From NCBI GenBank assembly GCA_003344405.1, contig NOWV01000109.1:62001-126000 (forward strand): DNA of 64,000 nucleotides, in the 5' to 3' direction. Origin of the DNA: Trichoplax sp. H2. Its lineage: Eukaryota. Shown here piece by piece: positions 1-64,000 of the stretch (within the stretch, counting starts at the first letter, position 1; every line of letters starts with the position of its first letter). The position numbers were made by a program, and so were the translations under genes. The notes under the pieces were generated by a model that searched no databases, was not told the origin of the DNA, and was given only the letters and a program-made list of their open reading frames with translations.

Positions 1-947
1 ATGAAATTACAGGATTTCTTTCAATTAGTGATTATGTTAAACCAATGAACTTACACATATTTTGCAAATATTAATTATGACTGTCAAAACGCAATTGATA
101 ACATATCCTACACTGTTGAAGAGAAACAGATGAATAAAATTAAATTAAAATTTTATAGATAGGAAATTGACGATGTAAGGAAGATTGAATGTAAGTAAGC
201 AAATTTAAGGAATTAAATCGATTTAGGATAAAGCCGATGAATTTGCATTTTCAAGAGATGAAATGTATGAGAATTAAAATAATGATAAAGTGCAGGATAT
301 GAATAAATCGACGATAAAAGCTATCAACATCTGCAGATTTTAGATTTCAAGATCACACTAATTATTGAAAAGACCAATCATGGGCTGTCGTAAGAAATAA
401 AATATTTATGCTAACTACTTAAATCCAAAATAATGAAAATAAGCCAAATAAACGATGAAGGAAATTCAAAATATGTTTACCAATATCAGCAAGATAAATC
501 ACGTGTCTATGACTATGATGCTTCGGAAAGTGCAAGATACTGGTACCCAAAACGGGCACAGGAATGTTATCAACATCCCAATTTTTATACAATATTGGAT
601 TATATGTTTACATACAATAAATTAATTTTGAAATTATAGAATGTATAAAATCATTTGATTACTTATTCAGGATAAAATATTTGTTTGTTTAGATGAATAA
701 TTGCATGAACACATATTAATTTACAAAATAGTAAAATAGTTTGATCAGATTAGTATTAAAAATATTTGATATAAATTCAAATGTAATTTTATTATAATCT
801 AGTGATAATACACAAGAAATGGTTATTTTGTTTTCTATATTTTACAATTCTTAATCTGCTACCGTATATATTTTTGTTTTAGGGTTTCCACTTTAACTTT
901 TATGAGAACACTACGATGAAGTAATGAGTTATAAGATAGTGTTTAAG

Positions 948-3900
948 CTAGCAGTTATTTTGATTTTCTTGCGCTTGGTTTGTATTTTCAGCGGATTTTT
1001 TCTTTTGTTTCTCCATATAACGTAGGTAAAGCAATGAGAGTGTCGCCAATATTATTACTGGAAATAGAATCAACCATAGTAAACGTTATTTAGGCGATGT
1101 AAATATTAAAAGAAGAGTATTGGTGACTGTTCCTATATTGCATAAGATTTTTGATCAACCATTGTGAACTATTTAACTATGATCAATAATAACGAAATTA
1201 ATTGAATTCATTTATTGATGCATGTAACCTATCCTGCAGATAAACAAGAGCATTTGCAAGGACCATCCAGTATATATTTTATTATTTATGAAAATCTATT
1301 GCCAAATATTTGTTAATACTGAATATAGACTACAAAGATTCAACAGATTCAACTTTTGCACTGCTTGTTAACGCGTACATCAAATAATTACAAATCTTGA
1401 TTAGATTACTACGGTTGTGCTTTATGTTTATTTAGATTCCTTTTCAATTGTAGATGGATTTGCATATTAAAATCATAAGTGTAGTGTAATCTAAAGGAAT
1501 AAGATAGAAGATTACTATGAAGAAAGATCTATAAGTTTAACTCCGTTATAAATTTTAAGGATCTAAGAAAGATTATTGAACATCAATTTTAAGGGCCTAG
1601 AGAGAATTTTTGACATCCCATCAGATTATTAATGGAAAAGAAAAAGAATCAAGAGAGCATCTCATATCAATTGGGATGGTCTAGAGATTAAGCTTGGAAT
1701 ATCCAAATCAACTGTAGTGATTGAGAGATATACTAATATATGATCTACTCAATAAATTAAGATAATTATTAGTTAGTATTAAAAAAGACAGCTGAGAATC
1801 TTCAAGGCCGATCGTAGAGTCGTAATGAAATCTTTACACTTAATTCTATCCGTCAAATTATGAAAAAGATTCCGGAATGCTTATTTATTATTAAATAAAG
1901 CCTAGATTACTTGCTGTGTTTGTGTATTAAAATCTAACTGGATTATTAATTTTTGTGGAATTTTAACACAGCTAGGTCGAATCCCTTTGCTAATCATATG
2001 ATTTATGTCTCCTACGGGAAACAAGGTGGTAATGTAAACATCGGAAATCTACAATTAAGCCCTTAGTTTTGCAGCTATAGTCAACTACAACCCGCTGTGA
2101 TAATTCTTTCCTTAATTAGAGTACTAAACTATCTACCAGTAGTAGGATAAATAATCATTCATCGCAGTAATTTGTAAATTAAGTCATTATTATCAGCATG
2201 CACCTATCGCTAAATATCTAATGTCAGTATTTCTGTTGATTAGTAAATGCAGCTTTAATTGTGTAAATTGGATATATACACTGAGAAACTGTGATAATAT
2301 TTACTAGTCCCTGTTAGCATAAGTAGAATCGTTTTCTCAACATTCTTCGATAAAATAAATATGAAGGTAATGCTTGGGTAATTTATAGGAGTAAAAGGAG
2401 AATTCTCCACCCTTTCCTTACCCGTAATAATGATATTTGCAAATGATGCACTACGTGCAAGTCAATGATTTACGATTGCAAATTTTTAAATTAATATTAC
2501 TTCTTTTCTAACCCACCTAAGCCTGCTATGCCTCCACAAATCATCAGAATCCAAGCCCAAAATGGAAAACCAAATACGAGTTTATTCCATAGATCTTTAG
2601 ATTGTTCTTTCCTAGTTACTTCTATTGTAGTAGGGATAGTTGCATTTTCTTCATAAACATCATCGGTAGTATAATTCTCCAACTGAACAGAAGTTCGAGT
2701 TTCCAGATAAGTGGTCGCTAGCGTTGTGGTGGGCATTTCCAATATCATTACGGGATTGGTAACTTGTTGGGCACTATAAGCAAAGACCTATCCAAAAGAA
2801 TTAATAAACTTAATATTCTATCCTATGTTGCCCAAAAATAGATACGAGATATGTTACGTAATACTACTGTAACGAAATTTCGTTAAAAATTTAATTTAAA
2901 CTTTTTAAATTTGAGACCAGAAATTCTAAAGTATTAAACTACCTCCTTATCATTTAGTTTAAGCTTCAGCCTTCGCCGGGAAACCAATAAGTTCAATTTA
3001 TTTCCAATTTGGCTAAGATTTCTATTGGTGTTAATTAATTGCATCTATAAAGCAAAATAATGGAAAAATTATTGATGGTTCAGCTTTTAAAATATTATCC
3101 GTTTGCTACAGGGTGAATTTGTATTTAATCCAAATTGTATATATTTGGTAAGAATTGCTTACCACCATGGCAGTACTACTGCGTTGGTTGTCGATTGTCA
3201 TTGATATTACAGCATGAATTTTACTCTAGACGAAGAGCAGAATTATGGCTTAAAAGATGTCTTACTTAAATATGAGCAATCTTTATTAATGATAAAGTAG
3301 AATTTTAACGAGTAGTTTTGCTATTGCGATTTCAAATAATTTTAAAAGACAGACCGAAAAGTTGAGTTGTGATTGAAAGTCTTGAATTAATGCTTTTCTT
3401 CGACCTGGAGTCAAATTATTTTGTATTGCCAGGAAAATAACCTTAATGAAAATATTAACGCAATGTTCTTAGTCTAATAACCTGTATCGGTTGCAAATTT
3501 AGTCATAATGTAAGTTGTCTTACTTCGTATATCACTTGAACAATGGTATCTTCATCGTCTTGTATTCAATTATTATGGTAGAAAAGAAATATTTACCTTA
3601 TTCAAATTGAGATATTGTCCTAATTTCTAGTAGATAATTTCACATACCGACACATTTGTTAAATTGAAAATTGACTCCTGGAGGACAGGCTAGATAACAT
3701 TGATAATTATATAAGTAATAATTTCCATGGCATTGATGGCAAGTCTTCGAGGTTGAGCAAGAGGAGCACATAGGAGGACATACTGTTCATGATGAAACAA
3801 ATTTCGAAAAGCTCATCAATGATTTACACTGCAAACTGGTACTTCTAACTTATCCAATAAACTTATTAGAGCCAATAAGAATGACGATACGATTAAATTA

Positions 3901-6900
3901 AATAAGTAAATATTTCTGACTAGAATATAAAATCAAATGTTGACATCTACGAATGCTGTTTTGTGTTCATAGTATTCTCAACGATAAAAAAATTTATCGG
4001 CGTATTAATAGTTCTTATGCGAGCTATCGCTAATGAAACCTATTAGCAACGAAGCTTAGTAGATATTTACGATCAATCTACTGTAATTGCTTTAGCTCGA
4101 TCTAAACTTACGTATAGGAGCAAGACCATCATTATGGGCGGATAGGATATGTTGGCAAGCTAGTTCAACAGGTGGGCATATTAAATCGTGGCTGAAGCCA
4201 TTGAAGTTTAACTTTTCACCGTTGTAGCTACATACTATTTCTTGATCTACGATTAACAATACCAACAGATATATTTAGGGAGATGAAATTGACGGTTTTG
4301 GACCATTTTAGAATATCAAGCTATTATATTAATGGGAAGATACCGGTATATCATAATCAATAAGATAAGGCAGGACTATTTCTATCAGTATACTACTCCA
4401 AATATTGTCTTTATGATTAATGACATCGTCATATATATTTACGCGTAGATGGCGTATCAATTAGAATGATCCCAATTCTCAATTTTACGTATGAGTAATG
4501 AAAGTACTTAAAATGCGGTAGTTTAGAAGAATGAATTCTTTTAAAGTTATATTATTTCAATTGGCCTCTACTGATATCGACTTACCAGCCAATTGCAACT
4601 TTAATTGCAATCGATTCGATGTTGTATTAACGCCGCAAATTGTCTTAATGCAGATTCCGCCTTCGTAAAGCTTACATGTTTCAGATGCTAAATTACTTAC
4701 GGCACATCTCGAATCAGCACCATAATAGTAATTGCATTCATGAACTAATCATGATAAGTATAAATTCAACATCAATATAAGACTGAATGGTATACGTTCA
4801 AATAGGTTTAGCTTCTGATGTTTGTAGACAGTTTGCTGTCCTACTTACGATTCGTTTCATTATTGGTGCTAAAGCAAACTTTTCCTACAATTGGCATATA
4901 TATTCGACATCCATCTAACCATTTATTTGTTCGACAGGTTGCCTTTAAAAGTAGCCAATAAATTGACTTTAAATGAAATTCTAGTACTTATTAGGGCAAA
5001 GTCGTAGCAAAGACAGATTCGTAGGTATTTTCGGCACTGACAGCAGTTAAATAATTGAAATTGCATCCTTTGGTATTAGCTTGACATGTATAAGGATAAT
5101 CATTCTTATTTGTACATGAACCGAATAAAAAATTACATCCGAGGCCTTAATTAATAGATAATGGAAAAATTTCGTTATTTCAAGATTGTAAAATGGTGTA
5201 TTTATTACTAATCAGAGCTGAAGTCATAGAAGGGAGATGTTGTAATGTACACAAGCATAGCTATTTGATTTGATTGTGTTACGTGGTCGATATTGATGAG
5301 TTTCAATGCAGTACTTTATTACAGTTTAAAACTATAGAGCTACCTTTTCCCCATTCCATTTTATGCTGGCTGAAATTGGAATTATAATTGACTTTATACC
5401 AACCGCTATCTTCCATAGCAGCTAACGTTATTGGACTGACAGTAGTCATCCTAAGATTGAAGATTTTATAAAGCGATTAGATGCAAGTTTAGATACTTTA
5501 CGGCTTTCTAATGGCGCCAAATTATTTTCGACTAAAGATAAACTGGTAAGATTTATTTTTTATGCTAGGTAAATGAATCAACATCGATCTTCTTAATGCT
5601 AGTACAAAAGATCCTAATAAAAAAATTTACTTTCCCAATCCTACGGCAATAGCGGCAGTCATAATTTCACCGTATAAAATTTTCATTTCCCAATGAGATC
5701 TTGCAAGAACAACATTGATTCATTTAATCTATACGTGCTTAATATGTTTAATGATGAAAATTCTAGCAATAACTCCTAATCTATTTTATTTATATAACAT
5801 GCTTGTTACTAATGATTGCAGCTAATTACAGTAAATATGTGTTAGGAAATAGAGTGATAGTAAGGTAGAATTATACGCGTATGTCTTAATGAAGTAACAG
5901 GGTTAAGAGCCCAATAATGCTTAAAATGCTTAATCATGAAATTCTAGCAGTTATCTCTAATTTATTCTATTTATGTAAACACATTTAACTAGACCATCTT
6001 ATTGAATGTTTAAAATAGCGGTCTTACTCAATCGAATTACTAGCACCATTATCCTCCAGTGGTACTCCTTGCAAGCTGTTACAGTTGTAATATTCCCTAG
6101 CAGTTTGGACTACCTAAATGCAGGCATAATTGGGTTATTCCATTTATTACAGCCTAAATAAATATCGATAGTGATCTACGAGATCAAAAGCTCAAAGTTA
6201 ATGTCTACGACGAATTGATTCAAGATATAGGGGTAAATTATATAAATTTTTACAATTTTAACGGTACGGAATGATCTCAGCTACTAATTTAATTCACGTT
6301 TAGAAAAAAGCAATTTGAAGCAGCTTTATTGGAATTAATAACTCAGCATTAGCTTCATAAAATGGGAGAATTTTTATTACAGAATTTGCTTATGGAAAGC
6401 ATAAAGAAAAGAGGAAAATAAAAAGCTGGATATCCAAGTATCAGAGTATTAACAGCTCATGCAATCAGAAATTCTAAAATATTATCGGTGTATTATATGT
6501 TGTTATGCAACTTTGAAGAACCAGTATATCTTTTTGGGTTAACTGGTTCAATTTTACTGTAAATCATTTAATTTACTATACTTAACTATTTCAACTAACC
6601 TTAGGCGATGTAAACATCGTTGTTTTTTTGCCATTAGCAACAAAAGTCCTTGTGGCATTATACTTTGTTCCGTCAGGCCTCCTAAAACTTGATGCATTGA
6701 TTATAAATAGCCAATTTATAAATTTCTTCTATCTGTAGCGAATGGTTCTTGTTTTTGTACTAATTGAATTTGAATATACAACTTGATATATGTAAAAATG
6801 GTGATGCAACTTACTTTTGAAAATGAGTAGCGGAAAAACCCAAACTATGAAAAAGCTCATGAGCCATAATATGCCGATAAGTTTCATAATCATTAATTTG

Positions 6901-8162
6901 ATGAAAAGTCTTGATATATGGAATATTGAAGGTAATAGAAGATATTAAACAATATTCCTTCATCGAAATGTTAACATCTCTAGCCAACTTACGCTAGAAC
7001 AAATATCGATAAATCCAACGATAGGCCTTCCAGTCTCTGAATCTGTAACACATGTCGATGAAACTGCTAGATTCTGCCCATTCTGGCATGCACCTGTTAT
7101 AATTTTTAGCAAAGTAGCACCAATGAGAATTTTGCTATTTAGCTACCCAAGTCAAAGCATCATTTCAAATTATTAGTAACTTGCAATTGTAACTTACCTT
7201 CATTCGTTGCATAACCATAGAGTAAAAACAAATGGAAAATTTCTTAGTTAGCTACCAAAGTCAAAGCATCATTTCAATTATTGATAGCTCTTAATTGGAA
7301 CTTACCTTCATTGGATTCGTAGACAAAGAGCAAAAATAAATGGGACTTTGATTAGTTAGCTATCCAAGTTAAAGTATCACTTCAAATTATTGACAGCTTG
7401 TAATTGGAACTAACCTTCATTGGTTGCATAGACATAGAGTAAAAAATCAGTTTCACCTACGCCACCACCACCGTAATTTTGACAAGTTGTTGTAGTATCT
7501 TGACTACAATAAGTAACCCGATGGAAATGTTGTTGTATAATTTTATCGTAGTTATACCGTGGCCCACAATTGATTGATTTTAAAATTCGACAACGGCCAG
7601 CTACAGAAAAACTACTAGACCATTGCGTAAAACATGCGTCGATTGCAAATTGGCCAGCAACGGGTTGAACGGATAGAGTAGAATTAAAATACTGAATAGT
7701 ATCTGGAAAAAGTTGATCACGTAAAAAGGCTTTAGCTTTTGTTGACAGCTGCATTCGATTATCGACATAATATGGGGTTATCCTTATAGGACGTTGAGTC
7801 TTTCCAGTATTCCGTTGAAAACGAGTTTTACCTTGATGGATAGCTGAAGCATGGATGGAATTGTGTTTTTGAATCTAAATTTTTTAATTATTGTGCATTT
7901 AGAAGGCAATAAAATAGGAATAAATGGATGGATTAAAACTGTATTCGAATAAAAATTAGTGCAGTAGATCTGTTTCACTTTCGTATCCGTAAATGCTAAC
8001 AAAATATCAATCGACAAGAGAAGCAACGAGTATTTCTAATTTTCAACTTACTGAATCATGCAAGCAAGAGGTTCCATCATCTTGACTGGCTATTTTATTA
8101 ACAAGAATGATTAAGAAATAGATGAAGGTGATTTTAGATCGTTGATAGCAAGGCAATAACAT
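948..8162 (-). CDS. Gene A: leishmanolysin/invadolysin-like M8 zinc metalloprotease, type-I membrane form (signal peptide - pro - M8 - furin-like Cys repeat - ~100 aa domain - S/T stalk - TM - short tail); ~19 exons
   Basis: Hand-spliced with GT-AG sites in phase. Exon 8162-8052 MLLPCYQRSKITFIYFLIILVNKIASQDDGTSCLHDS. 7874-7415 ...PIRITPYYV...DFLLYVYATNE. 7093-6993 ...TGRPIVGFIDIC. ~6909-6815 AHELFHSLGFS (HExxH 6847-6861). ~6113-6030 AREYYNCNSLQGVPLEDNG. ~5700-5630 SHWEMKILYGEIMTAA. ~5450-5344 ITLAAMEDSGWY. Cys-rich exons to ~4112. Furin-like exon ~3780-3648 CPPMCSSCSTSKTCHQC. TM split over ~2787-2517 (FWAWILMICGGIAGL) and 1057-948 (VIILATLSLLYLRY...QNNC*). Confidence 0.9.
7110..7450 (-). repeat. 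Triplicated exon-end + 5' splice site unit (~108 bp x3) in gene A
   Basis: On the minus strand, ...TATGCAAC.AATGAAG|GT(T/A)AGTT.CAATT..AAG....AATAATTTGAA.TGAT.CTTT.ACTT.G.TAGCTAA.TA repeats with donors at ~7414, ~7304 and ~7197. Confidence 0.85.
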
Positions 8163-11100
8163 GATCAATGTAAGTAGAGATTGCTATTATTTGAAAATGT
8201 TGGACGTATGCCAGCAAAAATCAAGGTTGAAAATCAATAACATCAACCTATTAATTTTTCTCAAAAAATGGATATAATAATGATACAACGGCGGCAATCC
8301 CTAAGCTTGTCTACGAGCTAATAGTAGTTTAAAATGGTCAATGTCCATAAAAATTTCCATGGACAATGACATCCACTATAAAAATTAATGCAATTAAGTG
8401 ATAATTTAACTTAAATAGGATAGAAGACAACGGTATACGCCATAAGCGATCGAGGTATTACTAATTGATTCATCCATGCTAATTACAAACTTATGGTCAG
8501 GTTTAGTCATAACCCTTTACAATAATATTGTATGGACTGAATCTTATTTAATTTAGAGTTGTTAACATATTAAAATTTAATGATAGGCATGATGACCTTA
8601 CATAAGGATAAGAATACTTTTTTCCATAGTTGTTAAATATTGTAGACAATAGTCTACATATGGTGGATAATCGGATAAAGTTAGGCGATAGCCTATAGGA
8701 GAAATGATTCTAATTGAATCGTTACAGCATGATATTAGTCATAACGATAATTGAACTACCTTAACGTTGCTATAACACGTCTAAAGCATGGTCTGTTATG
8801 TCTATTATAGAGAAAAATTAAATATTGAGCTGGATGGATAAGCGAGCGATTTCCTACCCTCTACTTTAAATCAATAAATAATTTAGGCTGTAATTGCTCA
8901 GAATTGATAACTTCTTTAATGTTTGCTGTACCCTAACAGGTGATTTATCAAACAGTTAGTTACAACAGGATACCAGGGGTGGTTGATAATTCCATTTTTT
9001 CAAGCGATTACATCTTGGCAGTTGTATTGAATTCCCTTTAGCCATTTCTTCTACTGTAGTTCGATAGACTCGTGTAGACTAATCTTCTTGATTTATACTG
9101 AAAGTAAATAGAAGTTATGAAGGTAAAAAGTGACTTTATCTATAAAGAAATAACAAATTTCTTCAGAGTTACCGTCATTAAAAGATTCAACGTATTCATG
9201 ATAATTGTAGAGGATTATATTGAGTATTACTGAATTCGTTTCAGCTATTTCTATTACTGTAGAGCCATAGGCTTATATATAGATTAATCTACTTGATGTA
9301 TATTCTAAAAGTAAGTTACAGAGGTAAAAAGTATGTAATATATGGCTTGTTAATAATAAATTAAAATAATATTGCAACTGTAATTACCAGTATGGAAATC
9401 CTGATCTATTTAATACGATTACAATCAGAAGGATTATCGATTTCAACGCTAATGGTGCGATATTTCCCTTAGCAACTTCTTATGAGGCAATACTATAAAA
9501 TAGACTCTTATTGACAGATTAAAGATTTAGTGTGCATATACCGCAGATACCGAACCATCATGGTAAAAATCATTTCTTTCGTAGTGGAATAATTAGTCTA
9601 TCCCAGGTTATCACACTGCACGAAGATTGTGCTAGTTACAATTTCAACATTTCTACATTAAAATAAGAAATTTTATCTAATGACAATAAATCTAATCCGA
9701 AATGCATATCATCACGTTTATAAGCCAATATAATAATTGTTGTAGCAGTATCGACGGTAGAAGAAATCTATTTCCTATTGCTACTAAGAAAGGTTCTATT
9801 AACTATAAATGTATAGTATTAAATTAAGCAATTTCTGCAACTATCGCGCAGATTATAATTTAGTTTTTATTGTATCTATTCAAAAGTATAAGTTATCGTA
9901 GAAACTAGTAAAAAAAACATCGATAATCATCTGCTGAATCCTGCTGCTATCAGTATAGGCTCTGTTATAAATACTATCATGCTATCAAATCCAGTCTCAA
10001 ACCTCTAGGCCAATAACATGCAAATCACTAGCTGAAATGATTGATTTTGAATATCCATAACGAGATACTGAGCGTCTATTGTTTTCCATACCTTTATTGG
10101 CCTTTTGGATTGGAATTAAAATGTTAGCCAGAGTATAAGTTCTGCAAACTAGTCCATCTTATCGTATTTAAAATTCCTATCTAAAATTTAGTTAAATATG
10201 CATGGTAAATATTTGCGGATTTAGCTATTGTTTTATTGACTGTTCAGATTAAAAAATACGATCACTAATGAAAAAATATTTAGAAATCACAAGTCGTCGA
10301 TAGAACTCGTATCTTTAAAATGGCTGTCAAAGTCTTGCCAATGTCACACTTTAAGCCACGAATAAAATCATGAAATTGATGATTTATTATAGCTATATCT
10401 TTTAGCAATAATCAGATACAACTCAGCGTGTATATAGAATTATTAGTATAGCGTAGGTGGTTGACATCAAATTATGTAGGTATTTGGATGAGGCCAGATA
10501 AAAATAGTTACACGGGTCGAAGAGTATTTTCACTTTTAGAAATACCTTAGCCCATCGTCAAATGATGACAAAAGTGCCTATATTACAGTCAGTTAAATCC
10601 TATATTTTTGGACTGTTGGATATTTTTCGAAATATTCAACGTGTTCTCCATCATGACGTAAGGGGTACGGTCAATGAAGAATCAGCCTTTAATTTAATAA
10701 TCCAAATTGAAAAAAATTATTCGATATAGGTAGTCGCAAAGAATTCTATCTGAAATAAAACGGAATCGAGATGACATAGAAACAGTTCTATTATCCTATA
10801 CTGTAGATATTATTAACATAGACAATTGGACTTCTAAGATTTTTGCTTGATGATCATGAAAGAGTTGATCAAAGATCAAGCGGCAAATACAGACTGCTGC
10901 TACTCAACTTTAAGCTAAGAACTTTAAGATTGTTTATAGGGATGATCGTTATCATTTTAAACTAAGCAAAATTTAGATATACAAGTTGTAAATTCCAGCA
11001 AATGATGCGCTCTAAAGTAACTAAATCTAGCAAAAATTGTAATTTCTAGAATCAAAAATTGCTCTTATATCGAGTAAGCCTATTAATATGCATATTCCTC

Positions 11101-11530
11101 AATTACGGAGCATATTTTGTTGACAGAATGAAGTGCTAAATGAGATCTACCAGCCTTCATAATACTGGAATTTAAATTACAAAACATCTGTTAGAATCGT
11201 TAGAGTCTGGTTATTTTGCTGATAAGCTGTTGGTGCAGAAACTGACAAAATTATTTTTATCGGAGTTTTCATCATAGGGATAATATCATCCTCCCGTACG
11301 TTTTAAATTTTACTTGTAAAGTTCAGATGTAAGTTTCAACAAGCAATACTATGCCAATAGGATAAAATTCTACATTATAGTTATAATTTCTCACTGTTGA
11401 AACAAAAACTTGCATCATTTCTGACAAGATTACCCCCACAACTATTAAAACGCCTATTTCTCAAGTTAACTACATCAATTGGATTCATCGAGTGTGCATA
11501 ACTTAGTTGACAGTCTATCAAACACAACGA

Positions 11531-12036
11531 CAATTATTGTCAAGATTGCAAATTTTAGAAATTAATTATCTTTCTATAACTGATAAAGTTAAAGTTAAGA
11601 TAGGTTTATCAAAGGTAGCGTAAAAACTAACATTACAACGTTCTAAGTTAATACAGTTTCTCATCATCAAATTGCATCATATCAGTATTCATCACGTTGT
11701 TCGCAGAACAATTAATATGCTTACCTTATCAACTGCCTAATGCGTTTTTATTGACAACCGTCTTCAATAGCTAAAACGCGACTAATAATTGACAAATTAT
11801 CAAATGTATCTACTATCATTGTCAAGATTACAAATTTATGAATCAAGTAATCCTTCTGTAATAGACTGACTCAGTTAAGGTGAAATTTCAAAAAGTAGCG
11901 TAAACTAATATTACTACATCTTACATTATTACAGTTTCTCATTCTCAAATTGCAATACAACAGTTTTTATCATGTTCTTAGCAGGAGGTTTTAGTACGCT
12001 TATTTTCTGAACTAGAGAACGCGGTTTTATTGACAG
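11531..12036. repeat. Degenerate direct duplication (~285-bp period) in the A-B spacer
   Basis: attgtcaagatt.caaattt...gtagcgtaaa.actaa.attac...tacagtttctcat..tcaaattgca...ttttattgaca occurs at ~11531-11757 and ~11815-12036. Confidence 0.7.
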
Positions 12037-15000
12037 CCTTAATGTATACGGTACTTAAGATACCACGTATAATATATCCCCTGCAATGTTACATTATAGA
12101 TTGTATATATATCTTTAAGAACTATCATAAGAGCCATATATAATTGATAAGCTACCGAAAGTTGTGACTAACATTGTTATCGTTTCTTTCTTGTTGCATA
12201 TGCTGAGCTATCATTTCTATCCATTTTGAACATACGATGAGATTACTTATAGTCTGTTACGTACAATAATGGATTATGTATTATGCTACAGAGACAGAAA
12301 GAATGATATTCTTCTCATCCTAGTACCAACATAAAAAATACATCCAATATATTGTCTTCAGGTCAATATAAGAGAAATCAACATTAGGATTGCTGATACT
12401 TTTTTCCACGTAGTAATCCAAGCTACAGAAATCAAATTAATGAAAAAATTTTCATTTTATAATAATCTAGTGCCATAATCAGCATAGTTGAAGTTACAGG
12501 TTAGAATTAACTTATTTACCTATTGTAGCAGTGGTTAGGTGGGTTCTTTTAGTTTAAAGCAACGTATAAATACTAGTTGCAAGGGCATATGATAGATATT
12601 TCTTCGTTGACGAATAAGAAGAAACTAACTATCTCAAAAGCTGTTAAGCGTATCTATGTATTACATACAGATATCTTTAAGAGACTATTAAAGCAATTAC
12701 TCAAACGGGTACAGTGCTAAATTGATCCAGTTTTATGCTACTTGGACTAAATTATGCAATAGTATTAATCCAAAGCTTTTTGTATAGTCTTATACGGAAG
12801 ATATAACAGAAGATATGTTTGAATTTAGAGGGTACTAAATAGGAAGAATATTCATCATGCATTGCAAAATCTTAATCTTACTGTAAGCGATAGAAGAAAA
12901 TTAGTCTCTGTGATATATACCAATCACGAAATTCCAGATTTTAGAAAAATAAGGGCTTTATTGAATCTTATACAAAGATTAATTACACACAGCTCTACTC
13001 TAGCCGAATACTACTACTAAAGACTTCTACAACGAACTAACAGAATAATCTAAAGTTGCATGCTTTTATACTTTCCGTAGCGTTCGCAGCTACAATCCGC
13101 ATGGCAACCTTTTACCTTATTTTGCACATAGTTAAATTATTCTTAGTCATCATATCAACAGATAAAACATGTAGCGAATACTTTACATAAGAATAGATTA
13201 TATAATTGAATACCTATGTGAATTTTGTCATTAATCAAATAAAAACAACAATATTAATCTTTGTTGTATGGTAAGGATACTAAAATAGCGAATCAAAATT
13301 AAACTCAACAATTCAACCACAGCTATTCTGTAGATTATAAAAAATCGCCCTCAATCTTTTTTACTTACATCGCGTTGCTCTTGCGTCGCTATCAATGACC
13401 TTAAGACTTTCTCTATCTACTAGTAGCAACTTTTAATAACTAAATTTATTGTACCGAGCGCTTGTCATGCGTTTAAATTGAAAATCTCATCTTCCGACCG
13501 ATTTAAATTAAAAACCTAGTGGAATTGGGATGCTACATTGATTATTAACATCATACGAATGAGTTAGGATTTATTGAATATTCTGTAAGAACGAATTTAT
13601 TCCGAAGAAAAGTGTGGCCTAGAATAGTTATTTCCCTCTATTTCGGTACAGATGAAATACATTAAGATTGTTTGCATAGTTAAATTTATTATAGTCGAAT
13701 AGCGATTCCTTGATTGAACTTTAAAAAATTTATTCGAGTGAAATTAAGTTTGCTGATTAGAGTTCATTATTCTGCTCTAGTTTCATTCATCAAAGTATCA
13801 TTTAACAGTAAACATTAGGGAGAGATTTAGGTAAAAATAGTTAACTCCGCTCCTGCTCTAATATTAATCTGTAGATAAAGATTTGTATTTGAAGACGAAT
13901 TATAAACATTTTTTAATTCGAGAAGATATACTATGAATGTTTTAAGGTTCAAGATATTAATTATTGCCATAGCAATGACATAATATTACTGATATAGCAT
14001 AAATTTAAGATAGCATTAGTTATTTAGTATAGATATAAGATAGCTTACGGACAGTTTTATGTTAGAAAATATTATTATTGAATAGGAAAGATAGTGTCGA
14101 TATTAAAGGCTAGGATAATATTTGTCTGATTAATATTGATATTATTACCCATCCTTATAAGTTACAAATGTAGAAATCAATCGTGATTGATTAGTTGATT
14201 GTCTTCCAATGGTACAGTTTTACAGTATATAAATGTTGCCAAAATGGAGTATATAATTTTTTTAAGTCTGGGCTAATACGCAAGTATGGCATTGAAAAAT
14301 AAGCGAAGGAAAATGCTTTACATCTAACTTTTATAAATAAAGTAAAGGTTTGCTCTATTAACGTAGACGGTAAATTATATTCATCAATTAATAATTAGTA
14401 TACTATTAATTCCATTCCGGATATCCATTCATAAAATAGGAGCAGCAATTAAGAGCAAAATAGCCATTCAATTTCGTATACAACTTATCGCAGATAACAA
14501 ACTTACAAATAATAGTGCCGCCGGAATAGAATCTATTCGCATGAACATTTAATTAATTTTAGAAAAAAATCAATTTAACATTTAATTATTTCAATAATTA
14601 TATAATTTCGATTTAGATATAGTACTTCTAAAAACCGAATGCTGATATTTAGTTCATTCAAGATAGAATTGGATTTAGGTTATATTAATGTCATCATTTG
14701 GGCTGTAACTATACTACAGCCAAGCTTCGATATTGTGATTGCTTGTTTATCGTGATTTTTAGATGATTTTTGTCTTTTCTAGATAGAAAACGAATAATAT
14801 TCAATCATTAATTTCATAGTTTATGATGTTAGACTATGGCCATTACAACTATTTGGTAGTCTTACTTTATAGAAAAGACTCGATTTTCATAATAGTTTTA
14901 AAACTTTTGAAACTAGTGTAAGTTACTGCTGACTTAAGAAGATCAAAAATCTAGGCTGATAATGTACATGCTTACCATAATTAACCATCTATTTGTATGA

Positions 15001-15355
15001 TATAGGAGGTATATATTATAAATATTGTAATGTATTATTATATTATATATCAACTATCCAGTTATATGATATAATATCGAAATTGGGGTGTTTATTATTA
15101 GATATAATCGAATGTATGGTAATTATTACATAGTCTATAAAACGATCAAGAGCTACAGCAATTTTAGAAATTAGCACTTAATTAGAAGTGCAGTTCGTAT
15201 ATGACTATAAATAATAAATACTTGAATTGGAGAAATAATAACGACTGTAATACCACTAGATGTTAGTGACGAAGATGTCAAGAAGGATTAACTTACTCTT
15301 TGCATTGATCCTGTAAGCAGTAATACTATCGACTATAGAGACATCAGAAAATTAT

Positions 15356-18300
15356 TCATGATTTTAATACATACCTCGAGGGTGTAAACCCGTCGACGTT
15401 TTTTAGTGGAGAAGCTTGTAGTAATCTAGTATTAGAACCAGTTTTTGAGTCAGAAAATGTTCTATATGGTTTCATACTTTTATCGGTCCTCAAGCTATAT
15501 TTATATATGACGCCAGCAACCAGTATTAATACTATTAAAAGTGTTGAGAAAAAGCAACATGAATAACTCTGAAGCGCTAAAAACATAGCAGGTTAAGTAT
15601 TGGTTAAATAATATTATTTAATATGATAATGATATCTAGTAAATTGAAATTACCTATTACACATAGCCCTATGCCACCAATAATTGTCCATTGCCTTATT
15701 GTTAAACCGTGAACAATTTTGCCCCAAGGAGTAGTAGCAACAGCTAAATGATAATTTGTAGTACTGAAAATCATGGCCGTTGCATTTGTTGTGTTTAGCA
15801 GCTGCGTTTGATTTTCTTTAGAAATTTGGCTAACATTGACTGATGGCATTGATGTGCTAGTAGCAGTTGATTGCTTTTCATTTTCATTAAAATGAATACG
15901 ATAATTCTTAAAATGTTGATCATTAACATCCCATGATTTCCTTCTTGTGGCCGTGGATCGATCTGCGCTTGGTATGGACTGCGTAGAGCTTGGAATTTTT
16001 ACATCCGGTTGCTGACTTGGAATTAGATTGGTAATAGCGTAAGATCGGTTAATTGATCTTGTCGGCGGTTTAGTTTCAGTAGGTGGAGTAGTTGCTCTTG
16101 TTTTATAGCATAAACCATTTTTAATATGATATCCTGGCATACATTGATTGCAGGACGTTGATAATGAACAGGACAGGCAATGATCTGAACATACTAAAAT
16201 GCAATAATACAGCTTTCAATTTAAGAAATTATTAGGCTTGTCTACAGCATACATTAAAGTAAAAATATTTTAGCAATGGATAATTTAAATGATCATTTCA
16301 TACTTACAGATTGGGAGAAAACCATTACTATCGGTATAGGGACGAATACATGCTTTCTCAATGGATGGGCATAGGACAAAGCCATTGCAATCGGGAAATT
16401 CAATAAATTCGCCACCATGAACGCATAAAGCTTCATATTCTAGAAGATATTGAAGAATATCACTGAATAAGATGATCATACGCTATCGATATCCATTCTA
16501 GACGAATTTAAGAAGTTTACAAAATTCACAAAGTTGTGCTAGTTCTATTATTTAAGGTCATGACTGCAGTCGCTTTTTTATTGATTATTCTTAATCAAAT
16601 TAAAGAGTTTACGCGATACTTATCAAATTTAGCTCCGTCATTTATGATTATGATAGGTGGTTTTTGATTATTGCTACTAGAACCTAATCAGCCTCTAAGA
16701 GGTTAGTAAATTTTTCTGAAATTGTCTAAATTATTTAAAATTATGATCAATACTACTCTCCTTTATGCTCATGTGAACTTAAATTTTGGCTTGAAATTAA
16801 ACTGGCTATAAGCTAATTATATACTAAGTATTGTTGTAGTCAAGCTGTGAAAACTACAGACGAAGTAATAGGCGTATTTAATTATCACAGCATTGCCGCT
16901 GAGCTTGTAGCAGCTGATCAGAGACATAGGATCTACAGTTCATGTCTGTAGTGTATTTAGAATATACTGTAACTATATTCTACTCTTAAATATAGACATA
17001 TTGTATTGCTCTTATATTTAGACAGATCTACAGTCCGCTTACTCTACATTCATATATAGACTACTGTATTTAGTTATTACGGTAATCGCTGTTTTCTACA
17101 ATCATCTGCTATTTTGTAACCTTTTATGGTATATGTTGTATCTAATTCCACAATCCTATTCTCTGTATGTGCTCTATCTTTAAAACTATAAATACCGGCG
17201 ATTTCTACCTCGGAGTTCATTAGCCTCTCAGTTAGTCTTCTAGTTAGTCTCTCACAGTCTAATACTTCTACTCGTTACTCACGACAGCTTGCACGCTGAT
17301 CCTACCGTAACTACCTCACTGTACTTCACATTACTAACCTACAATAAAGCATAACTTTTATAACCTCTTTGTTGTAATAATTGTAAATGGCGACTAAATC
17401 TCAATCCTCTGAGATATCGAACCCTCCATCACAATGTCATAATGACTCATTATTACCACAGCAAAATGAATTCAGGATTATACACAAAAGATTTTGACTT
17501 GTAAATACTTTATGGTTATTCGTGTCAAAAATTTTTAGTTATTATCAATAACATATTAACTACAAGACATACCGTTGTACTTTAGGACAATTTGAATTTT
17601 TTGATGATAGGTATTATTAACACAAGTCATATCCATGCAGAATCCACTTGGTATACGATGATATTTCGAACTGGTTAATGTACTTAATAAGCATCTAGAA
17701 TTACGATCGAATTTGGGTCCACAGTTACCATTAAGATCTGTGGGATCAGAAAGTGAAATAGTGAACAAGCTTGATAAATCTAACTACCTAGGTCAGTTCA
17801 AACTATCATACAATTCATATTCACTCAAACAGAGCTAAATATAGAAAAAAGTAATATATTAAATCTAGGAATAAATAAATTAATATAGTAATTATATACA
17901 TAGGTTAATGCAGCACACCATATACAGCACTATCGTAAGTTAAAGGTGCTCATAAATATTCATAATTTAACAATTTAAATATATGAAAGACCAGTAATAA
18001 ATTAGTGCAACAGAGAGAAAAATTGTTAAAATTAGGTATAAGATTGTTCTATTACATGATATACGTAAGAATTATGATCTTATTGTGACTGAAAACTCTT
18101 TAATTTACTAGCTGATACTAATAAATAAATATTAATGGACAAATTAGTATTAAAGTATATTATAGACCACTAATAAATCAGTGCAATAGAGAGAACTGTT
18201 AAAACTAGGTATAAGACTGTCTTACTACACGATGTAAAAATAAAATCTCATCGTGACTGAAACCTCATCAATTTACTAAATTATACTCATAAATAAATTT

Positions 18301-21300
18301 AAATAAAAAATTTTGCATTATAGTATATAATCGACCAGCAATAGGTTAATGAAATAGGGAAAAACTATAATCTCATCGTGACTGAAATCTCTTTAATTTA
18401 CTTAGATATAAGATTAATGGGTATTAAACTAAGCTCTAGATAGAAAAAGCACATTGAATATAGCGCTGGCTAACAATTATTGAACCTTTAAAGCTCATAG
18501 TATACCAATACAACTCTAAAATAAACCAATAATGCAAAAATATAAAAATAAAATTATTGAAAGTGAAAACCTTATTACCTGAAACGCTAGCGGCATTATT
18601 ATTATCAGAACAAACGCCATCAATATAAGCCATATTGACTTTACAGTTATTCATCCATTTATTAGTTTTACATTCCCCCTATCAAATGAAATACTCTGCT
18701 TAAAAATTTGAACTAGTTAAAATCAAAATTTCATCTGTTATGTAAATTTAAAGTAAAAATTGAAAGTACAACATCACAACAATGACCGTTTGCAAACTAC
18801 GCCACGAAAAGCTCAACTATGGGTGGGAATGATATCGACAGATTTATTTTACATTCCTTACCCATGCATCGTGATCGTCTGTACATCCAGAGAAATAAAT
18901 GTTATCGCATGCATAAGGATAATGACTGGGATTACTGCAGTTACCATACAGAAAATGACATCCTAATCCTAATTGATGATCATAAAAGAATAAATAACAT
19001 GAGCTACGATAACATCATTAGTTATAATTTATACATCTCAAGTTTATCATAAAATGAAGGCGTACTCGATCATATGTGAACTATGCGAGCAAGAGTTTTA
19101 ACAGCACAGCATTAAAGAGTAAGAATCGAAATAATGAGGTCGATTTGATCTTTATCTTAATTATAAGTTTTCTAAAGCTACGATTAATTACTGATATTAT
19201 TTGCTGTCTTGATAAGGTAATAGGAAATTTTAGAGACAGTAATGTTTTCGAAATTATAACTAAAACGTCCCATGGTGGAGGAAGAAGTCCAGTAAAGAGA
19301 AGAAAAGTGATCACTAGTATTATTGTTATTATTCGTCTTAGTCGATTCTTTGAATTATAAGTCGATAGAGGAGCATATTATTGTTGTTATGATTATAGAA
19401 GGCCTAAATGAGCATACAAGGAGAAGAATACCTTTTCCCCACCACATCTTCCGCTTAAATACTGCATTGTAGTCTGGTCGATACCAACCGCTATCTTCCA
19501 TTAAGGCTAATGTAAACTCGCTAACGCTGTCGAGGCTAATACAATTCAGAATTGAAATAAAGGAAAAGAGTAAATAAATCATTAATTCAACATCGGAAAT
19601 ACGTTATACAAAAGTTTTTTTAATCTAAATAAGCCTTAAAGTCAATAATTTCTATCTATAGTAATGAATACGAGCATTCTTACCGGCCTAGCCCAACCGT
19701 ACTTGCTGCTGTCATAATTTCGTGGCGTAAAATTCTCATTTCCCAATGTGAGCTAGCAATGTATGCAAAATGATTGTTATTCCAAGACAATCGAGGTGTT
19801 ATCAAAAATGAAGAGGGGTGGAGGTAGAACAGCCAATTCATCCAATAGGAAGATATCGATTAATTAAGCAAGATTAATAGATTAACTAATAATAGCATTA
19901 CTGCCTCACTTGCTACTATGTCAACATGAAATAACTGTTAGCAATCATTTAGATTGTTACTGGATAAATTATTAATTTAATTATTTATGGAGCTAAATAT
20001 GCAGTTAGATTTTTACAAGGATAGTTACCTTAATTCTCCAGATAATCCGCCGTCCTCTAGTTCTACACCTTGAATAAAGTTGCAGCTGAAATATTTTCGA
20101 GCTACTTCCATGACCTATCCGTTGATTAAATTGTAAGGCAGTAATTTTTAAATTAAAAATAGTATAATAAAGAGAAATCAGTGATTAATACTATATATCT
20201 ATATATCAATGAAAATATTCCAATCAAAACAAGTTCAAAATAAGGGAAGTCATAGCAGAAAATAAAATTTTATCTGTCTCATAAGGTCATTTTCTCACTG
20301 TACTGATGATTCAGACGCTGAGATTTTTATAAGCTGAGATAAAATTATGTTCATATGCACCTATAGCTATCAGTGTATCTTAATCATACAATTTACATAA
20401 CTTCTTTCTCGATTTAATATCAGCCAATAGTATACAACAAAGAATTCAAATATTTCATTTGAATTCAGTAAGGTTACTGAACTATTTACAAGTGAATCTA
20501 ATAGTTTAAGTCTTTGCATTAATCATATGTATTACTTCAAAGTTTATTCGAAAGACAATCTTTAATTGAAGAGAATTGCACTTCTTCATCAATAGTTAAA
20601 CATATGAGTCAATGTGATCCTGTTAAACAGAGTCGGTTTAAGATTGACGATAATTTGAAATATGTTGAACTAAGATAATATATTCATGCCTTATAAGCTA
20701 TTGAAAACTATTTTTAATGATATATCTAATTTAAGGTAAAAGTTTATTACTAATGATACATAAAGTTTCTAGAGTAATGGCGTAATTGAGATGATAAATA
20801 CAATAGAAGAGGAATTACTAATTCTGATATCGCGTAGATTGATGCACTGTAGCACAACTTAAGAACAATTTAATAAGCATTTTGGTAGTAGTTATGATTA
20901 ATTTTGTTAAAATTTCGTCAATCTGGACAATACTGGCGAACATTATAGCCTTCAGAGTTGATTAAATTAGATAATGAAAAGAAATCACTACAAATCTATG
21001 AATTAATGAGAAAGGTTGTATCCATATAGAAATAGCCCTTACATCTAGAAGATTTTGGAATTAAGGAACTACTAAGCTTATAAATCATTTAATTGAAAGT
21101 ATCAGATCTTTAATAATACCTAAATCGCTGCTTTTGCTTACATGAAAGTGAAATAGTTGTAGTTTTAAGCCATTCGTATAATAAACCTATCTTTTAAATG
21201 CCAATCTTTAGGATAATATGGACTTGGCTTATTATAGGAAATTAAAGATAATCTCAGTCTAATTAACTCAAAATACATGCTATTTCATCATACTTTACTA

Positions 21301-24300
21301 ACTACGGTAATTACTAAAATAGGTTGTATTGTAAAAATATATTTCAATCAAGATCTATGAGATAGATAGTACGGCAGTTAAAGAAAAATAATCACATACA
21401 AACATTTTCGGTCAATATTCAAACATTAATAATATATGTAAGCCAGATTAAATAGCCAAGTAATGAAAAGTATCAAATAAGCCGACAATCTTTATGATGT
21501 ATGCAATTAATATGTTGTAGAATTAAAATTTCAATGTTGATAATAACTGTCATAGAATAAGAAAGAGACCGTAAAACTAGAAAATTTACCTTCGGTGATG
21601 TGATAGCTCTCACTTGTCTACCGTTAACTGTTATATGCTCAACAGCACTATAAATTGAACCATCTCTCTTTCGAAACCTATATGATATTTATTTTAATGG
21701 ATGTTTTGAAGAATTAAAAATTCAATAGATTATAACACAAATAAATCAAGAAGATACCAATCAATCTTGTAGGTGATGGACAGTATATATTACGGGAAAT
21801 TAATCGAATGCTTTATAATCTCTTTTCTGGACTATTAATATCTAATATATGCGTATTATGATAGTCAATAATCTTAAAACTGTCAAATAAACAAATTGAT
21901 CAGGTAAGACTAAGCATGAACTCAACCTACCAATGTTAATAATGGTTAGAAATAATGTAATACGAACTCTAGTAATATAGACTACAAGTTAATCTAAAAT
22001 AAGAGAACTTTTGAATTCTGATAGGTTATGAATTAATAACCAAATCAATGTTTTTTGAATATGAATTTTTTTTCTATTGATCATGTAAAATAAACTTGAT
22101 ATTGAACTAAATAGTTGAAATGATTGATATAAACAACCTAGTGCATCGATATTAATCAATCATGACATGGAAACTATTCCAAAGCTAATGAGTTAGTAAA
22201 TTCCATTCTCTCTTGATAACAATGCTAATTCAATATTGATTTAAGCTAATTTACGCAATTGGACTTACTTAGTAAAAAACATCGACGATAAACCCAAGGT
22301 GTGGAATAATTCATGAATTGCAATATTTCGAATCGATTGATAATCATGGCTTTCACTGAAAGTCTATTGAGGTAAAATTAGGCATATTATTGCAAATATA
22401 TAGTCTCTAAAAATTCCTATCATAACTATACATACAATTTTTAAATTTAATAAAGTAACATTGGACTAAGGTATTAATACGTGGATTTGATATGGCGTTA
22501 AATACTACTTGTTTTAATAATAAGCAAGAAAGAATTTTAATAGATAAGGATAATTTCAGGATGATTTCATCTTGCTTAAATTCAAAATGAATCGCTAAAG
22601 TACATCATGGGGCAAAAACTCCAACCTCTACTACAGCCGACTGCTATCAAGATAATCTCATTAACAAGAGACTTGAAAGTCATTCTGCTTTTTAAATCTA
22701 ACAGAGAATGGCTGTAATCAATTACCAATTGTAATCCTATACTCAGTAAGACCATAATATTATATTTCTTGTCGCTTAGATAGTCTTTTCCTTACTAAAT
22801 TAGACTTATAGTTTCGATCATAATTAACTATGATTTAAATGTATCTGAAGCAAAGCAATGGTAACTTAATCTATCCTTTGTTTCGCTCTAGATAGCATTA
22901 TATTCCCGTTTAATCATGATCTTGATAAGGAAAGAATATTAGATATCACTAAAAATTAATCCTTCATACACGTTCATAACTATTTCCGACCCTACGAGCA
23001 AATTTCAACTAGTTGCAGTTGTCATTGTCCCTTTAGCTCTGTGATAGGAAATAGCTGTGATATAGTATGGTATCTAGTTTTAATCATCTATAAGACTATC
23101 ATATCATGTTTAAGTTAGAAAAGAGATTTTAAAGGATAATTTATAATTGAATCAAATATTTTACCATCTGATTATGCTATCATTGTTTTAAGAAATTATT
23201 TTAATATAAATGTGCGTAGTGTTGAAAAGAATCATAACAAATATTAATAAGAAATACCCGTGTCTAAAAATTTTAATTAAATTTTTCTAGTTGCAATTAT
23301 TAATGAGTTGTTGCAGGCTTCATCACTACTAGCAATTTAGACATTAAATTAATCGTAAGGCACAAATAGTATTAACTTCATTCATTTTCATGTTACCAAT
23401 GCGCATTCCTATCGTTCTACTCTAGCTGAGCTGTTGATATCATAATTATATTTTCAATATAAAGATAAGCACTTTGGATCATTATTTTCGTCAATTTCAT
23501 TCCTAACAATAGTAAAGAATTGAACGCATAATCTCTAGCTGCGATTTACAGGCAAAGCCGCGAATAATATTTGGTTAATGCTATCTATGCTGCTACATTC
23601 TCTTATGCACGATATATCTTATTACTATTTTTTTAGCTATCGGTTATTTAAAGTGCTTGTATGCCTTTAACTGAAGCAATTCATGAATCAAAAATTATTT
23701 CTGCTATAAGTTGATGTTTTCAGGTAGTAAAAAATCAAGTAACGATAATTTATAGCATTCCTATAGGAGTGGTCCTAAATATACCTTCGATTGTAATAAT
23801 ATTGAAGAAATTAGATTAGGCTAAGCATTGTAAGTAGCTAATACTGTATCAGTATGCTGAGAGGATTGATCTAACTACCGGCAGTGAACTAAAAGGTAGC
23901 GGTTAGTTGATTTATAAGTATAATTATTCTCAATCGCTTTCTTCCCCTCCCCTTTATTGACAAACTATGTATTTTACGTAATTCTTTTCATCTCTATAGT
24001 AAGATACTTACATTTGGACAAAAATTGATATAGCCTAAAATTGGGCGTCCCGTTGATTGGTATACACCACATACCGATGCGTAAGCTAATACTCCACTTT
24101 GGCATATGTCTAATTGAAGTCAAGAAGTGATATTGAATTGACATTGAATAACACAAAAGGAAAAGATAGCCGCTACAGATTAAAAGATACATGATAGATT
24201 CTATTTTAAACCAATTGCTGCTTTGATATAAATGAAATTGAGAAAATGAAATACAATTCTATCTTAACAAATAATTAATTGTATTGACAATTTTGGTAGC

Positions 24301-26149
24301 TCTTAGCGCAATATTTTTCTCAGAAGAATAACAAAAAAATAATGAAAATAACAATAACAACAACAACAAATTATCATCATCAAGTATAGAAAAAGAAATA
24401 GAACAGGGTTTTATTTAACTTACCATCAGATAAGGAATAGATATAAAGTAGATAGTCTGTGTTAGCGATACCATGACCTCCATAGGATCGACAATTGGAT
24501 GTGTTACAATGTTGAATTTGGCTGTAGTGTTCTTCAAGTAAATGATCGTTATGATGATTGGGTCCACATTGGATAGATTGTAATGTCTTGCATTGGCGTG
24601 TTGTAGAATTCCATGTAGATTGGCAAGCATGAAATTGTAAAGGGTGTTCAATCGGTTGGACAGATAGGGCTTTTTTAAAATAATTTAATGCATCGGGTAT
24701 AATTCGATTGCGTAAAAATTGATAGGATTTTTCCTTCAACTGAATTTTATCCTGAACATAATGCGGATGAATTCGAATAGGTTGCCAATCGCGATTGATT
24801 GCACGTTTACTTCTTTCATGATGCTGTTGTATTTGAGGGTGAGGATGATGGTGATGTTGATCAACATTTAATGATGCAACGGGTCGATTTCGAGCTAAAA
24901 CCTATTATTGTTATAAGATAACAGAGTTCCTTTCTTAAGTAATTAGATTCCAATTTAAAATTATTTTAATCAACATACAAGAATAGAAGTAATTATCATC
25001 ATTGAAATCCCGCCCATATAAAAAAACTGAATTACGCTTAAGTAGCTCGTTTATCATATATTCAATATGGCGGAAGATAATAACGTATACTTTCACGCAA
25101 TCGATGGAATTTTGTCGCATTTTAAGTTAACCATAGTCAGCAACCATCGTCTAACTATGGACTAACCCTGTTCTACTAGTCATCGATTAATATACTATCG
25201 TCATCATAACTATCACTATGATCGCTAGTAGGGCTTGCTTAAAAAATAGATGGTGTGATTTTGTTGTAGATAATGTTACTTAAGTTAATATTGATCACTT
25301 AGGTCAATAAAAAACAAGTAGTAACTTTTGATAAACAATAGTTGGTAATTAATCATTTCAATGCCATCATTTTTCTCCTTTAGTCAACACTTGACTGCAA
25401 AGTCCATCAAGAGTATCAGTATTTCACTAGTTAATGGTTTTTTCAGCTGGCATAGCATGGAATAAGTTAGCATCGAGAGATATTTATAGAAAATTTCTCA
25501 TATTGAATAAGAGTCACCACGATATCCTAATCTTAACCAATCGACTACATCATAACGTGGAACATTTCCAATAGTATTATAGTGCTGTTAATGGAAACTT
25601 TAGTCTTTATAAGATTAAATTAATGAATATTTATTCACTAAATTAAGAATTTTTTCCTTGCCACGCACTTTTAGCCAATTTTTTACGTTCATCATGACTT
25701 TGAATGTAGGTGTTATAAGTTGGAGAAAAAACAGAAATAAAATAAAATTGGGGAAACCATGCGGCATAACAGGGATTCCAATTAGCTAATATCGTTATCT
25801 ACACTAAGTGATAGCGTTATAATGACGATAAAAACGCTCTATATTAGCCATGGCACAGTATTCATTAAAATAGATCTATCTACGCAACTATTTTTCTACA
25901 CGTATAGAAGTAGATAGCTGTAGACAAATCAGTATATTGTTGGCTGAGTTAAATTCTAAATTATCTCTGAGTAAAAGGTGCATCATCTTGTCGAATTTCT
26001 TTACTTGACAATCAGATAAATACTTGACTTTTTGTTAACTTTAGATTTCTTACCTTATGATGAGAACATTCATGTTCCAACGCCCAACCTTTCGTTACTA
26101 CCGTTAAAATGAGCAAAATGAACCATGTTAGGCGTAGTAGTAATTCCAT
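15356..26149 (-). CDS. Gene B: leishmanolysin/invadolysin-like M8 metalloprotease with one furin-like repeat, long Ser/Thr (mucin-like) stalk and single TM; 14 exons
   Basis: Exon 26149-26054 signal peptide MELLLRLTWFILLILTVVTKGWALEHECSHHK. ~24901-24424 ...RSKR...PIRIHPHYV...TDYLLYIYS. ~24110-24013 TGRPILGYINFC. ~22363-22270 IHELFHTLGLS (HExxH 22301-22315). ~21677-21590. ~20114-20029 ARKYFSCNFIQGVELEDGG. ~19755-19685 SHWEMRILRHEIMTAA. ~19537-19433 FTLALMEDSGWY. Cys-rich exons ~18965-16307. ~16193-15654 CSDHCLSCSLSTSCNQC, then stalk, then WTIIGGIGLCVI. 15531-15356 VLILVAGVIYKY...LKS*. Confidence 0.9.
17989..18405. repeat. Degenerate tandem repeat (~175 bp, ~3 copies) in gene B intron
   Basis: gaccag/cactaataaat.agtgcaa.agagag...ctcatcgtgactgaaa motifs recur at ~17989, ~18165 and ~18333. 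Confidence 0.75.
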
Positions 26150-28744
26150 TTCTTAAGCTATTTGTAGACGTTGACTAAAATCTTTCTCACGTTTACTTTT
26201 TCCTCTTATAAAATCCTTATTGGATCAAATAGATGAATGGAATATACGACAAGACTGTACGTACATCCAATAGTAGAAAAAATCTTTGACTGTCAAATTT
26301 TTTCTTTTGATAATTAAAAGTAAAAAACTTCAAATAAAAGCAATATCAAGTTGAATTAATTTCTGATACGAATTCTATCTGAGGATATTATGTGATTGAA
26401 GTAGAAAGCGATTGAACGATAGTAGATAATTATGTAAAGGTTAAGGAAAAAATACCAGTAGCCATGAAAGAAAATACGATGATCAATGCAATCCCAGTTT
26501 GATTTTCTACTAGATGTAGTCGTAATGAATGTGGCTATCTGATGGGAACAATTTTCACTTTTTTAACTCTATTTTCTTCCTTGTAGAAATCGATTATTCG
26601 AAATTAGACCAATTGAAAACTTTTCATGACAATAGATATAATACTATCTCCAGTCTATTTGCTATAAAATCAATTTCACGGTGATAGAAATGCATATGCA
26701 ATGAAAAGGCCAAATAGATCAGTTGAGGAAATTGCTGATAATAATGATAATTTTCCAACTGCGTAGGAAATAATGGAATGCAGACTTAATTGAGTTATCT
26801 ACTTAAAGATAATGAACGTAAATGATTTGATGCTTGCATATGATATAATGGCGAACTGAGCTGAATTAATCGAATATCAAATAATGCGATAGGATTCTGA
26901 TTGGAGAAAAATTAAGTTCAGATTTCTTGCCACCACGCGGATTGTATGTCTATTTACTACTTGTAAAATTATTTGTTTTATTTTTGGTTGTTAATAATTA
27001 TGAACTTGACTTTGATTTGTTTCCCACTCAATTCAATTGTGCAACGATTATTGACTATTTATTATGGAATTAGAGGAAATTAATTGAGTTCGATTTTTAA
27101 ATAGCTAATCCTTTCAGTAATATTCAAGGTAGGGCGTTGCTATAGCAATTATGATAATGAATAGCCTCAATTTCAAACTACACTAATGCCATACTCAATT
27201 TAATAGATGCTTGTTAAACTAATATTACTCTTACCTGTTGATATCTCACAACAAAATTATTTGTAAATCTATTTATAATGATAATAATACAATTGATTGT
27301 TTTAAAATGTTAATAAATCTTGCATTACGCACATGCAGAAATTAGTTAAGGTGATAGAAAGTACCGATCACGTCAAACAAACATATTATTTATTTAATAA
27401 ACCGGTTAGATTTGGATCCCCCTATTATTTACTGAACATACGAGTACGTGATTTTTATCCTTTAACCTTCTATCAGTTGCTTACATGGAGTAATAACATA
27501 TAAATATGAATTAGATATAATAGACAGAATGAGAGAGTAGTGGAGAGAAATAGTAAGAGAAAGAGAGAGTGAACCCATTAAATAAGTAATAGTTATCTAC
27601 TATTCACAACCGATTCTATGACGTATTAAGAATAAATAAAATTCCAGGTAGTAAGATATAATAAATGCATATGCATAAAATGTAGACCGATGAAATGACT
27701 GCACATGAATAACAACCACGTTGTAGTAATGCAAATTAGATCTACATAAAGAAATCAAATGATACATTAAGAAAAAATTGATGAACATAAGATCATTTTA
27801 ATATTTAAAATTTAGATTAAAGGAAATATGGTCATTTCGTTAAATGATAAAACTAATATTTTGCAAATAAGAAGGTATTTGCAATGAATATTGATGATAA
27901 TGCTGTACTTAACCTAAGGACAAGTTCCATTATATATAAAAGTAAGTCTATTTAATAAATTATAGTCAACTTAAAATGCGTAGAGTGATGACCATGTTTT
28001 TAGACTTATCAATCCGAATGGCAAATAGTTCAATAACTAAATGCCATTGAGCGATTTCATGTTACCCAAAAAGTATTTCCATTTAATTTCAACGGGTTAT
28101 TTTTTTACCGATGTTATTATTATACCCGTATATGTACATTTGAACTATGTGTCTGCTACCGCATGATAAAAATAATTGTGCGCTGAATATAGGTAATAAT
28201 GTAATATAATTATATAAAATAAGAACTGATTCAGTAAAAGTATTATTTAAAAACGAAATGTGAGAAACATTCACTAAATACCGTATCAACAATATTGGTT
28301 GTACCTGGACATAAAATTATATTATTTTAAGATGTTAAAACTACCGTATCTAGTATTTATACATAATTTTTAACAGTAATCATAATCGTACTTTCTAGTA
28401 TTCATATACAAACTGCCTCAATGTTAACTGTTAATATAGACCTGCTATAAGTCCTAACCAATTTGGTACTTCTTATAGATGCAATATTGGGAAACTACAA
28501 TCGCAGTGAAGTGAATTAGGCACAATTCTCAATTTGTTAGAATTAAAACATACTTTTAAAGCAGTCATAAAATTTGTGACCTAAGTAATTGTTTTCTAGT
28601 ACATGGAATAGAACGGCTGATTCATTATGTTACATGCTAAATAGTACAGCAGTATCAAATAGACACAGTCATTTTAGAAAATTAACCAGCAATTTTGGTA
28701 TCCCAATATTTCAAGTTCTCGCTTTCAAGTTGAAATGACTGAAC

Positions 28745-31700
28745 CTAAATTCGTTCGCCTTCAACAGCGAAAGGCAAAGCGACTTCAACAGTGGATTGCG
28801 GTCTTTCACTTTGCGACTGTAGTGTATAATCAAAATAACGTGGACAATCAAATGCTGTTGCTGTTCGATTTCCTTCTTGTTTCATAGGATCCTTTGTTTT
28901 AGCACAAGATGATAACCTGTAATATATAATAACTTGCACTTAATCAAGCTAAATCGACAGCAAAATAACGTCCAATATATACACAAATTTTTATTTCCAT
29001 AGCATATTAACCTAATTTCGTATAAGGGAGGATACGAATAGCCATTAAAAGTCTTTCTTCGTCTCACTTCTTTAGTAATCTCTCGCTTTCTTTTACCCTC
29101 TCTGCAGAGATATACACAACTAGCGATGCAAAGGCCAAGAACTACCAAATTCAATATAAAATAAGATTCAATCAGAAATTACAGTTATAAAATAGCCTTA
29201 TTAATAAAGAGCGCATGCAATGCCATAGAAGTATGATTACGTACTTATTCCAACGACTAAACTTGTAATTATAGCCAACCAATGCCATACCAATAAGCCG
29301 AAAAGACTCCTATTCAAGAAGGGTACCTTTCCAGTCGAATTCGCTGTGAAAGAAAAAGTTGTTGCTGCTGATGGGAATGGGGTTCCTCGCTTAATAATGT
29401 TAGAATCAAGAAGTCGTATAAATTCCGTTGGCATAATCTATAGTTGTAAAGGATAGAGCGATATAACGTTAAAGATCAAACTGAAGACGCTATGATAGCT
29501 TTAAGGAATAAATAGTATAACCTTTTGATTTTGGATGGTTATAGTGAGCTCCCCTTTTGCTAATCGAGTTTTAATGGATTCTTCAGCTAGTAATGTCTGA
29601 GAGTATGAGCCTACTAAATTGAACTAAATAGAAGATACCGTATTATTAGGAGCAAGTTGCATTTCGCTGGTTTATACTACGTATTGGTATAATTCATTAA
29701 TAAGTATATCAGTATTACTAGCTCGATTATGTAAAAAAATGATGTAGCAATGAACCATAGCATAATATTTTAAAGTTAACTAGCATGGAATGAAATTGAA
29801 ACAGCATATCGAGTAATATAAACTGGAGAATAATATGTAGTAATTTTGTACCACTATCGTGGAGGTATCGGTACTATTGGGCTCGATATAGACGGGACCT
29901 AAAAGAGATGGCTAATGAAAGCCACAATAAATAAAAGAAATTATAGTTTTCTATCCAAACATCCATTAACTCTAAGAATATTGTCTAGGGTTCGAAATAA
30001 AGCTTACGTTAATACCAAGCGATGACTTAAACTGATCAAGCGCATTTTCAGCTTCAGTAGCTGGTAAAGCGTTAAAGTTATAAGGATATATAACCTTAAA
30101 GGGCAAAAAAAGACCTTAGTAATTACACTGATCAAGGAAAATGCGATGTCGATAGCTTGTGGCATTATGTTCTACAAGCTAAAGATATCACAAAACAATA
30201 ATCAATTTCGAACTATAACCAAATTTCAAAGTTAACAGTTACATGAAAAGGAACTTCTATGGTGGATCCGTCATCTACAAGAAAATTGTTAGAAGAAAAG
30301 CTTATTAAATTAATAGCATATTTATCATATAAAAACTACTGGTTGCGATACGTTACATAATAACTTAATTCTACAACGAAATATAGAATTTCTTCATCAT
30401 TTATTTATACATAAAGTAAATCCTTTTCTATTCGTACGTCTGTACTGGCAGATATTTTATTATTATTTAGCAATAAAGGGATTCGATCTAAAATTTGGTG
30501 AGTCTTTTATTCGAATTAATATTTAAATTATTGAACTCTAATTATAATTACTAGACATTCGGCGTTTATGAATAATAAATTTAACTTACCGGCGCATTCT
30601 CCAATATAAGGATGTGGCGACTGTCCTAATGGGCATGAAGTTAAACAGTCGCCGGACGAAGCAACAAGATTATTGTGGCAGGAAGTACAGTAAGTAGCAA
30701 CATTGAGGCAAGTGCTACATTGTGCAGCACAAACTATAATACGTAGGGTAGAATGCATAATAAGATCAAGCTAAGTAGGGTTATCATTATTTTAGGGCAG
30801 TGCTTTATTTGCTTCGTACCTTTACACGTAGAGTCAGATTGTGAGGCATAGTAGCCTTTTGGGCAGTCCACAACACAACTAGGAGGAGAGCTATGATAAT
30901 AGTATCCACTTTGGCATTTCTGGCAATTGTTGTTAGCATCACAGCTTTCACAATTGAATAAGCAATCCGCTTTAGCCTTTTCCAATCTCTCTCCTCGATA
31001 GTTTATTCCCTAAGAATTAAAAAAGAGTAATTATGATTAGTATGATAAGGGTTATAGCCTTGTATCAAGTTTGAGGATTATTATTAGGGTAATAGATGAT
31101 GAACAATAAGAAGTAAAGATGATAATAAGATTGATTCTGTCCTGAATCAGTGATAGATTTCATATCAATTTTAGATTTGCATCTATGATTGTAATTTAAT
31201 CATAACGGTGAATGAAAGTATATTACCGATACTTTTATCATTTCTGTTTAGTATCATGGAGGGTTATGAGGGATTAATCGGATTGAATTGGATTTTATAT
31301 TGCCTTATGTATATGAATATCACATTATTAGAGTGGCGTAGGCTGCAGCCGTACTATTGCACCTTTCTGGCCAGTCAACTCTTCCCTACATGATATCAAT
31401 AATTAAACAACCTACTATGGCTGAGTTAGCTGACTATGCAACAGGAATTAGCAACACACTTCTGGCTGTACTAGATTGGGTTATTATTAATCATACTAGT
31501 AAATTTCCCGTTCAACTGAACGGATACATATATCTAGACAAAGCTATACATTACAAGAAAATTCACAGCTAGATAATTTCTTACTACTGTTTATGTTGCT
31601 TTCTATAAATTGTGTAGCTATGGCAAAAATTACAAGGTCTAAGGTTGATCGAAGTAGAAATATATAGGACGTAGTAAAAGTTGTTAGGCTAATTAGATGC

Positions 31701-34700
31701 TCATTTAGCATGGATATCATCTAGTAGTGGATCGCATAGGTAATTGAAATGAAACGATCATACTTCATGCCCTAGCACATTGCATTATTTACTAATTGGT
31801 GGGACAGCAATGAGATTCATATACTCTATACTCTAAACCGTCTTGCGACTCTCAAACGGTTAATTATCACGACCGTTAAATAAACACGAATTTTTTTAAA
31901 TAGGATAGTATAGCTAAGCTTGATAACATTAAGTCAATGCTTCGAAGACTCTCAGCAGGCTAAGAGGAACGGCAACTTTTGTTTAAAGCTAGGTAAGTAG
32001 CACAACAGCGATCAAAATAATAAGATCGTATTAATAAAGTATGATTCTAAGGATTCACTGTACATGATATATGCAATTTATTATAAGATTATACCGTTAC
32101 GCAGCCAGATTCAGTAAGTGTTAACCGTATTAGTTTCCGTTGCGATAGTACTTAAAAATAATTCAGCTATGTCTCTATCACTTTTTAATAAATGACGATT
32201 TGTATCGGCACTGTATGGCTCTGAAATTGAGCTTTCGGACTTCAAAAACGAATCAGATGAAGCTCTTTCAAGTTTGCTGGTAATGGTATGCAAATGTAAT
32301 AGTATACCGTTCTGTATGTTAATTATCCACTTCGAGATACAAAGTGTCCGTCAACGTTGATTCTTTTTCACTAGCTATGCCAGTTAGAACTATTAAATAG
32401 CTCTACTATGACAATTCTCATTCTTCTACTCGAATAGTACTGCTCTTCTCAAAAGATCTCAAAAAACCTTCTAACGGAACTATTTATTATTTGTACTGTA
32501 AGGTCCGTTCATTGTCCTGTTTCTTTTTCTTCGAGAGATGAGAATTTTCTGTTTAAAAGTCCGATATGCATCAATATCTTCATGATGGCATCATAAATTG
32601 TTGTCAAGAATAAAACATTTCCTTTAAAACAAAGTTATCTGCGACCAAAATTGTTTCTCGCTCCAAATGTCGGCCATAGTGATGGCTTTTAGCAATTTAA
32701 TTTAATAATATCTACCACAATTGAAAGCATTACGCGTATTTTTCTGCACTGAAAGCTAACAGCAATGCAGGTATACAATCGCTAATAATAACCGGATATG
32801 GTCAAACTTCCAAAAATATTTACTGCTAATCTCAATCTTAGATGCAGTTAAACCTTCAATTTGTACGAAATGATGGTAAACAAAGAAGGACAAGCTGCCT
32901 GAAAGTATTACAGACTTTAATACGGTAATGTCTTACTGTTCGGGCACGATTAAAGTAAAGATTGATCAGATTAATCTGATCGAGATGTCATAGAAGGATA
33001 GCGAGGCTTTCAATATTTTTTGGTTACTTAAACAATTTTAAGATTAAAGCATTCGCTATGACTGGTAATTTAATTTACCGTAAACTCCTATTTGACGATT
33101 CTACTGATATACTGTAATTAATTATCGATCAATTTACTCAATTAAACAATAATAGCGATACGATGCAATTTGATAGTTTGTTAATTTATAAAATAGATTC
33201 GGATAAAACGAGTCAGTTGCCTAACTCTAGCCCATTTTGCATAAATTACTTTATATATTTCGTTTAAGCTACCCTAGATTGTCGCGAAGCAAGAATCCGA
33301 TAGCCCGAGTAAATTAAATAGGCGGAATTGATAGCAATCGACATGGTCCAAATGGAAGTTAAAAAGAAATAGAACCACTAGGCTACATCAATCTATTAAT
33401 TGAACTAGAACGAATCGAAATAGTGTACAATATCGAGGCCAACAACTATCCTTTAAATCTAAACTATATCTGGAATATTTGTTTACAAGGTGATCCTATT
33501 TCTATTAAATTCTCTACTCATCAATACTGTATGATTTTGTACCAATTGACAATCGTTAATAAAGCGCTTATTTGTGAACAGTAAAGGTTTGAATAGATGA
33601 GTTAGCCGCATTATTCCATTAATATGCTACAATAAATCTTTTCATAATATGTGACACAATAGTTCGTATCTAGACAGGTAAATGGGCAGAACTTTTAAAA
33701 CACAAGTGGAAAGACAGTATAAGGTACAGATTTAGGGATAAAGAAAAACAACAAGTTCCTTCGCTTTGATTCATCAGTTTATCCGATTATGTTGAAGGCA
33801 AAGTTCGTCAATTCTTGCAGTAAAAATTGCGTACTAGTTTTGTTGCGATTGTTCAACTACTTCAATAACTTGCTGAATAATCTGTCATTATTGGATTACC
33901 ATCACTTTTCTCCGATGTTGTGCAACGACATCTAACTTACTACTGTTTTCCCTTTTAGCGGTTGAACTTTTAATAACACTATCCAATTCCCTTCGCAATT
34001 ACTACAATACGAGGATAATTGACATAGGCACGGTATAATATAGCCTAGAAGAGCCTTGTGTATTGTCTTGCCTTTCCCTATGTCGGACAACAGTAGAAAA
34101 GCAAACATCCCTTATAGCACTTGAGTGCAATAAGCGCTACCGAAATTGACCCATAAAATACACTCGGATAAAATTGAAATTATACTCAACTCCATTCGCT
34201 ATTTCATGTTATCGTTAGTCTATCGCCGAGTGGCACGGGTGCACGATAATTTAATTTACTTTAAAGATCCACAAGGGGAAAAAAATTAAAAATAATTTGT
34301 AATTGCAAAGTTAAAGTTATAACTAACTTAAGATAATGGTTTATCAAAACATTTCAAGTCCGGTCTTTTTAAAGGATCAAATAGCCTCCGCTATTTCCTG
34401 TATAGTATACCTTTTTGAATAGCACTTGGAGCAACATGATCATGACATTCTGACTGTACACTTATGATCAACTGATCAATATCAATGAATAATTAATCAG
34501 AGAATAAATCTCTTTTTGGCTATCAGAACCGTTCACATCATAATTCGTAACAGTGCAAGTTTGGATGATTTAAAAGAAAAAGGTCTATCGACCGGAAAGT
34601 ATGGTGTGACTTGAAATAGCGGCGAGAAAAGGATGAATAAAATTTTCAACCTTTGGGGTAAAATTGCTGTAGTAGCCTGTAGCACCAATTTTAAATTTTT

Positions 34701-36160
34701 CTCGATAGTTTAATTTAAATGTCTCCGCCTGTAGCATAGAACTGTCGTTCAAGGCATAAGTTAGCCGTTATTTATAGAAACGCCCACAACTAGAGTGCAA
34801 AAAAAAATGGAAATCCTGCTTTGGCTACGTTAAAAAAATAAAAATACACCATAGCTGTGTCACTACTAGCAGTAAATCGGCACCTTAGATTGTGGTTTAT
34901 CCCGTACCGATCGATTGAAAAGTAGATAGGTTAGATAGTAGTAATTGGTGGCGGCCCATGATTTATTGACACGAACGCAGGCTACATTCTCTCTGTTTTT
35001 TTAACGATTTCGTGACTAGAGAAGGAGCCCGCTTGCACCCAGTGTACGACTATAATTGCACTGCAATCACTTAAAATCGCCTAAAGAGTAAAAATGACAA
35101 AGGCATATGCAATGTGGAATTTGCTGATAGCATCGTCTGTTTAGCATGGAATGAGATATTAGTTAGAGGAAATAAAATAAGGAACTAGCGAAAAATTCTC
35201 TTTATCGCAGCTGTTCTAGAAATATGTGGCGAGCTAGTAATTAACTTAGCCACTAAATCATTGGTAAACTGCAACGTTGAATGTAATGGATATGTCTTCT
35301 ATGGTTTATTGGCTGGCCAATTTGAGGTTTGTCAGTCAGTCTTTAGGAATACGAGTCAAAATAGTTACTTTACAGTACTGGAAGAACTAAGAGAAACGTT
35401 GACGATAGAGCAATCGCCTAACGTGAATAGCAGTGCTATCGCTAGTGAGATAGATGACCTATTCAAGAATGGATTGGTATCAGTTACTGTAACTTTTACG
35501 CTTACAACAAGGCGATGTTAGGCCAAGCGTTATCCCATCTTGAAACTATTACTTACTTTGCTAAGAATACATAAACATAGATCGATATCGAGATAATTAT
35601 AATGACTCACTGCTTGATTTGTAATTAAAACGGGTAGTACGATCAACTAGAGAATGTTGACATGATTTGAGTTTTCATCGCTATCCGATGATTCAGTTGA
35701 CCAGGATTACTATAGGATCATGTCCACATTTTCAAAGTCCATGCTAAAAATACGCTAGAAACAGGTTTAAACTATTGAACGTTTAAAACATTGAGTCATC
35801 AGTGAAAAGATGCTTATTTATTTCGAGACTTCCGCATTCAATTTAAACGGTAAAAGCTCCCTATTAAACTTATAATCTACAGTACTATAGCATTCAAAAC
35901 CTGTCGTTCGTCCGTCGATTACGGTATAAGACGATTAGTTTAGTGTAGATATTTCATGTCAATATTAAAAACACTTACTGACATGAGAATAGAATTAGAA
36001 CTAGAAATCGATGGCTGCTACGACGGCTACATACTGTACTGTGTGCAATGCAAGGCTTAACTGGTCAACTTACCACGCGATTGGAATATCCTCCCAATGC
36101 CATTGGTGCGAGAAAGGCAATCTGGATAGCAAGGATAAGACAACATGGCCAAAATGCCAT
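28745..36160 (-). CDS. Gene C: protease-less paralog; signal peptide - two furin-like Cys repeats - ~100 aa domain - stalk - TM - cytoplasmic tail
   Basis: Candidate first exon 36160-36074 MAFWPCCLILAIQIAFLAPMALGGYSNRV|GTAAG (phase 0) joins in phase to ~31009-30820 GINYRGERLEKAKADCLFNCESCDANNNCQKC... Then ~30732-30590 CAAQCSTCLNVATYCTSC; 30274-30243 DDGSTIEVPFH; 30094-30008; ~29898-29851; ~29623-29522 FNLVGSYSQ; 29437-29245 ...WHWLAIITSLVVGI; 29141-29012 ILGLCIASCVYLCREGKRKRE; 28916-28745. Each exon matches a C-terminal exon of gene D. The link to the first exon across ~5 kb is the least certain part. Confidence 0.75.
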
Positions 36161-39100
36161 CTTTTAGCTGGAGTGAATGGCCTTGGATTCAAAATAATAA
36201 ATAATTACTTTTAGCTGTTGCATGCAGTTATATAAAAGTGCACCAGTAGAATTGTACTAAATTGGATGCATAGTATGGCGTCTACTAAATAATTCATCAT
36301 TAATAATTCATATTATTAACGTAGAGTTGACAATAACCTTATTATGAATTCATCATTCAATGTGACACAATAAAATAGCTTAATGTAGAATAGCAAGCTG
36401 AAATATTCATTGACAAGTATTAACTGTAAGTTACCAAGAATTAATTAGATATGATTTACTTTACTGTATTATCTTGTTATTTTTTGATTATTTTAGTTGG
36501 TGAATCAGCACAGCTAATAAGTCTATTTTATTATTGGTTAGCACCTGACTGGGCGATATGGACAAAAATAGGCTACCGCACCATTAATATACAAGAAGCC
36601 ACATGGGTTACAACGAATGAAATTTAAAAAAATGAGCCTTTCTTATAACCTTCAATCCCTTGAGGTCTATACAAAAATATAGAGGCTTATCATTTGATTT
36701 TATCATCTGGAACGATTTAAAAGTTATCCCTAATGTTAGTCAAAGGTATGTTTACCAACCTACCATATGTTCCTCAAAAGCAAGAATGGATTATCCTGAC
36801 AAAATAACCATCAGAGTAATCTTGAAATAACACTGTATCATACATATTAGTGCACTCTAAATAAACTATTCAATGGTCAACGATACCATTCCGAAAATAG
36901 GGATTTAAGATGGCTCAAAGTACGAAAAGAGCTAACAAAAAATCCATTTTGGTAATGGGAAGGTTTATAATACAGTAATATTCGGCCTTATTATAGTAAT
37001 AATAATATCAAAAAATTTTCCAAATGGAAGTGCCTCCTAAACTTGCAAATACTGAACTGTAGCAGTGTGCTTAGTGTACATTTAGACAATAAAACTGAAA
37101 CAATTGCATCTGGATAATCTTTTGTACACAATATGGAGCAAAGCATTTACTGTATCATGGAATTATTATGATCATCTTAACATTGAATTAAATAAATACT
37201 CAGTATGCATGTAGCCAGCAAACTGAAAAATTATAATTACACCTGGATAATCTATTGTATACAATATAGAAGTAGGATACTACTTTACTACGGAATCATC
37301 GTGGCCCATTTAACATAGAACTAAATAAACGAATGGAACTATAAAATCTAGAGCAAATTTATGCTCTATAATTATATCATATACCGTACGTTTGCTTCCT
37401 ATGCAAATTCAAAAATATTGAACCCCGGCAACTAAAGAATACATCACTTAGGTTATCATCTCTGCTAGAGTCCAGCAGTTTGACTCTGTAGTAGCAGTGG
37501 GTGGCTAGCTTTGAATACTTTGTTAACTTAGAAAGCAGTTGTTGGCCTTGACTTACTAAGTTACGTAGTCAGTAAGCAGTGGGATATAGATGGACGTATT
37601 ATCGAAATCAGTTGTTCTTCGTTATTATTTCCAAACCTACTTTTCCTCTTTTCTTGATGGCGGGCCAATTCTGGACATTGCCCTTTAACGAAATACAATT
37701 GAGTAAAAGTCTAATTCTCGATGAATTTTAAATGGGAAGCAATACGAAAAGATAATAATACGTTTAGAAATCCATCCACCCTGCAAAAACATATGCGCAC
37801 AGGCTGCTAAATTTATACTACACTTCTCGAAAAATAACATATACCTTACTTCATAATACGATGAAGTAAGGTAGTCAACTGAGTCCTGATGTATTAAATA
37901 CTTAGTAGGTTTGAAGTAAAAGTAATCTTGACTTGTTGTTTATTTCAGCTTGCAAATTTGAACTATAATTAATACATGGATTACATACCATTTGCTAGAT
38001 TGATTGATATGATATTACGCAATTTAAAAGTAGCATTATAATCTCGCTTAGGACTTTCATAAATCATAGCAGTAAATTGCATGATTAACCAGTTACAGCA
38101 AATTAATCAATGGCCCTCCATAACATTGAACTTTGCTACATGATAATAGAGGCCTTGTATTTTTAAGAGAATAAAGTAAATTGTGAAATTTAATGTATTC
38201 GTTGGGGTTGCACTATCTTGCAGGTTAGGAATGTTTACTATAAGATGCAAAGATGATAAAAATCCCTCCTACTTACATGACTTAATGATTTCTCAGGAGC
38301 CTGTCGTTAACTGCATGGGCGCTTTCCGTATTCATACAGAAGTAATTAATGCACAGTAGTCAGTCTCTTCAAACTACCTTTAAATCGCCAATAAACAGCA
38401 GGTAGCATCTCTGGTCGTAAACAGTGTTTACTGGCGGTTTACTATGGGCAGTACCCCATTCAATCAATTAAAAGAAGTTTCGGTTAATTAACCGTCAACT
38501 TGCTACAAGCATGTCATTACTCTATATTGTAATATGATATGGTGTAGTAATTGCCATCACGATCCCTATGTTCACCAGATTGAAGTAGAAAATTGCACAA
38601 TTACACTTTTAGTCTCACTCACGAATATCGATTTAGCATATTTTATAAATATTACTACTACCTTGGCATATCATATTAAAGTAGTAATAGCAGTTACTTT
38701 TGTTCTACTACCCATTAATTGTCCCTATTCATTGATTGACCTTCAAAATCATCCGATCGTTCTTAAATAATTTTTCTCTCCGTTTCAACATCAAGATTAA
38801 TCAAGTTATGGACTTTAATTTATTACAGTAAATTTTTACCTGGCCTAATAGTGCTCTAATAGCACGTTATAGATACTTACTTAATACGATTGAGCCATAA
38901 ACTTGCAGCAATGATACGTCATGTATACGAAAAAATTCAGTAAAAGCCACCATTACTTCTTGCATTGCAGCCTTGCAATGATATCATTAAGCTCTTAATG
39001 ATGTTATTTTCAAAGCAAAGAATGCCGCAACAGGTGCTCGAAATTTTAAGAACAATGATTGTCTAGCCTTTTAGATGAATCTATTCCTGTTGAATTGAAT

Positions 39101-40552
39101 TTATTCCTATCAAAACAATATTACATGAGGCGACAACTTTCTTTGGTTTTGACATGAACGAAACAGTGACAACAGGGGATAGATTTAAAGTCGATAGTTT
39201 GAACCGTAGATATGATGATCCAAATTTTGAAGGATTGTATAATTTATTCTCATGTTGAGTTTATTTTTCACCATTCATTTTAATCTAGCGCATGAATATA
39301 AGGTTCTGTCTATCGATAATTGACATTGCTTTAGACAGCATCTTGATAACAGTGATTGTTGATATCGTACAGTCGACAATTGCCCTTAAATTCTTACATG
39401 TTATACTGCATGCTATACTGCATGATATTTCATATTCAGTGTGACATAGCTGCATATCAATTTATATATGGATATATCAAGCATTAAATCAAAGAAAATA
39501 ATATTAGTATACCGAATTAGACTGAAAACTATTTAGAATGGAAAATATCTAATACCTAGACTGAAGTCCAAAATAAAAAGGAAATCAATACCTGTTTTCA
39601 ACACGCAATAATCTCTATCTATGAATTTATGAATTTCTAGCACATATTTACAACTGACTTCAATTAAACTTATTTAAACATTAATTTAATAAACATTTTA
39701 GCCATTGAGTCTATCGCAAATATGACAGGTGAATAAGACCATTATGCTTGCTTGGTTGGAGTCCCCGCTATGATTACAAAAACCAATGATATCGACTGCA
39801 AACCAATAGCCATAATTTATTCAAGTAGATTTATTCATTCATATATTTTTACATTCTTAGAATAGTTGTGTCGTTTTGCTCTATTTTATGCAACTAACAA
39901 AAAATGATGCAAAAATTTTCACTTTTTATTTCTTCAAATTAGACTAATGTACATCGATATTGCCAATGTTCACCCAAAAACAGATAGCAATCAACACGTT
40001 AGTAGAGGAGGCGCAACAATAAAAATCATACCACTAATCGCATATTATCAGAATTAAATCTAAAGAATAAGAAAGAATATAATATTTCATATTCGACATT
40101 AAATCAGGCAAAGACTTATTTCTCATTTAAATTAATATTTAACGGTAAATAACTTATCAGATCAAAACGATAAGTACTGCTGTAATATTACATTACTTAT
40201 TTTACGTTACTAATTACCGTAATTATTACGATAACCTGATCATTTCTAATCATGCATGAAGGTCATTTGCTTAGCTTAATGGCATATTGAAAAATGGCCA
40301 CCCGTGGCTCGTAATGGTCAATTATATAATTCTACCGGTAAAATTAGAAAGACTGTTGCGTAATATTTTCGTTCAAGTTGCTATTGATACAGCAAATTTG
40401 TCAGAATTTAAAGAAGACATTTGTTGCTTTAGGAAATGATTATTATATATTACCAGATCAATCCTTTTCGGCAGTTAGTAATAACTTCATGGACATAAAT
40501 GTTAAGTAGACGAGAAAAACTGTGTCAGGAGGGCTCAGACAACAAATTAAAC

Positions 40553-41130
40553 AGACTAACGTTATATAATTACGCATACAGTCCATAGCCTTCATTTACT
40601 CTTAGAGCTAGAAACTAAAATATCTCTGCCAAAACTTAACTACAATATAATCCAATATTCCATCTGAATCTATAGTGAAACTATGCAAGGCTTTGTATCT
40701 ATTCGCTATAGAAAAGGAGTAAATCTCTCAATAAATATCAAAACTCTACATTCCTGAAAAATCAATTTATGCGTTAGATTTATACGTATTAGACTACCGT
40801 TATATAATTACGCATAAAGTCTATAGCCTTCATTTACTCGTGGCACTTTCTCGATGTATAATCTTTCTTATTAATCACATTGCTTTAATACTAAACCTAA
40901 TTACGAAAGAGCGAATCTGTTAAGAGCTTCAATTGCAGTAGAATTGAATATTGCTTACTAATAATGGCTAGTTCCTCTCTTAACTTAGAGAGAGCTAGAA
41001 AGTAAAATATCTCCGCTTAAGCTTAACTACAATGTGATCCAATATTATGTCTAAATTTATAGTGAAAATAAGCAAGGTTTTATATCTGTTCGTTACAGAA
41101 AAGGGATAATCTCTCAATAAATATTAAAAC
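40553..41130. repeat. Degenerate direct duplication; second copy interrupted by a ~150-bp insert
   Basis: agacta.cgttatataattacgcata.agtc.atagccttcatttactc occurs at 40553 and 40790. agagctagaa..taaaatatctc...cttaactacaat..atccaatatt...tctctcaataaatat follows at 40604 directly but only at ~40989 in copy 2. Confidence 0.8.
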
Positions 41131-41779
41131 GCAACTTTCTTGTATATGAATCAATTTTACTGAAATCACAGGTATCTCTTCAAAATACAACATCATAATT
41201 TCGATAAAATTTTATGAAAGCGTTTATATGCGTTGCTCTCCATTCTGGCAAAATTGAGTACCGAGGTATGCAAAGGGTAAAATGGATAGTCCTTTGTCCT
41301 TGTATTTTATATCATCTGTTGTTGAAATACACTACTACAGTGTCTAATAGCAAAATCAACCGTAACCATTCACAATTTGTAATCTTAAAATAACTTTATT
41401 CAACTTTCGCGATAACGCTGATTTAAAAAAAATTGTAGTAATAAGTGGTATTTAATTAAAGATAAACTTTTTCAAGACTATTAAGATGTATCCGGTAACA
41501 ATTCAAACCGAAAATTACGTCCCAATCTCAATCTATAGTATAGGCTTCGTTAATACCAATTCTTTATTTACTTTTCAGTTAAAGTTTCCCTGTCGCTTCT
41601 ATATACTGTCAAAGTAAAAAGTTAATCGAATTAATTCGTAAACTAGAAGGTAAAATTCATGATAGTAATTACATTACGCTCCATTTAAAAGCTTCTGTGA
41701 AGGTTAAATTACATAATTACGCCTTATTTCATTATTAATTTTCAGTTTAATCCTCCTTCATATACCCTATCAAACTTAC

Positions 41780-44700
41780 CTATTCATATTCTACATCATT
41801 CATTAGAAGTTCTGCATTTCTACTTGGAGGGCGTGGAGGGCGTTTACTACAGAAACACCATACCATTAACATACTTATACCTAAAATTGATACGGTAAAT
41901 TATTAGAATTCCCAACGAATTAGTTCACGTCGTTTTTATGCTAAGGAAGGCTTAGTGACTGGGTAAGTCTCTAACACCGTAATTATTTCCTAGATTTTAA
42001 ACAGAGCTAATTATATTCTACCTATTTACCTATCGCAATAGCACTACCAATACCGATTAATATCCATTGCAAAAGAGTCAAGCTAAGCAAGTTGTTATTT
42101 TGAGGTTTTGTAGTAGCTGGGCTTACAGAAGGAATAGTTGTAGCGGGCTTTGATGTTGCAAAAATGGGAGCGGACGGAGAAGAAATAATATCAATTTTTT
42201 CGATTACGGTAATGTTTAGGGCTGATATCTACAATAGGGAAGAAATAAAATTATAATAAATAAAAGTAACTTGTAATTCCTAAGTAAGTTGTCGCATCAT
42301 GGACATGTATAAATAAGTATGTTTTTAAGCTAGTGTATTTCAATATGAATATGTGTAGTGGATTTTTTCATGGCTATGCTTACGTGATTTCCTGGGAGTG
42401 AAAGATCTACTTTGTGATGGTTTAATTTCAATAAAATATTTGTGTAGGAAGTCATCACTTGTGTATAAGAGCCTTGCAAAGAAAACTATTCAATAATACA
42501 ATGGCAAATGTCACCATTAATAGATATTAAATTTTATATAAATCTGACAGTAATCCAACTTTTTACTTTAAAATGATACCATACACCGTATATGAATAGG
42601 AATATCATTAATAATTATTATGCTAGTCTAAATTAAATAATGATTCAGCAGTCTAGTACCAAACCATGCTTAATCATACCTCCATAACGAAGTAATCAGT
42701 ATCAGTATCATTTCCAACAAATAACAATTCAATGGTGCTAGCGACCAATGCCTATTACGATAGATGTATTTGTATCAAATTGCTTTCAGTATTATTTAGG
42801 ATACAACGATACATCGCTATAGAATGTAGAATTTCTGTGTATGCGAGTATAACAACAAACTATTTTATGAAACAGCTGGCAAATGCTAAATATTCATTCT
42901 AAAGGTAATACAAGTTTGCCAAATTATAAAAACCATCCCTTACTTGGCTGCTAATTAAAGTTTTAAATTTCTTCTTGAGTGTACTTGTATCAGACTGTTC
43001 TACTTGATTTTCGCTAAAATATAAAATCTAAAAAAGGAATTGCAATAAGATAATATGTTGAAAACTGCAGCGAGGAGATTCTGATTTATTGAATAGATTT
43101 TTGTACCTTGTATGATCTCTTAATGATTACACCGTTATCTAGAAAATTTTTTGATGTAAAACAGTCACAAAAAATCAACAAATATTAGTTATTCGTATGT
43201 ATTGATAACAAATAAAACTAATTCGTTATTACAGAAGAATAGGTTTGGTTATAAGACGTTAATTATGAAAGCGAAATTTGTTAGCGTCTTAACATTAGTT
43301 TGCACCTGTGCATTCGTCGCTATGAGGTGGTATTGAACGCCCCAAAGGACACTGATTTACACAAGTTCCATCGTTTGCCACTAATGGACCGGTGCAGGCT
43401 GTACAATAATTTGCTGTATTGCGGCAAGAAGTACATCGTGTTCTATTACAATCTAATTGCGCAAAGAATGTTCAAGAAGAGGATTGATGTGATATCATGC
43501 GTGTTTTCAGTTGCTTTCTCTGCCGTGATAATTTTGATTGGCGTATAAATATATAATATTATTACCTTGGCAGTGATATGAATTTAGCTTGCTGAATGCG
43601 CCCATTGGACATTGTTGATAACATTTTTGATTGTACTTGTAAAAATTGGGTAAACATTCTTGACATTTACTACTATTGTCTGAACACTTTATACAATAGC
43701 TCGAACAGACTAAAAAAGTAATTGCAAAGATAATTTTTAAGATTCTATCAGTTCCTTTCTGTAATTAAGACAAAAAAATTCATAATGACAACAAGGATAG
43801 AAAAAAAAATGGTAGACTAGGTGGATAGCAATCCTTCCTGATATGTACAGTATTTTCAAGAATAAGTAACTATAATTATAAAGTAAGTTACATGAGTATG
43901 TAAGATATTAATTGAGATTAACATGTGATCGTCTGTAACTCTTAATATAGCTGTGTAAGATTTTACTCTGTGAGACAGCGTAGCTTACATCATAGCCCTA
44001 AAGTTAGCTAGTGAAGTTCGCGTATCGTGATGGCATGTTGCATTATTAGTGAAAGCATATAAACACAGGTTAATGGATAAAAAGGTCAATTTTTACAAGC
44101 TACTCTCGGAGTAACTATCATAAGATAATAACACAGATACACAACACTTACTTAGCGGAGTATAGTATTGTGGAAGATAACTCCTATATCTCATGCAAGC
44201 TTGTTCGGGTGATGGACATATAACGTAACCATTGCAACCGGAAAATGTAACTTTCTCTCCAGAACGTGAGCATGTTCTTTCTACATCTGAAAATCAGAGA
44301 TTCTGTTAACTAATATATCAGGTATAAGGACATAATAGTCATGTATTGTGTAGCTACTTACTATTTACGATAACCTTTAAAGTTGCTTTTCCGCTAATCG
44401 AATTGATCTGACATTGACTTTTGAAACAATAAGGCCTGTTATTATAAGAAATGTGCAAGGAATCTTGAATTGTCCCAATGAAACATTGTGATGATATTCC
44501 ATAGTAAGGGCCACAGTTTTTAGCTATAGAGATATTTTCAAACTTTTTAGTTTTACATCATTACTGTATTGTAATATAAGCTATTTTTTATCTATTGGTA
44601 GCTACAAATACGGATACATTCGTGAAATAGGCTTAAAGATAAATAGATATTAATATGCATAATTTAAAATACAAAATTCACCGCTAGTTTTAGGCTGCCA

Positions 44701-47517
44701 ACAATCATTAGCCATAGCTGGCTCCATAATATGGCAACCATTTGAAAAAGCAGAACTCGAACAGGCGGCCTTTATTACAGTAAGAAATATTGATAAGATT
44801 TAAAATTTTTGAAAGTAAAATTTGCTTATCATAAACTTATTGCCTTGCTGTAAAAGATAGCAAGTTAAGCTATATCGATAATTTTGCCGGCACTTACAGC
44901 CGCCTGATAATCGAAGTTGCAACCGACTTTTGTTATATTGGGATTGCAAAGATATGGATAGGTTGCAGCATTGCTGCAAGGTTTGTTGACAAAGTTACAT
45001 CCAAGACCTAGTAATTAATTTATTATTAAAAATATAGTGAATTGTAAATGAATTTAACTACAAAAAGTGGATATAGTCTCCGCACCAAAATTGATAAGCA
45101 TACATAATCTATAGAATTCATTTTTACATAAGAAAGACGAATACTTGAACTTGTTAATCGATTCGCTATCGAATTATTTAATAAATTAGATATTCCTAAC
45201 CTTTCCCCCATAGTAACTTATAAGACGAAATCGCGCTAAAATTTGCTAAATACCATCCGCTATCTTGAAGAAGAGCTAAAGTAAATTCACTAATACTGAC
45301 ATCTCTAAAAAATTAATGACAATCGAATATGCGTATATTAAATTAAAGTGGTGTAATCATATTATAGTTTAAAAAACGATGTTCGTGTATTAAAAAATAT
45401 CTATATTTAGGTTGCATAAATAGTAGATTTAGCCGTTTATAGTCTACCTTCCACGTCTGGTATCAATCGCTGGTGCCATTATTTCGGTTTTTAAAATTGT
45501 CATCTCCCAATGTGATCTAATGCAAGAGAATGAATTCATCTCATTGATTAAATAAACGTAAATATACCATGACGCTAAATACGTTGAAAGAATGATTACT
45601 ATTATTGAAATTTTCTTCTAACACTTATTACCCGGCTGAACCAGAGGATCCTTCATCTTCCAGTAGAATACCTTGTAAATTAGGGCAGTTGAAATAACGT
45701 CGAGCTACTTGAAGAGCCTAGAGGGATATATTTCAATATGAGTGACAATGGATCAGTTTTTCTGCGAGATAAATGTGACTAAAAGTCTCTGATGTCGTAC
45801 AGTAGGAGAGGTAATGACTGGTCTGATCTTATTATTAATCTTAAGATTCTCCACAGCACTGTAAGTCTTTCCTTGAGAATTTCTGAAACTTTTGAAAGGA
45901 GAATTATCCACATTAATAAATACTGTATTATTAACTATCACGACCCTATTATTTATGTACAAAAATGATTCTACTTTAAATGGAAACTCTTTCGTATGAA
46001 TACTAACTGTTTAAAAAAGTTGTTTGAAAAACCTAACGAATGCAAAATTTCGTGTGTTGTAATTGATTTTATAGCATAATAGTCGGGATTTTGACCAAGA
46101 TTCTGATGTGAGAAGGAAAACAGCGACATTAAAAGAGTTATTTTCATTTTCGATCAGTTAGTGTCACTATATGTTACATTACTGCTTTGATAGTGTCGTG
46201 TTATAATTACTGCGTGCAACATTTATACACACATGTTGTACAAACGAAAGAGTGTAAATTCTGACCTTTTCACAAAAGTTTACAAAACCAGCGATTGGAC
46301 GGCCATCGTCATTTGTAATGCAGCTTGTAGAGTAAGCCAAGGTACGTCCACCAGAACATTCCGCTAAAGAAAGAAATAATTAAAATGTTAATATTGTTCT
46401 ATCAAACCCAAATTGGGTTGACATTAGGGTTTACACTATGTGGGGTAATTTATCCAATATCGGAATGTACTCGATTGCTGATAGGATCAAATAGCTTATA
46501 TTGGAGGTGAAATTATATCGTGGCCGTGATAGGTAGCAGTCATGATTTATACCAGTACATAAAATGATGATCATTAGCACTACTACAAGCAAAACGTGAA
46601 AGTTTACATATTAGTTCATTTAATAGCAAATAAATAGGGCATGACCTTTATTGGAGAGAGTCAGTAATAATCCTAGTCTGCTGTAGGGTACGTGCGTAAG
46701 TTACTTACTCGTATCAACAGCGAAAACATAGAGAACGAAATCGGCATTAGGTACACCCGGGCCATTGGCATAAGTGGAACAGCTATCCTCGGAGAATGCA
46801 TTTGTACAATAGATGGCATATTCGTGTTCTTTAGGAATGGTATATCGATTAGGACCACATATGAGGTTTCTTATCTAGCACATTTGCCTGCATTAACTCC
46901 TCTTGTGTAAGTATAAGAACAAGGGAAAAATCGAAGGTTTTTCTGTATGGGTATGACTGCTAATGCGGATTTGAAATAGTCTAGAACCTCTTTTATAACA
47001 TGATTCTTAATTAATTTCTGCGTATTTTGATTTAGTTTAAAATGCTCATTAACGAAATATGGTACTATTCGAATCGGTGAATGTTTAACACTCCGAAGCT
47101 TTCTTTGTGGGCTCACGGGAAGATTTGCTTTACTTATCTATAAAAAAGAGTGGTATTGATCGCAAAATTAAAAAAATAGCGATAGTAAGTGACCAATGCA
47201 TAAGTAATAGAAGCAGAAAAGATAGTTTTTAATGTGCTTAATCAATGAAATTCGAATTAAATTGAAGTTAAAAATAGCTATTACTAGCGCTAAACGTTGC
47301 CAATTTAAACTGTGATTAAAGTTAGTCGTTGGAGATTGTATGAACACACTTTAAACACTTTATTCAAGATTCGATGAAGGTAGTGAAAAATCTCCTATTT
47401 AATTTATTCTTGTGTTACCTTATCATGAATACAGTGATGATGAGGAGAGGAAGTTGCTGTTACTTCTTGAAAAATAGCTAGAAGAACTATTAGCAATAAT
47501 TTGATCACGGATTTCAT
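41780..47517 (-). CDS. Gene D: leishmanolysin/invadolysin-like M8 metalloprotease with two furin-like repeats, ~100 aa domain, stalk and TM; contains a 1-nt frameshift in exon 2 (recent pseudogene or sequence error); ~20 exons
   Basis: Exon 47517-47419 MKSVIKLLLIVLLAIFQEVTATSSPHHHCIHDK. 47137-46709 (frameshift ~46875). ~46363-46266 DDGRPIAGFVNFC. ~46102-46008 THEILHSLGFS (HExxH 46040-46054). ~45717-45633 ARRYFNCPNLQGILLEDEG. ~45516-45448 SHWEMTILKTEIMAPA. ~45304-45201 FTLALLQDSGWY. Cys-rich exons to ~44152. Furin-like exons 43709-43566 and ~43452-43306. ~42486-42385 FSLQGSYTQ. TM ~42228-42030 (LLQWILIGIGSAIAI) plus 41880-41780 (GISMLMVWCFC...EYE*). Confidence 0.85.
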
Positions 47518-48410
47518 GGTGGATTCTTCAACAAGTTTCACCAGCTTTAATCGCCGCCAATAGTGTAACTTAATATATAGAGTATGTTGCCTTATCTATA
47601 ATAACAATTGCAGTTAACAAGTATTACTAAAAGATCAGACTGTATGATAGCTCGGAACTTCTGCACTTATGAACTTAAATTGGAGAAGAATATTGTCGAC
47701 ATAGATAAATTAAGCGTTAATATACAATTCGATTATTTTTATCTTTCGAAAGTACCTCATACGACGGAAAAAATTTTAAGTATGATCAACCGTGACGCCC
47801 GCTGTGAATTAACCCTGTTCTCAATAGCATGCCAATTGGAAAGATTATTTAACTTAAGCAATTGACAGTTTAGCAATACGAAAGAAACCTAATTCTGTCT
47901 AATAAAGCACTACATGCAATTCTTTTTTTTAATATTTCTAACGTAATTAATTTGTCCAGAGAATTGTGAGGTTATTTGCGACTATACTAATTAACCTATC
48001 GATCTTTCTCCTTTTTATCAAGAAACGAATAATATACTGAGAAACTGCAGTATCAACGTCTAGTTCATTTACATGATAATACTTTCTTTCTACTGTACGT
48101 ACGTTACAGTGAAGTAGCTGCTTAGATTAAGCTGCGGTGTTTTACTTTACAGTACATCTATCACGTTTAGCTACGCCTTTACTTTGCATGATGTCTATTA
48201 AATAGAAAGATTGAAAAGGCGGAGCATATTGCAGTCTATTAAGCTCACAATGTACTACGTAATGCAGTCAAGAATTTTTTTTTTCAAGTAGAAATCTCAT
48301 TCCCTAGATTGCCTAAGATGATATCTTGCTTGGTTCTATCTCGAGGAAGTTCACTAATTTAATAATTATAGGAGTATCATTACCTTCAAAATGTACTCCA
48401 TATGTGTTCA

Positions 48411-48780
48411 ATCCCCCTCCTATACAGCTTACTTTATTTTTTATTTCTGGACAGAAGATACTACAATAGTTTAAATTGGAACGAAATCAATCTATTCCAT
48501 TAGTTGAGAAGTGAACTAGAAATCTATCACTAATCAAGTCTTAATATCAATATATACCGCACAAAGTACAGAACTATACCATGAGCGTGCCATATATGTT
48601 CTACAGTATCCCCCTCCTATACAACATTTATTTTTTATTTCTTGACCGAAGATACTACAATAGTTTAAATTGGAACGAAATCCATCTATTCCATTAGTTG
48701 AGAAGTGAACTAGAAATCTATCACTAATCAAGTCTTAATATCAATATATACCGCACAAAGTACAGGACTATACCATGAGC
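48411..48780. repeat. Near-identical tandem duplication (~195-bp period, 2 copies) upstream of gene D
   Basis: atccccctcctatac...gaagatactacaatagtttaaattggaacgaaatc...aaagtacag..ctataccatgagc occurs at 48411-48586 and 48608-48780. Confidence 0.93.
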
Positions 48781-50830
48781 ATCATTAGCTAAGATCATGA
48801 CCTCCTCATGATCATCAGGTGGTTTTTAGTGGCTTTCTACCATATTTCTAAAGTACAGTACAGTACGTGGCAGGCTGGTAAAGGAGGAAGGGACTGTAAT
48901 ATACTGTAGACCGCCAGCTCTTGACTACAGTACTGGACTGTACTCAACGCAGCAACAACTGCTCGGTAGTCTGTAGTGACTGTGACACAGTAAGTGGTAG
49001 TACTGTACTGTTCTTCTTCGCATTCTCGGTCTGTAGAATTTTGAAATTTTTTAGTTCAATCTGTGCTTCAATTACTGTTAACCTTTAAAGGGAGAAATAC
49101 GCATTAAAATGCAATGTATAACTTGTTTTAATGAGTCCTGAATCATTCAATTTGGGTGCCTAGTGTCTGTGGATGGATAGGGTTTAGTGAACAACTGGAT
49201 GTCTCTGTTGAGGGGCTCGATCACAATTATATTGAGGCTGTATTCTTCACGGAATGAGAATAGCTAGTCTTGAGGAAATCTAGATTATGTTGAGGCCCCA
49301 GGTAAATAAGATAGTAGATTAGTGGTGTTAGATACACCCTATTAGGTGTTATGGGCATCACAGACAATGAGTGGATAATGCATTAGATGTTACCTGTAGG
49401 AGCCATATTGAACGTTAAGTAGAGTAAGGAATAGCATAGGGGTAAGTTAAGTAGGATTTACTTAAATTGATTGAAACGGGGATTTGATAAACATGTTTGT
49501 CAATAATCCTTTCTAGGAATCAATTTATCTGAAGGGGAGGAAAGTCGATAGCTTTGAGCTAGCTTTGTGTCTAGTTGCGCTCTCTTAAGTTCTACTATTG
49601 TAATATTCAACAAGAAGATTTCAAGTAATAAACTATTTTTAACCGCAACGTTGAGGGCTTACTTCGTTGAACTTTTATCAAATCTTGTGAAATTGATATA
49701 ATAAATTTATAATTATACTATTAGTATGCCTATTGTACTTTTCAAGGATAAGCTATAACCAGTGCATTTTGGCTTTTATTGAGTCCTACAAAATCGATAT
49801 AGTAAAGCTACAGTTGAAATACTGATTGTGTTTTCTAAAATAAACTATGATGGTATATAATAAACCACTGAAACGTAAATGGAATGCCGCTGTATCTGGA
49901 ATAAAACATAGGAGATATTAAGCTATATTGACATAATATGCTATGTAATGATTTTAATTTAGGATTGTTGCAATATAGGTACAGGATGCTATCGCAAAGC
50001 GTGGGATCTTCTCCAAAAATACTAGTTATGATAACGTATAAACATTCAAAGTTACGCTAAATGATTTTTCATAAATTATGAGATAGCTTTATTATTGCTT
50101 TTTTACTGATAAAGCCACATGCCATCGCTGGTGTTTATATTTAGTTATTTAGCTATAAGCTGGTAATTTATTTAAAAAAACTCCAGCCCTATTTTTATAA
50201 GGCTATATTCAATCTTATTTCATACGTTACTAATTATGGAGGAGATCTTTCCATAAATTTAAAGTAAATAATATGTATCCTAACATTAGATCATGTGATT
50301 TACGATTCATAATAAGTCAATTACGTAATTTATAAATTAAACTTTAATGTGATTCGTTTAAGTTTTAGCTTGATTGATATTAAATTCTACAACAGCATCA
50401 AGTTTCATATAAAACACCACGTATGAGATATGATATTTGCTGCTTCTGTTTAAATCTCACAAATATGCATGAAGCATGACGAGACTTACACTGACCTAAA
50501 ATATACCGATTGACGATATTATTAAAGGATTAGCTGTAGTTAATATTTGATTATCAATACTCCAGCTCTTTATTTCAAGATAAAGACTATCAAATTTTAA
50601 GCCTTTGCAATAGTGCGACAATGTTCAACAGGCTATTTTACTTACAAAACTTGCAACGCCAACGCAAAATGGAAACTTTCAATTATTGTTAGTAGTTTAA
50701 GAATAAACGCAATTAGGGTTTACATTCAATTTTGACAGTAAAATACGGAATACTGTTTATCTATAAATAAATTTTGCCATTTATTTTGATCGATTAATTC
50801 CAGCAGATAATCGGCATAGAGTTTATTAAA

Positions 50831-51714
50831 CTACAAACTTTTTTGAATTTTATCATGACGCTGCCATATAGATAACAAAATTTTTAGAAATGGAACTTCC
50901 AACATACCTATAAATATCGCATACATTATCGGTGAAATAACGCAATTAAGAAACAAACCAAGTAATGATAAGTAATAAGCTGTATCAGATATACTAGCTA
51001 GAAATATGCCCAAGAAAACGACTATATAGTAAGGCGAGGAATACAAGCAAGTGGTACAGAAAACAGCAACATGCGCCTTTGTTATGATTATTTGTAATTG
51101 ATCGTAGGTACCATGCTTGTAGCGATGGTTAATTATGATATAAATTATGCTGGAAGCTATGCAACAAATACAGAAATTAAACAAGAAAGCAAATGAAAGC
51201 CCAGAATCAAGACGCCAGTCATGTATACAATCTTTGATAGCAAAATCGTAGACATAAATACTAAGACCGATTACCGGAGTGAAAGGAATTACGGTAGAAA
51301 TAGACCAAATAATTATTAGCAATAAAATGGCTACTCGATTAGAATAAATAGAATCTGAAGATATATTTTGTCTTAAAGAATAAAATCGAGTCAAAGATAT
51401 AATCGTTAAATTGATGGGTTGGCACGAAATTACAATACCTGTAATAAAAGCATGGATATTGCACCACACTGGACCGAATATCCATTTTTGATGAATAAGA
51501 ACAGAAATTTGAAATGGAATAATCAATGCAGCGATTAAGCAATTTCCAATGATAAAATTGATCATAAGAATATTGGTAATAGTTTTGATTTGATACATCA
51601 GAACGAATAATACCATCAGGTTAGCCATAATTGACGCTGTAACGGTAGCTATTAAAAAGATAATCTGCGTATGCCTTGCTATTATTGAAGTTGGATTCCC
51701 TGATTCGAATTGCA
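50831..51714 (-). CDS. Single-exon class-A (rhodopsin-family) GPCR 7TM coding segment (terminal exon of gene E)
   Basis: 294-aa ORF with seven hydrophobic segments. TM1 ...SIMANLMV (N1.50); ECL1 WIFGPVWC (WxFG + C3.25); TM3 end ISLTRFY (DRY-like); TM4 IIIWSIS (W4.50); ECL2 Cys; TM6 CLYSSPY; TM7 NCVISPIMYA (NPxxY-like). Confidence 0.9.
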
Positions 51715-54700
51715 CTGGATTTTGATGGGAAAATAGATTCGAATGTGCGTGTAGGAATTTTTTAATTAGTAGTTAGTTAATTGATATTAGTAGCATAAAT
51801 TTGTCACACTAACATGCATCTGACGGTATCATTCCAGTTTTGATTCGGCCAACACAGGCATGTCTTAGAGAGGGACAGATCAGATATCCATAGCAGCCAT
51901 AACCAGAAATACGAATATGTTGCTTTTCTTTCAGACACCAAAGTACCGAACCTACAAGTTAGGCATCAATAATAATTAAGATGTTTTCTCTAAAATATAG
52001 TAGTATTACCTCTAAACGATTAATCATATATTATTAGAGCAATGCATATTAAATAGCTCAAACAAAACCGATCTAATAACCTAACATATTTTCAAGATTA
52101 ATTTTAAATATTCTAAATCTATATTGGATAATAACGGTATAGCAAAAGCATTACCTGAATAGTTTAATGAAATAGCTAATCTATTGGTTACATTATCTTT
52201 AATGCAGTTGTAGTAGAAACAGCCACCCATTGGAGCCGTTTGAAATGCAGCGATAGGACTTAATGTATTGATGAAGCACTGAGAATTTGGGCTATAGGAC
52301 TGGCCACATGATCCTAAATAGTAATCAAGGGAACAAATCATGCATGACATGCTGCTGAAAACATATGCACACTAGCAGTGACTGTGTTGAAAATTGTTAA
52401 AAAAAATAATCTAGATGATTTCAGTAATTTTGTTATTTTTAAGTTGTAGAGGAAGCAATTTATGAATAGCAGCAGAATTTTATAAATTTTATTACGTTGC
52501 AGATAAAACAAAAAAGTTATATAAAGTTTATATTCATTTTGTTGCTTACCCTTGGATGATTTCGAATATTGGCACGATTTTACTGATTTATAAATATGAC
52601 AGCCGTCCAGATACGCATTTTTCGTACAGATTCCCTATTATTGATTAAGTATGATGCATCATAAAATGTTGTTATTAGAGTAATATATTTGCTACCGTTG
52701 CGAGAAAAGTAATACCAGCTAACCGTAGACTTCATATCAGGACTGCAACCATATTTTAACTTGTTAGGTTGACATGAGTAAGGATAGGTAGATTGAGTTG
52801 CACTGCAAGATGATGCTATAAATTGACACCCACGATCTAGCACACATAATAGTAAAGATACTTTATATCTATATTTTTAAGACAGAATTTTAATGAAAAG
52901 GGATTTTAGATGAAGCTTGTATAATTTCTATAAATTAAAAACTTGGTCAATCGATAATTCTTACCTTTTCCGTAGAGAAACTGATCAGCCGCACTATAGT
53001 TAGCGAAATAAAAACCCGAGTCTTCCATTGCAGCTAGAGTTATCGTACTTATAGCAACAGCGCTAGTGTTACGATATAAGGATAACATTTTATTTTATAA
53101 AATAGTATTAGACCATATGAATATTTTACTAACCTGCCCACTTCACTAGGTGGAGCTGCAGTCATAATATCTCCATGTAAAATTCTCATTTCCCAGTGTG
53201 ATCTGCAAAAAATTCGAAAGTACGTAGAACTCTATGTCAGCTAGTAGACTAACAATGTTAATACTTTTATTAATGCTGATGTTATTTAGCTACTAGTAAA
53301 CAGTTTAATTGTAATTTTTGATTTGTTTTTCTATTTCAATAACTGTGGGTCGCTTTACCCTTGATGCATTCCATCATTTTCAAGTTCCACTCCATCCAGT
53401 GCAGAGCAGTTAAAGTGCACGCGTGCCATCTTAACAACCTATTTTATTTTTTGTGTTACTGCTATTCAAAATTTCATCACACTATCTCAAAATAGGTTAA
53501 ACTTACAAAATACAAGAGGTTAATTAGCGTATAGTAATTATGTACAGATTATTCATTGCGATAATGTGATCTTTTATGAAATATGACGGAGGTAAGATCT
53601 ACGATTACAATTGATCTTATTATTGAGTTCGATACTGCCATCGGTTTCTGATCGAAAGAAAGTAATAGTCCTAGTTTAAATAAAATCTTAAAATCATGGG
53701 TTTATATCTTACTCTTGGAGAAATTAACTTTTGGATTTTTTCTCCTCTTCTATAGAAAGTTCTGATAGCATTAAATGATTTGCCATTGATATCTTTAAAG
53801 CTGTGCCAAAATTTAATAGAAATTGGATAGTTATTCTAATTTATCCGATTGCTGTGTTGGTTCAGATCCTAATAAATCTAACTACTATATGATACTACCG
53901 TCTCATATATCTATCAGAAAAGCCCAAGGCATGAAGTAATTCATGTACAGCCACATTAAGCATAGAAAATTTATTTACAGTTTCAAATGTCTAGAATTTA
54001 ATGTTATAAGTTAAAAGTTAAAAAGAAAGATCTTAGATTAATATGAATTATCGTAATAAACGAATGCAATAATAATGCCGATAGCGTAATTAGCTCTGTC
54101 ATCAGGTTTTTGGAGATAAGATTTGCCATCAATATCTATTCTAAGTTATAGTTTTCAAGTCAATTTTTTCATACCTTATGACAAAAGTTTACGTATCCTG
54201 CTAGAGGCCTACCATCATCACTTTCTACGCATGTAGAGGCAAATGCAGCTGCATATTTGCAAGCCTCTAAAAATAGTAACTTTACCGTTATTGGCATGAA
54301 AGTAGTATATAGCAGTTTTTCAATGTTGATGCTATGGCTAAATACCGGTATTACAAGCAGACCTAAAACTGTAACGCTAACAGTACAGTATAAAATAATG
54401 ATACAAAAAAATCAAGACCCTGCCTACCTACTTCTTTGGCGAAAATATACCATATATAGTCAGTATTGGCTAAACCATGATGATGAGTCCCCATGGTAAA
54501 GCAAGTAGTAATATCATCAGAATCGGGGCATATTTCAGTTAGGTCTGTATGATCAGCTGGGATAGTAAATTTTGCAAAAGTACCACATGGCAGTGGATCA
54601 ATCATAGCGCATTTGCCTTTATTTTTTCCTATTTGATGGCGAACTAAGCATGATTGCAATTTTAAGTACCGAAGCGGCAATGTGCTAGATAATATTGAGC

Positions 54701-55100
54701 TAATTTTATGAATAGCTTGAGGTATGATCCATTGCCGTAAAGCTTGATTGTATGCAGGTGGTAAATGAATATGCTCTTCGATATAATATGGATAAATACG
54801 TAGCGGCAAAAAAGTCTTGCTTTTCGCTTTATGGTTGACCTAATAAACGAAATATGTTGTAGACAAAGATATTCACTTATTAACTCATTCTACATGGACG
54901 TGCGTAAGCTAGCTTATGATAGCAATCAAATTTGAATATACTACCTGTCCATTTGGGTGTAAGTATTCGTCATAACTTGCGGCATAAGTAGCAGGAGCGG
55001 CAACCATTAATACGGCTAAGTAACAAATAGCAATAATGATAGTGGGAAGGCGGAAAGATGGTCGATCACAAACCAAGATGGATAATAAATAAACGCTCAT
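50831..55100 (-). CDS. Gene E: M8 (leishmanolysin-like) metalloprotease fused in frame to a class-A rhodopsin-like 7TM GPCR; 13 exons, ~821 aa predicted
   Basis: Exons 55100-54945, 54839-54428, 54266-54175, 53990-53899 (VHELLHALGFS; HExxH 53931-53945), 53800-53713, 53438-53359, 53202-53134 (SHWEMRILHGDIMTAA), 53062-52965 (ITLAAMEDSGFY), 52836-52724, 52634-52550, 52313-52155, 51951-51814, 51714-50831. All are GT-AG with consistent phases and sum to 2466 nt (divisible by 3). The protease part is near-certain; the join to the GPCR exon is inferred from splice signals. Confidence 0.8.
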
Positions 55101-56419
55101 ATCTAGCAGTAGTTAGCCTATGTAGCAATTTAAGTGGAGTAGTCTAAGTTTAGAAGTGAACATGTAGCATGTCAATGAGTTACAATTGATAATAAAGTAA
55201 AATATTAATAGGAGAGTGCTGAATTCCTTTTTGATGTTGATAACGTGTATACCGATCAAGATTATTATTTATAACTTGGTTCATTAATTGAATTTTAACA
55301 CTTTTGGTGTCAATAACATCCTGCACTCATACTTTCCATAGCAGTTTGTTAGCCAGTTCTAGGAGTAATCAAACTTAGCAACTCTATCTTTTTGTGATTC
55401 ATTGTGATAAAGTACAAGACGAAGTATACCTTACCAAATTGCAGTATAATATAATTTAAGTAGTAGTGTATTGGTTCAATTTTCCCCTTCCGGCTAGATA
55501 TACGTATTGAGGTATTTGAGGTTAATTTGATGCTATTGTGAACTTTACATAATTTGCACAAATATAAAACGCTAGTATCTAAGCTGTAATTATCACTACA
55601 GGGCGCGATAATACTATATCTCATCTGTAATTCCATCTATAAACTATTGATTGGTTATTATTATCGAAATTATAATTTACCCGAATGATGAGAAACGCTA
55701 ACTTGTTATGCCACAGTGCCAGAGTGTGAGTAAAGAAGTGGAAAATAACATGAGTTGTTGTCATGTTTCGCATCACTTGGATAATGTTAACTTTGTCTTA
55801 TAGCATTTTTTCCATTCATTAGCGTCGATTTATTCTTACGGAATGATTCCATAATTATCGATCACGAAATTGGTGCTACGTTATATAAAGTGGAGATACT
55901 TCTATAAGCATGCTGTTTGTTGGAGTAGTATAATTCACTCATGCACAATGCAACAAATGCTTTTCTCACTCCTAGTACTGATGACAGTGAGTTATACTAT
56001 TTTGATTCATCAATGCTAACCGCTCATTGGAAAATTGCAATCGACTTTGCAATACCAAGTTTAAGTTATAATACGCAGCCGTGTCAAATGCTGTACTGTA
56101 GTATACGATATACTGTACTGTAAATTGTCTGTAATGTTATTATCATTGAATTTGGGGCTGTAAAAGATGGCGCAGATATTCAAATAGTAATTTTATAGCA
56201 CATTAGCAACAGCCTAGAAACGAGTATTGATTTCAACTTGCTAGCACCTGCTGTATACTGTACAATTGTACATTATGCGGTCGAGCGAGGGACTTGTTGT
56301 ACGAATAGCCACTGTCCCTAGTCTGTACAGTATGTGCTTTACAGTAGGATGCACAGAGTCATTGACGGTGCTAAATTTGTGCGTTATCATTGAGTGCAAT
56401 ATGTACTGTACACAGTCAG

Positions 56420-56840
56420 TAAAACCCCTTTCCAATTTTGTAGAAAAGGAGAATTTTTTATTATTATTTAGTGATGCTAACCGTGCAAAGCCCATGATAA
56501 CATCTCCCTATGGTAATCCCTACATCGTTGATTGCATTTCTATTCCTAGTAACTCACGCAGTATAAAGCCCATAGTATGAAAAAAGAAGAAGAATACCGG
56601 TAATAATTAATTAATTATAATGTATCGGTAGACACGTCCAGCTAATATGAACTCTAGTACAACGTCTTTCATTTCGTTTTGGGTAAAACCCATTTCCAAT
56701 TTTGTAGAAAAAAAGGATTTTTATTATTATTATTGAGTGATGCTAGTATAGTATAAAAAAAAAATAATAATAATACTGCATCGGCGGACACGTCAAACTG
56801 ATATTGAACTCTAGTACAACGTCTTTCATTTCGGTTTTGG
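56420..56840. repeat. Degenerate duplicated blocks
   Basis: gtaaaaccc.tttccaattttgtagaaaa...tgatgcta occurs at ~56419 and ~56683. gacacgtc...gaactctagtacaacgtctttcatttcg occurs at ~56631 and ~56787. Confidence 0.75.
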
Positions 56841-57149
56841 ATACTTTAGCTACGAAATAAATGTCACTAAAACTAACATACAAATACACTAGTCGATTAA
56901 TACCGATATCTAGCAATGAATTTCGTAAGTACTCTTATTAAAATATCTGCTACGAAAATAATCACATTGCTGCTGTACAGAGTAGAGTAATTTTGACTGA
57001 ATAGACGAATTGATGCATTACATACAGACATATTGACATACAGACATCCCCATGCGATTTTGAAAGCAAAGTGTACAGATCTACGGACAGATCTCGTACA
57101 GCTTGAAGGCGTTTTTAGTCGATAAGATATGCTCATTGTACAATGTACA

Positions 57150-57236
57150 GTACTGTACTGTACAGTGGCATGGACATTTGAAAGTACTGTACTGTACAGT
57201 ACAGTGGCATGGACATTTGAAAGTACTGTACTGTAC
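57150..57236. repeat. Short tandem repeat (34-39 bp, ~2.3 copies)
   Basis: gtactgtactgtacagt(acagt)ggcatggacatttgaaa is repeated directly. Confidence 0.85.
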
Positions 57237-57630
57237 TTCTAGAGTGAGACACTCGAGAGCTGTTTCAGATAAGAGAACTTTATCACTTGAAGTCCGTCAT
57301 TGGTACAAGGTACTGTAGATTACTCGATGAGTGGGCGATCATGGCACAGTTCAGTACCGGACACTATTATCATACTGTACTGTACACTAATACAGTACTA
57401 CTAGTCAACAGTTTTGTAGTTGACGTCATCACTGTTGTTGACTTGTTGTTACCTATGATCATAAAAGTTGCACGTGACGATACCGTTCCGTACCGTACAG
57501 TACTGTACTCAGTGTGTAGTGTGTGCACTGTGCAGTAAGCCAGTAACTACGTACGGTATAGTAGTCGAAGTTGTAGCGAATGAGTCTGCGTGGTAACAGT
57601 TCGTAGAGAGAATATTTCCTAGCACTATCG

Positions 57631-58492
57631 TGTCATGGCATGGCATACTACTGCGCAGTACAGTAACTGTCCACGATTTGCAGTCGAGTGACGTCGATCA
57701 GGGGCACTTGTTCTACCCAGGGTGGTAAACTACAGTACTGTCGTTTCATGGCATGGCATACTACTGCGCAGTACAGTAACTGTCAACGATTTGCGGTCGA
57801 GTGACGTCAATCAGGGGCACTTGTTCTACCCAGGGTGGTAAACTACTGTACTGTCGTTTCATGGCATGGCATACTACTGCGCAGTACAGTAACTGTCCAC
57901 GATTTGCAGTCGAGTGACGTTGATCAGGGGCACTTGTTCTACCCAGGGTGGTAAACTACAGTACTGTGGTGTCATAGCATGGCATACTACTGCGCAGTAC
58001 AGTAACTGTCCACGATTTGCAGTCGAGTGACGTCGATCAAGGGCACTTGTTCTACCCAGGGTGGTAAACTACAGTACTGTGGTGTCATGGCATGGCATAC
58101 TACTGCGCAGTACAGTAACTGTCCACGATTTGCAGTCGAGTGACGTCGATCAGGGGCACTTGTTCTACCAGGGTGGTAAACTACAGTACTGTGGTGTCAT
58201 GGTATGGCATACTGTACTGTCAACGATTTGCAGTAGAATGACGTCGATCAGGGGCACTTGTTCTACCAGGGTGGTAAACTATAGTACTGTGGTGTCATGG
58301 CATGGCATACTACTGCGCAGTACAGTAACTGTCCACGATTTGCGGTAGAGTGACGTCGATCAGGGGCACTTGTTCTACCAGGGTGGTAAACTACTGTACA
58401 CTGTACACTGTACAGTACTGTCGTGTCATGGCATGGCATACTACTGCGCAGTACAGTAACTGTCCACGATTTACAGTCGAGTGACGTCGATC
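57631..58492. repeat. Tandem minisatellite array, ~113-bp unit, ~7.6 copies, GC-richer than background
   Basis: Unit tgtcatggcatggcatactactgcgcagtacagtaactgtccacgatttgcagtcgagtgacgtcgatcaggggcacttgttctacccagggtggtaaactacagtactgt.. starts at 57631, 57744, 57857, 57970, 58083, 58195, 58293 and 58424. One copy has an internal deletion and one has a ctgtaca expansion. Confidence 0.97.
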
Positions 58493-61110
58493 GTCATTTA
58501 AGTGAAGTTATTACCCCTGGCGTCCTCTCGCCAAACATCATTCTCTACTGGATCGATCATGCGCTTGATTTACTTCATTAGACCAATCTAATTGCTGGTG
58601 TTGTACGCCATCGAAAATCATCTTGACACAGGCTCTGCCCCTGGCCTGCCTTGTTATTCATTAGCCATCACACGCAATCATCGTTCAATCGGTCGTTCCA
58701 TCATAGATTTCATACGGACTCAAATTACGTACCGGCCATTGCCAGTTCGCGACGGCCACGAAGATTTACCGTCCAATTATTCACGAGCCAGTCGGGCGAC
58801 ATATGACAGCATGAATGAAGGTAGGTCTCAGCCAAATACGAGAGTGAAAGAGAATGATTGTAGCAATCAGTGATTGAACTAGTCGTCAACACGAGTGTAC
58901 AGTATGGACAAGTCACCCGTGGTACATGCCTGCCGTATGGTCATGAATTTGCATGGAGCAATGACGATAGAACGATAGTTCGATCATACTATGATCAATC
59001 TTCAGGATATCATCAATATGGATGATGGTGCATCGAGAGGATGCAGTCACTATCCTATACTGTACTTGCAGCCACCACTTACAATACTGTCCATCAAGCG
59101 TTCAATCCTACAAACAGAAATCAACCATTTGTTATGACCAATTTGTCTTCACCATCCAACCAATCTTATTCGTTATTATGACTCAAATTGATAATGTGAC
59201 AAGGATAAATTAGTGCTTATAGGAGTAAATACCATGAAATACTTGAAAGATAGACAGTGGGATAAATGCTTCGTTAAGATGAATTTGTCTCTACGCGACT
59301 TCACTTCGGCTCGATTGCCGCCTCCATTGAATGATTGTTAGATGAGGATTGAATTGAATGATAGAACAAGTATAAATCATTGAAAATAAATAAATAGCCA
59401 TCGCGTAGGATATGATGTGGTATAGCTTATTCTAAGGTCGATAAACACTATGGACTCGACATAACCACTTCGGTTATGGGGCAGCCTCCATTCAACTACT
59501 ATTCCAAACGACGAGGTCGTAGATTACCGTAGACAAAGATTTTGTTTTAATATTAAAATATGATGTAATGTCAATTTTACACTTTATCGGATACTACTCG
59601 TAAACCTTCATTGATTACCACAAATATGCAGATCTCATGTACAGTAGTATGGCTAGTCGCTGCTAATCATAAAGGTGGATGGAATTTTCGATTCAAAAAT
59701 TAGCGATAGGCAATCTATCTATACCATAGATAGGTAAAAGTAGTCCATAGAATAATGACCTCTTTCATTAAACAGATTGCTCGACTGCTATGAACATGTT
59801 GTTATTCTATCATGATGTATTGGAATAATTGCATCAATAACAAGGCCGTGCTGTTGTTCATCATACAAGTATCCACATTATTATATTCAACAATCCTCTT
59901 ATGATTTTTTGACTCTACTTGCATTTCATTAATCGGGCTACGACTATCTAGCAATCATCTGTTATGAGCCATTACTATTAATTTGATTGGTAGTACCAAC
60001 CCTTGAAACGTTGATCATTGCTGAAGATGAACAGATAAAATGCATCATGTCGCTTTTTAGGCTATCTGCTTCATGTGTTTACTTTAACTGCTGTACTCTT
60101 GTTATTTTACCATCGTAATATTGCTACAATGACGTGTACAACTTATGGACAGCTGTATTGATAGAGCGAGTGTACTAGAAAAAATTAGAGGAGATTATTA
60201 TGGCTGATTTTATAACTCATGACCACAAACTCAAAAATTAGATCAAGCTGTATTTATACGAGTATTCTACCATTCCAATGGATAAATGATTTAATATTAC
60301 GTAGGTTATTTTTCCCCTTGAGTAACCTAACCTCGATCTTGCACGAATCAATTATAATTATTGACTACGCTGTGGATGGATTGATCGTCAATATTAGTAA
60401 ATGAACGAAAATAGTATTCTTATTGCATAGGAGATAGAGTTAACCGATCCATTTCTTGTACTATAGAATACAGCAAGTCGATATTTTCTTACTGGGATTC
60501 ATAGCGCTATATTTGATCTGTACTTGTTTAGTATATACTACATCCTACTGTAGATCGAATAAAAAATAGCATCCAAATTGGTATGTACAGTAGACTTTTA
60601 CATGATGATTATGTTTGGTTAATCTTTTTCTTGATCGCAATCCTTTTGTTCTAGTTGCGAAACTTACAACGATTAGAAGTGCATTATATATCATATACGT
60701 GCATGCTTAAATCGGACACTTGATAGTTAAACTATCCATGCCGCTGCAATAATTCAGTGAGAGCATCCGACTCTTTGACGTTTGCCTACCTACAGGGATC
60801 TTGTACAATAATTAATGAATCAATCAATTATCTAACAATTCAAGAAAATTTTTATCGAATCATGAAATAACCGCTCTCATATATTTTATAATCTGTCGTC
60901 AGCCTTACTTTAACTTATTGCATTGCAGTATCTCTCAACGGATTGATAGTTATCAGGAGCATTACAGGATTGTAAACTATGATTCACATCATGTTTAATT
61001 CGAAGTAATTACAACTATGCATTGCATACAATCACCCCCATATTGTCACCAATTTTGTAAATGGGACTAAAAAACTCACGATCTGATTTCAACTGTTTAA
61101 TATTGTACAG

Positions 61111-63944
<2,834 letters not shown>

Positions 63945-64000
63945 GTAAGTATATCTTGCTATCTATACTCATATTGAAAGAAGATAATTTTTCATACCTA

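What the first reader, a model, noticed from the sequence alone, without database searches (positions are those of the whole stretch)
50831..55100. Apparent leishmanolysin (M8) metalloprotease-GPCR fusion: a receptor with its own zinc protease as ectodomain
Seen: the last protease exon of gene E ends ...MIPSDA-T|GTTAGT at 51814. This is the same phase-1 donor position where paralogs A, B and D splice on furin-like repeats. A 99-nt intron (51813-51715) follows, with CTAAC/CTAAT branch-like motifs and no AG between the donor and the final CAG. The next exon (TG CAA TTC...) reads in frame into a complete 7TM class-A GPCR. That GPCR ORF has no usable start of its own: the track start is the G of the acceptor AG, an in-frame TAA lies upstream in the intron, and the first ATG falls inside TM1. 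Gene E has no furin/stalk/single-TM exons between protease and GPCR. The catalytic motifs (HELLH, SHWE, DIMT Met-turn) are intact. Established: M8 proteases are normally GPI-anchored, single-TM or soluble, and class-A GPCRs normally do not carry catalytic ectodomains. Inference: a ~821-aa signal peptide-protease-7TM chimera, which could generate its own tethered ligand, sense substrates, or use the 7TM as an anchor. I do not know of a described example, but could not search.
Basis: partly seen in the sequence, partly recalled or inferred. Interest (0 to 1): 0.95.

Follow-up and report, generated by a model that had tools for sequence, protein, structure and literature searches.

The report
Leishmanolysin protease spliced onto a GPCR
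In the placozoan Trichoplax sp. H2, a complete zinc-protease gene appears to splice directly onto a seven-helix receptor exon that has no start codon of its own; this would make a receptor carrying its own protease, but no RNA evidence could be obtained.

Summary
On the minus strand, 13 exons (55100..50831) give one open frame. A 12-exon M8 (leishmanolysin) protease ends at 51814 with a phase-1 donor T|GTTAGT. A 99-nt intron (51813..51715) follows. An 884-nt exon then reads in frame into a complete rhodopsin-family 7TM.

The window is Trichoplax sp. H2. The deposited 821-aa model (P0002, PF01457+PF00001) uses the same junction, so the fusion is already a public gene model. I found no paper that discusses it.

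Support:
- The donor is ancestral. Paralogs A, B and D have a phase-1 GT donor 13-14 codons after the same last cysteine, leading to furin-like exons.
- The GPCR exon has no usable start.
- The acceptor is the first AG after a 92-nt AG-free stretch.
- Five of 6 exonic variants are synonymous.
- A 74%-identical GPCR ortholog exists.

Against:
- There is no transcript evidence; the four runs laid were DNA.
- The splice sites score in the lower quarter.
- An in-frame ATG lies 6 codons before the donor, and a TAG 2 codons after it, so separate products are possible.
- No second M8-7TM protein was found.

A protease-GPCR precedent exists in oomycetes (AP-GPCR). Real fusion: about 0.6.

The parts
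54945..55100 (-). Exon 1 of gene E: ATG at 55100-55098 and a hydrophobic N-terminus (residues 14-42), read as a signal peptide or signal anchor
   Evidence: exon borders; hydropathy window 14-42. Cleavage is inferred, not predicted by a tool.
54428..54839 (-). Exon 2: N-terminal part of the M8 protease. The propeptide region carries Ala41 where 93% of 52 homologs have Cys.
   Evidence: The deposited model uses the donor at 54428/54427; my own model used 54432/54431.
52155..54266 (-). Exons 3-11 of the protease: 54266-54175, 53990-53899 (HELLH), 53800-53713, 53438-53359, 53202-53134 (SHWE, Met-turn), 53062-52965, 52836-52724, 52634-52550, 52313-52155
   Evidence: all 12 introns are GT..AG and reproduce P0002 exactly; Peptidase_M8 E 1.3e-39; H236 E237 H240 H309 M320 present.
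51814..51951 (-). Exon 12 (138 nt, phase 1-1): the conserved end of the M8 C-terminal domain (C487, C507, P508, C514) plus a 13-residue linker. It ends at the ancestral phase-1 donor T|GTTAGT.
   Evidence: The homologous exons are A 4246-4112, B 16439-16308 and D 44286-44152.
51830..51832 (-). In-frame ATG (Met521 of P0002), 6 codons before the donor: a possible start of a GPCR-only product
   Evidence: sequence. Its use as a start is a hypothesis.
51715..51813 (-). Intron 12, 99 nt, GTTAGT...CAG, GC 0.29. Read-through stops at the TAG at 51811-51809. No AG for 92 nt before the acceptor.
50831..51714 (-). Exon 13: conserved juxtamembrane segment ESGNPTSIIAR, complete rhodopsin-family 7TM, short tail, TAG stop at 50833-50831
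   Evidence: 7tm_1; 340 solved class-A sequences matched, best GPR161 at 6e-15; ortholog P0001, 74% identity.
50822..50827 (-). AATAAA, 3 nt after the stop codon: a likely polyadenylation signal
   Evidence: Sequence. The function is inferred.

Best explanation
Gene E is a single gene made by exon shuffling. An old paralog in a tandem array of membrane-anchored leishmanolysin-like (M8) proteases kept its phase-1 splice donor at the end of the protease domain. In the sister genes this donor leads to furin-like repeats, a stalk and one TM helix. In E it leads instead to a single-exon rhodopsin-family GPCR that has no start codon.

The predicted product has these parts:
- a signal peptide or anchor (about residues 1-42);
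- an extracellular zinc protease (about 60-514) with an intact HExxH, third His and Met-turn, but without the propeptide Cys;
- a linker of about 30 residues that includes the conserved ESGNPTSIIAR;
- a 7TM (about 545-811).

The topology is coherent: the N-terminus of a GPCR is outside the cell, where the protease must be. At minimum, the 7TM replaces the single-TM anchor. Coupling of proteolysis or substrate binding to the receptor state is possible but is pure inference.

Shown here: the frame, the splice signals, the homology of the donor, and the integrity and constraint of both halves. Inferred: that the splice happens, that the full-length protein is made, and all function.
For: (a) The 13-exon frame is open, and all 12 introns are GT..AG, 71-274 nt long. 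The deposited evidence-based MAKER model P0002 has the same junction (the method was read in passages of PMC6057997).

(b) The donor is ancestral. All 4 paralogs in the window have a phase 1-1 exon ending 13 codons (B, E) or 14 codons (A, D) after the same last Cys, with a GT donor.

(c) The receptor exon cannot stand alone in this genome. The in-frame TAA lies 19 codons upstream. The intron has no GT after its only ATG. The first in-frame ATG is in TM1, and it is not conserved in the ortholog (IMANLM against IIANFL).

(d) Only 99 nt separate the two coding parts. There are no furin or TM exons between them, or in the 3.3 kb downstream.

(e) The acceptor is the first AG after a 92-nt AG-free zone, 4th longest of 45.

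(f) Both halves look functional. The 313-codon ORF is the longest in the window. P0002 keeps 49 of 54 conserved M8 columns. The AF2 ectodomain has pLDDT above 90, and its top fold match is leishmanolysin 1LML, E 1.4e-27. Five of 6 exonic variants in other DNA runs are synonymous third-position changes, including 3 of 3 in the receptor exon.

(g) The ortholog P0001 has Val at -3 and Leu at -4 from the conserved Glu. This fits an AG|T acceptor at the same place, but it is inference made without its DNA.
Against: No transcript evidence of any kind was obtained. No RNA holder was listed. The 4 runs laid cover introns and intergenic DNA, so they are DNA, and they show no joint at any of the 12 introns.

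The splice sites are in the weak quarter. The donor ranks 40 of 45 and the acceptor 34 of 45. 7.5% of 187 decoy GTs and 26% of 182 decoy AGs score as high.

Read-through stops after 2 codons (TAG), and the intron holds an ATTAAA, so a soluble protease is possible. The in-frame ATG 6 codons before the donor allows a GPCR-only product.

The only relative of the receptor, P0001, is recorded as a 297-aa protein that begins with M, 6 residues before the conserved segment. It may stand alone there.

No second M8+7TM protein was found:
- P0002 was the only hit at E <= 0.001 among the proteins of 514-2000 aa.
- It was 1 of 58 M8 hits.
- None was among the best 150 of 5479 hits in 1.84 billion representatives.
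- 0 of 202 other held proteins match the receptor part.

MAKER models in this array are not all exact: P0003 skips a conserved exon.

By my reading, and with the motif positions recalled, the receptor departs from class-A microswitch motifs: Asn for D2.50, TRF for DRY, SPxxY for NPxxY.
Confidence: 0.6

Rival explanations
1. One locus gives two separate products. A soluble protease ends at the TAG at 51811-51809 when intron 12 is retained or the transcript is polyadenylated there. A stand-alone GPCR is transcribed from an internal promoter in intron 11 or exon 12 and starts at Met521 (ATG 51832-51830), with intron 12 still spliced. The full-length fusion would be rare or absent.
For: The in-frame ATG lies 6 codons before the donor, with G at -3. 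The TAG comes 2 codons after the donor; it exists only in E, because E's donor is GTTAGT where A, B and D have GTAAGT. ATTAAA is present in the intron. P0001 is recorded as a 297-aa protein starting with M. Both splice sites score weakly.
Against: The Met is specific to E; A, B and D have none at that place. P0001's M is at another position (-6 against -9) and may be a non-ATG start chosen by a gene caller inside an intron. A promoter would have to sit within a 203-nt intron or a 138-nt coding exon. Any protease pre-mRNA that runs on would still meet the first AG at 51715 in frame. None of this was tested with RNA.
Confidence: 0.22
2. The fusion is an annotation artefact. The gene predictor merged a truncated protease with a neighbouring receptor exon. 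The real first exon of that receptor lies elsewhere and was not recognised, or the exon is an untranslated relic.
For: MAKER with ab initio predictors can merge close neighbours (the method was read in passages of PMC6057997; that such predictors merge close neighbours is recalled, not taken from the paper). The neighbouring model P0003 is demonstrably inexact. No other fused protein is known.
Against: The receptor ORF is intact and constrained: 313 codons, 74% identity to the ortholog without gaps inside the 7TM, and 3 of 3 variants synonymous. There is no room for a promoter, UTRs and a start in 99 nt. No candidate mini-exon exists in the intron, which has no GT after its ATG. The nearest upstream donor in the right phase is the ancestral protease donor.
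Confidence: 0.13
3. A misassembly joins two unrelated loci between 51700 and 51820.
For: No listed contig of the four DNA runs bridges the donor by 31 nt or more.
Against: An independent contig (X5, 51605-51769) crosses the acceptor with 2 differences. Another (X5, 51807-52007) abuts the donor. X4 has depth in both bins, 51574-51807 and 51808-52041. The intron's composition and the donor homology are continuous with the gene.
Confidence: 0.03

Closest known systems
Oomycete AP-GPCR 'bigram' (Phytophthora infestans PiAP5)
   Same: The order of parts is the same: signal peptide, extracellular protease domain, C-terminal 7TM GPCR domain, all in one polypeptide (passages in PMC6033456, and PMC8035641, which cites Kay et al. 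2011; that paper was not read).
   Different: PiAP5 has an aspartic protease (A1), not a zinc M8 enzyme, and it comes from a stramenopile, not an animal. PMC8035641 describes it as found only in oomycetes, so the placozoan case would be an independent invention. Whether PiAP5's 7TM is rhodopsin-family was not checked here.
Sister genes in the same tandem array (A about 3.6-7.9 kb, B = P0060 14712-26149, D = P0003 41783-47517): M8 protease + furin-like Cys-rich repeats + stalk + single TM
   Same: They share the protease fold, the exon structure and the phase-1 donor after the last Cys. The protease is extracellular and membrane-anchored in all of them.
   Different: E has a 7TM exon in place of the furin-like, stalk and TM exons. 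It is only 34% identical to B and D. It lacks the propeptide Cys. Its donor is GTTAGT.
Protease-activated receptors (PAR1-4), recalled from general knowledge
   Same: They are class-A receptors whose N-terminus is the target of a protease. A conserved juxtamembrane peptide could act as a tethered ligand.
   Different: In PARs the protease is a separate soluble serine protease. No sequence relation was seen: the PDB search ranks GPR161, alpha-2 adrenergic and NPY-Y2 receptors first, and no PAR is among the 60 rows shown. Cleavage here is untested.
Adhesion GPCRs (GAIN-domain autoproteolysis)
   Same: They have a large ectodomain on a 7TM and self-cleavage close to TM1 (recalled).
   Different: They belong to the 7tm_2 family with a GAIN/GPS domain. 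Here only PF01457 and PF00001 are found. PMC6033456 states that adhesion-GPCR ectodomains are not predicted to be catalytic.
Leishmanolysin GP63 (PDB 1LML) / invadolysin family, Peptidase M8
   Same: The ectodomain matches in Pfam, catalytic motifs, Cys framework and fold.
   Different: Known members are GPI-anchored, single-TM or soluble (recalled).

Membership tests
Peptidase M8 (leishmanolysin) | Pfam PF01457 above the gathering score | tested here: met
   P0002 residues 160-405, E 1.3e-39, 136.8 bits against a cut-off of 21.
Peptidase M8 (leishmanolysin) | Zinc site HExxH plus a distal third His, and a Met-turn | tested here: met
   H236 E237 H240, S308 H309 W310 and M320 are all present. 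These columns are 94-100% conserved in 52 homologs.
Peptidase M8 (leishmanolysin) | Three-domain fold of GP63 with its conserved cysteine framework | tested here: met
   In the AF2 model the 10-residue block means for residues about 60-520 are mostly above 90 and none is below 71. The top Foldseek hit is 1LML, E 1.4e-27, TM 0.62 by target. All 15 conserved Cys from C137 to C514 are kept.
Peptidase M8 (leishmanolysin) | Propeptide Cys (CxHD), recalled as a cysteine-switch latency motif | tested here: not met
   Ala41 (ASYD) stands where 93% of 52 homologs have Cys. This bears on regulation, not on family membership.
Peptidase M8 (leishmanolysin) | Proteolytic activity | not testable with these tools
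   Needs expression and an assay.
Rhodopsin-family GPCR (7tm_1) | Pfam PF00001 above the gathering score, over the full model | tested here: met
   Model positions 2-260 of 260. 69.5 bits for the exon alone and 65.6 bits within P0002, against a cut-off of 30.5.
Rhodopsin-family GPCR (7tm_1) | Sequence relation to solved class-A receptors | tested here: met
   340 distinct PDB sequences at E <= 0.001; the best is GPR161 at 6e-15.
Rhodopsin-family GPCR (7tm_1) | Seven-helix fold | tested here: inconclusive
   Hydropathy windows span residues 543-811. The AF2 model of this part has pLDDT 40-60, because only one homolog was in the alignment, and it gave no GPCR fold match.
Rhodopsin-family GPCR (7tm_1) | Class-A microswitch motifs (D2.50, D/ERY, NPxxY; positions recalled) | tested here: inconclusive
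   By eye: GN for D2.50, TRF (VRL in the ortholog) for DRY, and SPIMY for NPxxY. The Arg, Pro and Tyr are kept.
Rhodopsin-family GPCR (7tm_1) | G-protein or arrestin coupling | not testable with these tools
   Needs a cell assay.
Protease-GPCR fusion ('bigram') as one polypeptide | Both domains on one mRNA or protein | not testable with these tools
   The frame and the deposited model agree, but no RNA run was available.
Oomycete AP-GPCR (PiAP5) | Aspartic protease domain | tested here: not met
   Only PF01457 and PF00001 were found. It is analogous to this family, not a member.
Adhesion GPCR | GAIN/GPS domain plus 7tm_2 | tested here: not met
   Neither was reported at E <= 0.01.

The most novel reading that the evidence does not exclude
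A self-contained protease-coupled receptor in an animal without nerves. The tethered M8 protease has no cysteine-switch latency. It either cleaves the conserved juxtamembrane segment (ESGNPTSIIAR, 11 of 11 residues identical in a 74%-identical ortholog) to expose a tethered agonist, or it reports substrate occupancy to the 7TM. Extracellular proteolysis, for example of prey or biofilm proteins during external digestion, would then be transduced directly into the cell. Competition between splicing of intron 12 and read-through to the TAG would switch the gene between a secreted protease and a signalling, anchored one.
Probability: 0.1. Interest if true: 0.9.

Novelty: new variant of a known kind. 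Interest (0 to 1): 0.62.

Why it matters
Class-A GPCRs are not known to carry a catalytic ectodomain. Proteases act on them from outside (PARs), or ADAMs and MMPs trim them.

If the fusion mRNA is real, this would be the first animal receptor with a built-in zinc protease. It would also be a second, independent invention of the protease-7TM architecture, after the oomycete AP-GPCR. It would be a clean example of phase-1 exon shuffling that swaps a single-TM anchor for a 7TM.

It would offer a simple system for asking whether proteolysis can be coupled in cis to 7TM signalling.

If it is not real, the finding flags a merged model in the public Trichoplax sp. H2 annotation. Either way, the neighbouring model has a skipped exon.

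Tried and rejected
- RNA evidence: no RNA holder was listed for 50600-55300. I laid X4, X5, X6 and X8, hoping some were RNA. All four are short genomic contigs that cover introns and intergenic DNA. There were no joints at any of the 12 introns, so nothing was learned about splicing.
- The window's own genome is not held, so I could not look for other receptor paralogs or a distant first exon.
- DNA of the ortholog: P0001's contig could not be fetched. A scan of metagenome contigs with the two-sequence alignment A2 matched 138 stretches by pattern, and none was confirmed.
- Earlier findings of the scan: nothing by place, by sequence or by words.
- ESM Atlas: it holds P0002 itself. There was no usable hit by features, and the structural neighbours are plain M8 proteases.
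- The AF2 model of the 7TM half is too uncertain to use (pLDDT 40-60). I drew no conclusion on how the linker sits.
- PWM splice scoring from 44 local introns discriminates poorly; 26% of decoy AGs score as well. I use it only to say that the sites fall within the range of real ones.
- I looked for relics of furin-like or TM exons downstream of the receptor (47518-50830) and found none. The Cys-containing ORFs there belong to a 194-bp repeat.
- I considered a ciliate-type genetic code because the frame stays open past the TAG. I rejected it: the exons use CAA/CAG for Gln, the introns are full of TAA/TAG, and the ortholog ends at the same residue.
- Literature: 0 papers for Trichoplax + leishmanolysin and for leishmanolysin + 7tm_1. 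Two broader searches listed nothing on a metalloprotease-GPCR fusion among the rows shown.
- Supplements of PMC6057997, which may list evidence per gene model, are closed.
Full report
**What is there**

The window is AT-rich (GC 0.28-0.41 in 4-kb windows) eukaryotic DNA with short GT..AG introns. On the minus strand, I rebuilt a 13-exon frame from the ATG at 55100 to the TAG at 50833-50831. It gives 819 aa.

The public protein P0002 is 100% identical to the receptor exon. It is named 'Leishmanolysin-like peptidase [Trichoplax sp. H2]', is 821 aa long, carries PF01457+PF00001 and lies on a 254-kb contig. It differs from my model only by an alternative donor and acceptor at intron 2. A script that resolves exon borders against P0002 reproduces it exactly, with 12 GT..AG introns of 71-274 nt.

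That annotation was made with MAKER, Augustus and GeneMark, using Trinity and TopHat evidence (passages of PMC6057997). Whether this particular model had RNA support cannot be seen, because the supplements are closed.

**The two halves**

- **Domains.** Pfam finds Peptidase_M8 (residues 160-405, E 1.3e-39) and 7tm_1 (residues 559-792, model positions 2-260 of 260, E 6.6e-18). Nothing else appears at E <= 0.01.
- **Protease.** Against 52 M8 homologs, P0002 keeps 49 of the 54 columns that are at least 85% conserved. These include H236, E237, H240, H309, M320 and all 15 cysteines from C137 to C514. An AF2 model gives pLDDT mostly above 90 for about residues 60-520. Its top Foldseek match is leishmanolysin 1LML, E 1.4e-27, the only match at E <= 0.001.
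- **An odd feature.** Ala41 stands where 93% of the homologs have the propeptide Cys. I recall this Cys as the proposed cysteine switch.
- **Receptor.** The receptor exon matches 340 solved class-A sequences; the best is GPR161 at 6e-15. Its stop-to-stop ORF of 313 codons is the longest in the 64-kb window; the next is 203. The 7TM half of the AF2 model is unreliable (pLDDT 40-60) because only one homolog was available.

**The junction**

Exon 12 (51951-51814) is part of the protease: it holds the conserved C487, C507, P508 and C514. It ends 13 codons after C514 with T|GTTAGT, in phase 1.

All four paralogs of the tandem array have the homologous phase 1-1 exon: A 4246-4112, B 16439-16308, D 44286-44152 and E. 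Each has a GT donor 13 codons (B, E) or 14 codons (A, D) after that Cys, GTAAGT in A, B and D. Furin-like Cys-rich exons follow, then a stalk and one TM. The donor of E is therefore an inherited, functional splice site and not a chance GT.

In E the next 99 nt are intron-like (GC 0.29). They hold CTAAC and CTAAT, and no AG for 92 nt before the CAG at 51717-51715. That is the 4th longest AG-free zone of 45 introns, naive P 0.007. The exon that follows is in frame.

The receptor ORF has no start of its own. A TAA lies 19 codons upstream in the intron. The intron's only ATG is followed by no GT. The first in-frame ATG is in TM1 and is not conserved in the ortholog. No furin or TM exons lie between the two parts or in the 3.3 kb downstream. 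An AATAAA follows the stop by 3 nt.

**Constraint and relatives**

The four runs laid (X4, X5, X6, X8) turned out to be low-coverage genomic DNA. Their contigs cover introns and intergenic DNA, and none shows a joint at an intron. They give 11 single-base differences inside the gene. Of these, 5 are intronic and 6 exonic. Of the exonic ones, 5 are synonymous third-position changes (3 in the receptor exon, 1 in exon 12, 1 in exon 2) and 1 is V3A. The sample is small, but it fits purifying selection on both halves in the fusion frame.

The receptor has one close relative in 5.8 billion clustered proteins. This is P0001: 297 aa, 74% identical, on a 2.4-kb contig of an unnamed assembly. The juxtamembrane ESGNPTSIIAR is 11 of 11 identical. 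P0001 begins with M, six residues before that segment. Its residues at -4 and -3 (Leu, Val) fit an AG|T acceptor at the same place as in H2, but I could not see its DNA. Whether it stands alone or is spliced stays open.

No other protein combines the two domains:
- P0002 is the only hit at E <= 0.001 among proteins of 514-2000 aa.
- It is the only one of 58 M8 hits with PF00001.
- None of the best 150 of 5479 hits among 1.84 billion representatives matches both halves.
- 0 of the 202 other proteins held match the receptor part at E <= 10.

**What speaks against a simple fusion**

- There is no transcript evidence.
- By a leave-one-out PWM from the local introns, the donor ranks 40 of 45 and the acceptor 34 of 45. 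7.5% of 187 decoy GTs and 26% of 182 decoy AGs score as high.
- E's donor variant GTTAGT creates a TAG two codons into the intron, and the intron holds an ATTAAA. A soluble protease could therefore arise by intron retention.
- An in-frame ATG (51832-51830) six codons before the donor could start a receptor-only protein from an internal promoter.
- The neighbouring deposited model P0003 skips its conserved exon-12 homolog. Models in this array are not all exact.

**Verdict on mechanism**

I put about 0.6 on a real fusion mRNA and protein: signal peptide, extracellular M8 protease, linker of about 30 residues, then 7TM. It would have arisen by exchange of phase-1 exons.

I put about 0.22 on separate products from the same locus, about 0.13 on a prediction artefact or an unrecognised first exon, and about 0.03 on misassembly. 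One independent contig crosses the acceptor; none of the listed ones crosses the donor by 31 nt.

Any coupling of proteolysis to signalling is inference. The conserved linker and the missing propeptide Cys are the only hints.

**Comparison with what is known**

A protease-7TM polypeptide is described in oomycetes. AP-GPCR/PiAP5 consists of a signal peptide, an aspartic protease and a C-terminal GPCR domain, and is said to be oomycete-specific (passages of PMC6033456, and PMC8035641). The same review states that the ectodomains of adhesion GPCRs are not catalytic.

I found no paper that joins Trichoplax with leishmanolysin (0 papers) or leishmanolysin with 7tm_1 (0 papers). Two broader searches listed nothing relevant among the rows shown.

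The architecture is thus a new variant: a metalloprotease on a rhodopsin-family receptor, in an animal. It is a variant of a rare but described kind. It is already present, unremarked, in a public annotation.

Noticed in passing
window 44152-44286 (minus strand), inside the 652-nt 'intron' 44361-43710 of paralog D: The deposited model P0003 (731 aa) skips a well-conserved 135-nt phase 1-1 exon (...CNGYVICPSPEQAC...). This is the homolog of E's exon 12, with a good TTTTCAG acceptor and an A|GTAAGT donor. It is probably an annotation omission, or an alternatively skipped exon.
   Followed up: partly
window about 54973-54984 (residues 39-42 of P0002): Gene E has ASYD where the paralogs have C-x-H-x (CIHD in D, CSHH in B), and 93% of 52 M8 homologs have the propeptide Cys. 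I recall this motif as the proposed cysteine switch. E may not be latent.
   Followed up: partly
window 1-47600, minus strand: A tandem array of divergent M8 protease genes lies on one strand: A about 3.6-7.9 kb, B 14.7-26.1 kb, D 41.8-47.5 kb and E. They are only about 25-35% identical to each other. B has much longer introns, up to 1648 nt.
   Followed up: partly
window 30348-30722, minus strand: This stretch is 35% identical to the furin-like and stalk part of P0003 (residues 492-605, E 2e-10). No M8 hits lie nearby. It may be a separate Cys-rich-repeat gene or a relic.
   Followed up: no
window 57624-58492 and 57145-57236: The GC-richer block 56-60 kb (GC 0.405) holds satellite-like tandem repeats. 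One has a 113-bp unit x 5.2 copies at 95% match, with 98-, 210- and 226-bp superperiods. Another has a 39-bp unit x 2.4 copies.
   Followed up: no
window 48411-48780 and 49000-49700: A 194-bp direct repeat x 1.9 copies. Next to it, the DNA runs show 2-4 times the depth of the rest, many differences, a 9-nt insertion and loose ends. This is probably a dispersed repeat between genes D and E.
   Followed up: no
window 50729-50830, minus strand: The receptor frame stays open for 34 more codons beyond its TAG, up to a TGA. The ortholog P0001 ends at the same residue as H2, so this is most likely chance (about 0.07 by composition).
   Followed up: partly
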